A DNA stretch of 64,000 nucleotides from positions 2,108,001 to 2,172,000 of the forward strand of contig JBNJNM010000012.1 in NCBI GenBank assembly GCA_052426225.1, in the 5' to 3' direction. Origin of the DNA: Zancudomyces culisetae HAW-14-8 (lineage: Eukaryota; Fungi; Kickxellomycota). Under the pieces are notes generated by a model that was not told where the DNA came from, made no database searches, and saw only the letters and a program-made list of their open reading frames with translations. Position 1 is the first letter of the stretch. Each line of letters starts with the position of its first letter. Of this stretch, positions 1 to 64,000 are shown piece after piece. Position numbers and translations under genes: made by a program.

Positions 1-1911
1 TTTTTATTTTTTTTTTTGCAAGAACATGAAAATTGTTTTAATTTTCCCAAGTCATTAAGTAAATCAGCAATCTAGTCAGGTTTCTTTTTCTTGTTTGTTT
101 TATCCTACCGGAACTGTGAGGCCTCGAGTAGTTTTACGTATTATATGCGTGGTTTAATTATCCTCGAACTTTACCCAACCTTCGAGTTATTCCTTTTTTT
201 TTGTTCTTTAGCGGTATTGTTCTGTAATTCACATAATTCACACAGTTTGGACCCCTCACTCCGAAATCAAATAGGAGTATCAGTTTAGTGACACTAGAAA
301 ATTACAACACCAATAGTCATCTCACTTGGCAAAAAGAAAAAGTTAAGAACCAAAAAGCAAAAAAAAATTTTGTTATTGCAGTTTTTCATCCGTGGATAAT
401 GGTCAAATAGTAATATATATGTTAGAAATACCAATAGCAAAAATACCGGAAATATACGTGTATATGACTAAAAATGAGTTGGCTACATGGCCAAAGTTTT
501 TACGCTATTTGGCTATTTCCTAAACCGGTTGATTAGGTTGGTCTAAAGATGTCCTCATTTTTAACAAACTTATAATACACCAACCTTAAATGTGAGACCA
601 TTTTTGTCCATTTGACAGGTTCATGTATCCAGTCTGGTATTACATAAAATTAAAGAAAATCTTTTGAATGCTCCCAGCATTTACGCAAATCCATATATGC
701 AATACATCTGACATTCACCCATCCCTCCTCCTCCAAGCACCAATATACCAAGTCCCTTGTTTGGGATTTATTGTGCAGCATCTATTGTTTATCAATATCT
801 ATATAGCTGCCCTTGAACATCCAATGCTCATAAGGATATGGCTATACCAGCTATGCGATTTCGCTTTTGGGCTTATTTTCCTCCTCCACTGGGTAATAAA
901 AACTATCCACACTAATACCAAGCACACTACTATGACATTTCCATCTGTAGTAAACATCACACAATCAGACTATCAGACTATCCCATTATCCATTATAAAT
1001 CAGGATGATCGTTAACTCACCAAGATTAGATTGTTAGTGGATACACATTTCTACATATACACTGTTCAGCCTCTCATCCAGACATGCTTGTGGTGAACCC
1101 ATACTTAGTTTTCTTTTTCTCATAACTGTTTCTGATGAGACATTCATACACATACAATAAAAGATTTTGTAATGTTAAAAGCATTATAACACCTTTCATA
1201 AACACTAGTATATCTCTTTTTGGCTATCCATTTCTTTAACGCTATGCTAGGAGTAAAATCTGTGTGCATGTATGTGTGCGCGTTCAAGGCCTAGGATTAT
1301 ATTCCTTTAACTACTCTGTTCTTCAAAAAGAAAAAGAAAAGATAAATAAGTACCCATTAGATTCAGATATTGTTGTTAAAAACAGCACATAGACTCTTTA
1401 TGTCTCAACTACAACACAGACACAAAAGAGATGTCGTCCCCTTGCCATTAGCTTTATACAGTATATTTAGTAAAAACATGCCATCAAACATAATACGAAT
1501 AAAAAATGCAATCTTAATTCGTGCTTTTTACTGATATATATTTGAGTTGTGTATGTCACTAGACTTTTTGACTCTTACCAACGCTTTTCTCGGTATAGTC
1601 TTTTCAACCCAATTCTACCTTTATAGTACCTTTATGTTGTTTTTTCTTCTCTTTTTTTATCAGAGAACGCATCTGTTCGTTTTTTATATTAATTTTAGCA
1701 ATAATCGATTATAATACCGATTTTTTACAGATAACAAAACAGATCAAGTTTAGATAAATCCACACAAAATAGCAGTTTTGTCCAAAACTTGTAGTAACCA
1801 TTCAACCATAAATACATCTCAAATCTCATATCCTAAAGTACAATACTATACTTTTATCCTTCACTCCGTCGCTCATAAAATTCTTCAAATCAAAAAAAGA
1901 ATCGTGGTGCA

Positions 1912-4086
1912 ATGAATTCACGACTAGAAAGCGCCATAAAACTAAAGAGTTTTGCGAAGATTTGCAAAAGAAATGGTATGTTGATTTATCTTTTATAACA
2001 GTTCATTTCCAAACTCACAAAGATGCAATGATATATACCAAAAAAAATATTCGATTCTAGATGATATATAACAATATAATATAGTTTGCAAAAAAGTGAG
2101 AGGTATGCCTGATAGATTCGGGATTGACTGTGAAAAAAAATACTTTATTCAGGAACAAGGAAGAAAGATAGCGGAGCTGTTTGGTTTCCAAGAGGCAAAT
2201 ATTATAATATATATATATTAAATAACCAACAATAATTTTGCAGCACTTTTAAGGATTTTACCTGTTGAATAACATATACCTTAGACTGGTAAAGCTAAAC
2301 ATTGCTTTAATTTAACTCTGTATTGTGTTAATTCTAGATACAAACACCCATTTTAGAGCATGCGTCTCTATTTTTGGGAACACTAGGGGATGCAAGTGAT
2401 GTGGCTTCCAAAGAAATTTATTCTTTTAATGATAGGAGTAATAATCTCATTGCAATTAGGCCGGAAGGAACAGCAGGTACTTCCCATTATACATTTCGTT
2501 TGCTTGCATATTCGAGTATACTAAGTGTGTCGACTTTTTGGTGATAAATACCTTTTTCTCCTGTCTTCTTTTCTGACACCCCATTTCTGCCGTGATCAGG
2601 AGGGGGGGAGGGAGAGAGAGAGAGGGAAGGGAATTAAAATGTGAAAAAGCTAAATAATAGATTTTCATCATCTTAGAAAAGTTAAAGCGCATTGATTCAC
2701 TATTTATACTCAACATAGGCGTTGCACGTGCGTTAATAAGCAACGAAAAGCTAGGGCAAACTCCCTTAAGGTACTATTATTATGGACCCATGTTTCGCTA
2801 TGAACGGCCGCAAAAAGGAAGGCTAAGACAGGTCAGATAACTATACTATTTTTTTCGATGTTATGTAAATATCCCACTGCCAAAACAAAAATGAAAACTT
2901 ATCAAAGTCAAAACCTCTTAACTTAAATTCTTGTACTTTTTTTTTTGCAACAGTTTGACCAGTTTGGACTAGAAACAATTGGTACTACGCATCCAAGTGC
3001 GGATGTTGAGGGGTTGCTGGTTGCTTGGAAGTTTATTGAGAAATTAGGTTTATCGGGTATATCAAAATTCAAGTTAAACACCTTAGGAGACCATCATTCA
3101 AGAGAAAATTTTGTGGAACAGTTGAAAAAATACCTCGCTAATAAAAAAGACAAACTTTCTGAGGACAGCAAAATAAGGTTTCTTTTTTTCTTCTCTTCTC
3201 CTCTCTTGTTTAAAATTTGTAGTCTTACAGGATACTAATTTGTCATTTACATATTTAATTTTAGACTGGAAAAGAACCCTCTTCGAATTTTAGATTCAAA
3301 GGATGAACAGGACAAAGAATTGATAAAAAACGGTCCGAAAATATCTGAATATCTGAGTGCACACTCTAAAGAACACTTTGATTATGTGTTGGATGCAGCT
3401 AAAGGCCTAGGAATTTCCTTTGAAATTGATAATAACCTGGTTAGGGGACTGGACTATTACGACCATACGGTATTTGAGTTGGTGACGGAGAGTACAAACC
3501 TTGGTATATCACAAAACTCTATATTGGCAGGTGGAAGATACAATGGTTTATATGACCAGCTGGGCGTTTCTGGTCATCACGCGTGTTTTGGGTAAGTAAT
3601 AAAAAAATTCGTGAATCATGAATTAATTTTTAGTGCCAAACTATAACTAATACTGAGTTTTATGTTTCTAGTTGGGGAGCAGGAGTTGATCGCATTCTTT
3701 TGCTAATTCAAGATGACCAGCTTCCCACAAAGACCAGCCCTGTCCACGTTATCGTTGCTACCACACGTTTTACTGACGAAAGTGATGTTGATTCTATGTG
3801 TCTGCAATCCAGTGCGATTGTCCACAGTTTCAAGGTTTTAGAAAAGTTTGCAGAAAACAAGATACCAGTAAAGCTGTTACATAGCAAAGCTCAGCACCAA
3901 TCTCCCATAACTTACCCCAAGCTTTCATCTCAGTTAAAATCACTTGAAAATGAAGCACAGAATGTGGTCGTAATAGGCAACCATGAGGCTAAAAATAATG
4001 GTGTTCGTGTAAGAAATTCTACAAGCAAAAAGTTTGAATTTCTTAGTGTTGAAGATGCCGTCACCCGGTTTAAGCGTGTAAGCTAA
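1912..4086 (+). CDS. Histidyl-tRNA synthetase, bacterial/organellar type, probably mitochondrial (7 exons)
   Basis: Inferred exons: 1912-1975, 2085-2194, 2338-2476, 2719-2831, 2954-3177, 3265-3591, 3672-4086. The spliced protein has the HisRS motifs [74 protein letters not shown] and FGWGAGVDR. The N-terminus is basic ([20 protein letters not shown]), like a presequence. Confidence 0.93.
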
Positions 4087-4390
4087 TAGATTACAACCAC
4101 CCTCCGTTCCGTTTTTTATTTGATCTTTGCAATCAGAACAATCTTGGCCTTTTTTTTTTTGCAGAAAAAAAAACTATTAATTGGTAAGAATGACGAAAAC
4201 GGCTACCAATCCAGCGAAAAAATTTTCTACGGCATTTATGTATCCAGTCCAGGTTAAATTTGATCATGCATTTTCATTCTTTTACTTGCACACTTTCCCT
4301 TGATAATATACTACGATTCAGTAATATAGTAAAGTAGTGATTTCCAGTTTAATATATATATTTTTTGAATAATTTAACCATCCAAAAGTT

Positions 4391-5074
4391 ATGAGCATGA
4401 GTTTTCCTGTAAAAAGGCTACTAACAAATCTCCTGAAATTCGAGGGTCGCAATCTGGGCAGGACTCTACCTTTGGCTGAAAATTCTACTTCATTGCATTC
4501 ACAAGCTCCTCGGATCGACAGGATAATCAATGGACCCATAAATAGATCTATCTTTTCCAACAAAATTTTGCAATCTTATTTCAGCACTATTAGCAGATTA
4601 AACGAAAAAAACGAACATGAGACCCAAGTAGTCGGCGAAGCCAATGACGCTTTGTCGTCAAACCCTGAAATGAAAGGCGAGAATAAGCCACAACAATTGG
4701 AATTGAAAAGCGATAGTACAGAAAAAGTAAAAGAAGCAGATCCAAACGCTAAAAATGTGGGTAGATTTCTAATTGGATTTACATGCAAAGTTTGCAAGCA
4801 CAGACAGTATAAGAGCGTGTCAAAAAGGGCGTATAATGAGGGTGTCGTTTTGATAAAATGCGATGGTTGCCAGAATAGACATTTGTTTGCCGACCATTTG
4901 GGATGGTTTAGAGATAGCAGACTTACAATAGAAGATTTAATGAAGGAAAACGGAGAAGAAGTTGTTAAGATTGCAAACGATGGACTCTTGGATGTTTTGG
5001 GTACTGATGAAAAGAACGAAGTTGTGGAAAAGCTAAAAGAAATGTTTGAAAATGATAAAACACCCAAAAAATGA
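4391..5074 (+). CDS. ZIM17: Mitochondrial DNL zinc-finger Hsp70 escort protein (Zim17/Tim15/Hep1)
   Basis: zf-DNL signature FTCKVC...AYNEGVVLIKCDGCQNRHLFADHLGWF; Arg/Ser/Leu-rich N-terminal presequence. Confidence 0.93.
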   Translation: MSMSFPVKRLLTNLLKFEGRNLGRTLPLAENSTSLHSQAPRIDRIINGPINRSIFSNKILQSYFSTISRLNEKNEHETQVVGEANDALSSNPEMKGENKPQQLELKSDSTEKVKEADPNAKNVGRFLIGFTCKVCKHRQYKSVSKRAYNEGVVLIKCDGCQNRHLFADHLGWFRDSRLTIEDLMKENGEEVVKIANDGLLDVLGTDEKNEVVEKLKEMFENDKTPKK

Positions 5075-7408
5075 TAATCTTTGTTCTACTTTTTTTCTTT
5101 TTTTGGTTTTAGAGAGTTTTACTCATTCTTTTTGTAGACATGGTCTTACCAATAGAAATGCGAGGCACTGGTATACCTTTATTTTGTTTTATATTTTTGA
5201 ACAGCTTCCTCATGTAAAAGATATAAAGAGACGGAATCTATGCTCTGTTATACACAGAAGTGCGATTTTTTTTCTCCAGTTGAAAGTGACTTTTCTGTAA
5301 GACAAAAGTATAAAAACGAAAATATTTTTCGGAACATGGTAAAACATTACGGCCTAACATTCTACCAGTTAGTTAGTTTACACATGATTCAAGGTGACGA
5401 ATAGACAGTGGCCCTGGGTGTATTGAAATCTTATCTTTGTGTGATACGCGAAACTGATAGACAGGCGAGTTTAGTGCCCCAGTTTTTTTTATCTATAAAA
5501 AAGTGCATGTCCAGTAAATGAACATGGTTGTCTTTTATCAACTCGCCACAGTATGGATCATTTAGGACGAAAAATAAAACTCACAGACACATCCGCAGAA
5601 CAAGAAATCCGTCTTATAAAACTATTGCACCCAGAAACTCACAGTTTTGGGTACGCAAATCATATGCCTCTCCCTTTTTTTTTTGTATATTCTGCTGTAG
5701 AACTTCAGAGTTTAAATTCAAACTTTAAAACCAATATATTCACTATTTTATACTACAGGAATAATTTTCTTTCAAAAAAGGTAGACTAGTTAAATATAAC
5801 ACATTGCTAATGTTTTACACAAATATATTTTGATCAGCTTCAAGTGTCTATTAAGAGTAAGTAGTTGAACTACTGATTTGATCGAAATGTTCCGCTCAGT
5901 TCTTCTTTACCGCTCAACATCTATATAAAATACTTTGCAATTGGTGCTGTAAAGGAATGAGCGTTTTAAGTGATGATGTTATTTTAACGCCGATGAAATA
6001 ACCACCCATGCAATAAAGCTGATGAATTGAGATGTCTATCCTCCGAGCAGATGTGTTATCTTGTCCCCTTTGATAAAATTTTGTTTTTGTTGGCATTGTT
6101 TTAAAGGTATGTGGGGAGTAGCATTAACCACAAATAAGTATTTTTTTATTTCAGAGTTTGGTTAACTCTGATTGATTAATGATGTACAGTAAATGTCTAT
6201 TTATAAAAAAATTGCACTTTGAACTCCACATATTTCCTTACATAAAAAAAAAAAAAAAACTCACTAGTCAAAAATCAAGCAAATGGGCCAGTGAAATACT
6301 AGAAAAGGGTGGGTACTTATTTGAAGCACCATAGTCATTAGCATATAATGCCTATTTTCTTGCCAAGTATAACAAATTAGATTAGTAGGATTAGTTGAGC
6401 GGGTTGGTATACAAACTCACAAAGTGAACTGGATTTAGTGCCAGTACCCTTATTACGAGGAAGACAAAAAAAAAGCAAAGGGGGAAAAAAAAGAAAAGGG
6501 AATATGGGTGTTGATACCAGCTATTGGAATATAACGAAAACAATAGTACTAAAATTTGAACCATTATTTAAGCCAGGTCAGAGGGGGTTAGTGAATACTG
6601 GCATCTAAGTGGCAAAAAGGAGTTGTTAAAAATATGGTGCTTGATTTACAAAAGACGTGTTACCCCCAATACACCTGTATGCTACTCGAATTGATAACAC
6701 TTTTTAGCGCTAAAAAAGGGGAAACTAAGCCCACAACCAATAAATGTGTGTTCTGAAACAGATACTTGTGAACGTTTATTTTGGTGCCAGTTTTATAGGC
6801 CACAAAATCCAAAGTAGATTAGTTATTCTACTAGAAGGATTACAGCACTTTTTGCAGAGAATAGCCTTGTGGTGAAGAAATAGTAAAACATCTGAACCTA
6901 GAGTTTGATTGCTTACGGGTTTGTTTACTGTCCTATTATTAAAATTTTGTTGTTATTTGGAGAACAGTAAGAGTAATGTAAAAATGGCAAATATAAAAAG
7001 AAATAACAATTTTACATTGACAACTGGAATATATTTTAACTATCATATCAACTTTGGTCCCTTTTTTTGTGCACTTATTCACTTATGTTATTGTTTTTAA
7101 CGGGCGTATGAATGGATAAACAATAAATATAGCCAAAAAATCTCAATTAATTTATTATATTAAAAAAGAATTATTCTTGCATTGAAGTTGACATTTCAAC
7201 GATCCCATTTCTATACATCTTTTTATAACACAGGAGCATAATAGCACACACGCTGTAAAAATCAATATATGCAAAGAAAAGTATTGAGTACCTTAGCATT
7301 TTTCTTTTACCATTGACAAACTCAATAAGAAAAAACAGCAACTGTATGCTTACATAAACAACAAAAGCTTCACTACTCGGTTAGATATCACATAAAAGTT
7401 TAGAAATA

Positions 7409-10196
7409 ATGCTCCTTTCTTCACATGCTTTCGACAAAAATCAGGACAACAATACCCAAAAGCAAAATACCTTGGATCGGTTTAATTGCATTGACGACAA
7501 GAGCAACTCTAAGGGTAACATCAACGCAAATCAACTAAGAGCTTGGGATAACAGACAGCCTCCTGTTAATTATGGTAACAGCTCAGTTGAATTAAATTTG
7601 AATACAATATTTAATCAGCACCAAAAAATATTGAGCTCAATCGATCTTATCAACCAAAATGAAACAATAAAAATAATTCAAAACAGTAATGGTGAGGATG
7701 TGTTAAACAACATCAAGTATAATGATGGTTTTATGATTCCCAACCACGAAATCAATACCGAAAAAACCATTTTAAACTTTAGCGATACACAAAGAGCCTT
7801 TGATATAGGTGATTATGGAAAAAATAATATTGAAAACAACAATAGATACCACTATCTACCTACCATGGAAATGGATGGTATAAACAAACATGGCTATGAA
7901 GGTAATCTATCAGGAGGTGTAAATCCCAATATGAATATGGGAATAAACATGGATATGAACCCAAACATGAGTATGAACATGCACTCACATGTTAATACAA
8001 GCATGAATACAGGTATGAACCCGAATATGAATTCAAACATGAATCCAAACATAAACGCCAACATAAATGGAAGTTTTAATGTAAACAATCGCTCCAACAT
8101 TGATCAAATCATCTATCAAAACATAATGGGTAAGGGTACTGACTCTTTTTCAAAAAACCCAAACTCTACACTTATTCCTAAAGAACAACCCATAAACTAT
8201 ACCAACATTTTGCACCCTGTTCCGTTGAACAGTGGTAACTATGGCGGATATGGTAACTTGCAGGTTAACTCGTTAAGACCAGTCGGAGTTTCAACTTCGC
8301 TAGGGGGTGATTTACAAAATTCCTCCCTATTGAATAAAGCAAATTTGGTCTTTGAGGGTGACCTAGATTCTATTCTTAATAACTGGACCAATGATGAAAA
8401 GAACTGTGGAAGAAGGTTGGTTCAGTTTTGGAAAAGGAATGACAAGTGTAATATAATATGTACCTTTAAGCCTATCAATGCCTACGAAAGAACTCCAAAT
8501 AGTATTGTAGTTTCGTGTATATATTGGGAAAACAAAAAGGACTACTTTATTACTAGTGTTGACTGCATCCATCTCCTCGAATCTCTGATCTCTGTGAGGT
8601 TTACTGTAGAAGAAAAAAATAGAATTCGCAGGAATTTGGAGGGTTTTAGGCCTCTAACAGCAAGCAAATGCAAGTCGGATTCTGCAGATTTCTTTAAACT
8701 TATAATGTCATTCCCCAACCCAAAACCTAGAAACATTGAAAAAGATGTAAAAGTTTTTAGATGGAAATCTCTTTCCTATGCCTTGAAGAAAATCATTGGA
8801 AAGTATACTTCAAGTTCAAGCAGCCACAGGGCTAATGGCTTGCTTGGGTCATCATTTGAGTCTAAAAAACACGAGTCCGGTCAGGGAACCCGGTTAATTC
8901 CAGTACCCAAAAACGGAGCAAACTCAACCAACCAGTATGCAAATAAACAAAAAATTAAACCAAAAAGCATGAACTATGTGTATGAAGATGCTTTGTTAGG
9001 GGTAAGTTATGGTGGAGCAGAGAGCAGCGGTTGCAATAAATCTTTAGAAGCCTTGATGAACTCGCAAAGAGGTGTTAAATCAAAAGCTACTGATTTCCCG
9101 CTAAACACATTACTTGGGCACACACCGCTCATTGACCAGGCAAACGCACCAAAGTTTGACAAATCACTCAGTTCAAATCCGCAATTTACTCCCTCAATCG
9201 GAAACCAGGGCAACGTAGCTAAACAAACAACAAGTTTGGATTCAATAAATAAAAGCACAACTTTTGGCGGACATGATGAAAAAACTCTATTTATTGATCA
9301 TGCAAATGGAAATTCTGCTAGCAACCTATTTAACGAAAATATAAAGAAAATCACAACCAGTAACTCTAAAATACTGGACTTTCATATGCCCCTTAACAGT
9401 ATCCCAGAGTTCTACAGTCAACCCTGTGATAACCCAGGCAAAATAAAAAACAATGACGATATTAACTTTGCGGTTTATGATACCATTTTAAACAACTGCA
9501 ACTATAACAATGAAATAAATATAGATGGCTTAACAACGTATTCAGGTGGTGAAGAGCACGAATCCCAAACAAACAGTATTCAACTGCCAATGGGGTCCGA
9601 ACTCTACAATAAAAGCGATCTATTCATCAACTCATTAAATTTCAGTCTCACAAACTCCAGTGATAACACTCTACAGGTTTCGCCCACCGAGACAATTGAG
9701 CCCATTGATCATTCAACATCTGGAGCAGTAATGCAAAACCCTTATTTGTTTACTAAAGACAATGACTCACATCTTTTCAACCAAGGTAATTACATTTTTC
9801 TTCGTTAGCCTGGCTGAAGCACAGGTTAGTAATGATTAATCATTAACATTAACATTTATATTTGTCAGGTACACTCTTTTTACGTAGTGGAGGATATTCT
9901 CTTTCTAATACTCATGACTAATAGTAAAAATATTCTATTTTTAATATTGTATAGCTATAGAAACCCAACTTTACGAAAATGAAGTGAATATTAGTGCCAT
10001 CATGGAAAATACTAATACCACAAAGAATATGATCTCTACACTCAATGCATATGATGCAAATAACTCTGAGTTTAAACTCAAAAATCACGATTTATCCCTT
10101 AACGAACCTTCAAACAGCATTAAATTAGATAAATGTATGAATAATGACTTTAACATCCCGCAGCAAGTTAAAATCCTTTACAAGGGTATAGTTTGA
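7409..10196 (+). CDS. MedA (Medusa)/ACON-3-family developmental regulator; 2 exons likely
   Basis: Conserved core GRRLVQFW...VSCIYW...ITSVDCIHLLESL...RFTVEEKNRIRRNLEGFRPLT...FFKLIMSFPNPKPRNIEKDVKVFRW, flanked by Asn-rich low-complexity sequence. A probable phase-1 intron at 9786-9954 (GTAAT...ATAG) joins the 799-aa ORF in frame to 9955-10196. Confidence 0.8.
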
Positions 10197-12754
10197 GATT
10201 AATTTGTTTTATTTTCGTAAAGCATTTTCCTTAGCTCAGACCATGCTCCTTTAAGCGAATATACTTTCCTTTCCTCGATTACTGATCGCGTTGTATTTAC
10301 ATTAATAGTTATATTTAAACGGGAAGGAGGGAACCTTCCTGCCTTAGTTAGATTTGGAAATTCATAGAATGATTTTACCCTGAACAAATATTATTACGTT
10401 TTTTTCTCCTTTACCAAAAAGAAAAGATAATAAACTTAATTATCACATAAAAATAAATAAAATATACACACTTCATACTGGTGTTAGATTGGTACTATCC
10501 TGGGTGGGGAGGTATTCATTCTTGAGCGAAGAATGTTTAAGCTTTAGCAGAGAAATGGAGGTCCCAAGATACCCATGTAATTGTGCAAAAAATATTTTTG
10601 TTTTCAGTCTACAAAAAAATGTGTGTTTGTGCCATTCTAACAGATATAAATTAATGTTATTTAGTCTTTTTTTGCTTTGTATACTACCTTTATTCTGTAA
10701 AAAAAGATAAAAAGATTATATGTACACTTTAATTGCTAAAATATTTAAACATTGCAAACTTTAACATTCATGTGCAAACTAAATTTAAAATAAAACGCGA
10801 AAAAGGGGATAGTGACAAATTTTGGTCTTTATAATCCATGTTTTGTTGGACAGTTTTGTTTATTTTGCTTTTTTTTGTTTACAAGTATCTAGCATGTTTT
10901 TTTTTCGGGATGATGTTGATATATTGTGTCACCAAAAGGCTGAACTTTATGCTAAAAATAAATAAATAAATAAATAAATAAACAGAAAATAAATATTAAA
11001 AACCTAAAATACACATGTAAAATATATACAGACTTGCACAGGCTTACTGGAAAAGTTGTATAAGAACATGACTACAGAACGGAACACAATAAAGATTTCA
11101 AACGAGTATTTGTATCAACAAATATTCATCCGGCGCCTTACCGATTATGCCTAACTGTATATTTCTTTTTAAGAAATGTAGTAATATTTTTCAACCCACT
11201 TCAAGTAATCATCATAACACTGATTGTATCATTAAAATGAGTAAGCTCGAAAAAGAGTGCTTTACTGGTTATTTTTTACGAAAGAGCAAAAAACAATAAA
11301 ACAAAATAGCCAACGTTAAACTCAATGCTGAGTTTATATTTTTGTCGGAAAGCTGATCATCTAAGTACATATTTATTTTAATGTGTCTGTTCTTCAAAAC
11401 TGAATTAAATTCGCTAGAAAGCAATGACCTAAAAGTATTCAAATCACAGTCCTATTTCAAAAGCGCTTAACTTGAGATTGTTTAACGCACTTTCTATAAT
11501 TATCTTTCAATATATAATAACACACTTAACACTTTTATCTAAAATACCAGCAACTTTAGAGCTACAGCTCATATATCTCATAGTCAGCTTACAAGTCAGA
11601 CGTTTCCATTGTGGGCAAATCCAAACTGATACTTTTCTGCCTTTTTTCTGGCTTTTATTGTGGCAAACCAAAAAAAAATAAAATAAAGGGTTCAAAAATC
11701 ACGTAAATTAAAATGAAAAAATTAGGAAAATAAAGGCGAGAATACATTTTTAATGGCATTTGCAATGTTACTGGTTTTAGAAATTCGTTTAAAATTGCGG
11801 CAAAAGAGCTTATAAATTGAACTAAAATAATAAAAAAATTCAATAAATTAAATTAAAATGAAATAAATAAAATGAAAAACCTATACCAAGTCTACAAAAA
11901 AAAACAACAATTAAATGGATATAATAGGAACTTGAAAAAAATAAACACACAAGCCAGATATTAGTAGGAAAAAATAGAGTTGTAACAATACAACCGTGTA
12001 AATATAAAAAAGCAAATACCCTGCCATCTAATAAAGAATCCAACAAGGATTAACGATACAGGAATCTAATTCTAAAAGGGTTAATCTTATTCGATTTAAT
12101 AATTGGCCCTTTGTGAATCACAATTTTTGAATTGATTATACACTACTACAAAATCCAACTAGGAAGGGGCCCGCGTTAAAGCGAAAATTTGGGGGGAAAA
12201 GGATAGCGGTGATAAAGGTGAAAAAGCAACTATCTTTTGCGGGATTCTCGACGACTAAACATTCAGAGTAAAATTTCTACTAGGTTTTATGGTGCAAGTA
12301 GATGCAAGAATAGCGATTTCCGGTTAATTTTGACATTTTCTTTGATTATACCACACTAAAGCGATATACCTGCATTTTAGTGTTGATAAAAACAACAGTC
12401 TAGAAACGAAAGAGCTAGGCAAATTCCTATACAACACGCTCAAATAGAAAAGCAATTCAATCTCTGGACTATTTAAAGAGCTAAACTGAAACGAAAGAGA
12501 ATCAGAGCTTGAAGAAGAGAGAAAATATAAAAGCAGACAGGGTATATTTAACTACACTGGATGTACATCAGTTTTTTGACTGCTTTCCTAGAAACTCCTC
12601 CAGAGAGAGAATATTTTGTAGAATTGACGCACTCTGCTAACATTTTTTGAAAAAAGAGGCGATAGAATTGATACCTTTGCGATTCGAAAAGAATAAGGCG
12701 GCAAAAATAAGCTAGATTCAGAGTTTCTGATTCAAAATTTCATTGTACGATAAT

Positions 12755-15309
12755 ATGGGGAGATTATCCACGGAAGGGAGATATGAGAACAAAAGAAAAA
12801 ACGGTAAGATTGATAGTAGCCTTGTTATCAAACCAGAAATATAACAATTTGTACATTAAAAAAATAGAAGATGAGGTGCTACCTAATAGAATAAAGCACA
12901 GGAGATTAAAGCTGCGTAACGACAGTGGAAGTAGTGAACATATAAAAGATACAAATGAGGAGCATAAAGAAGGGCAAAATGAGGATAGCAGACCCGCTGA
13001 GCATAGAGTTGGTAGAACTGTGCGAAGGATAAAAATAAAAAGGAACACGGGTAAAGAGGGATATGAGGTTGTTAATGGGAAGATTCAAGATGAAATAGAT
13101 ACTCAGGAACAGGGTTCACTAGATAAAAACAAGAATAAAATAAACGAGAAGGTAGATCTAGAGGATGTTGGGAAGCATGGAGGAGAAGAAAATAAAGGAA
13201 AGGGAGGAAAACCCCAAACCCAAACCCAAACCCAAACGATTAAAATTCGATTTACGAACCTGAATGCAGGCAAAGAAGTGGCTAAAGCCTCAGTTTCCCA
13301 TGAAGAAGAGCGCTCAAAAATAGAGGAGAGTAACGAAGTCGATGAGGAAAAGGATGCGAAAATACAAATAGAAACACCCAAGCGACGCAAGGGGCGGCCA
13401 CCAAAAATCAAACGTAAAAAGGAGATGGAAAGGCAACATCACGAATCCGATAGCACGTTGGGAGATGGGAGTGTCAAGGATGTAGGTAGTGAGGTTGGGC
13501 TGAGCCAAATCGGCAGTGAACTTGGGGAGGGGGACTATTACGCCGGAACTGAGAATATGGGATCTTATAATAAAAACGAAGAGCCCGGGGAACTCCCACG
13601 ACCGAGAGGTATCCAAAGGAATTTGCGTAAACAGTATGATTTAAATGGCGATCTGGAAAAAGAAGAGGAATGGGATGAAGATGGGGAAAAGAAAATAGAC
13701 AAAAAGGGTAATTTGTTGGGAGGTCGTGAATATATTATTCCAACGTTCAAGTTACCAACAAGAAGGGATCCAGAAAAGGTGTATATGTTAGCAGCACATG
13801 TCTGTAGGCTGGCAGGGTTACGTGACTTGGCACAGATGGTGCGCACATACCCCATGCTTACAAAATATGAAGCGACACCAGAAGAACGAGAGATACTTCT
13901 GGCAGACGGATGGATTTATCACACCATGAAAAACAGAACAATCGGGCTTGTTGAAGCCAGGAGTTTGTTTAGAACACTGGGGTCGCTTGCAGTCAAGAAT
14001 GGTAGATACATTACCGACGATTATTGGGAAAAGCAAAAGCGTGAGGAGGCAGCGATGGAGGAGGGCGCCTTGGTAAACACCGGTGGGTTCGAAATTCGGC
14101 GCTTCAATGCTGCTGGTAATTTTGTAGGTGGAACCGTAGGAACACCCACTCCAGGGTTGCTTTCCCCTCCAGTTCGACAGAAATCGAGATTCATTCCGTT
14201 GTCCAAGATGAAAGAGACCAATAAAAGCATCAAAACTCTACAGGCTTTGGTTGAGAGGCAGCCTCTGGTATCGCTAATAGACTGGCCACCCACTGAAAAG
14301 TTTGATTCACTGAAACCGTTGAATACCGAATCCGTTTCAGAACTTGTAAAAGATATTTTTGAAGACTTTAGAAAATCAATGGCTGATGTTGCGGTGATAG
14401 GCGATATTTGTAGGCAACCGATTGGTGTAGCAGCACGAGCAGTGCCTTTAGCCATTCCTTTTGAAAGCCGCGACTCACCCGCATATTTGGAAAGTGCCAA
14501 AATAGCAGCAGCCCAAACATTGACTCTTAATAAGGAACTTTTATCTCTTCGATATGCCACCAAATCAATTTGGTACGATACCCATACAAACACAATCCAA
14601 TTACCCGCAGATTTTCAACCAAAATCAATTAGGGTTTTGCCAGTAGACGGCAACAACAATTATGATGGTGATGATGATGATGATGATGATGATGCAAACT
14701 CGTCTAGCACTAACCGTGTAGTTTTTGAGAGGGATAGTGTATCATCATCATCAAAGTCTGAAATAAAGGTAAAGTATGATTTTAACGAGTCATTTTGTAA
14801 CATCAAGGATATCGAAATCGTAAAACAAGATTTAAACACCCTTGAATTTCCTCCCAGCTACACTTCGGATGACAATCTGTTTGTTTCCCGTGACTCTGAA
14901 ATAAATCGGTTCCCTCTATCCACCTCCAAAGGACAGTACTTTACAAACACATCGCTGTATTCTCTCCGCTTCGGGCTGGATTCCGAACTATCTAATAAAC
15001 TGCACACTTTAAATGCGCTAAGATTAAAGTTTAAATCGCTTTTACCCGTACCACCGCCTCACCAACACCAACACCAACACCAACAACACCAACAACAACA
15101 ACACCAACAACAACAACAATATTCACACATGTATCCATATGCACAACATAAACTCCATCTTCTTTCTTCTCACCCCAATCCTCATTCTAACCCTCCCCCT
15201 CAGAACCACCCTTCATCCTTGTTGTCCCATCACCTTACTTCGTCTCTTAGACCGTCTGTTTCCTCCGCCAGTCTAGCTCCATTACCACTCCTCCAACAAC
15301 AACCTGTTT

Positions 15310-15340
<31 letters not shown>

Positions 15341-15647
15341 GCAACAACAGCAACAATTCTTGTATCCGCAACAACAGCATCACCCGCCCGCCCTTCCTAC
15401 CACCAGGTCTCTCAATAAGCATTTATCCAACGCAAGTAGCTCCACCATCAATACTCCTACTGCCACCAGCAATGTGATTTCGTCGACTGTCTCGTCTACA
15501 GCAACCACAACACACCACAACACGCCAACCCATCTCAACCAGCCCCATGCATATCCAAATTTGGTTTCCAGGCAATTGGTTCCCAATTTTCTGGTGACAC
15601 CAAACTATACCTTTCAAAACAGCAACCCTGCGAACTCTTCCCGCTGA
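12755..15647 (+). CDS. RSC/SWI-SNF chromatin-remodelling subunit, Rsc7/Npl6/Swp82 family
   Basis: Domain DEDGEKKIDKKGNLLGGREY...FKLPTRRD..KVYMLA...ARSLFRTLGSLAVKNGRYITDDYWE, an AT-hook (KRRKGRPPK) and a poly-Q/H tail. The start is either ATG 12783 or ATG 12755 with a phase-1 intron at 12804-12868. Confidence 0.85.
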
Positions 15648-16319
15648 TTTATTTTTTTTCTCGCTCGGTTCTCTTTTTTACCCAGCGACCTGTATATGCC
15701 TAAAAGCTTTTAATCGTTTCCCTATTATTCTTTGTGATTCACTCGTTTTTTTTTTCTTCAAAGTTTCATCTTTTCTCTTGTATTAAGGGAAAGGGTATGA
15801 AAATAAGATCTAATGACTGAATCGGTGTTATATATTTCATTGCATTTTTCTTTGCCTTCTAAAACTACAGATATTCCAATGTTAGTAATTTATTTAGCTT
15901 ATTTTTTTTTGTCTTGGTTTTCTTTTTAATATATACCATTGACATTTCTCACAAACTCTGTGTCATCTAGCAATGATATTACGCTCCTCACAGCTTCAAG
16001 ATCAAAAAAAAAATCCCCAAATGATCAACCAATGGTTATGGGAGTGTGGTATTTTGTTCATGCTTGAGTACTTTTTCCATCTCGAGATCTCATTCGTTTA
16101 TTTAAACACAATACTCAGCTTTGATGTATAGTGTTAATGTAAAAAAAATAAGGAATTTATATATGTTATAATACAAGTCCAAACTCGACTAAAAAAGCAC
16201 TAGATTCAATAACATGAATGAGGGAAGGGCGAGAGAAAAAGAGAGAAAAGGAGAGAAAAAGAGAGAAAAAGAAAAAGAAAAAGCAAACACTCTACAAAAT
16301 TTAAGGCAAGAAATAATAT

Positions 16320-18590
16320 TTAACCCCCAAGGATCGCATTCAGAAACTCAGGAACGGATTTGCCCAACCAGGACTTTGCGTACTTGGTTGACATATTTTC
16401 AAAAAACCCAACATGTCCACCATATGATGTCAAAACTAGGATCAAATACTTGTTGTTTTCAAATTCAGAAATCGGAACCACCATGTCGTATGGACATATT
16501 GGGTCATCGCGCGAATTAATGCATAGTAGAGGAATTTTTACGTGTTTCAGGTAGTGATAGCAGCTTGATTCGTAATAGTATTCTGTTGGAGTTTGGTATC
16601 CCAGCATTTTTGTGGTAAAGTTTTGGTCGAATTCTCGTATCGATTTGGATTTTATTATCTTTTGATAATCGTAGAGTTGATTGTTTGAGTCATCACCCTT
16701 CGTTTTGCTATTGTTATTTGTATGGGTATTAGCGCTGCTAGAGTTGTCACTGCTGGAATTACTGGAATTACTGGAATTACTGGAATTGCTGGGATTGTTG
16801 GTTTTACTTTCAGTCCTAACTCCAGAGTCAAACGTAGCTCTCCTTTTGCGTTCTAGCGAGTCAGCACTATTATGGTTTTCGTTAATTCGAATATCAACTT
16901 CACCACTGCTTTTTGCTCTACTTTTACCGACATTTCCATCGTCGACCCCATTAACGGTATCGGTATTACACGAGTTATAATTGCTAGCATTTTTATTGCT
17001 TTTATTTTTGGCAAACCAGCCAGATTCGTAACTCCAATCAACCATATCATCCATTTCATTGCTTTCAACTGTTTCACTTTCAAACTGATGATAGTGGAGA
17101 CTAAAAGTGTTCTGGAGCCCCTTCAATATATGTGGCTGGTAAATATACCGATTTAAAAGTGTGGGTTTTTCGATATGTTCGGACGTCTTGAGTCCATTAA
17201 ATGGATTGCTTATAGAAACTGCGCAGCTTAGTTTGCACATCTCTTGTTCTTCTCCGATATACTTTATGAGCATGTTTGCACCCAGCGAAAACCCGATTCC
17301 ACATAACTGTGCTTTCGGATACCTCTTTGCGATCACATTGTTAATTATATATCTAACATCTGCAGTATGCCCTGCGTTATGCAGCATTGGGGTAGTTATT
17401 ATTGTTTTTCTTCCACACCCCCTATTGTTCACAACAACAACGCGATATGGATCAGGTTCGCTCACCAACTTTTTCGCCAGTAGCCTTACATAAAGTTCAT
17501 GACTTCCACCAGATATTCCATGTAATATAATTGCGATGGGTCTTTCACAATCTTCATTACTTTTCTCATCGGCTTCTATGTTGTGTTCTTGACTACTGCT
17601 TTGTGTCTCGTTAGAGTATTTTCTATTTTTTTTCCCCTTGTCTGAGCAGTTGTCATGGGTATTAGATTTTTCTGGATCTATAACCCAGTCAATATACACA
17701 GTTCCTCCATCATCCACTATAATGGTCTCGCGGTCGTACTGTACATCGGAATCTGCTGTAATTCGCTTGGAAACATACGAATTAAATAGTGTTTGGATGT
17801 CACCACTTTGCATTATCTTTGAAGGAGTGAATTTACTCACGTTTCCCTGTTTATCAAATAGCGATGGACATTTTGATAGTAGAAGTTGGTGTAAGTTGGC
17901 TTCTTCATACTCGTTATCAATCAAAGTTTCCATCTCACTACTCTCTATTCCATCGTTGTTGCTACTTTCGTCTAGTTTATCGCACCCAGAGCCGATTTCT
18001 GATATACTTGACTCTGGACTTGCGGGTACTACACATAGGTCATCTTTGTTATATTTTCCGGTAACATATGTATCTAAACTTTCACTTTTCTTGTGGTTCA
18101 TGAAGTCTGACCGGTTACATTTTACATCTAAACTTGAGACTAACGAATTTGACGGGCATACAGCGGATAATATCTCAGAATTCGATACAGAATTATCAAG
18201 AACAATTCCTGTGCTGGTAGTATTTACAGATTCTGTCATGATTTCACTACTATTGCTACTACTACTACTACTACTACTACTACTATCACCTTCCGTATAA
18301 GAATCGTTATTGGTATCTTGACTAGTCTCTGCGAGTATTGTCAAATCGTCACTGTCTTTTGTACTACTCAATGTAAAGCTTAACTCTCTTGTAGCAGTAT
18401 AGTTTTTTTCCTCATGTGCGTTCCCCTGGTTACAGGCAGAATTCTTTCTTTTTTTCTTTATGGTAACATTTTCTTTGCTTACAAGTACATATATATTCTT
18501 TTTCTTGTTTCTAGTACAGGAAAATGGATGAATAGTCCGAGGAACTTGGTCGACATGTGGGTCAGCTTGTCTTTTTTTAAGTAGCAACAT
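16320..18590 (-). CDS. Alpha/beta hydrolase family 4 (Eht1/Eeb1/ABHD1-3-like esterase/acyltransferase)
   Basis: Motifs DGGTVYIDW, LHGISGGSHE, NNRGCG, nucleophile elbow GFSLGAN, SRDDPIC and GGHVGFF. The first ATG is at 18590; the ORF track starts at GTG 18608, with an in-frame stop just upstream. Confidence 0.88.
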   Translation of the reverse strand: MLLLKKRQADPHVDQVPRTIHPFSCTRNKKKNIYVLVSKENVTIKKKRKNSACNQGNAHEEKNYTATRELSFTLSSTKDSDDLTILAETSQDTNNDSYTEGDSSSSSSSSSSNSSEIMTESVNTTSTGIVLDNSVSNSEILSAVCPSNSLVSSLDVKCNRSDFMNHKKSESLDTYVTGKYNKDDLCVVPASPESSISEIGSGCDKLDESSNNDGIESSEMETLIDNEYEEANLHQLLLSKCPSLFDKQGNVSKFTPSKIMQSGDIQTLFNSYVSKRITADSDVQYDRETIIVDDGGTVYIDWVIDPEKSNTHDNCSDKGKKNRKYSNETQSSSQEHNIEADEKSNEDCERPIAIILHGISGGSHELYVRLLAKKLVSEPDPYRVVVVNNRGCGRKTIITTPMLHNAGHTADVRYIINNVIAKRYPKAQLCGIGFSLGANMLIKYIGEEQEMCKLSCAVSISNPFNGLKTSEHIEKPTLLNRYIYQPHILKGLQNTFSLHYHQFESETVESNEMDDMVDWSYESGWFAKNKSNKNASNYNSCNTDTVNGVDDGNVGKSRAKSSGEVDIRINENHNSADSLERKRRATFDSGVRTESKTNNPSNSSNSSNSSNSSSDNSSSANTHTNNNSKTKGDDSNNQLYDYQKIIKSKSIREFDQNFTTKMLGYQTPTEYYYESSCYHYLKHVKIPLLCINSRDDPICPYDMVVPISEFENNKYLILVLTSYGGHVGFFENMSTKYAKSWLGKSVPEFLNAILGG

Positions 18591-20898
18591 CCTTGGTTTC
18601 GGTTTCACTTTGTCGCTTTATGTAGTTCTTTTACAGTTTTCTCCAAGAGCCGAATGTTATTATCAGAGCCTCTATCTCGTAAAAGTTATATATCTGCTGT
18701 TTTATATGCACAGCGGTAGGGGGTGATGTATTTGTAGAAACAAGATTTTCTAGCAAAACAATGCTTAACGCTTGCAAAAATAAGGTTTATAGCGCTTCTG
18801 GTTACCAAGGCCTTCTCTCACCTGTTTAACATAAATTACACGTTAAGAGAACGTGGCGTATTCAGAACTAGTGGATCGTTTATATAACAAAAGTCTGTAT
18901 GTGGTCAGACTGAGATCTAAACTTGGCAATAATATAAGTGTCAACCTCTGACCTACGAGCACAGTTCTAATATTTAATGCTAAACTGGTTACCTAAAAAG
19001 TATCACAATGCTTTTCTTTCCTATATTGTGTGTTTTTGGGATGTAGAAGAACGCAGCTGTCTGGGTATACCTTTATTCCGCTAATATTTTTGCTCCCCCT
19101 CCTTTTTTTTGGTTTTATTATTTTGTTTTAATTACACAAGTTATTTTCTTGGCTCCTGGATACCACTCACTTATACTTTGCTTTCTGCCCCCAAAATGCG
19201 ACCTTTTATTTCTTTATAAGTAGAGCGGATATTCTATCTACTTTGTTAGAGCCAAAGCGCGCAATTATGAAGAATATGTTGCAAGTTTGACATCGAAACC
19301 TAAGAGGATCAACAACTTTAAATTTCTGGATAAATGGTTCTCGGCTTTTATGTTTCCACTAATAGAAACACAAAAAATTTTTGTAAAAGTTAATGTTGGG
19401 GTGTTTTATTTGCCATTAAATACCCAAAAAGTGAAATGGAGGAATTTTACTGATTCCAGGTCCTACCAAATTTATATTTGTTAAGGGAAAAAAAAACAGG
19501 GGAAAAATAATAGCTGCCTTGAAGTATAGGCTGGAATATTATACATTACGCTTTTTTTCTTTTTTGTATTTTCAGCACTTCTTGAGGGCAAATAAATGTG
19601 TTGGATCCTGGAAAAAAAGATAACATGCAAACTACCAATAAGCCCAAGCCTTGCCGTTAATTAAAGTTCTAGCATTTGGTCAAGATTCATGCATTCAAAA
19701 TCTGCAGTAATATGCAAGGATTGCTTAGATGTCTTTTTGAACCTGTCTTGTATTTTCATTCGATAGTAGCTCGTATACTCGCTTCTTATTGAGCTAGAGG
19801 GATGCTGGCAAATACACATTACATTTATTCGCTGGCTTCCATAGATTGCTTCAAACAAATATGCCAAAAACTTCCGTGTTTTGAATGGATCCAGTTCCGT
19901 TTTTCTTCCTTATGGATGTTTTGAATGCAATCTGCGCTCCACTTGAGCTCTAGTGTTTTTAGCTTTATGTTGCATCTTTTTTATAGATTACAATCAACAA
20001 AGATTGTCAACATCCTAAATGTGAGAGGAAAAACCAGTCTAAGGCGCATTGGTTTGTAAGCAAACTCTTGATGCGGAAACTAAGCCAAAGTTTCATTTCC
20101 CTAAAGCTTCAGGAGGTTTACTAGCCAATTACATAGCCCCGGGTTTTTTATTACGAAATGACATCACAACATTATATTTTTATAGTAAAGAAAAAGCAAA
20201 TAAAAAAAGCATTAAATTAATAGATGAGCACAGATAGAAAGGAGGTAGATATTGGGAGATGGATGATAGAGAGCATGGGAAAAGCGGTATAAGGGGTATG
20301 CACCAAAATTGCGCATAAAAAACAGGCTTTAATATCAATTGTTTCAAGATAGTCCTCCCATTGTGGAAGATGTTTACAAACATGAATATGTACACGATGT
20401 GGACACTAGAGCCTGAAGATAAAGAGGGGAGGGGGGGGTATTTTCTGATACAGTAGTGTAATAAGCCTTGATGGTGTGTGTTTGTTTCTCAACATTTACA
20501 CAAAATAAGAAGCTAATACAGCCATGGCTACGTACTTTGATTGTTCTAGATGTTATTTTTATTTCATTGTGCTTTTAACACCAAAAAGTTCCACTATTCT
20601 GTGAGCTTTCATTGAAATATTGCATTAAAAATATAATAATCCAAGGGTTGCCAAAGGATTCTCTTGGTGCAAAACAAGTCCACACTTCAAAAACTTTTGT
20701 TTTTTTGAATCAGACGAAGAACAGGGAGGTGGGAAATGGAGTCTTGTTATTTGAAAAATATATCCTAGCATCAAGTGGCTTAGAGTGGTAAAGCGGAAGA
20801 TGTATTGGTGGAGAATAAATATATTATGAGCGTGTCCCTAGTCCTAATATTCATCATAGCGGATCATGTTCACAATTCCTATTTGTAGTCGTAAATCA

Positions 20899-20934
20899 GC
20901 GATCAAAAATTTTTGCTAAAAAAAATTTTTTTTG
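20899..20934. promoter_or_regulatory. RRPE-like A/T palindromes upstream of NOP4
   Basis: CAAAAATTTTTG and a longer A-run/T-run palindrome lie 65-100 bp upstream of a ribosome-biogenesis gene. A similar element lies upstream of RPB8 (~23509-23526). The AT-rich background weakens this call. Confidence 0.35.
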
Positions 20935-21000
20935 TGGTAAAAACATAAGCAAAGAAAAAAACAGCTTGGTGAAGGTTAGTGTGGTATATACAAAGAAAAA

Positions 21001-23376
21001 ATGAACAAACAGGACATGATTCAATCAAAACTCGATGAATCGACACAGAATAGTGCGGAAAATGGTGCAGTAGAAGTAAAAGGAGACAAAGATATCAAGC
21101 AAAATTCGGAGAGCCGGAGAGTGCTCTTTGTTAGAGGAATTCCGTTGGATGTAGAGGACAAAGAGTTGGAGGCGTTTTTCAGTGAGGCAGGGCCAATCAA
21201 GAAGTGTTTTATAGTAAGAGAAAAGGCACTTCGTGAACAGGAGACGGATGATATCTCAAAAAATAAGGCAGATATGGAATTAGATGAAGCAGCTAGCGGT
21301 GATAGTGATTCAGAAAGCATTGAAAGACTGAAAAAACTACAGAATCAAAAGAAAATGAGATTAAAGAAAAAGGAAGAGTCTGGGGAAAAGGAAGAAACTT
21401 TAAGAAAAAGTAAAGGATTTGGTTTTATTCATTTTGTGTTGGAAGAAGATGCACAAAGGGCGGTAAGAGAATATGGCTCCAGACCTTTTAGAGGAACAAC
21501 ATACTTAAAAGTGGAGCTTGCGCTCCGTAAAGGTGAAAGCATCATCACAGAAAAGATAAAGACGAATATAAAGGCTAGAGTGGATAAAAAAAAGGCAAAG
21601 GCAGAGGAGAAAAATAAAAAAAGCTTCGATTCTAAAAAGAAGCATTCAGAAAAACTCAATACAGTTATTATCAAGGGAATAAAAGCAGGAATAAGTGAAA
21701 AGGAACTAAGACACAAGGTTAGAAAGGCAGGAGAGGTACAACAAATACTATACAAGCCATTTGACAACAGTAAAGAGGGAAATGATGTAAAAGATGCCAA
21801 AGCCAAAAAGGGCGAGGCTGTTGTAGTGTACAGTGATAATAGACATGCTAAGAGGGCGATCGAAATGTTTAATAACCATGTATATAAAGGGGAGGTGATC
21901 ACTATAGAACTCAAGAAGCCTGAAAACAATAAAAATGCGAGATTGATTATAAGAAATCTTCCATTTAAATTTAGAGAAAAAGATATCCTACGAGAGTTTG
22001 GTAGATATGGAAAGGTAGAGCATGTCGACTTGGGGAGAAAATATGTCGGTGGGCCTCTAAAGGGATATGCTTTTGTTCAAATGGACGGCGTTGAAGCGGC
22101 AAAGGCTGCACTGGAGAATATTAACGGTAAAGAATACTTGGAAAGGGTGGTTGCGGTAGATTGGGCGATTCCTAAAGATGAATTTGAAAAAATCAAAAAT
22201 GAAAGCAGTGTAAATGACAACAACGATGAAGAAGACGAAGAGAAAGACGAAGATGAGGAGGATGGTGAAGAGGACCAAGAGGAAGGAAGTGAAGAAGAAG
22301 ATGAAGAAGAAGAGAAGGAAGAGGAGAAGGAAAATCAGCGAGATGATGATGCAGAGATACAAAAGAGTACTCTATTTATAAAGAATGTATCATATACTAC
22401 TGAAGAGGACGAGTTATATGAAAAGTTTAGGGAGTTTGGAAAAATAAGATATGTTAGATTGGTTGTCGATAGAATAACTAACAAACCAAGAGGAACAGCT
22501 TTTGTAAGCTTTTGGGATTTACAGGACGCCAAAAACTGCTACGAAGCCGCCAAAAAAGCATTCGAAATAACCCAAAAAAGCACTGGTGATGTTGCTCAAA
22601 ACAATGCTGAGAACTCAGTTTTGATAACTGAAGCACCCAAGTCGTTGGAGCCAGTGTCCAAATTTGTTGTTGGTAATAGACAGTTGATGGTGGAGTGGGC
22701 TGTTAGCAGAGAGCAAGCTCAGGAAATCCAAGAAAAAAGAGCCGCCACTAACATCGATAAAAGGAATCTATACCTGCTAAAGGAAGGTGTCATTTTCCCT
22801 TCAGAGTCAGGCGAAAACCAATCAGACATTTCTCCTGAGTTGTTGGACACGAATCTAAAAAACTATGGCAAACGAAAAGCCCAACTTACAAAGAATCCAA
22901 ATCTTTTTGTTTCAAAAACCAGACTCTGCATTCGCAATATCCCCCCAAGCGCATCACAACAATCTCTAAAACAAGTTGCTATGTCGTCAATTGACAAGTT
23001 TAAGGCAAATGTTCGGGCTGGAAAGGTTTTGGATCTTACCTCAGAGGAAAAAATCACCGGGAACTGGTCCAAAAGACCAAAGATTGTACAAGCCAAGCTT
23101 ATTTTATCAAGCAAATCCAAGCCTGGATATGCCTTTGTTGAATTTGCTGAGCACTCTCATGCTCTTGCTTGTCTACGCTATCTGAATTTCCTCCCCACTA
23201 AGCTGGCCTTCAACACCGATTCCTCTTCAAGCAAAATGTTGTTTGTTGAGTTTGCAATCGAAAACAACTTGATTTTGTTGAAACGTAAACGTCGAATCAC
23301 CGCTGCCTCTGAACCATCCACAGACGAGAACCGTATCCCTTTGTCTGAAGCCCCTCGTAAAAGATTTAAGCGATAG
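21001..23376 (+). CDS. NOP4: Nucleolar 4-RRM ribosome biogenesis protein Nop4/RBM28
   Basis: Four RRMs (KGFGFIHF, KGYAFVQM, RGTAFVSF, GYAFVEF), an acidic tract between RRMs, and the Nop4-typical DKRNLYLLKEG, NPNLFVSKTRLCIRNIP and VEFAIEN. Confidence 0.93.
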   Translation: MNKQDMIQSKLDESTQNSAENGAVEVKGDKDIKQNSESRRVLFVRGIPLDVEDKELEAFFSEAGPIKKCFIVREKALREQETDDISKNKADMELDEAASGDSDSESIERLKKLQNQKKMRLKKKEESGEKEETLRKSKGFGFIHFVLEEDAQRAVREYGSRPFRGTTYLKVELALRKGESIITEKIKTNIKARVDKKKAKAEEKNKKSFDSKKKHSEKLNTVIIKGIKAGISEKELRHKVRKAGEVQQILYKPFDNSKEGNDVKDAKAKKGEAVVVYSDNRHAKRAIEMFNNHVYKGEVITIELKKPENNKNARLIIRNLPFKFREKDILREFGRYGKVEHVDLGRKYVGGPLKGYAFVQMDGVEAAKAALENINGKEYLERVVAVDWAIPKDEFEKIKNESSVNDNNDEEDEEKDEDEEDGEEDQEEGSEEEDEEEEKEEEKENQRDDDAEIQKSTLFIKNVSYTTEEDELYEKFREFGKIRYVRLVVDRITNKPRGTAFVSFWDLQDAKNCYEAAKKAFEITQKSTGDVAQNNAENSVLITEAPKSLEPVSKFVVGNRQLMVEWAVSREQAQEIQEKRAATNIDKRNLYLLKEGVIFPSESGENQSDISPELLDTNLKNYGKRKAQLTKNPNLFVSKTRLCIRNIPPSASQQSLKQVAMSSIDKFKANVRAGKVLDLTSEEKITGNWSKRPKIVQAKLILSSKSKPGYAFVEFAEHSHALACLRYLNFLPTKLAFNTDSSSSKMLFVEFAIENNLILLKRKRRITAASEPSTDENRIPLSEAPRKRFKR

Positions 23377-23731
23377 ACATTTATTTTTTTTTCAGTTTTC
23401 TTTATTCTACCTTTACAACCAACAGCCTCTTACATCTCAGAGCTTCCTCCAATTTGGTTTTTTATTTTTTGTGGCCAAATCGTAACTATGTTAGTATAAT
23501 TAATAGCCAAAAAAAAATTTTTTTTAGTGTTTTTTTTTTTTCATTCGTGTTCTGCAATTCAAGAAAATAATCGCTGATTTATTGTGGTGCAAATAAAAAA
23601 CCATGTTGTTGACCTGAAAAACACTTTCATCTAGTTAGCTGCCTTTTCTGTTTGTTTTAACTCGATCCTTATTCCTTATTCAATCTTGCTTTTCAATTGC
23701 AAATAACAACAAGCTTTAAATAGCCTCAAAA

Positions 23732-24581
23732 ATGGAGAAAAACGATAACATTTTATTTTCCGATATATTCGAGGTAAAGGATGTAGACAAGGACGGAAAA
23801 AAGTTTGATAGAGGTAAGATTTGCATATTTTAATTGGATTTAGCCAAATACCACTGCTCCTGTCCCTTCTTCATTTTCACTACCTCTCAATACGCTGTTG
23901 ATTTAAACATTATCAATTGTGCTCAGAAGAGTAATTAGTGATGTATCTAATGGGCAATGAATAAAAAAAGAGGCCAAGTTCTGTAAACTAATTCTGGAAA
24001 CTTTCCTTATTTATAGTATCTAGGATCGATGCCAGATCTGACAACTACGATATGGAGCTGACTCTCGATATAAACTCTGAACTTTATTCGTTGGGATACG
24101 GTGACAAATTTACCCTTTTGCTGGCCAGTACTCTCACACTTCCCTCTGCAGCATCCAACACTGCTTCATCCTACATGGGCTCAAAATCCAGCGGTACTAT
24201 CGCGGGTTCTTCAGGAATTGCATCCAATGCCGGAGCTAACAAGGCTGATGCTATGAACTGGAGAGCCATTGTCAATAATACAGTTCGGTCCATAGCCGAT
24301 GATTTTGAGTATGTCATGTATGGTAAAATTTACCGTTATGACGATTCTGCAGGTACAAAAGTGTAAGCATCCCTTTTCACTATCTCTTTTTTCCCTTTTT
24401 TGGATAGTTTTTTCTTCGTTTATATAATGTATAGTATTAACTAAACCATATTTTCGTTTGTACAAAAAACAGATCAGCCTTGGCATCTTTCGGCGGTCTG
24501 CAAATGCTACTAGAAGGCGATTACCGTCACCTACAAAATCTTCTTGTTGGAGAAAACATATATCTACTTGTAAAGAAATAA
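23732..24581 (+). CDS. RPB8: RNA polymerase I/II/III shared subunit RPABC3 (3 exons)
   Basis: Exons 23732-23813, 24017-24362, 24473-24581 give ILFSDIFEVKDVDKDGKKFDRVSRI...MELTLDINSELY...ADDFEYVMYGKIYR...ASFGGLQMLLEGD...IYLLVKK. Confidence 0.95.
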
Positions 24582-25009
24582 GAGACATCAGAACTCACAC
24601 CATGCCACAAAGTTTTCCTATATATTTTTGACGCTATTTTGACCCGCTTGCCCATACGCAGCCTCCTACTTTTTTACTTTTTTTTTTAAGTAAAGACTTC
24701 TATGACATACTCTTCTCACTTTTTACATTTCTTGTTTTCTTTTTGTGAATAGTATCAATGTAATATCACAAGTTTTATTATTACAGAATTTCTTTTTAGC
24801 ACTTGCTACTATGGGACAACTAAAGTAAAAGAAAAAACAGCAGTTGAAATAATAAAGACTGCGTATATTTAATATAGCACTAACAGCTCAATAAGCAAGA
24901 GTAGTAGTGCCAATAGTAATGGTAATCTCAGGGTCACCTTCTGGTAACACAAAGAGGTGCGGTTAAACCAGAGATAAAAACCGTACGCCTCTATCCTCTT
25001 GGTGCAGGG

Positions 25010-25798
25010 TTAATGACACGACAAGGTTTTATTTGGGTTGTACGTCTTGCTAGAAAAGATGAAGTATCCCACCATTGCTCCTAGTATAACCGACGACATT
25101 ATATATCCATTATAGGTCATAAAAACCAACATCAAGCAAAACGAATACTCCACAAACATCGCGTAAAATAGTGATTTTTTGATCCTCATTTTCATCGTGG
25201 TCCTATTTAATAGTTTGGTATTTAATGATTAGGCCGTTGATATCACACGGATTCAAAATTGTGGATTAACTCTAGATAAAATAGTTTAATATAATGCTAT
25301 GAAAAGCCTTTAAGGTAAATGATAGATATATTGGCTAGCTACCTTGGTCGGATTCCAGTTATAAGTTCGTCGCCTTCCTCCTCATCAGATTGTGATGGTG
25401 GCATATACAGCACACGATTTCGTTTGCTCTCCCAATTCAAAACTAACCCTCTAACATACTCATATCCTATTGCTAGTAAAAATATAGCCACACAGGAAAA
25501 AAACATTTCTGTTGGAGAATTTATCCTCCAGCTTCTCACCAATATACACACATTTTTTGTCTCCCAATTGAGGACCATCTATTTGCAGACATAATATTAA
25601 AAATCTAGTTATTCTTGCTATTGAATGATGGAGATAACCCCCCCCCCCCCCCGTGAATCTTGTTTATTTTCTCCACATTTACTCGAAAAAAGATAAAGGA
25701 TGTGCGAAATGGCGCAAAGAAAATCAAGTATATGACAAAATTACATTCATTGAACACATCTGGTCGTGGTCATGACCATCATGATCGCTTAGAAACAT
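25010..25798 (-). CDS. Ctr-family copper transporter (Ctr2-like; 3 exons)
   Basis: Exons 25798-25745, 25578-25343, 25202-25010 give a His/Met-rich N-terminus (DHDGHDHDQMCSMNMVLNW), three TM segments, the MxxxM motif MLVFMTYNG, GxxxG (GAMVG) and a C-terminal SCH. Confidence 0.92.
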
Positions 25799-27141
25799 TC
25801 TTTCGGGCAGTTTTTGCGTGTTTAGCCTTTAAATTCTTCTTTGTAGTATTTATCTGCTATTTTAAGCTTTTTTTTGAGAAATCCTCTTTTAAGGTTTTTT
25901 CAAGTACTTTTATAAGGTTGCTTTATTATTTGAAGTAAATATATTTCCCTGTTTTACGTAATTAATTCAAACCCAAAATCTCTATAAAATCATAATAGTC
26001 AGAAGGCAAAGCTCAGCTACTTTCTTGATGGTTTCTGTTGAGAAAATTGGAGCTGAGTCATGTGCACTATCCATGTGACTTGGGCCGTTTACCACACTCT
26101 TCCTCCCCTCTTAAGAATGTCTGGGCTTTGATAAAGCAAACCTTCGGCCGCCTCGCTATTCTCTATTATCTTCACTAAAATGGACTTACCGTAAACCCAA
26201 ATATTAAGCAAAATGCTTATTTTTTTTTCTCAAACCTTCAATTTATTTCCTGTTTCAATTCGACCTTGCTGTTTGGAATGCTAAATGTATAAAAACAATC
26301 ATGCCCAATACAGGTTTTACAATGCTCCTTCTTTATTTGCTCCTTTTTTTGAAAAAACAAAACAATTGCATGATTTTGTTGGTAACTGATACCGAACAAA
26401 AACTGGGAACCACAGAAACAAAATCGCTTTTCTCTGGTTGTGCTAGCCTTACATTTCCCAAGTCATTTTAGTTTGACTGTATTTTACACTTAAAAAGCCT
26501 GTATTGCGCTTATACAGGACAACAATTACGGCAGTTTGTTGTGACTTTGCTTAGATTCATTTACACCATTGTCCAGTTTCAGGCAAATACCTGCTTATTG
26601 TTAATTTTAGGACTTACTTCAAAGGATAAATGTGTTAGGACAAGTAGGCACATATTTATTTATTTTCCATTGCTCTTGTCTCGTCAATCGGATCAATTTG
26701 CTGTGTACAGCCGTGGTATGTGCTTGAAAAAGATTATCGGTGCACATAGAACAACGAACTCTCAACGCTACGCCCTCCTCCCTCCTCCCTCTTTCATCAC
26801 TCTCCTCTCTTTATTATTTTTGAAAAAAGCCGGTTATCGTTAAACACCAGCTGAAAGGTTTGATGGTTAACCTATCCATCCATTTCATTCATCTCATAAT
26901 ATGCTACAACTTCATGATAATCATCGTTTATTTAGTTGTGAGAATATTTTAGTGCTAAAAAAAAGAATTACAAAGCTAAATACAAAAATATTACATACAA
27001 GTAGCACGTTTCAGTCTACTACACGATGCTTTGTAAGATTTTAAACCATATCTGCTATTTACAACGCCTACGAGTATATATCCTTACAACCTTTACAAGA
27101 TCAAATAAACGGGTGCAAAAAGAAGGGTTGAGTGTAATTGT

Positions 27142-28627
27142 TTACATTTGAATTTGTGGACGTTTTCCGACTCTTTCAGTCTTGATGTTGTCCCTAACGT
27201 TCAAAAGTTTAAGGGAATCAGTTGTACCTTTAACCCCATCCACGGTGTACTGTATACTTTTGCTGCTGAATGCATCATCATCGACACCTTCGCAATATTT
27301 GTAATTGCTGAAATAGTCAAAGAGCGTGTGGTCAATATAAGTTTTACTGTTATCCTCGGTAAAAATTACGCTGTTGTTTACTTCGCCGCCAATTGCACGC
27401 AACGTTGCCGGGTGTATTGTTGTGGCACTGTTGTTGGTGTTGTTAAAAATGCAATTTTTAGGGGAACTAATATAGGCTGACTCTTCTTTCCAATAGTACT
27501 CGGTATTTATGGCTGAAATCAGACTTCCTGCAACACTGGTGGCACTATTTCCACAAACATCTTTGCTTGTATACTTTTTATCAACACTTTTCTTGTCATT
27601 TTTTGCTTTTTTGTAAAACCGATCTAATATGCTAGTATGTTTACTACTCGAGACCTTTTTCCCTTGAGATGCAGAATGTGTGCTACCTGTACGCTTGCAT
27701 TCAGTCCGACACTTGCTACACAGGTTGTTTTTTTCAATTTTGTCGAAGACCGATTTTTTGTCGAGAATGTTATTATGTTTCAGAATCTCAGTAATAGGAT
27801 ATCCCTTCTTTATTGCCATTAGCTCTATTTCACCCACTTCGGCTCCGTTATAAACCAGACTGCAATTATTCTGATCAATAGTTATGTATTTTATATTTTT
27901 TGTAATACCATCTCCATCCTGGCTATTCTCGCAGTATGGATCCAAACTACCAATAAAATCTGAAGGCGGTCCTATGGTAACCTTTTTCCCCTTCTTTCGG
28001 GGGGCTAGATGCTCATCGTTGTTAGTTTTTTTGACCCCGCTTATCGTGTTTGTATACTGACACTTCAGAAAGCTTGTCAACCGCCTTACAATTCGTGATT
28101 TTTTTCCTTTTTCTGGTTTATCATTTATTCTCGCCTGAATTTCCTGCGCTTCAATAGTTTTGTAATTACTGTTGAGTGGCAATTTGGAAAAATGTTTGGG
28201 GTCAAAGCAGGAATAGCTGTGTGACTTCATGTTTTGTGGGCTATTAAGGATATTTTCTGACACTACCCTCTAAAAAAAAAGATATATGGCAAACAATAAA
28301 GCTGTTAGTAATATAAATACATCTATAACCGCCTCCAATCTTAGGGTAGCAGAGTAGTAGAGATATATATGAAATAAATTATTTCTTGTATAAATAGCCA
28401 TTTCCCTTTTTGCTTCAAAAGAAACTTACCTTCTGCCTAGAGTTAGCGCCATATGCGAAGGTTTTTAATCTTCTATTACCAATATCTCTGCCATCATTCA
28501 TCACAGTGTTGCATCCTCTCACATTTACCAGCCCCAAGACACTTTTGCTACCAACAAGCCTCTTTGGTCTGTCCCAGTGTGGTTTCTTTAAATAATGTAG
28601 TGTGTTTCCGTAATTTGGACTTTCCAT
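27142..28627 (-). CDS. Hypothetical Lys/Ser/Asn-rich protein (~441 aa, 2 exons)
   Basis: Exon 28627-28430 (GTAAGT donor) splices in frame to 28269-27142 (TTTAG acceptor). Long ORF with no family recognised. Confidence 0.65.
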
Positions 28628-30059
28628 TTTTTGCTAACACCTATCGTGGCAATCGTATTATTTATACAGCATGGATGTATTTTGATGTAGTAGTTTAAAA
28701 TAATGATATATATTGGAAGCTATTCAAATACACAAATTCAAGGGTTTTAAAAGTAATAAGTATATATTTTACTATCTTATGATCTTTAAACACTAAAAAA
28801 TGAAATTCCTTTCAAGTTGTTATATCAAAAAAAAAGGCTCAGTTGAAGAGAAAATAATATTTTTACCTGGAAACAATAATTGCAATAATACTCAAGTGTA
28901 TATTATAGCAGTGGTTATCATGGCGTCCAGGGAGGAGGGAAAGATATAGAAAATGTGACTAAAAAATAAATGGAAATAAATTGAAAAAGGTACAGAGAAA
29001 AAGAAAGAGAAATCGAAAGGATGTATCAAGTAAAGTAAACAGAGTAATAGGTTCAGGCACATTGAAGCTGAATGTTGGTGTAAAGACACACATCTTATGT
29101 TGTTTTATTTTCAAATATACATCGCAGTTTGGTACGTATGTCTCACATGAAATTTCGATATAAACAGCATTCTTTCTTCAGTGTTATTGACCGCAATTTG
29201 GCAGTGAACAAGACAAAAAGCGAGAGTAAAAAAATCACTTTTGTAATTGTTTAAAACAAAATAAAACATTATCTGTTAATTCACATTATTATATATTTCA
29301 CAAATGATGTTACAAAATAGTTGGTGTGTGCTAAAACGAAAGATACAAGATACAAGCTATGGTATCTTATCTGTTTTGGTTTTATAATATTACTACCTCT
29401 ACATTCGAACCCATAAAGTCAAAATAGAAAGCCATGGACACAGGCAAAAAAAAATCTAGAGTTTCGTTAGAGTAATTTGGAATATTTTTTGACTGAAAAT
29501 ATGAATATGAATTTTCATAGGAGAGGCAACCACTATTTCATTTTATTTTATTGCAAGTATCAGAGTAATAATAGAAAAAGTTGTCTGTAATACTTATAAC
29601 TGGTGATATAGTAGAAAATGGTAGAAAGGATAGTGTTGATAATTATTTACTAAAACCCTGATATTTATCTCCAGTGTTGTATTATAAAGACAGACCAAAT
29701 ATTTTAGTAGTTGACACGAAATCATAGACAGCTTGTATTTACATTTGCAGGGGGTTTCTTGTAGAACTGAGATAAAGTTCTACTGCATAGTATACTAACC
29801 TCTTCACCTCTTCGGTCTAAGTCTTGCAAACTAGTTATTCTTGCTTCACTAACTGGTATTCCCTTCTCGTTTACAAACCAGCAAAGTAACGAAAAGCTCA
29901 CAACACAAACTGTGAATTTGGCGTAGTAAAGAAAATGATTGGTTGAACTCGGCGAAGATGGGCCGATAAAATCCAGCTTTCTAAGGCTCGGTTTTATTTT
30001 GAAACAAGGCCTGCTCAATAAAAAAAATTCCATTTTGATAGATTTTACCTCATAACACT

Positions 30060-30065
30060 ACGCGT
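30060..30065. promoter_or_regulatory. MCB-like element (ACGCGT) upstream of the RecQ gene
   Basis: Exact MluI cell-cycle box ~190 bp upstream of the ATG at 30254 of a DNA-repair helicase. It is only a single 6-mer. Confidence 0.3.
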
Positions 30066-30253
30066 TTAAAGTCGATTATTTTATTTGCTGGGATTCCATT
30101 ACATTTGGAAATATCTAAAATGAGTGCTTTTTAGGAAAAACAACGAAAATAGGTTGATTAAAGTCAAGATATTAATTATACTTTTTTTTAAAGTATTTAA
30201 AGCTAAATTTTAAATTTGTAAACAATAAGAGCATAAAAACGCATAAGAAAAGA

Positions 30254-33200
30254 ATGAGCTACAAGTATGCCAACAGCAGGAGCAGCAAAAATAGCAATGG
30301 GAATGCTGGCTGCGGGTCTAATTATGGCGAATTGCTGCAATGGTATAAAAGTAATTCAGAAAGGGAAATTGAAAAAATAAAGCAAAATTACGGCAAGTTG
30401 TTTTTAATTATGTACTCTTTAATATATTATTATTTTGAGTGTGCATGTCATGCGTTGAATCTTGGGGACTGGACAAGCGCCAGTATCCGGTACCAACATT
30501 GATATTCTCCTTCTTATGCTATATATATAAAATCAATATGATTGTCTTATTTTTACCAAATGTATCGATACAAAAATGGAAAATTAAAAGCTAAAAAGTA
30601 TACGAATAAAGAGTGATTGAATGCTAAACTAAATAACTGCAAAAAGAATTTACAACTTTTTTAGATCGATTAGCCATTGTTCCCTTTGCTGAAACAAGTG
30701 ATTCCAGTTCGAATTTATCCATTGAAAGATTAAATTTCACTATGTAAGACAATTCTTGATATATTGAGGTCTGGCGTGTGTTAATCGCATGCTTATTTCC
30801 CGTTCTGGTATTTTGATTTATTATTTTCCTTTTGAAAGTTACGCCAAATAACACATGCTAGGAGTGTAAATTGGAATGAAGAAGGTATTGCGGGATACGA
30901 AAGGAAAACATTAACGCATACCTCAATTATTTATACTATGCTAATAGGAAGAGGATAGAGGGCGTACAAAGAAATGAACGAAGCTATACAGTTGGTAAAA
31001 ATGATTTATCACACAGTGGGTTTACAAGCAATAGCGGGATAAGCAGCTATAATTTAAGGCACCCAAGTCAAATCCAAACTACACTGAACGGGGAAATGAA
31101 TACAGGGAAACATGATGAAATAATAATACATGACTCTGACTATGAGGATGTTGACTTTTTAAAGGGTAAGTATTAAGTAAAATCTACATGAAAGGTTGAA
31201 AGATGAAGCAGTAGTGTCGATATGTAACACAAAAATCGGTTCAAATAGACATTGAGCTGGCAGAAAACAGATACCAGGAACAATTGAAAAGAAAGGAACA
31301 AGAAAAGTCGCAGTCGAAGGACAGTGGAGGTAGACAAAGGGGAAAGGATAACAGAATAGACATAATCGAAAGTGATGATAACCACCATGGATATTATCAG
31401 CATACAGGCGGTAAAAGAAGCAAGGCTAGAGACGATGGTAGTGGTGGCATCGTGGCTGGTAGGATGAATTATAATACAGATTTGGTCTTGAGTAGCGAGG
31501 ATATAGTAGAGGTTTCTAAAAGAAATATTGGTGGATACTATGAGTTTGATGACATAGAAGATATAAGCGAAATAACCATAGACGATGATGACACAGTGGC
31601 TGTTCACAGGGACAAACCAAGGTTGAGAGCAAGGAACAATGAAAATACGAGACCAATTGGAGTAGATGGATTTAAAAATGGAGGCGGAACATTGATTGAG
31701 AAAGCCGAGGTGTCATCAATAAAATCTAGCCCGGTGCTAGGATATGGTGGTGGGTATGTCAACCATGGTCAAGCAACTAAGAACCACGACCAAAAAGATG
31801 CAGAACATGTAATTTGTGAAGCGATAAGCGATGGTGAATATGATTTTGATGCATCTTATCTGGACAACTTTGAAGCACAATATAGTGAAAATGATAATAA
31901 CGCTGAAGATATTAGTTATGATACTGGTGCCACCATAGGAGCTGCCAGCAGGACGGTGGAGAGGTTTGACATGGAGTATGAGAATACTGGCTCTACGGAT
32001 ATGTTTAATGGTCAAACCGAGAAGAAAAGCTACGCGCTAACCGGTGTCACTAATGTAGTTAGCAATGACCAGATTGCTACAACCATAATAAATGGGGAAT
32101 CAAGTTACTTTAATGGTAATAGTATGAACCCGCTATCAACGAATACGGTGACTATTCCTAGCACCACTAAAGCCACAAATAATGTAAGTAGATGGATTCT
32201 GAAATGTAGCATTTATCGTCGCTGATATCGATTTCAACGCTGTTTGTGTTTTTTGTATTTTAAATTGAAAGACTGTTTGGTGTTGCGATTTTAATGGATA
32301 AAAAAAAATCTTTTAGCTTTATTCGGAACGCTTAGCAGAATCTGTCGATAACAGCTATGGAAATATTAATAAAAGCGAAGGCGTAAGTTTTTATTAATCT
32401 ATTCTTGTATTGGAAATACCGAAGCTTGATGTCACTTTCAAAGACATACTAATAAGAAAGAATAATTTATATTTAATAGAATACTGACCTAAAAAAGAGG
32501 CTAGAAGTGTTATCGTTGGAAAAAGCCAGGATTAGTGACGAGATTTGTGACATGGAGTTTGAGGAAGATCCACAAAGCGCAATAAAAAAGAATATATTGA
32601 AAAACAAGAGGCAGGCAATAATACGACAAATTGAAAAAACGAAACAAATGATTGCAGAGGAGGGATCAGTACTTGAATCCACATCTAGATCCATGAGTTT
32701 TGTTGGAAATGGTACTGTGGACGGATGGCCTCCAGCATATGTTTCGAATGAAGGTCCTAGCGATGATGGCAGGGTAATGAATAGGCAAAACGACCAAGAT
32801 AGTGGGTATGAATATTCATACGCATATGGCCAGACGAGATCTCATGTACAAGGCGAAGAACAGGGACAGGGACAAGAACAAGTAGAGAGAGAACAGCAAA
32901 ATACAAAAGTATACGCATGGTCGCGCGAAGTGACAAAAGCACTGACACAGGTATTCAAAATGAATGAATTTAGGCCAAGACAGCTTGATGCAGTAAATGC
33001 GACTTTGCAAGGTAAGGATGTGTTTGTTTTGATGCCAACAGGAGGAGGAAAAAGTCTGTGTTATCAACTACCGGCGCTGATACAGAACGGAAAGACAAAG
33101 GGGGTAACAATTGTGATTTCGCCACTTTTGTCGCTGATGCAGGATCAAGTGCAGCATTTACTAGAATGGGGAGTGGCGGCAACAAGCTTGACAGGAACAA

Positions 33201-34988
33201 TGCCAGTGGAGCAGCGAGGATTTGTTTTGAGTGAGTTGAATGCACCGTCACCCAAGCTTAAGCTTTTGTATGTGACTCCAGAGATGTTGGGAAAAAGCAA
33301 TGTACTGCGATCTGTATTGGATAGGCTGTACAATAGAGGACAGCTTGCACGATTTGTTATCGACGAAGCACACTGTGTGTCACAGTGGGGGCATGATTTT
33401 CGACCGGACTATGTTCAATTGGGTATTTATAAAGAGTTCTATCCTGGGATTCCATTTATGGCACTAACAGCAACGGCAAATGCAAGAGTGCGAATGGATG
33501 TATTGAAACAGCTGAAGATGGAGAATTGTTTGACGCTCTCATCGTCGTTCAACAGACCAAATTTGTTTTATGAAGTTAAAAAGAAAAAGGGACCAACGTC
33601 AGAGGAAATATCCAGTTTTGTTACCGCCCGACATCCATATGACTCGGGAATTATATATTGTCTAAGTAAGAAAAACTGCGAAGACTTGGCACAGAATTTA
33701 AGAAACAAATACAATCTAAGCGCGGAACATTACCACGCTGGGTTGGACAAGGAGGATCGTATAAAAGTACAGGAGATGTGGCAGCAGAACAAAATACGAA
33801 TTATAGTTGCAACAATTGCATTTGGAATGGGTATTGACAAGCCGGATGTACGGTTCGTGATTCATGAAAATCTACCCAAATCGTTGGAGGGCTATTACCA
33901 GGAGACAGGAAGAGCTGGAAGAGACGGCAAACAAGCACACTGTCTTTTGTTCTATTCATACAGAGATAAGAATTCGATTGAGCGGTTGATTGAGCAGAGT
34001 GATGGCAACAGAGAACAAAAGATGCGGTTAAAGGAAAACCTACAGCAGGTAGTTTCATTTTGCGAAAACCGAATAGACTGTCGGCGACAGTTGGTGCTGA
34101 GTTATTTTGGCGAACACTTTACACCGCTACAATGTATGAGAACATGCGACAATTGCCGCGAGAATGTGAACAAGGAAATAATTAGTCTTGATGTGACTCA
34201 GCATGCCAAAAACATTCTGCAGTTACTCGAAAACCTGCTGGAATCCCACAAGCGTATCACTTTGGTGTATGCATCTAGCGTGTACTGTGGATCAAAAATG
34301 CGCAAGATTTTGGATTTGGGAGACAATAGACTGCCCCAATATGGAATGGGTAGCTCGGAAAAGCGTAGCGATATTGAGCGCATCTTTCACTATTTGGTAT
34401 CTATTAAGGCCATCGCAGAGTACTGTGAAGCCGTTTACATGGGCTCAGTTGCCACTTATATCAAGCCTGGTCCGTTAGCTGATAGGATTTTATCTGGTTC
34501 ACAGGCCGTGGTTTTGAAAACCTCAAACTCTCCTACCAAGAACCAGAAGGACACGGAAAGTAGCACCAACAAGAATAACAAGCAAAGGAAAAAAAGAAAA
34601 TCCACGAAGCCCCATGCTCCAGCCTCGCACTCAAAATCCATCCGAAGAAGCTTCGACAGCCAGAGTCTTGCTGGATATGCTTATCAAGACAGTGGGAACA
34701 GTATTGTGGTTGCTGACACTGATACTGTTTCGCCTCATTTTGGTTCGTCTAACACCAGTAGTTTATCACAAAGTAAGTTTTTTTATTTTATTTATTTATT
34801 TATTTATTTGTAATTTGGTATTGATTGCTCTAAATTTTATTATTGTTTTATTTTTATCAGGGAACACAAGAAGGACTTCAGCTCCAAGCTCCACTGCCAA
34901 CACTGGTACGAGCAAAAGAAGTACCACGAAAAGAAATGATGGTGGAAATCAGTTTTACAACTCTGCGATTAAACCAATGGCGATATAA
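30254..34988 (+). CDS. SGS1: RecQ-family DNA helicase, Sgs1/BLM-like (7 exons)
   Basis: Inferred exons: 30254-30392, 30665-30743, 30948-31165, 31264-32183, 32317-32382, 32480-34772, 34861-34988, all phase-compatible. Motifs: MPTGGGKSLCYQLP, DEAHCVSQWGHDFRPDY, ALTATA, ATIAFGMGIDKPDVRFVIH, YYQETGRAGRDG, and the RQC zinc site C..CRR..CMRTCDNC. Long acidic N-terminus. Confidence 0.9.
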
Positions 34989-35022
34989 GTTGGTAGACCA
35001 TTACTACACAGCGCACAAGATC

Positions 35023-35056
35023 GAAGCCCTGAAGCCCTGAAGCCCTGAAGCCCTGA
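35023..35056 (+). repeat. Tandem repeat (GAAGCCCT)x4
   Basis: Four perfect 8-nt units just downstream of the RecQ stop codon. Confidence 0.9.
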
Positions 35057-36420
35057 TACCACATGAAGGTCGGTAGTGCAGAGCTGTAGTGCGTACTTGG
35101 TTTTGTTTGCCGTATCATTTGTTACGTACCATTTGCTATATTGCTATTGTCGCTACCGATATTACTGTTATTAATACCACCGCTACTGTTCCTATTTTTA
35201 CTCTTTGTCTCTCTTCTAGTAGTCACTCGAAGAATAGTTTTAAAAGTCAAAGCATTGGGTGATAGATTGTAATGTATATAAATTAATTGATAAATAATAA
35301 AATAATCACGTATGGTGGACAATCAGTCAAACTTGACTACTATCAAACATCATGTATCCTTACACTTGGTATTCTATTCCGTTCAATCTAAAGCTCTGCT
35401 GGGAAAATCAAAATATAAATCCTATCTTTTAAACTCTGATTGATAAATACATTAATTACTGGTACAACAAAACATCGGTTGTACTTGTACCTCTACAACT
35501 CTCTAAGAAATAGGCATTAATTTCGAACTCGCAAGCATATGGGTTAAACATTCCTTGTGTGACAAGAAAATGGTCGTACAGGTAGAATGGGTTTTTATAT
35601 GGATGCAATACTGACTGTTACTAAACAGATAATTAGGTCCATTTTTGACATGCTATTCACGCACTCAACTTCTGAGCGAGACTGAATAGCTGCGAAAAAA
35701 GAAACGAGATAAATTTAAAGAGAACATTGCACAGGTGCGGATATTTCGCAGTATATCTGGCTGTTCATTTTCCTGCTCCATACTTTGCACTTGTGTTATT
35801 TGTTTTGCAGCGACTTTAAGCTTAGCAAAAGTAAGATTCTACATAATATTATAAACCATCTCATCTTATGTTTTTGAACTATGAGCAAAAAAAAAAACGC
35901 AATAAAAAAAATACGGGGTGTGGAATGGGTTTATAAGTGGTTGATGTTATCAATGTTCTAGACCATGTTTCGGACTGGATTAAAATCTCCCTAGCATTCA
36001 TTTGCAGCACTAATGCGGCTATTTAAAGCAAAGTAAAAAAAATAAACAATTTTTTTTTCGCAGTGCACTAAACAAAGATAAAAAGCTTACTCTAGAAGGA
36101 AAGCCGAATGAAGTTGTAAATTCAAGACACTTTTAATAGTTTTTGTAACGTGAAAACGACTGTATTGATTGCTTTTTTGGCGTCGCTTATACTATCGAAG
36201 TACGGCTATATATATGAACTGCTTTTTTGGCTTTGAATAATTGGACAAGTTTAACCATTTTTAGCCAAATTATTATTTCACTACTTTTTGTATGTACTTC
36301 CAAGATCGAATGAGGCAAACAGATAAACTACTAAATTGAAGGATAAAAAGCAGCTAAATATTGGTATAAAGAATTGGAATTATATTTAAGACTATACACT
36401 AATTGGGAGAAAGAAAAACA

Positions 36421-39297
36421 ATGAATTTGGAAAACCCAAACGACGGCAAAAATGACGACCCTACCGACTCAAAGCGGACAGAAATTCCTATTAAATCCCA
36501 GAGGTTACCAGCAAATGCAACAACATCAGCTGTAGCGGCAAGCAATGGCGCTGGGAGTCAACCTAGGAATTCATATCTACTTCATGCCACGGAAAATCTT
36601 ACCCGAACACCGCTGGAGCAGGTTGAAATTATGAGCAGCAGCTATCGGAGTACAAATGATGGTTTGTTTGGTATACACGGAAATGTACACTCAAACGGAG
36701 ATTCTATGCTTTCAACTAGTCTTGGGTCTAATGCGGGAGACTTGATTAAAAAGAATGGGAGGAATATTCCTCCTTCTTCTCCTCATTTAGAGGGAAGGCA
36801 GGATATTTTGGCAAGTTCACCAAATTTTAGCGGGTTCAATCGTACAGGGCTCGGTTTACTGGTTAGAAAGGAGGGCTCACAAAGTCCAATGTTGGGAAAT
36901 GGATCTGATTTTGAGAGTGACGCAAGGCAACAGGACGGGCGGCTTGGGATAAAAGGCAGAGATATTTTCAGGGATGAGGATATTGCAAGTAGCTATAATT
37001 CCAGTAAACAGATGGAGGCATTTCGCGTGATGAAAAGACATCTTATAACAACGAAAAATGAAACAAGTGGTGGAGGCACCGAAAATAAAAGTAAGAAAGA
37101 AGAGGAGGAAAAGGAAAAGGATGAAGGACAAGATATACAGGGGCCAGGAAAGGTAGAAGAGGCGGAACAAATGTCGGTAAAATGCTTGGACGAAGAGAGA
37201 ACCGGAAAAGAGGGAGAAAATGAGGAGAAGGAGAGGGAGAAAAGAGGAGGCGTTCAAAGGAAAAAGGGTGTGGGTAGAGGCTACGAGAAGGGCGTGCGCA
37301 GTGACACGCCTGGTAAGAGAAAAACAAAGGTCGTATTTTCAGATGTTCATCAGTTGAATGAAACTACAGACGATGGGAACGTCAGTGACAATGAAAGTCA
37401 TTCAAATAATGAAGCCGATAATAATGGGCTTGGTAGAGGCAAATCTGGAAAAAAAAGAGAAAATAAGACAGTGAGGATATTGAGACGGTCTGAAGATGCG
37501 GATTCTAAAGACGAAGATGAAGGTATTGGCCATTATCATACTATGGACAAGAGCGGGAAGAGAAAAGAGCCACGGGAGAAGCTGGTTAATCCGCTGAAGC
37601 TACAATCGGGACATATAACGCATTCTATATACAAGTGGACGGAGGAAATGACGGGAGAAAGTAGCAAAGAGGGTCGAATTAAAAGGACAAAGTCATACGT
37701 GATCCAAAGAAATCGAAAAACGGCTAACGAAGCTGATCCAGAATGGGAAATTCCATTTGATGCTAGCGAGATCAACAGACCAGGCGGATTTCGAAGGCAC
37801 TATGTTGTAAGACAAGCTCTGAGCGAAGGCCGTCAACTACCCGCGCTGATGACAGGAAACTTTGTAGATTTCATTTCCTTGTTTGGGCATTTTGCAGGCG
37901 AGACCTATCCTAGTGACGAGGATGACGAAGAGCAAGACCAAGAGAGTGGTGATGAAGAGGAGGCAATGCTTAGAAGACGGTATTCAGCGTATAAGGGGCA
38001 GTACGATCAGACCAACGTTAGTGAAACATCTGCCTTGCTGCGGCGTGGCGGACAAAAAAATAGCGTACAAGTCTCCGCAGCAGCAGGCGCAGAGCATAAA
38101 GCGTCATCAAAGAAAGCGTTTTTCTTGTTGATCAAAGGATTTGTGGGTACGGGTGTTCTGTTTTTGCCCAAGTCGTTCTACAATGGAGGATTGCTTTTTT
38201 CACTAATAGTGCTCTTGTTGATGGCATATCTGGCACTGCATTGTATGCTGCTGTTGATGAAGTGCCACACTATATATCCAATGAGTTATGGTGATATGGG
38301 CCAGAAGCTGGTGGGCGGCTGGATGCGGAAACTGATTCTGTTTTCGATCACTATTTCCCAGCTCGGATTTGTGTGTGCATATTCGATTTTTGTAGCGACC
38401 AATATGCGTTTCATGTTTAATAATCTGACCAATTGCCAGATGGATTTTTCACTGGCGTTTTGGATTACAATCCAGTACTTTTTCTACATCCCAGTATCCA
38501 TGGTTAGACGGATCAAAGGCTTAAGCATGTTGGCTTTGATAGCGGATGTGTTTATTGTCCTTGGGCTGCTATATTTGTATTACTATGATACAGGAACACT
38601 TCTTACTAATGGAGTTGCCAATGTCCGTCTATTTAACCCTGACACTTTTCCTTTGCTAATAGGAACTGCAGTGTTTAGTTTTGAAGGAATTGGGTTGGTT
38701 ATTCCAGTTGCTGACAGTATGAAACACCCCCAGGATTTTCCCAAGGTTCTCAAAATAACTGTTATTGTTTCTGCGTTTTTGTTTGCATCAATTGCTGCAC
38801 TTTCATACATGGCCTTTGGTGATGCCACCGAAACGGTCATTTTCCTCAACATGAAAGACGGTGGTTTTACCACAAACTCAATCCAATTGCTGTACTCCAT
38901 TGCTATCCTGTTTTCCGTTCCTTTGCAGTTTTTCCCCGCCATTCGTATTATGGAAGCCGCTCTTTTCACAAGATCTGGTAAACGGAACTCCTATGTCAAG
39001 TGGCAGAAGAATATTTTCCGTCTTCTTCTGTGCATTTTTACCAACTTCATTTCCGTTCTTGGTGCCGATCACCTCGACCAATTTGTGAGTATGATTGGCA
39101 GTTTTGCCTGTGTACCTCTGAGCTTTATATACCCGTCTCTTCTCCATTATCTTGCTTTCAAGTCTTCGTCTTCCCAGCTGGTAAAGGCCAAGGATATTGC
39201 TCTTTGTGTGTTTGGAATTGCCACTATGGTTTATGTAACCCAGCTAGGGTTGAGACAATGGGGCACTCATGAACCCTCGCCTCCCCAATGCGGCTAA
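36421..39297 (+). CDS. Vacuolar amino-acid transporter, Avt3/Avt4 (AAAP) family
   Basis: Long hydrophilic N-terminus with PGGFRRHYV and NFVDFISLFGHFAGE, then a multi-TM Aa_trans domain (LIKGFVGTGVLFLPKSF, GTAVFSFEGIGLVIP, KWQKNIFR). A dileucine-like ETSALL is present. Confidence 0.92.
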   Translation: MNLENPNDGKNDDPTDSKRTEIPIKSQRLPANATTSAVAASNGAGSQPRNSYLLHATENLTRTPLEQVEIMSSSYRSTNDGLFGIHGNVHSNGDSMLSTSLGSNAGDLIKKNGRNIPPSSPHLEGRQDILASSPNFSGFNRTGLGLLVRKEGSQSPMLGNGSDFESDARQQDGRLGIKGRDIFRDEDIASSYNSSKQMEAFRVMKRHLITTKNETSGGGTENKSKKEEEEKEKDEGQDIQGPGKVEEAEQMSVKCLDEERTGKEGENEEKEREKRGGVQRKKGVGRGYEKGVRSDTPGKRKTKVVFSDVHQLNETTDDGNVSDNESHSNNEADNNGLGRGKSGKKRENKTVRILRRSEDADSKDEDEGIGHYHTMDKSGKRKEPREKLVNPLKLQSGHITHSIYKWTEEMTGESSKEGRIKRTKSYVIQRNRKTANEADPEWEIPFDASEINRPGGFRRHYVVRQALSEGRQLPALMTGNFVDFISLFGHFAGETYPSDEDDEEQDQESGDEEEAMLRRRYSAYKGQYDQTNVSETSALLRRGGQKNSVQVSAAAGAEHKASSKKAFFLLIKGFVGTGVLFLPKSFYNGGLLFSLIVLLLMAYLALHCMLLLMKCHTIYPMSYGDMGQKLVGGWMRKLILFSITISQLGFVCAYSIFVATNMRFMFNNLTNCQMDFSLAFWITIQYFFYIPVSMVRRIKGLSMLALIADVFIVLGLLYLYYYDTGTLLTNGVANVRLFNPDTFPLLIGTAVFSFEGIGLVIPVADSMKHPQDFPKVLKITVIVSAFLFASIAALSYMAFGDATETVIFLNMKDGGFTTNSIQLLYSIAILFSVPLQFFPAIRIMEAALFTRSGKRNSYVKWQKNIFRLLLCIFTNFISVLGADHLDQFVSMIGSFACVPLSFIYPSLLHYLAFKSSSSQLVKAKDIALCVFGIATMVYVTQLGLRQWGTHEPSPPQCG

Positions 39298-39828
39298 ACA
39301 CTTTATCCTCACTCCTTTTCAACCACCTTTTTCTTTTTTTTTCGATAAATACGCTATCCTATCCATAATTTAATGAACAAGGAAAGTCTCGATTCTGTTT
39401 TAGATTGCTTAGAAAGGGAGAACGGAATTGGTCAAATGAAACCCTGTGTATTCAACAGTCCTTTTATAATAAAGCATTAGCAAAATACCATTGTTTTATG
39501 TGGTGTATGAATGCACCTAATGTGTTACTACCAAGATGCACTAAGGATCAAAAAAGTTCAATCACATGCCCAGTGCTTTTTTTGCGACCATTTTTCAGGT
39601 GTTGATCCTTTTTGATTTGATATAATCGGTTTAACAAGTTACAAATATTTTTTTTTCTCGAGCTTGGAAATACTGTGATATTAGTAATTTGTTTTAATCA
39701 CACCAAACTTTATAGAAAAGTGTATGAATATAAATACAAAACAAGTAAAAAGAGCATATAAAACTAGGTTCTGAAAAAAAAAAAACATTAAATTTGATAG
39801 CCCTTCTCCGCTCCAGTTGAAAATACAA

Positions 39829-42286
39829 ATGACAAAGCGAACAGCCAACCGCCAGCTATCAATGGAGGCATTTTTTCCTACAGCCAAAAGTAGCTCTAGC
39901 GATCCGAATCTAGAATCGAGCAAGCGCATAAAGACTTCTGATCCATCCGCTCGGAATCTACATTCTGACAGTCCAGACGCTCCTGAATGGTTTGATAACA
40001 AGTCAGTTTTGATTGGGAAATTCGGTGTTCCTAATAAAAGTGCTAAAATAGCAGCTTTTGACCTGGTAAGTTTTTCTCTATATCTACTTATACATCTGAC
40101 CGTTTATACATTCGTTTGTTCATCTATCTCCTTATTTTTACTTTTACTTCTATACAGATAGTCTTTTTTTTTCTATCGATGTGTCATATTATTTCTTCTA
40201 AATTTTCAAACTGGAATTATATTCCAATCTAAAACCCTTTTCACTAATACCACAAATACCACAAATATCACTATAAGCGTGTAACAAAATAATGTTTTTA
40301 GGACAGTACTTTAATCAAAGTAAAAAGTAAATATAAAAGGCCTGTTGACGAGAACGATTGGGTATTTCATAACAAAAACGTTGTTAAAGTGTTGCGTAGC
40401 CTGCATACTGAAGGGTAAGAACATATCTTTGACATTTCATAATATTTATAGTGCTAATACAAAATATACTGCTTCGAATTTAATAGTTATCACATCACTG
40501 TTATAAGTAATCAGCGTGGTCTGAAGATCAATTCTGATAAAGAAAGAGCTAAAAAGCTCACTAGAAAATCACAACTAAAGACTAAAATTTCAAACATTGC
40601 CAAGCAGGTAAGCACGATTATTTTGTTTGTGCTATTTTCTGAGTTTTTTTTGATTCATACATTGACTATATACACAAATATTACTCTGTTTGTAGCTGGA
40701 TATTCCCTTTTACTTTTATGCGGCAACAGCCAATGACTTTTTCAGAAAACCTGGTATTGGACTATGGCACTTGATGTCGATATTCGCAAATGATCATGGG
40801 CAGAAAATAGGTATTTTTACTTTCTTTTTGTCTTCAAATATATATATTTATACTGTAAAGGTAAACAAGTAAAAGGGATAATGATTCATGCATCAACTCT
40901 GTATTTAGACTTGGATTCTTGCTTCTACGTTGGAGATGCTGTGGGAAGACCTGATAATTGGAGGAGCGGTGTTCCGAAAGATTTTGCCGATACTGATCTG
41001 TAAGTCTAGTCAAAAATGAGCTACTATTAGATATTTAGAATGTATTCATGGTGTTTACTTTTTATTACAACCTCACACACTAGAAAGTTTGCTCTTAATG
41101 CGAATATCAAGATTTATACGCCAGAAGAATACTTTGAGAACGCCACTGACGTTCCAAAAATTGAAATTCCCCAGCACCCAAAAGCCATAGTACAGAGCCA
41201 CAACGGTAAGCTCACTGAGTAAAAGCAGGAATGTTGTAACTATATAGATATCCTGCATACCCTGTAGATTCAATTGATTTGGGAGAATATGACGGGGATA
41301 GAGCACAGCTGTACCAGGAGATCAGGAGCAATATGGCCTCAGATAAAATAACTATGGTTGTTATGGTTGGATCCCCAGCGTCTGGAAAATCCACTCTTGT
41401 AATTAATGAGCTAGTCAAAGATTTTGGCTTTGAAAGAATTAACCAGGTTAGTATAGAATAATTCGACTCTACTTGTAAAAGCTTGTGTTGCCTTTGGCTT
41501 CCAATATTACTTTCACTATAGGATATTCTTACCATATAAATTTTATTTATTTTTATAAAAAGCGTGGATAGCTGAATAAAAAAAAAGTATGGTATAAAAA
41601 AAATAGGACACACTGAAAACAAAGAAAAAGTGCGAGAACGCTACTGAGTTGGCATTATCCCAAGGGAAAAGCGTTGTTATAGGTAAATATTTTTGATTTA
41701 ATTCCATTCTTAATGGGTTTATATACATACCTATGGATATTACCAATGTGGCACTACAATTTATATTTTCACGAACCGGGTAGATAATACCAATCCAAAC
41801 AAAGCATCCAGAGCGTCGTTTATTGCAATTGGTAAAAAGTATGGTGCAAAGGTGTATAGTGCACATGTCAATGTTCCAAAGGACCTGGTTAAACACAACA
41901 TAGCATTCCGTTCGTTTTCAAAACAAGCTGCCGAAATAATCAGATTTCTAGGCAGAAATGAAACCGGGGTATCAACTCCAACGCAACCTACAGCTCCTAG
42001 TATTAACAAAACTGCAGAAAGTCAAAAGACATTGTTGGAAGGCAATGATCCGAAGAATATGGCTTTTGAAGATATATTTAACCACCTAGAAAAAACTTCG
42101 CCCGCTACTGACCAGCTAAGCATTATAGCAATTCATTCGTTCTTTTCAAAGTTTGAACTGCCGACCAAGAAGGAAGGATTCGATAATAACTACGTGGTTT
42201 TATTTGAGCCTTACTTTGGCAAAGATGGTTCTACGGATAGCGAACTGGCTTCTGTAAGTGATATTTGGCACATGTACTTGGAATAA
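39829..42286 (+). CDS. PNK1: Bifunctional polynucleotide 3'-phosphatase/5'-kinase (Pnk1/PNKP; ~9 exons)
   Basis: The HAD motif AAFDL|DSTLI is split by the intron at 40066-40301. Later exons give ISNQRG, FRKPGIG, YVGDAVGRP, FADTD|LKFALN, TPEEYF, Walker A GSPASGKST, INQ|DTL, VI|DNTN, HNIAFR and PTKKEGF. Confidence 0.92.
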
Positions 42287-42766
42287 TTGTGCAGCGCTTC
42301 TACTTGGGACTGTATCTATTAAGTTTATTTTCTCTATTTGGATGAAACTCAGTCATAATGTTTTGGTTAAAAGATGTCCTACTATTCAGCTTTTTACTCG
42401 CATCTTGATTTTTGTTTTTTTTATATAAACCCGCGATTTTGACATCTCAGTATCGATTTACTCGAACTTTGGAGCTGTTCAAAAGGGAATTAATATATTA
42501 ATTTGTTTGCTTTTTGCTGTGTTTTGGCACCTCATTTAGTTTTTTTTTTTCCCTTTTTCGGTGTCAATATTCTTGACCGATTTTTGATTCGATCAAAATT
42601 GGTAGAGTTTTACAATTCCGCAGCGGAAAAAAAAAGCGAAATTTTCAGTTGAACACAAAATCTGTGTCTCATATAAATTCTCTCTTAATTCTCTTTAACT
42701 GCTTTCCATACCACGCAAAAGACCAGTAACTGCGAGAAGATAAGATACCAATTAATAACTGTGGAC

Positions 42767-44538
42767 ATGGATATAGAAATGGATATGAATAGTATAAGCC
42801 AGGCTGATCTGAGTAGACTGTTTTCACAGCTCAAGGATGCCAATGATCAAGAATGTGTTTCAAAAAGGCTCGAGAGCTTTTTCAGCGAAAACAACATTAG
42901 GGCGAAAATGCAAACAGAGAATCTGGTAGAGTATTTTGCCAATTTGATGCATCAATTTGAAGATTGGTTTATATCCAGGCGCGAAAGCTATAACAATGAC
43001 ATTTTTATTACATTTATTGAAAAGTTGTTGGATATTTCCAACCAAACAACGGCCGACTACAATGAGATTGTAAGCGTTATATTGTACTTTTTCTATATGC
43101 TTTTGTAATAGATATGAAACGACGTATATATATATTGAGACTTGTGACTGTCTACTCTAAATAGAGAATAAACGCTTTAGAAAAGTATTGCGAAAGGCAA
43201 ATTCATAATTGTGGATTTGAACGTGCCTGGGAAATACTAGAGCTCTACGTCCCAACCTTTTTAGGGTAATTTCTTTATGTTTTTTTTTTTCCTTTATCGG
43301 ATTCATTTACCTCTAATTTTAAAAAAGAAAAAACACATTTACAAAGATAAAAATATACGAATAATAGGGCGAATAAGCTGTCAAATGAAAAGCTCTTTTG
43401 GTTATATATACTTCAAAGTGAAATGTATGTATTAGGCGGCAAAATAAGTCAAAGTCAAGAAACCATAAACAAAGCCGGTCAATATCTTAAAGAAGTCAAA
43501 AAAAACGAATATCTGAGAAAATTTAAATATGTACAGGGCGTTATATACGCAAAAAGCACCAAATATAACGAGGCAATGAGTAGATTTATAGAGGTTTACA
43601 GTGAATTTCAAAATAATAAACTGCAAGCTCAACAGAAAAGGCTTGATTTTGGCGGAGTTCCATACGAGATGGAAATAATAAGAGGATTTGGAATAAAATG
43701 TGTGATACTAAGCGATCCAGGATTACCACAACGGGAAATGGGGCTGAGGATGTTGGTGGCGGACAAGAAAGTTTTGGAGCAATATTCAAAGTCCTACCAG
43801 GTACTGGTAGATGTACTTGAAGAGAAATTGGTGGTTTTCTATGGAGACAGAAATGCCTATGATAAAGAATGTGTAGAACTTATGTATTCAATTTTGGAAA
43901 AGCCGGAAAAGATTTCATTTAGTAATATTCGGGATATGCGTGCAAATATAAAAGACAATGATAGCGAACAGATGGAGTTGGAGCCGGAATCCGAGGATAA
44001 AAGAGCTGCGGCTGCAGATGTGGACGTAGACATGGATTTAGGACTGAGTACCAAAATAAAAACATTGAATAAGCACCTGACAAGGCACAACATCTATGTA
44101 TTATCAAAAATATACAAAAACATCACCATAGAAAAAATGAAGCGAATACTAAACCTTGGTGAAGAATCAGTAGCCGATCTCGAGCTTTTGGTTAGAGACA
44201 CAATCTCGGCCAGAATCATTGATGCGAAGATCAACCAGGTAGATGGTAATTCGGTGGAATTTAATGAAAGAGTTTTCTACCAAAACATATTGCCGAGCAC
44301 AAATGATCCCAATGGATTGGACATCTGTCCAAGCGACGATTACTGGAAAATTGGGAAAAATATTCTTTTTACCGATACATGTTTGGTAGCCGAACCCCAT
44401 CGGCAAAACCAGCGGATGGAAACACCGCAACCTACCACAAATGGTTTTAATCCAAATAAAAACACCGAGTTTAATTTAGCCAAGACTCTAGTTGACCAGG
44501 TTAAACGAGCCACAAACTACTTAGCTTTAAAGAACTGA
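42767..44538 (+). CDS. PCI-domain protein, most like COP9 signalosome subunit 4 (highly divergent; 3 exons)
   Basis: Exons 42767-43069, 43165-43265, 43368-44538. PCI-like RHNIYVLSKIYKNITI...IDAKINQVDG. The segments INKAGQYL, KYNEAMSRF and KCVILSDPG.PQRE..LRMLVAD align better with CSN4 than with Rpn5. Confidence 0.65.
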
Positions 44539-47500
44539 GTTTGTATCTTCTCCAGCCTCTCTACGTATCTGTAGACATGCTATTATCTCAAGTATGCACT
44601 CTTGGAGGATCACAATGTTTTCTAACAACTCCATCATGTTGACATTTTGGGGTGGTGACCTTAAAACCTTGGTAGCTTTGTTGTTAGCGCTAGACGGGTC
44701 TCCACCATCACTATCGATACCACTTTCCGAATCGCCACTTTCCATTTCATGTCTGCTCAGGCTTTTCCTGGTCGAAGAATAACTCCCAAAGTCTTCCAAC
44801 TCGGCTGCCAAGTCAACCTCCAGTTCAACAACACCCATCAAGGCATTCCTGGCTCGCCTTAACCGGCCATTGAAGTTGGGAACAAATGGCCTCATCTCCT
44901 CTGCAGTTTGTACCAACGATCTTAGTGCCGTATAAATGGGTGGGAGTAACTGTTTGTTGTGGGCTAGAACTCCTTTGTTCGGTATTTCTTGGATAGTCTG
45001 CCTTAATTCTCTTGACATTTCGAATGTTTGGCTAAACCTTGGGTATTCACTAATCAGTTTTATCTGCTCGTTAATTTTTTCTATAATCTTCTTGTCCTCT
45101 GAGGATAAACTTTTGTCTGTCTTTGTCAGAATTATAATTTTATTATCTTCAAAGTCATCATGGGTACTTTCTTTTGTATTAACATTTATTTCAACACCAT
45201 CATCTGCATGTGTTTGGACCAACTCATCATTTGTCTGATCTTCTTGTTTCATCTGGGTATCATTATCTTTGCTATTTTTCATGTTTTTTACTTTGCTAAC
45301 ACCCGCAAATACAATCTTTTCCTTCTCAAATTGTTGAAAGCTAGTTTTTTTCAGTTTCTCCAACCATTGATTCCAGAGTGTTCCCAGCTCGGTTTCTCTC
45401 AGCAGTTCGTTTGGGTCAAAAGATATCAACCGATCTAGGGTCCTACAGCTAGAGCACTCTTCCTCTCCAAATACCCCACTTTCTACTTCTCTGTTGTAAT
45501 ATTCTTGGTTCTGACTATCTCCGCCAAACACATCATTGTTTCTCACTGATGCTGATGCTGCTATCGCTGTTATTACTCCAGTTACCTCTAGATTTATTTC
45601 AGGTGTTAAACTGAAATAATTCTCAAGAAGCATGACAACTCTTTGTATTAGTCTATCTGATTGTTTAATGTATTTTCGACTTCCATTTGAGTTTGCTGCG
45701 CAATGTTTATAATGCACTGGTTTGTTCTCACTTCTCAACGCATTTTGGTTGTTATCATTAGCTGGTGTTTCAGACGCTGGCTCGCTTTTACCATTAAAAA
45801 TATAACCTTGTAATTTTTTGCTACTTTCTTCGTTTTTTTCATTTCCCCTATAGCCAAGTATTTTCAAATGAGTCTGCTTATGATCGAGGTATCGCTTGGC
45901 AGCGTCTTCAAGATACGAGTCAAAGCCCTGCCTTCTCATTAAATACTTTCTGGTGCTTACCAGCTCTTCGATATCTATAGTATTATCATATACTCTCGCA
46001 TTCCTAACATCATGATAACCGTCACTACTATCGACACCATTTAGTGCACTGACCGATGTGAAAGATGGGTACGCTACGTCACCACCTGTGTTCTTCTCAG
46101 CTACTTTAGATTCACTTGGATCATGAATCAACATTTTTGTACCATACACTCCTCCACTTCCTTCTTCAGCAGTTTTGACACCTGAATTTCCACTAGGTTT
46201 TTCTTTTTTATAACCATTTATTTTGGCGCTTGCCTCAATGTATCTTATATATTCATGCACCTTGTTTACGGGAGCAATCCCTGAATGTATTAAAAGCTCT
46301 GAATACATCTCTAACTCCCTTTTATGAAGTTCAAGTCCTATCGTATAGTTTGCTAGCCAGCTATAGTTGACGGTTGAAGGTACTTCCTGCTCAGTCTCAA
46401 TTATTACCGACGCTATTGGACACCATTTTGTCAGTAGTGTCCGCAATAGCCGTAATGCAGATACTATTGAATCATTTGCCGCTGATCTGCTTATATTTGT
46501 GCATATTAAATCCTTTAGCGTAAATGGTAGGTACTGTTCTTTTTTTTTTAACGTAATAGAGTTCAAATCGTTGGAGTCATCTATACACTTATCACCAATC
46601 CCATGTATAATTGGGTTTGCGTTTTCCTCCTCACTTTTTTCGTCCAGTAGAAACTCTATTATTGTCTTTCCTACAGATGGAACGTTTAAAGTTCTTAGCA
46701 TCATATCCAAATAAAACATTACTGCTACACTACTTCCATCAATCTCACTGCTTTCCAAAACGCTCGGATAAAATACTGTTTGCAGAAAATGATCCTGTAT
46801 CGCTTGTAACATGGCTGTTGCCACTTCTTTGGAATTTACTCGCCTGCATATATCTTGCATAAATGATAATATTTTGGAAAACATTTCCATAATTTTTCCA
46901 AATTTTTCATTTCTTACATCCACAACATCATCCCTATTAACACAATCACTCTCCTCTCTTTTCAACTTTGTCTCTTTTTTACGTGCAATTTGTAACCGCC
47001 TTGGCAGTTGTGAATAAATTGCTCCAATACTTGCCGCAATTGTGGTCTCAAACCCACTTTGCTTAATCAAGTAGTCTTCAAGGGTGGATCTGTATTTTCC
47101 ATTTTCTTCCTCCCATTGTTCCTTAGCCTCTTTATCCACATTGACCAGTTCAAACAGAAACAGCAATGCGGTTCTTGAATAATCACCCGATTGTCCATCC
47201 ATATGCACAAACTTCAATAGATTCTTAAAGAGATTGAACTCAAACCTCTCTGCTTCGTTTTTCCGATACATTTGGTCATTTTTCAAGGTACTGTGGCTCC
47301 CATCACTTTCTGCGCTACTTTCTCTCTGTTTGGCAAACTGTTTGCTTTTCTCCTCCTCGTTGTTTTCTTGGATCACCCTTTTCACCCCTTTTAGTTCCTT
47401 CCATTTTTTGTCAAAGAAAAATATATTAAGCAACGCTGGAAAACCGTGTATTTTCCCACTAACAATATACATAAGCTCAACCAAATCATCTCGAAGCATT

Positions 47501-48322
47501 AGTATATTTTCTTTCTCCTCCCTTTCGATGTGTAGCCTGTTCCTTGTGGTGTCACTTTCAATAACATTCCAACTACCATACATGTTGAAATTCACATCCT
47601 TTGTCATATTTGATGCTATGTTATTTATTTGTGCATCCAGGTCGTTTGATTCGTTCATTACTCCCATATATCCTGCCACCAAATGCTTTTTTGACATTTC
47701 TTGCGCCAGCTTGGTTTTTTTGTCATCCGGTCCATTTATCTGTGCATCTGGTCCACTCTTTGGAAGCTCCATGTACTTTCTAAATATGTACAATATCGGA
47801 TCGTGGACACTCTTGTGTACGAGAAATCCATAGTCAAGCAAGTTCACTAGATTTGATATGGACTTTAAAACCTCTCTGCGAAATCCCCGTGGTCTGTCCG
47901 GTTCTGCTATTCGTACAATTTCTCCTAGTATGTTTTTTCTCAGCACAAACTCCATACACAGCCCAGTTATCAACTCCGCTGAGCATTCTCTTTTTAGCTC
48001 TTCCTGGATTATCAGGTCAGTTATGCTTTTTAGAAGGTTGGGGATTTGTGTTTGTTCGATCCTGATATCATTGTTTTTAAAATTTTTAGAATACACTTTC
48101 TATTTATTATTTTGATAATACATTTTTAGTGATATCACCAACCTTTTGATTATACTATTCTGATAAAAAACATCTTTAAAAACTCTGTTTGTATCAAAAT
48201 ATCAGGTAGGTTCTTACCACCAAGTTGTACCATGACTTTTCTAACTTTGCTAAGTTCAAAAAAGTTTTACTAGTGTCCTTTTTAGCACTGAGCCGCTTTG
48301 CCAAATTATTGAAATAATCCAT
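44527..48322 (-). CDS. FHIP/FAM160 (RAI16-like; FTS-Hook-interacting protein), 2 exons
   Basis: Exon 48322-48218 (MDYFNNLAKRL...) plus exon 48099-44527. Family motifs CMEFVLRKNIL, FLVHKSVHDPI, HMDGQSGDYSRTALL, GAIYSQLP, FLQTVFYPSVLE, NLEVTGVI and ENIVILQE. Confidence 0.85.
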
Positions 48323-50397
48323 GCTTTTCTGTGTTTAAAGTCCCTTTAGCTGCTTGAACGTGGATTTTCCGTATTGTCTTTAGCTAATTTATGTTTCCTG
48401 ATGATCAAAATATTTGCTCTTCAGTGGCAATTTACTATCCTTGCTCCTGCTCTTTCTTTTTCTTTTTCTCTTACTTTCCCTTTTTTTCCCTGTCTTTCAC
48501 TTTCTCTTCTTACTTTATTATGTTACTCGTTGTATTGCAAAAGTGTTTTTCCCGAGAATAAGTAAATTACATTTCGCTGATCGAAACCGCATAACTAGTA
48601 ATTTGAACACGATACACACCTGTGTTGTTGTATATACGCCTATATTTTTGAGCGTGCTGCCTTGTGGGTATCCAAGTATATAGCCCTTTTATCTGCCACA
48701 AAGCTCTGTACCCCTCCAGGCGCACTAATGGATCCCCAATTCTGCATTTTACCAACATATGCGAACTTTAATTTTGTGTATTTGTAAATTTCAATTTTTG
48801 ATTTTCGCTTTCTCATTCGCGCTTACGTTTTTTGAATAACGTTATTGGCTCTACTGTTTCAACTAATTTTACTGAAAAAATAATAAAGTTCCACGGGATT
48901 TTTAGAACAAACTACCACAAAAATTCTCAAAACTCCTGTAGCTTTAGCATCATTATTATCTTTTTTAATTATTAGTCCATTAATTTTTTGAAAAAACTCT
49001 ATGATTTTACTGAAAACACATATAATGGGAATGACCACATGTCCCAGATGCAAAGGCGCTCAATAGTTAAGAGGGAACCTAATGAATCAATCACACCTTA
49101 ATCCATGTGTATATATCAGTCAACAAATTAGATACAAGCAGCATCCCCACAAATTTATATGTGCGCTGCATGCTCTGAGAATTATTTGCTTTGATTTTGC
49201 ACTATTGGCTGTAATAACGGAATAATCTTATAACACTTTATTGGTTTATGTATTTTAGCCAGTAGTGAACGAACCGTGGATCAGTCAGCAACCAGGTTGT
49301 TTTCAACATTTCCGTATATCCCTGTTTACTCTTATATATCGCATATGGACATTAATTGTCAACTATCATTGGTAATATTTTATGACGGGTCATATGATAA
49401 TACACCATATTCTCATAATAATCAATTGAAAGTGGATCTTTTTATATTAAAAAATCTGTTGATTGCGTTTTATTTAAAGCGTATCGAAAAATAAAGTTAA
49501 TGTTGATATATTAATGTTGATATATCACTGTCATTTTAATGTATAAGCACACGAACAAAATTAATCTTTGGCAAATTGAGTTGATGCAAACCGATTTGAA
49601 TGAAAAACACCTTTCTTTCTTTTGTAAATAACCCCATTACAATGGAAAACAGGAGAGGCTGACCTGTGGTGAATTTTACACTAAAGCTTATTAACTATCC
49701 CTAACCGCAAAAACAGCCGCCTTCCTATGAGGGCACCATGAAAGGATGGTGGGCTATTTTTTAAGCTCTTTTTTTCTCTTTTTTTTCAGTTGTTAAACCT
49801 CAATACCAAGAGTTATAGAACCTTATATCCTTCTTACAATTATTTTTGAGAAAATGAAGTAGTTAAATTAGTACCTAGCTAGGCATATTTAGTTTGAACA
49901 TATTTAGGAAGTATCGTTTTATAGGCATCTGTATAATTTTTTCAGAAAAAAAAGCAGCTCAACAGGATTGAGTCGACTCCAAGCGTGGTGGCCACATATC
50001 ACCGCAAGAATAGCTTTACGCATTTTAAAGCACGGCTTGCCTATGGACTATCTTCCTCGCTTACACAAAATTATTGGTATACCTCTCGTTGTATCAACAA
50101 GACCACTGCACTACTAAAGTATTCCCATTCATGAGATGGCACAAGCAATAGAAACAATAACATTTTCCCTTTGTACTATTGATTCCTTATTTTTGACGAT
50201 ATGACAATCCCCAGTTGTAAATCAAACATTGATACTGTGTAGTAATTGGTAGATACAACTTACTAACTCCACCCATCACACAAACTCCAAAAATAGCCCA
50301 GTATTTAATGCATGACAAAACAAATACCATTACTAGAGTTGTGTTTTCTTTTCATTCAAAATTTATTTTCAAAAGCAAATTACCACGCTTGAAGAAA

Positions 50398-51036
50398 ATG
50401 ACAATCCGAGAGGTTAATAAGGGAAAGAGAAAAGCAGATGAAGTGGAAAAAGTGAGCCACAGACAAAAAAGTCCAGAGGCTCAGAAAGCAAAGAAGGGTA
50501 CCATCTTGCTGAATCTTGTGCTAAAGATTTTATTTAGCATTTTTTTAATATCTTCTACCATGTCATATCTACTTACAGAGTCACCATTCTGGGGGTACGA
50601 AGGTTATTACACGAACTGGAGAAATTTTGTTCCAACAAAGGACATTCTTTTAACACCAGCACAACTCTCTAAATTTGATGGTTCGGATCCAAATTTGCCA
50701 ATTTACTTAAGCATAGACGGAAACATCTACGACGTAACCCTAGGGAGGCAGTGGTACGGTAAAGGGGGAAGTTATAACGTCTTTGCAGGGAGAGATTCTA
50801 GTAGAGCATTCGCGACAAACTGCTTAAGTGATGAGTCTCACTTTACTTACGATTTACGAGATTTGACACCAGAAGAACTCAAAAATTTGAATGGCTGGAA
50901 GAGATTTTATGGTAATCATCACACGTACCACAAAGTTGGCAAGTTGGTGGGATTCACCCTCGACAAGGACAGTAAGATACCAGAAAAATGCAAAACAAAG
51001 GCCATGCCCAAACCTAAACCCAAACCCAAATCATGA
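50398..51036 (+). CDS. Membrane-associated cytochrome b5-like heme/steroid-binding protein (MAPR/Dap1-like)
   Basis: One TM segment followed by LTPAQLSKFDGSDPNLPIYLSIDGNIYDVT..R.WYGKGGSYNVFAGRDSSRAFATNC. ATG 50398 is preferred; an upstream in-frame ATG exists at 50308. Confidence 0.9.
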   Translation: MTIREVNKGKRKADEVEKVSHRQKSPEAQKAKKGTILLNLVLKILFSIFLISSTMSYLLTESPFWGYEGYYTNWRNFVPTKDILLTPAQLSKFDGSDPNLPIYLSIDGNIYDVTLGRQWYGKGGSYNVFAGRDSSRAFATNCLSDESHFTYDLRDLTPEELKNLNGWKRFYGNHHTYHKVGKLVGFTLDKDSKIPEKCKTKAMPKPKPKPKS

Positions 51037-51439
51037 GCGGTATACCCTCGTGAGGTTTACCTCCTAGTCTGTCTTTATATTTCTGTAATTTGACAACCCA
51101 GTTAAACCAGGCTGTCTTTTGTTTTTTAGCCTTTCAATAAGCTCAGCATCCATCCATGCTGGGTTTTATCAATATATTTTCTCAACTTTGTCTCTTTTTA
51201 TGTGCTATGGAAAAAAGGAAAATATAGCTGTTGGTTGGCTTTTTGCCCCTATTCGCTTATTTGAGGAGAATAAAAAGGAAATCAAAGTGTTCAAAAACAT
51301 TTCCACTCACGATTTTTTCTGTTTTTTTTTGTTTTCTCATTATCAAAGCAAAAAATAAATAAAAGATAACCAGTACTCCGAAGTTTACCCTCATCAGAAA
51401 CTATTATTCCGTACCAGTCAATATACATTTTAAGGCATA

Positions 51440-52078
51440 ATGAACTTCAGGCACCTTTTTTGTAATAATAACAAATTTATTAGTCAGGTTCTCAGGCGAA
51501 CTTACAAAACGAGTGTCAACAGCGTCAAAGTGGGTCAAGTCATCGAAATTAATGGCAAAGCCTCGATATTTTTGGGAAAAGAGGTAGGGGGGACTGGAAG
51601 AGGTGGCTCTGTATTAAAGATTTCACTAAAAGACCCCGTCACCGGAGGTAAAAGCAACTTAAGGGTACACGGAAACGATCCTGTAGAGGTGCTACTACTT
51701 AGACAGATTGAGTACCAATATCTGTACAGCTTTGAAAACAAGGTCAATCTGATGAACATGTCAACATTTGAGGAACTAAGTCTGTCGCAAGATATGATTG
51801 AGGGAGGCAAAAATAATTTAAATCTACTGACTGATGGGATGCCAATCACAGTTCAGTCGCTAGAGCCAGAACCTGGCCCTATTTCATTCAGGCTGCCAGC
51901 CAGATACAAGTATAAGATCGAGAAGATCAATAGACGCACGGCCCAAGATAAAGGAACTACATACAATCCTGCATTTATTAATGATGGAAAGGTGGAAGTT
52001 AAGGTTCCAGAATTTATCGATGAGGGAGAAGAAGTTATTATAGATTTAGCAACCAAAGAATATGTATCTAGAGATTAA
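51440..52078 (+). CDS. efp: Bacterial-type translation elongation factor P, predicted mitochondrial
   Basis: Three-domain EF-P architecture: KOW-like domain I (NSVKVGQVIEING...GTGRGGS...LKDPVTG), OB domain II (YQYLYS....LMNMSTFEEL) and domain III (YNPAFINDGKVEVKVPEFIDEGEEVIIDLATKEYVSR). The ~22-aa N-terminus has no acidic residues and ends RRTY, like a presequence. Intronless. Confidence 0.9.
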   Translation: MNFRHLFCNNNKFISQVLRRTYKTSVNSVKVGQVIEINGKASIFLGKEVGGTGRGGSVLKISLKDPVTGGKSNLRVHGNDPVEVLLLRQIEYQYLYSFENKVNLMNMSTFEELSLSQDMIEGGKNNLNLLTDGMPITVQSLEPEPGPISFRLPARYKYKIEKINRRTAQDKGTTYNPAFINDGKVEVKVPEFIDEGEEVIIDLATKEYVSRD

Positions 52079-53054
52079 ACTTGATGGCGTGTATTAGCTT
52101 ATAAATAAATGGGGAGAAAAACGGTAAAACGTGCTTATTAGCGGTTTGTGCAACTTGAGTACAGGTAAACCTTCTTTAGATCAAAAGGGTTGTTCTTATT
52201 CGATGCTATACATTCTTTTGACACATGCACATAAAATTAACGAAGGTTATATCATTTGCCATTGATTCTGGTTGATGTTCAGGAAAGTGGAAAAATGAGG
52301 TAATATAGGAAACCAAAACTTTGTGCTTCTCCTTCATTTCCCAGAATCTACCAACTTTAACCACGTCACTAGCCCCCCACCCCCACCCCTTATATATTCG
52401 TAATTACAATTTATACCTCCCCCTTCTTCTCTCTCCTCTAATTCTTCTTTTGAGGAGAGCGTGACTTTCACATAAAAAGCTCATTTTGGTCCACCCCCAA
52501 GTCCTCAACCATTTTTCGTGAAGCTAAAAATGTAACAAAAAAGGGAGGGGGCAAATGGCTAAATGAAACCTGAAAAAATGGCGGGAAAATAAAACGAAGC
52601 AAAGTTGCACGTTCATGTGATTTGCTGACTATGACTAAAGAATGATTCATTTGCCGAGATAGCTCGGCAATTTTTGTTTTATTTTTGGGAACTTGCAGTG
52701 CTAACCATGCTATTGGCTAACTATAGTTCTTCGAGTTTACATAGCTTTTTCGTTTTTTGCGTAAAAATGACCACATAAAACTAATGTTCTCAAGTATCTT
52801 TCTTCATTTTCAACACCGCCTAGTTGAGGAATACACTGGTTTACCCTGACAATGCAATTTCAATTTAGGCTGGCTTGAAAAAAAAAACATTTCAAATACA
52901 CGCTTTAGTTCACTAACATTATATCCACATACCTATTTACATATATATCCACATATATCTTTTTACATTTACATATCGGGTTAAATCAAATGAATATATG
53001 CAAATACAACCAGACAACAACTTGAGAAATACAAAACTAAAACAACTTTGAAAA

Positions 53055-53508
53055 ATGTCTACCACAAACGGTTACAAGACATTTTTAGCGCTTGGAATGC
53101 TCCTTACGGGAACATTGAATACCATCTTTACAAAATTCCAGGATAAAATATGCGTTGAAAACTGTAGCGATCCAGATCCAAGAAATCACAAAGAATTCAA
53201 CCAACCAGTATGGCAAACACTAAACATGTTTATTGGTGAGATACTATGTATGGTTGTGTTTTATGCTATACAATTATATACTAGCTACAAGAATAATAGG
53301 GATGGATACAATGAAATTGCACAACCTTCTCGTCCAGAACCACGGGATATCGAGGTAATGTCGCAGCACTCAGATAACCTAATTGGTTTGGGCGAAGAGG
53401 GATCAGCTTTAGCGATTGAAAAGCGAGAACTTACTGGCCTTGCCACATTCTATATGTGGTTTCCAGCAGCATTTGATATTATTGGAACAACAGTAAGTCG
53501 TGCATAAT

Positions 53509-53539
<31 letters not shown>

Positions 53540-54483
53540 CAGCTTGTTCTGTCCTGTTTATCTAGTCTCTGTTGGATTTAACAGATATATCTGAATATTT
53601 TTAAATAGTTGCTTAATGTTGGACTTATATATACAACAGCATCTGTTTACCAAATGTTACGAGGTGTTGTGGTAATTTTTACCGGATTTTTTTCAGTTGT
53701 ATTTCTGAAAGCAAAACTAACTAGATCTCAATGGATTTCGTTATTTTTGATTATGCTTGGCGCATCAATTGTTGGTATAAGCAGTATACATAACGCAGAT
53801 CAAGCAAACAGCCTTAGTGCAGATTTTAGCAAATCGTTTGTAGGCGTTGTGATTGTGCTTTTAGCACAGATATTCGGTGCATTTCAGTTTATAGTCGAAG
53901 AAAAGGTTCTAACAGATTACTCTGTTCAGCCTTTGAGAGGTGTTGGATTGGAAGGTATTTTTGGCGCAGTAACCGTTACAGCTCTTATTCCAATTCTTCA
54001 TTACAAGTTTGGTGTGTCAGACCCAGGTGGCTTCTTTGATGCAGGGACTGCAATAGATCAAATTCTCAACAACGCAAGTGTGCTGCGCTTATGCTTTTAT
54101 ATAATGCTTTCAATCGCGTTCTTTAATTGGTTTGGGCTGTCTGTAACGAAAACCATGAGTGCCACATCCCGTACGACAATTGATGCCTGCAGGTAAGCGC
54201 TTTCCTGATTATTTTCCTGGGCCCTACCATTTTCGCTACATTTATCCACATTTTTTTTACTGTCAACTAAAAATTAAGGCCAATTTTCTCGTATAAGATT
54301 TAGAAAATAACACAGTTAATAACGCAAATTTGCTGTTTTTTATCAAACTATAGAACTCTGTCGATCTGGCTTTTCAGTCTATTTTTGGGATGGGAGTCGT
54401 TCGTATTTCTACAATTCTGCGGATTTTGCGTATTAATATATGGAACCTTTTTGTACAACGGAATTATCAGCTCCCCGTTTTGA
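53055..54483 (+). CDS. SLC35F6-like nucleotide-sugar/DMT-superfamily transporter (3 exons)
   Basis: Exons 53055-53492, 53609-54192, 54354-54483. Motifs GMLLTGTLNTIFTKFQD, FNQPVWQTLNMFIGE, PAAFDIIGTT|LLNVGL, ASVYQMLRG, QFIVEEK, VGLEGIFG and SATSRTTIDACR|TLSIW. Confidence 0.9.
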
Positions 54484-55005
54484 GCCTTGCACCTTTATAG
54501 CAGTGACCTGTCATTTTCGTGTGAATGGAAATCCATATCTATATATTTTTCTTTTAATAGCTGTACTCATTATACTCCTGTTTTCCAAATAAAAAGCTAC
54601 CAGTAAAAATAAGTATACTATTATACGCCCAGAGCGACAAATTAAATTGGATGTGCATCCGCATTAAAGTTATATATGCTGCACAAACCACACTAAATAA
54701 TGCAACACACATCAGTATAGAGTCAACCACTTCCCAGCAGGACCTTCACGGCCTTCAATCTCAAACCCTTCTCCCCCCTCCCGCCCCCTGCACCTCACCC
54801 TTACAAAGAAAACAATCCACACATGCAACCAAATACCGGGAAAAGTAATTTATTAATACAGAGTTGTTGAAGCTATGAATTCGACAAAAAAGGATAGTGT
54901 AAAGAGTATAAATGTCTATAAAACCAACCAACAAAAAGGCAAAAAAAAGTAATAAAAAGATAGTATACTATCTGGAAGCTGAAAAATACATGTACGAGAC
55001 TTGGC

Positions 55006-55491
55006 TTAGTTGGGCCGTGCCTGGAGTGACTTCTTCTTCCGATAATCATTTATTGCGGATTTTATTGCGTCTTCAGCAAGCATAGAGCAATGTAGTTTTA
55101 CCGGTGGGAGGCAAAGGTCCTTGGCTATATCTGTGTTTCTAATATTCTTTGCTTCATCGAGTTTCATTCCCTTGACCATTTCAGATGCATAGCTAGACGA
55201 AGCGATCGCTGACCCGCATCCAAATGTCTTGAATTTGACATCAACTATTTTTCCATTGTCATCGACCTTAATCTGGAGACGCATAACGTCACCACATGCT
55301 GGTGCTCCGACGAGGCCTGTGCCGACGTTGGGATCGTTTTTGTCCAAAGTGCCCACGTTTCTTGGGTTTTCATAGTGATCATGAACCCTTTCGTGGTAGG
55401 CCCTAACCAAACTAGCACCATTGCCCGAGACCGCGGTTCTTACTCCGCTGCTGGATCTCAATACTGATCTACTCAAAGCCCGAAAAATCAT
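55006..55491 (-). CDS. ISU1: Mitochondrial iron-sulfur cluster scaffold protein
   Basis: DHYENPRNVG, GAPACGDVMRLQI, FKTFGCGSAIASS and LPPVKLHCSMLAEDAI; Arg/Ser-rich presequence. Confidence 0.97.
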   Translation of the reverse strand: MIFRALSRSVLRSSSGVRTAVSGNGASLVRAYHERVHDHYENPRNVGTLDKNDPNVGTGLVGAPACGDVMRLQIKVDDNGKIVDVKFKTFGCGSAIASSSYASEMVKGMKLDEAKNIRNTDIAKDLCLPPVKLHCSMLAEDAIKSAINDYRKKKSLQARPN

Positions 55492-58400
55492 TTTGTTCTC
55501 TTTTATGTTTTAGTTACCAGTATGAACACTTTTTGTGTTTTTATTTTTTTGCTAAGCTATAAAGAAAACTTTCTAGAGAACTTGAGGAAAGAAAGCGGTA
55601 TTTATTTGTTTTTTTAAATCGCACTTCAAGTTGGCTAAGTTGCAGAAATTTTTTTTTATCGGCTTCTAATTTCTAGAGCAATACTCGTTTTCTTTGTTTT
55701 GTTTGCATAATGACCATTTTGATAACGATAAATAAATACGAAGAAGAGAAAGGCATGTACAGCATATAACCCGCTATCTGATTAAAAACTACTCAACTCA
55801 GTATTGGCTGAATTTGTAAAAATCTACTAACTTTAATAATTTTCATAGATTATTTTCATTAAAAAAAATTTTTTCAAGAAAGCAGCAAGTAATTATCCCC
55901 CTGTTGCATGAAAAAAAAAAACTACCATTCCTATTTATGTAGTAAAGCTGGGGAGGTGCCTAGATTTCAGCAATCACTGTCGGTTATTTGGTGTTCTCTC
56001 AAGTTCTTTTCAGTCACATTTTAAAATTGAAACATTTTATCAGATAATTTGCAGGTTTAACACATGCAAATGCCTATTGGTCATTTTATTTAAGAATTGC
56101 GAATTGTTGGCAATTAATCAGATAACCAACCACTGAGCCTGAAAATCGAAAACAATTGAAAATTGTCTGAAAGCCAATAGCTGTACTTTAACTGCGACAG
56201 TGCTTTCCAAACCCCAACGATTCTATCTGCTAATGATATTTACTCCTGACTCCTTTTTTCGCTCGCTTAAATTTATTAGTAATCTCGGTTAAAGTCCAAG
56301 CAGTAACTGTTGAATTTTTATTGTTCATTTTGTCTAAAAATGAGCAGGTGACGTTCATGCCACTCGATGTGACCAACCAAAATAAATTCCACATATATGT
56401 ACAGCCTATGAGCACTGTGGGCGTAATCTGATAGTGAGGCCCAACATGGCAAATATATACAACTACGCTTCTTAAAGCAACATGCGCTCGAATTATGTAA
56501 TATCAAGTAAATATACAAAACCAAGCGCATTTGAAGAACCTTTGAATATGATCAAACTCATTGCGAGGAAAAATTCCAGGCACAATCCAGATCAGAGGTA
56601 TGTTTACTTTGAGCGTTCCGTGTTTAGTCCTTAATGTATGAACAACCTTTTTGCACAATCCAGTCCGTGAATTTGAACATAAAGACACACTTTCTCTCCA
56701 ACACCTTTCCCCCAATTCAGTGCTTGATTTAATTTTTTTTTTGCTCGATGAATTAATTGAGTGCCCGCAGATCTTACAACATCATTCCCATCATTTTATT
56801 CAATTTTCATTTTGCTCTTCTACCTTCCACAGTATAAAGTGTACACCTACTTTTAGAGCGGGGTAGAACATCAGAATACAGGATATCATCGTTTGGTGTA
56901 TTGCCAACAAGTAGCTTCCATCTTGATTTCATGAGCTTACAATAATTTTGGTTGTACTCGTGCTAATTTGAACTCACGGAAAACGGACTGTTATATAAAT
57001 ATTCATTTTTACAAGGCGATGTCTATGGTATTGGTGAACTATAAACTTCATTTTTTTCATCTCTCATATTATTAATATTAGTTATTTATCATAGTCATAT
57101 GGAAAGGACCCAGGCTTTTACAGTCCGAGAGGAATTGGTTTTCCTACAGGCCTTGGTTTGATATTATTTTCATATATAGGAGATATTGAAGGACCTAAGA
57201 GGGAAGGGCAGTCGTTTTTTCAGAGATGGTAATCTTAGGACATTATTTGGATATAAATTGGATATTACATTGTAATACTATTATATTGCCATTATTGAAT
57301 AAGCAAGCATAATAAATGGACATAAAATATTCGATTTCAAGCCTATTAACAGAGCCACAAAAAACTATCTTTTTTTTGCACCTGTAATAGTCTCGGAAAT
57401 CGGTAAAGTAAAATTAATGGGCAGGTGAGTAGAATGCTTTGTTTATGAAGAAAGTCTCATGAAAAAAACGTGGGCAACAAATCTACCAATTTTGAAAAGT
57501 AATAGCGTGAGTTCATTTGACAATGCAAATCTGTAAAGAATCTTATTGAAATTAGCTGCATACTAATGTAAAGCAAAAATAAACTACCACTAAAATAAAA
57601 ACTTAGTACTAATACAACGAGTTGATAACAATCATACAATTATTTAGCACAAACTCCAGAAGTGCTATTTTATACATCTTGCAATATATATTCTGTTTAT
57701 ACAAAATCAAGAAGTATTGCTATTCCCGTTCGATTGTATTTTCTTCCGGGGTGGGTTTTCTTGTCCTAATAGGAATATCACGTTGTGATGCCATTTTGCG
57801 CTGTTTGTTACTATACACCTTGGGTTTATAGAGCTGCTGCTGTGATTACTTTTGCTATTGCGACCGTATATGTGCCTGCACTTGTGCCTCTGGTTGACCT
57901 TTGAGTGTTACTTTTTGGGTTTTATGCAAGTATTACCGGAATATACTAAGTAGCTTATTGACAATTTATTGTATGATGCGCTAGATTTCTTTTCTGACCT
58001 ATGGTTTCCAAGTACAAAGTCACCAAAGTATCTTGTATAGTCTTAAGTAAGACTCCGAGAATATATATATTTTTCTTTGGTTTATGTTGATTAGAATGGA
58101 TGAACTGTTGTAGGGCCGTCTCAAAACCAAACTATTTATACTTTTTTTTTTTACTACTTGGATACTCTATTTCTTCTCATTCCCGAATAATATTTACGCA
58201 CTGTTTATTTATTGCTTTTTTGTTTATTTATGGATACCCTCAGTTTTACCAAAACTGAAAGTGTTTACACCTATTTCAAAACTTTATTATAAATTGGAAC
58301 ATTTAATTACATTTACAACATTATTTTGGGTTTGAATCGAACCTTATTGTTCCAAGTATATAGATTTGATTGTTTTTATTGGCAGAGTTGGTTTATTGTT

Positions 58401-59813
58401 TAAAACTACCTCTGTCAATTAGCAGACCATTTCGAAAAAAACAAACAAAAAATGTGAATTTTAAAACCTGTTTTTTTTTGTTTTTAATAGAAGCAGAAAT
58501 ACCTGGTTTTTTTCGTTACACTCTATGATTATTATTACGCATAATTTTGAATTGCAAGGGTTTAATGCGCTAAAAACAGTGCAATTACTAATCTGGCCCT
58601 TCCTTTAGCCTTACATTTAGCGAAATGACAACAAACTGAACTTGAATTGTATTTGTACAAAGCATAATACTGACTGTAATAACCAATATCAACAAAAGGT
58701 ACAGCTTAATTATGGCTCCAAAATACGCCAAATTGGTCATTACCGATTTAATTGATGTTCCAGAAAAATGTCAATCAGTTTATAATTGCAATGAAAATGC
58801 AACTCTCGCACAATTTTAACACTAGTTGATAAATTATAGACCCAAAGTCGATCCACAAAATAGTATTAGAATAGTACCTGAATCTACCCATGGTATTAAC
58901 GTCGCATCTCACTTTTAAAAGGTCATTATGCCGGGTAAAAACAGTTGACTGTAAATTTATATTTCTGCAAATGCTATGATTATCACAACGAATTCCGCTA
59001 ATATATTTATTCTTTCAACACAAAAGGGATTTCCTAAATAGATACAAAACAGTTGAATTTCACCCACCCATCACACTGATTGCAAATTATGTGGCTAGAA
59101 ATAGAACATACGTGTTTTTGATATACCTTCCAACTCAGCCTGTCCGTTTATCAAAACAAAAGAACTATATGCTTTAGACGCCAAGTGATTATGGGCCATA
59201 AGCATTCTGTCAAATCAAAACATTGCACTATTTTTTTACATTCGCTCATTGTGTTTGTTTATTCATTCTAGACAAAGGCGTGAGTTTTTGCTCACGTGTG
59301 CTGATTCTTTTATGATGTGTGCTCAACAAAACGATAGTGAAAATATGAGTCTGAAGGTGTGTGTAAGGTAATAGTGTATATATAGATTTGGATAATGTCA
59401 TTTTCAACGTAAAAGCGCGTGAATTATAAAAAATAGATTTCTTTGATTTTGACTCTGACATTAAATGTGGATGCAGGGCAGAAACAAAGAAAATAACACT
59501 GATGTTGAAGTTCTGTATGTCAGTTAAAAAACACCCTTTCTTCTCTGGAAATTTACGCGGAGGAATATTTATAGAAACTGTCAATGGTTAAACACATGTA
59601 GTACCAATACTCACTGTTAATTGGATAGATACCAATTAGTTGATTTATATTTGATAGTGGTGTTAATGTTACCGCGTTTGCCTCGCCTTTTAATTTAGAT
59701 GCACATATACGCTTGAAACTGCATTTGAAAATCACTTGTCAATATAAATGATTTACATCAAATATAATAAACATTAAAAAAATATGAATGGGAAAATGGG
59801 AACTGGGAAAACA

Positions 59814-59930
59814 AAATAGAAAGAGAAAGAGAAAGAAAAAGAGAAAGAGAAAAAGAAAGAGAAAGAGAAAAAGAAAAAGAAAAAGAAAGAAAAAGAAAAA
59901 GAAAAAGAGAAAGAGAAAAAGAAAGAGAAA
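59814..59930 (+). repeat. Polypurine (AAAGAG/AAAAAG)n simple repeat
   Basis: About 115 nt of almost pure A/G hexamer units. It generates the spurious poly-KR and poly-FL ORFs in the track. Confidence 0.9.
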
Positions 59931-61656
59931 ATACAAGGAAACAAAGACGCAAAGTAAAAAGTTTATTGTACAAATATAGTACACACATAATGGATATCTT
60001 TAAAGGCATGTTATAAATGACCTTACGTCATAGATTTCAGTGAAGATTTCTTAAAATATATTGACTTGGAGCTCCTTTTTCTTTTCTTTTTCGTTAGTAC
60101 ATTTTGAATAGATAAAATGTGCTGTAACACGATAATTCCAAAGAGAATGAAATATCTCTTGATCCACAACATGCTGGAAATATTCCTTCTTAAAACCATA
60201 ATAGTATATAGTACTATTTCTTTAAACATTATTTCATGAAAAATACACGCATCTTCGTTTGATAAAAGAGCTTTTAAAGGTGGCATTGACGATCTTATAC
60301 ATTAAGCAAGATTTCTTGTTATAAATGGCAATTTTTTGTGTTTTCCGTCAGTATCTGGTGCACATGAAAACAAAAAGTAGGCAGGCCGATTTACGAACTA
60401 GGTAAAACAAGCACCAGAAAATGTCTTGCTACGTCCAGTAAGTTGGATCTCACCAGATCTCTCATTTCTTTATTTCCTCATTTGGTTCTGGAAAAACGAA
60501 CACAAAAGTTACAAAAAAACACACACACATTCCCCACCTCCCCAGTTGCATTACTAATAACAGTATAGTTGTGGTAATTGTTGGATAAAACCGATGATAA
60601 CGACGATGATGATTGGGTTGATAATAGCAGAATTATTTCCTTCAGGTTAAAATATCTGCAAAAAAATAATTTTAGTGTTGGTCAAATTCGCCTCTTTATA
60701 ATCCTCCCTTTTCCTCAAAAAAATTGTCGATCACAGTCTTGTATGTGCCCGCGTTTGAAAACACGGGTGAGTTTTTCCCCCCCATCAAGCGTTATTGGCC
60801 GAAATTTGGGTATAACCTTGATTGTTTGGAGATGCCTTGATTAAACAAAGTATGGGAAAAAAGTAGCTGCATTATTCGGAATTGTAGCTGCCATTTCTAT
60901 AAGCTGATGGGAAAATTAGAACAACCTCTGCTGGAGGTATTATTACATTGTATTTTATTTTTCACTGTATTGTAGGTGTTAGTTAAATAGGTTGGATTTT
61001 CATTTTTTATTAGTATAATACATAAATACGATCAAAAGGTATGTATGTAGCTACATGTCCAGCTTTTACATAACAATTAATCTGATAAATAGATGGCTAT
61101 ATTCATGCCTTATAATCTTATTTTTTTCGGAATAGTAGCAAATGTTGAAACTTCTGAATGTGTTTTATAAAGTGCAAGGTGCATAATGGGTCTGTAACCT
61201 TAAAAATACGTGTCTGGCTTTGTTTCTCAGCCTAACACGTTGGAAGGTCGTACAATAATAATTAACATCTCAGTATAATGTTACAAGTACAATGAACTAG
61301 TGTCGGTCCCGCTAAGCTTTTGTGTAGTTTGAATCAGTACATCCTCATTTTAGATGGAAATAATAATAATTTACGGAAAAGACAAAAAATGGCAGCACTG
61401 GTTTTAGGTGACTAAACCATACTCTTACGTTTACTTTCCTCCGACTGTATACCGAAAGGAGGTATTGCAAAGTGTAGGAAGTATTTTATACACTGGGATC
61501 TATCGTTGGTATGATGCTAAAAATATATATATAAATAGATGGAAAGTTCTCAGTAAAGGCTATCATCAGCAAAACACATTTTCATTTCTAATTGCATTAT
61601 TGTAATAGCATCAACACTACACACTCAAAAGCAAAAACAAACCGAAAAAATCAAAA

Positions 61657-62286
61657 ATGAAAGTATTATCATCACAATTGCTTGTTATCATGTTTATCCA
61701 AGTGGGATCCGTACTTTCGGGACCAGTAGGGGGGCATGGAAAAGTAGGAAACAGGTCTGGTCAAAGGTACAAAGGTGGGCATCGGGGGAATGGTCGTGGG
61801 TACTTAGGCTGGAACGGAGTACCCATGCAAGACTTGGTTGAGTATCCTTACTCAGATCCAGATCCATATCCATATCCATACCCGTACCCTGGTCCAAACC
61901 CAATTCCAAACCCAATTTCAAACCAAATGCAGTACCAAATGGAGGATCCAGCTCAGGACCAAATGCAGGACCAAATGCAGGATCCAGCTCAGGATCCAGT
62001 AGTAGAACAACCACAGTACCAAACACAGGATCCAGTGACAGACCAACCACAGTACCAAACACAGGATCCAGTGCAGGACCAACCGCAGTACCAAACACAG
62101 GATCCAGTGACAGAACAACCACAGTACCAAACACAGGATCCAGTGCAGGACCAACCACAGTACCAAACACAGGATCCAGTGACAGACCAACCACAGTACC
62201 AAACACAGGATCCAGTGATAGAACAACCACAGTATCAAACACAGGATCAACCACAGTACCAAACACAGGATCAACCACAGTATTAA
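61657..62286 (+). CDS. Secreted Gln/Pro/Tyr-rich tandem-repeat protein
   Basis: ATG in an A-rich context with a TATA-like element near 61525-61536. The protein has a signal-peptide-like N-terminus (MKVLSSQLLVIMFIQVGSVLS), a Gly/basic segment, a (PY)n segment and 9 copies of QPQY in 12-aa and 8-aa repeats. Confidence 0.75.
   Translation: MKVLSSQLLVIMFIQVGSVLSGPVGGHGKVGNRSGQRYKGGHRGNGRGYLGWNGVPMQDLVEYPYSDPDPYPYPYPYPGPNPIPNPISNQMQYQMEDPAQDQMQDQMQDPAQDPVVEQPQYQTQDPVTDQPQYQTQDPVQDQPQYQTQDPVTEQPQYQTQDPVQDQPQYQTQDPVTDQPQYQTQDPVIEQPQYQTQDQPQYQTQDQPQY
62005..62283 (+). repeat. 36-nt coding minisatellite
   Basis: Six near-identical 36-nt units encoding [DE]QPQYQTQDPV[TQI], followed by two 24-nt units and a partial unit. 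Confidence 0.92.
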
Positions 62287-62750
62287 ACTCCAGACGCGGA
62301 GTAGATCGTCAACCCTCTCAACCACCCTCTTACGCATACTTGGTAATCATGATACAGTCAGCTCGTGTGTATTTAATCCGTGCCCTGGGTAATACCATCC
62401 AAAGAGTTCAGCATGGGTTCAGCAATGGTTTTCTTTTCTTTTCTTTTTTCTAGTTTTTCCACCCCTCGTATATGTGTTTCTCTCGACTAAGCGCTTTAAA
62501 TGCTTTGCGGGCTATTCATATAAAATACATTCAACTAAATAAAAGTTATAGATAGAAAAAAGGGGCCAATAAGTGTGTATCAAGGTGCTATATCTGAAAT
62601 TGCGCTAAACAACAATGTTATTCCCAAGTTAGTCTAGTGGAAAACCAAGAAGACCGCAAAGTGTAGAAAGACAAATGTTACTACAAAAAGAAAGCAGCTA
62701 AAGTAATTGCATGGCAGCCCAACCATGTTGACAAATAAACAAAGAAGAAC

Positions 62751-64000
62751 TTAGAAATGTAGAGGGCATGCTGGGTTTCTTTTAAACCACGATTTAATAC
62801 AGTGCTCATGAAAGGTACAAAAACAGCCAAGCCTGGTAACAGCATTTCCAGACTCGAAATCCTCAAAGCATATAGAGCACTCAGTACCCAACATTGGCGT
62901 ATCCTCATTCAGTGTGTATGTTATGTACCTGGTTGAGTTTAGCATAAAGTTGGGTTTCTGAAGATTGCTACCATTACCGATGTTCATGTTGCTATTGTTA
63001 TTGCTATAAGTGGTAATACTGAAGGGCGTATTTTGGGAAAGGCGGTTGTCAATGTTGCTATTACCAGAGCCAGCAGCAGATCGTACGATACTAGCACTGT
63101 TACTGGAAATAGAATAGGTATTCGTTCCATCACTTCCGGTGCTAGAGTTGAAGGTAGCCGAACCAGGTGCGATAGTAGCAGGCGATGGTAGCGAGCTGGA
63201 AGTGCGAGCTTTTGCATCAGATGACGAAGACTCCGAGTTTATTACAATATTTGCATTTTCAGGGAGCCTAAAACTACTTGTACCACCCGTTTGCGATTGA
63301 CTAGTACCGCTTCCCAGTGTGATATCACTCTCTGTATTTACCTGTGTGCCATCTTGAGCACTGGTAGAGGGTAGATTGATAGAAATTGGCCTTCCGCCAC
63401 TAGTTTGGAGACGAGTATCGAGTATAGTACCCGACCCCCGTACAGGAGAAGAGTATTGGCCAGCATGGCGAGTGCCTCCCGAAGCAGAACTCTGATTACG
63501 ACTAGAACCTCTAGCAATTGGTGTGGTATTGGTGTCAGTGTTGGTATTGGAATTAGGATTGGTGCAGTTGCCATTTTGGGCAAAGCCAGAACTGAAAAAA
63601 TTCAAAGATCGACCCAGCAAAGAGGTTGGTTGCAAAGTTGGTTGAATATTTAAATTTTCTTCGGAATTGATTTGGGTGTATGTACTAGGGCGGCCAGTGC
63701 AAATTTGCGTTTCCATACTACTCAAACAATCCCTGACATGACGTTCCTGAGCCTCTATAAAACCTTCACCCGGAATCCTTGAAGTGAGAAAGGACCATAT
63801 ACTTATCCAAGATTTAAAGCATACTGGACACTCCGTCGAGCCTACGGTCAGTGTTGATAAAATATGTCGATGGGACAGGCTTGCAGGTGGAAGATATGGT
63901 AAAAAGTTTAAAATGGAGTCAACACCGAAAGCCAGCAGAGAAAGCAGCAACACAGTTAGTGAGCGGATGCCGCTATTCTCTAGGGCAAATGGATATAGGG
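62751..64000 (-). CDS. RING-H2 E3 ubiquitin ligase, Pib1-like (5' part outside the window)
   Basis: C-terminal RING-H2 ECSICFEDFESGNAVTRLGCFCTFHEHCIKSWFKRNPACPLH, and an upstream ECPVC...QERHVRDCL zinc motif typical of Pib1-type proteins. The last exon probably starts at 63841 (CTGAC branch point and CGTAG acceptor). A FYVE domain is not visible in this window. Confidence 0.78.
   Translation of the reverse strand, partial: LYPFALENSGIRSLTVLLLSLLAFGVDSILNFLPYLPPASLSHRHILSTLTVGSTECPVCFKSWISIWSFLTSRIPGEGFIEAQERHVRDCLSSMETQICTGRPSTYTQINSEENLNIQPTLQPTSLLGRSLNFFSSGFAQNGNCTNPNSNTNTDTNTTPIARGSSRNQSSASGGTRHAGQYSSPVRGSGTILDTRLQTSGGRPISINLPSTSAQDGTQVNTESDITLGSGTSQSQTGGTSSFRLPENANIVINSESSSSDAKARTSSSLPSPATIAPGSATFNSSTGSDGTNTYSISSNSASIVRSAAGSGNSNIDNRLSQNTPFSITTYSNNNSNMNIGNGSNLQKPNFMLNSTRYITYTLNEDTPMLGTECSICFEDFESGNAVTRLGCFCTFHEHCIKSWFKRNPACPLHF

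Follow-up and report, generated by a model that had tools for sequence, protein, structure and literature searches.

Mitochondria are stated to lack elongation factor P (EF-P) in a recent paper and a recent review (NAR 2024, PMC11381339; NAR review 2026, PMC12856214), and a further study likewise holds that they lack EF-P and have retained a single strategy, TACO1 (Nat Commun 2026, PMC12996406). A mitochondrial EF-P is listed for the protist Andalucia godoyi, and its supplementary sequence contains three domains and an Arg-type loop (PMC7050145). Plasmodium PF3D7_0913400 is a predicted mitochondrial EF-P belonging to a family that the authors describe as not previously observed in mitochondria (PMC8550323). 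Among the bacterial factors, EfpL functions with an unmodified Arg, has a loop extended by two residues and carries a proline three positions before the Arg (PMC11611912). The unmodified K34R variant of E. coli EF-P retains ~20% activity, and in E. coli, EarP-type EF-Ps, whose Arg loop has seven residues, either fail to act or are inhibitory when left unmodified (PMC6544042). In about half of bacterial genomes an EF-P is found whose type is unknown; Arg types are among these (PMC11388002).

We analyzed a stretch of 64,000 nucleotides (the window) from the fungus Zancudomyces culisetae HAW-14-8, in which a sequence-only reading had proposed an intact, intronless, three-domain EF-P. This assignment was borne out by the open reading frame, which is preceded by an in-frame TAA 9 nt before the ATG, by the domain searches and by the predicted fold (Table 1). 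The Pfam models EFP_N (24 bits), EFP (39.8 bits) and Elong-fact-P_C (37.2 bits) all exceeded their curated cut-offs, in agreement with the KOW + OB + OB architecture of the EF-P family, and efp (TIGR00038) was the top-ranked NCBIfam model with 103 bits, which is below its equivalog cut-off of 186. The AlphaFold model has a mean pLDDT of 85 and is matched by solved EF-Ps at an E value of 1e-15 and a TM score of ~0.6-0.7, while eIF5A ranks behind. That domain III excludes an eIF5A had also been proposed from the letters, and this identity was indeed ruled out by the third domain detected with Pfam and by a separate eIF5A gene elsewhere in the genome, where the EF-P locus itself is single. Bacterial contamination was ruled out as well, given the host-like base composition (GC and GC3 both 0.40, the same as in neighboring genes), the 27-Mb fungal assembly and the presence of introns in the orthologues. 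Taken together, the predicted product is shown to be an intact three-domain protein under strong constraint.

Table 1. Positions within the window of the EF-P gene, its parts and its upstream neighbor.
Feature	Position	Strand	Basis or occurrence
Cytochrome-b5/MAPR-type gene, upstream neighbor, not part of the system	50308..51036	+	ORF, database match
Mitochondrial-type EF-P gene, intronless ORF, 212 aa	51440..52078	+	ORF translation, Pfam, AlphaFold model
Presequence-like leader, residues 1-22, basic, without acidic residue, ending R-R-T-Y	51440..51505	+	Composition
Domain I, KOW-like (EFP_N, residues 25-81)	51512..51682	+	Pfam
Beta3-beta4 loop GTGRGGS, canonical 7 residues, no proline, Arg54 at the tip	51590..51610	+	Model, alignment
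Lost ancestral intron site, before residue 61, phase 0	51619..51620	+	In Rhizopus, Smittium, Mortierella, Erythranthe, Calypogeia
Lost ancestral intron site, residue 84, phase 1	51689..51690	+	In Rhizopus, Smittium, Allomyces, Erythranthe, Calypogeia
Domain II, OB fold (EFP, residues 91-144)	51710..51871	+	Pfam
Lost ancestral intron site, residue 132, phase 1	51833..51834	+	In Rhizopus, Smittium, Furculomyces, Allomyces, Erythranthe, Calypogeia
Domain III loop 1, remodelled; Lys171-Gly172 replaces KG(D/Q)T of the bacterial position	51932..51961	+	Alignment
Domain III, OB fold (Elong-fact-P_C, residues 173-211), near-invariant Tyr208 and Arg211	51956..52072	+	Pfam
Possible polyadenylation signal AATAAA, 26 nt past the EF-P stop	52104..52109	+	Sequence only

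The public NCBI gene model (300 aa) is identical to our EF-P over residues 51-212 and fuses it to the upstream cytochrome-b5/MAPR gene via a predicted intron from 50972 to ~51588, under the product name progesterone receptor component. Although the predicted junction has a GTAAG donor and an AG acceptor, the cytochrome-b5 reading frame continues in frame to its own stop, the fusion would delete the EF-P leader and half of domain I, residues 20-50 of EF-P, which it skips, are conserved, and every other EF-P orthologue is a stand-alone protein. It is therefore highly improbable that the true product is a cytochrome-b5/EF-P fusion, or that the gene encodes a cytosolic protein or is a decaying relic, and the fused model is likely an annotation artefact. 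Such a model would explain why the EF-P of Z. culisetae has escaped notice. Many of the Mucorales gene models, with a length of ~156 aa, are devoid of domain I and the leader, while the 147-aa model of Smittium mucronatum is without the middle part of EF-P; both probably reflect missed exons, which hide the family in databases. With respect to the surroundings of the gene, a class I/II aminotransferase gene adjoins EF-P in Furculomyces and Smittium megazygosporum and not in Zancudomyces, a matter of local synteny only. The window also contains an ordinary ISU1/NifU iron-sulphur scaffold gene with a clear mitochondrial leader (55006-55491, minus strand) and a convergent pair, encoding a long helical protein (44527-48096, minus strand) and a PCI-domain-like protein (43423-44538, plus strand), whose 3' ends overlap by 12 nt.

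The presequence-like character of the N-terminus, likewise suggested beforehand, was confirmed by its composition. Residues 1-20 comprise four basic and no acidic residues, and the AlphaFold pLDDT is below 50 over residues 1-17. An acidic residue is absent from the leaders of 61 of 70 fungal orthologues and present in the other nine, with a mean basic count of 4.9. Arg20 is invariant in the orthologue alignment, and a cleavage site in this leader may be placed by the R-2/R-3 rule.

EF-Ps have a basic residue topping the beta3-beta4 loop, which is Arg54 in Zancudomyces. Its codon (AGA, 51599-51601) is found exactly where the sequence-only reading had placed it, and in the AlphaFold model the residue occupies the loop center between strands 40-50 and 58-64. 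The tip Arg is present in 83 of 84 fungal-clade sequences, the remaining one being gapped at this position, and its surroundings are also well conserved (Gly53 and Lys60 each in 80/84, Arg75 in 82/84). At the other end of the protein, Tyr208 is found in 82/84 sequences, and residue 211 is Arg in 78/84 and Lys in 5/84; we take these two positions to be equivalent to the Tyr and Arg conserved at the C-terminal end of bacterial EF-P, through which it contacts the small subunit. The replacement of the bacterial KGDT loop in domain III was verified by alignment, with Lys171 in 75/84 and Gly172 in 79/84 fungal-clade sequences. In E. coli EF-P this loop contacts the E-site codon via D145 and T146 (PMC12856214). 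The G-D-T contacts are missing from the Zancudomyces protein and the loop is remodelled in all fungal members; Alphaproteobacteria carry GQT here, showing that G-D-T is not universal.

A full HMM search together with name look-ups revealed orthologues in Zoopago-, Mucoro-, Blastocladio- and Chytridiomycota, including Rhizopus, Bifiguratus, Mortierella, Acaulospora, Basidiobolus, Neoconidiobolus, Allomyces, Globomyces, Ramicandelaber, Caulochytrium and about thirty Mucoromycotina species. UniRef labels many of these fungal proteins automatically as 'Elongation factor P'. No member was seen in Ascomycota, Basidiomycota or animals among the named matches of the HMM search. Since Mucoromycota and Zoopagomycota both possess EF-P, its absence in yeast represents a loss, given the accepted fungal phylogeny. 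Word searches had matched only Kickxellomycotina and suggested a horizontal transfer specific to Harpellales or Kickxellomycotina, a notion that was overturned by the full HMM search. The next relatives are found in land plants, streptophyte algae, the glaucophyte Cyanophora, Diphylleia and the amoebozoan Stenamoeba, all with an Arg tip. Thus, the earlier proposal that this fungus has kept an EF-P held for the gene and its Arg tip but not as a peculiarity of Zancudomyces, as the factor is common to early-diverging fungi, plants and Andalucia. Organelle-type EF-Ps of oomycetes and haptophytes retain the Lys-type PGKG loop, so at least one change of the tip residue took place among eukaryotes.

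To address the origin of the gene, which the sequence-only reading had left between endosymbiont and horizontal transfer, we consider its relatives and its introns. The named relatives of the best-scoring bacterial match were almost all Alphaproteobacteria. When scored with the fungal profile, the named alphaproteobacterial EF-Ps reached 137-157 bits and other alpha-like ones 87-130 bits (the two groups together mostly 110-157, with two sequences at 87-94), EF-Ps encoded beside earP 73-87 bits and gammaproteobacterial-type ones 69-91 bits. The alpha signatures xERFR and YKPAxLxNG are common to fungal and alphaproteobacterial EF-Ps. We relied on a fast C20 tree and on a smaller one under LG+F+G4, with the loop columns omitted from the latter and from the AU tests; rows with less than 80% coverage were excluded from one tree set and 31 redundant rows from another. 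The fungal EF-Ps formed one clade in one tree (support 99) and a clade with one Lys-type row as sister in another (99.3/99), and the branching within it broadly follows fungal relationships. This clade falls in the same part of the trees as alphaproteobacterial EF-Ps and those of other eukaryotes and lies apart from the EarP-type, EfpL, plastid-like and further Arg-type sequences; here the classes alpha-like, gammaproteobacterial-type and Arg-type bacteria are sequence-based guesses except for the named alphaproteobacterial loci. Support is only 87/66 for the clade that unites one alpha-like row with all eukaryotic sequences.

If fungi had acquired the gene horizontally, not via the mitochondrial endosymbiont but from a bacterium with an Arg-type EF-P (EarP-type, EfpL or Patescibacteria-like), this would account for the resemblance of the fungal tip loop to Arg-type bacterial loops, and the best sequence match in the PDB is indeed P. 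aeruginosa EF-P. The AU tests, which had low power here, left groupings of fungi with EfpL (p = 0.17) and with Patescibacteria-like sequences (p = 0.098) unrejected, as they did the monophyly of all eukaryotic sequences (p = 0.42). However, groupings of fungi with EarP-type sequences (p = 0.041) and with EarP-type and other Arg-type bacteria (p = 0.012) were both rejected, the best bacterial scores come from Alphaproteobacteria, and three introns are common to fungi and land plants.

The introns largely refute such a transfer. Each of the three occurs in Rhizopus, Smittium, Erythranthe and Calypogeia, the last two being land plants, without any difference in position or phase; all three are absent from the Zancudomyces copy, and none is present in the oomycete gene. 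The chance that three of four recurrent fungal introns match among ten plant introns is 2e-5, rising to 0.0025 with a five-fold and to 0.019 with a ten-fold site bias. The EF-P gene had therefore entered the nucleus and acquired introns by the time plants and fungi diverged. We regard gene structure as the decisive evidence on the origin, and a transfer from an Arg-type bacterium as extremely improbable. Judged from the introns and the alphaproteobacterial best matches, and with the modest deep tree support in mind, the Zancudomyces gene is an ancient, vertically inherited and endosymbiont-derived EF-P, so that of the two origins initially considered the endosymbiont stands and horizontal transfer falls.

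The suggestion that Arg54 has neither of the described modification partners was supported by genome searches. EarP was not found in the genome by a search that was positive in 9 of 61 proteobacterial genomes, and no EpmA was detected, the four best EpmA-like matches being two LysRS, an AspRS and an AsnRS. The EpmA-type combination of a Lys tip in PGKG with an epmA gene does not occur in Zancudomyces. An EarP-type identity was rejected on account of the missing earP gene, the AU result and the position outside the EarP-type clade in the trees. An EfpL/YeiP identity was rejected on account of the 7-residue loop, the lack of a proline, the single EF-P locus and a score of 59 bits against a cut-off of 216. 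As neither EarP nor EpmA is encoded, we read Arg54 as unmodified, which we hold to be somewhat more probable than action through a further modifier. The same protein could, in the same place and compatibly with our preferred reading, carry an Arg54 modified by a new mitochondrial enzyme. Its loop is of canonical length and proline-free like that of rhamnosylated EF-Ps, a type that depends on its modification, and the many bacterial EF-Ps of unknown type cited above include Arg types. This possibility is a reasonable one yet the weaker of the two, because EarP is absent, because the lineage descends from a Lys-type alphaproteobacterial EF-P rather than an EarP-type one, and because no candidate modifier gene lies beside EF-P in the loci examined.

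The mitochondrial genome is represented in the assembly by contig C18 (61,188 bp, 18% GC, one tRNA-Pro). It uses the standard code with TGG only and a tRNA-Trp CCA, and its cox2 segment 292-708 is repeated at 58946-59362, probably because the ends of a circular molecule overlap in the assembly. The count of proline motifs that had been called for, with cox1 read exon by exon and unjoined, gave five diprolines in the mtDNA-encoded proteins (LPPS and YPPL in Cox1, WPPL in Cox3, RPPF in Nad1 and IPPF in Nad2), while no PPP was seen in the core genes, where exons below the ORF filter could escape. The C-terminal motif of Cox1 reads SPTP, at a position that harbors consecutive prolines in many species.

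The mitochondrial tRNA-Pro (L141:6110-6184, minus strand) has kept the bacterial C1-G72/A73 acceptor end. Its D-arm has a 4-bp stem with G12-C23 but U13-A22 and an 8-nt D-loop, and thus departs from the bacterial pattern of a 9-nt D-loop with G-C pairs at both 12/23 and 13/22. Stimulation by E. coli EF-P is essentially abolished when the 9-nt D-loop of tRNA-Pro loses one base (PMC4890201), and therefore the mitochondrial factor must either read the tRNA differently or act otherwise. The D-loop and the loss of the E-site-codon contacts speak most strongly against the bacterial mechanism having simply been carried over. Both features would also suit a mitochondrial, E-site-binding EF-P that is no longer proline-specific and acts as a general stimulator of peptidyl transfer or of the first peptide bond, more like eIF5A, as would the scarcity of proline motifs in mtDNA proteins and the reach of EF-P and eIF5A target spectra beyond PP (PMC12856214). 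We consider this unlikely: with three G-C pairs, the D-stem of tRNA-Pro is among the most GC-rich of the mitochondrial tRNAs, which in so AT-rich a genome suggests a retained constraint, and TACO1, the other factor for PP rescue, was undetected.

Searches of the genome with PF01709, PF20772, TIGR01033, NF001030 and an alphaproteobacterial YebC query yielded no candidate for TACO1/YebC. Bacterial controls were positive, and a divergent, interrupted mitochondrial ribosome recycling factor was recovered at 37 bits. TACO1 thus seems to be missing from the Zancudomyces genome, although a very divergent or heavily spliced copy might escape; such a loss, if real, would be unusual among mitochondriate fungi.

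In our preferred reading, to which we assign a probability of about 0.72, the Zancudomyces gene encodes a mitochondrial EF-P of endosymbiont origin, which helps mitoribosomes to get past diprolines and which was kept in early-diverging fungi but lost in yeast and mammals. The leader would import the protein into the matrix and be cleaved near Arg20, EF-P would bind the E site of the mitoribosome, and Arg54 would steady the CCA end in the P site during slow, proline-containing steps, for which the PP sites of Cox1, Cox3, Nad1 and Nad2 are the candidate substrates. More tentatively, and at somewhat less than even odds for the whole, LECA may have possessed both EF-P and TACO1, which were then lost differentially, such that Zancudomyces mirrors yeast and man and its mitoribosome relies on an Arg-tip EF-P alone; this would go together with an undescribed activation, by a bare Arg or a new Arg modification, and with a tRNA-Pro whose D-loop breaks the bacterial rule.

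In the open literature we found nothing on a mitochondrial EF-P of fungi, on an Arg-tip subfamily spanning eukaryotes or on its origin. The novelty claimed by the sequence-only reading hence applies to the fungal system, whereas mitochondrial EF-P as such had already been predicted in two protists. As far as we have read, an Arg-tip, EarP-independent mitochondrial EF-P lineage is placed in fungi here for the first time. Our results indicate that the statement that mitochondria lack EF-P holds for yeast and animals only, and a presequence-bearing EF-P with introns shared between plants and fungi is likely the ancestral state. Among the organisms that have retained a mitochondrial EF-P, early-diverging fungi are those most closely related to yeast, and Mucor, Rhizopus and plants offer a tractable system for studying why EF-P was lost, whether EF-P and TACO1 can stand in for one another and how the Arg tip works without EarP. 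If essential, a factor that occurs in Mucorales but is absent from human mitochondria would also be of medical interest.

The EF-Ps of Andalucia and Plasmodium are, like that of Zancudomyces, nuclear-encoded and predicted to be mitochondrial. Both appear as entries in lists, with neither a functional nor a phylogenetic analysis, and the passages on them mention no fungal member. The Plasmodium protein differs from the fungal one in having no domain III. TACO1/YebC (DPC29 in yeast) has the same proposed job of relieving mitoribosome stalls at prolines, but its fold is unrelated to that of EF-P and it binds beside the A site (PMC12996406). Among the bacterial factors, EfpL/YeiP shares the Arg tip, but its loop comprises nine residues, among them a conserved proline, and it always occurs beside another EF-P, in contrast to the sole EF-P of Zancudomyces with its loop of seven. 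The PGKGP loop of the unmodified-type EF-Ps is unlike the proline-free loop of Zancudomyces. EarP-type EF-Ps have in common with the fungal protein the Arg tip, the loop length, the Gly preceding the Arg and the missing proline; considering the absence of EarP and the rejected grouping, we regard this likeness as convergent. The alphaproteobacterial Lys-type EF-P has the same three-domain fold, 7-residue tip loop, C-terminal Tyr and Arg and alpha signatures, and from it the fungal factor differs by its nuclear gene and leader, by Arg in place of Lys in a proline-free loop and by the remodelled domain III loop, the lack of EpmA and a score below the TIGR00038 equivalog cut-off.
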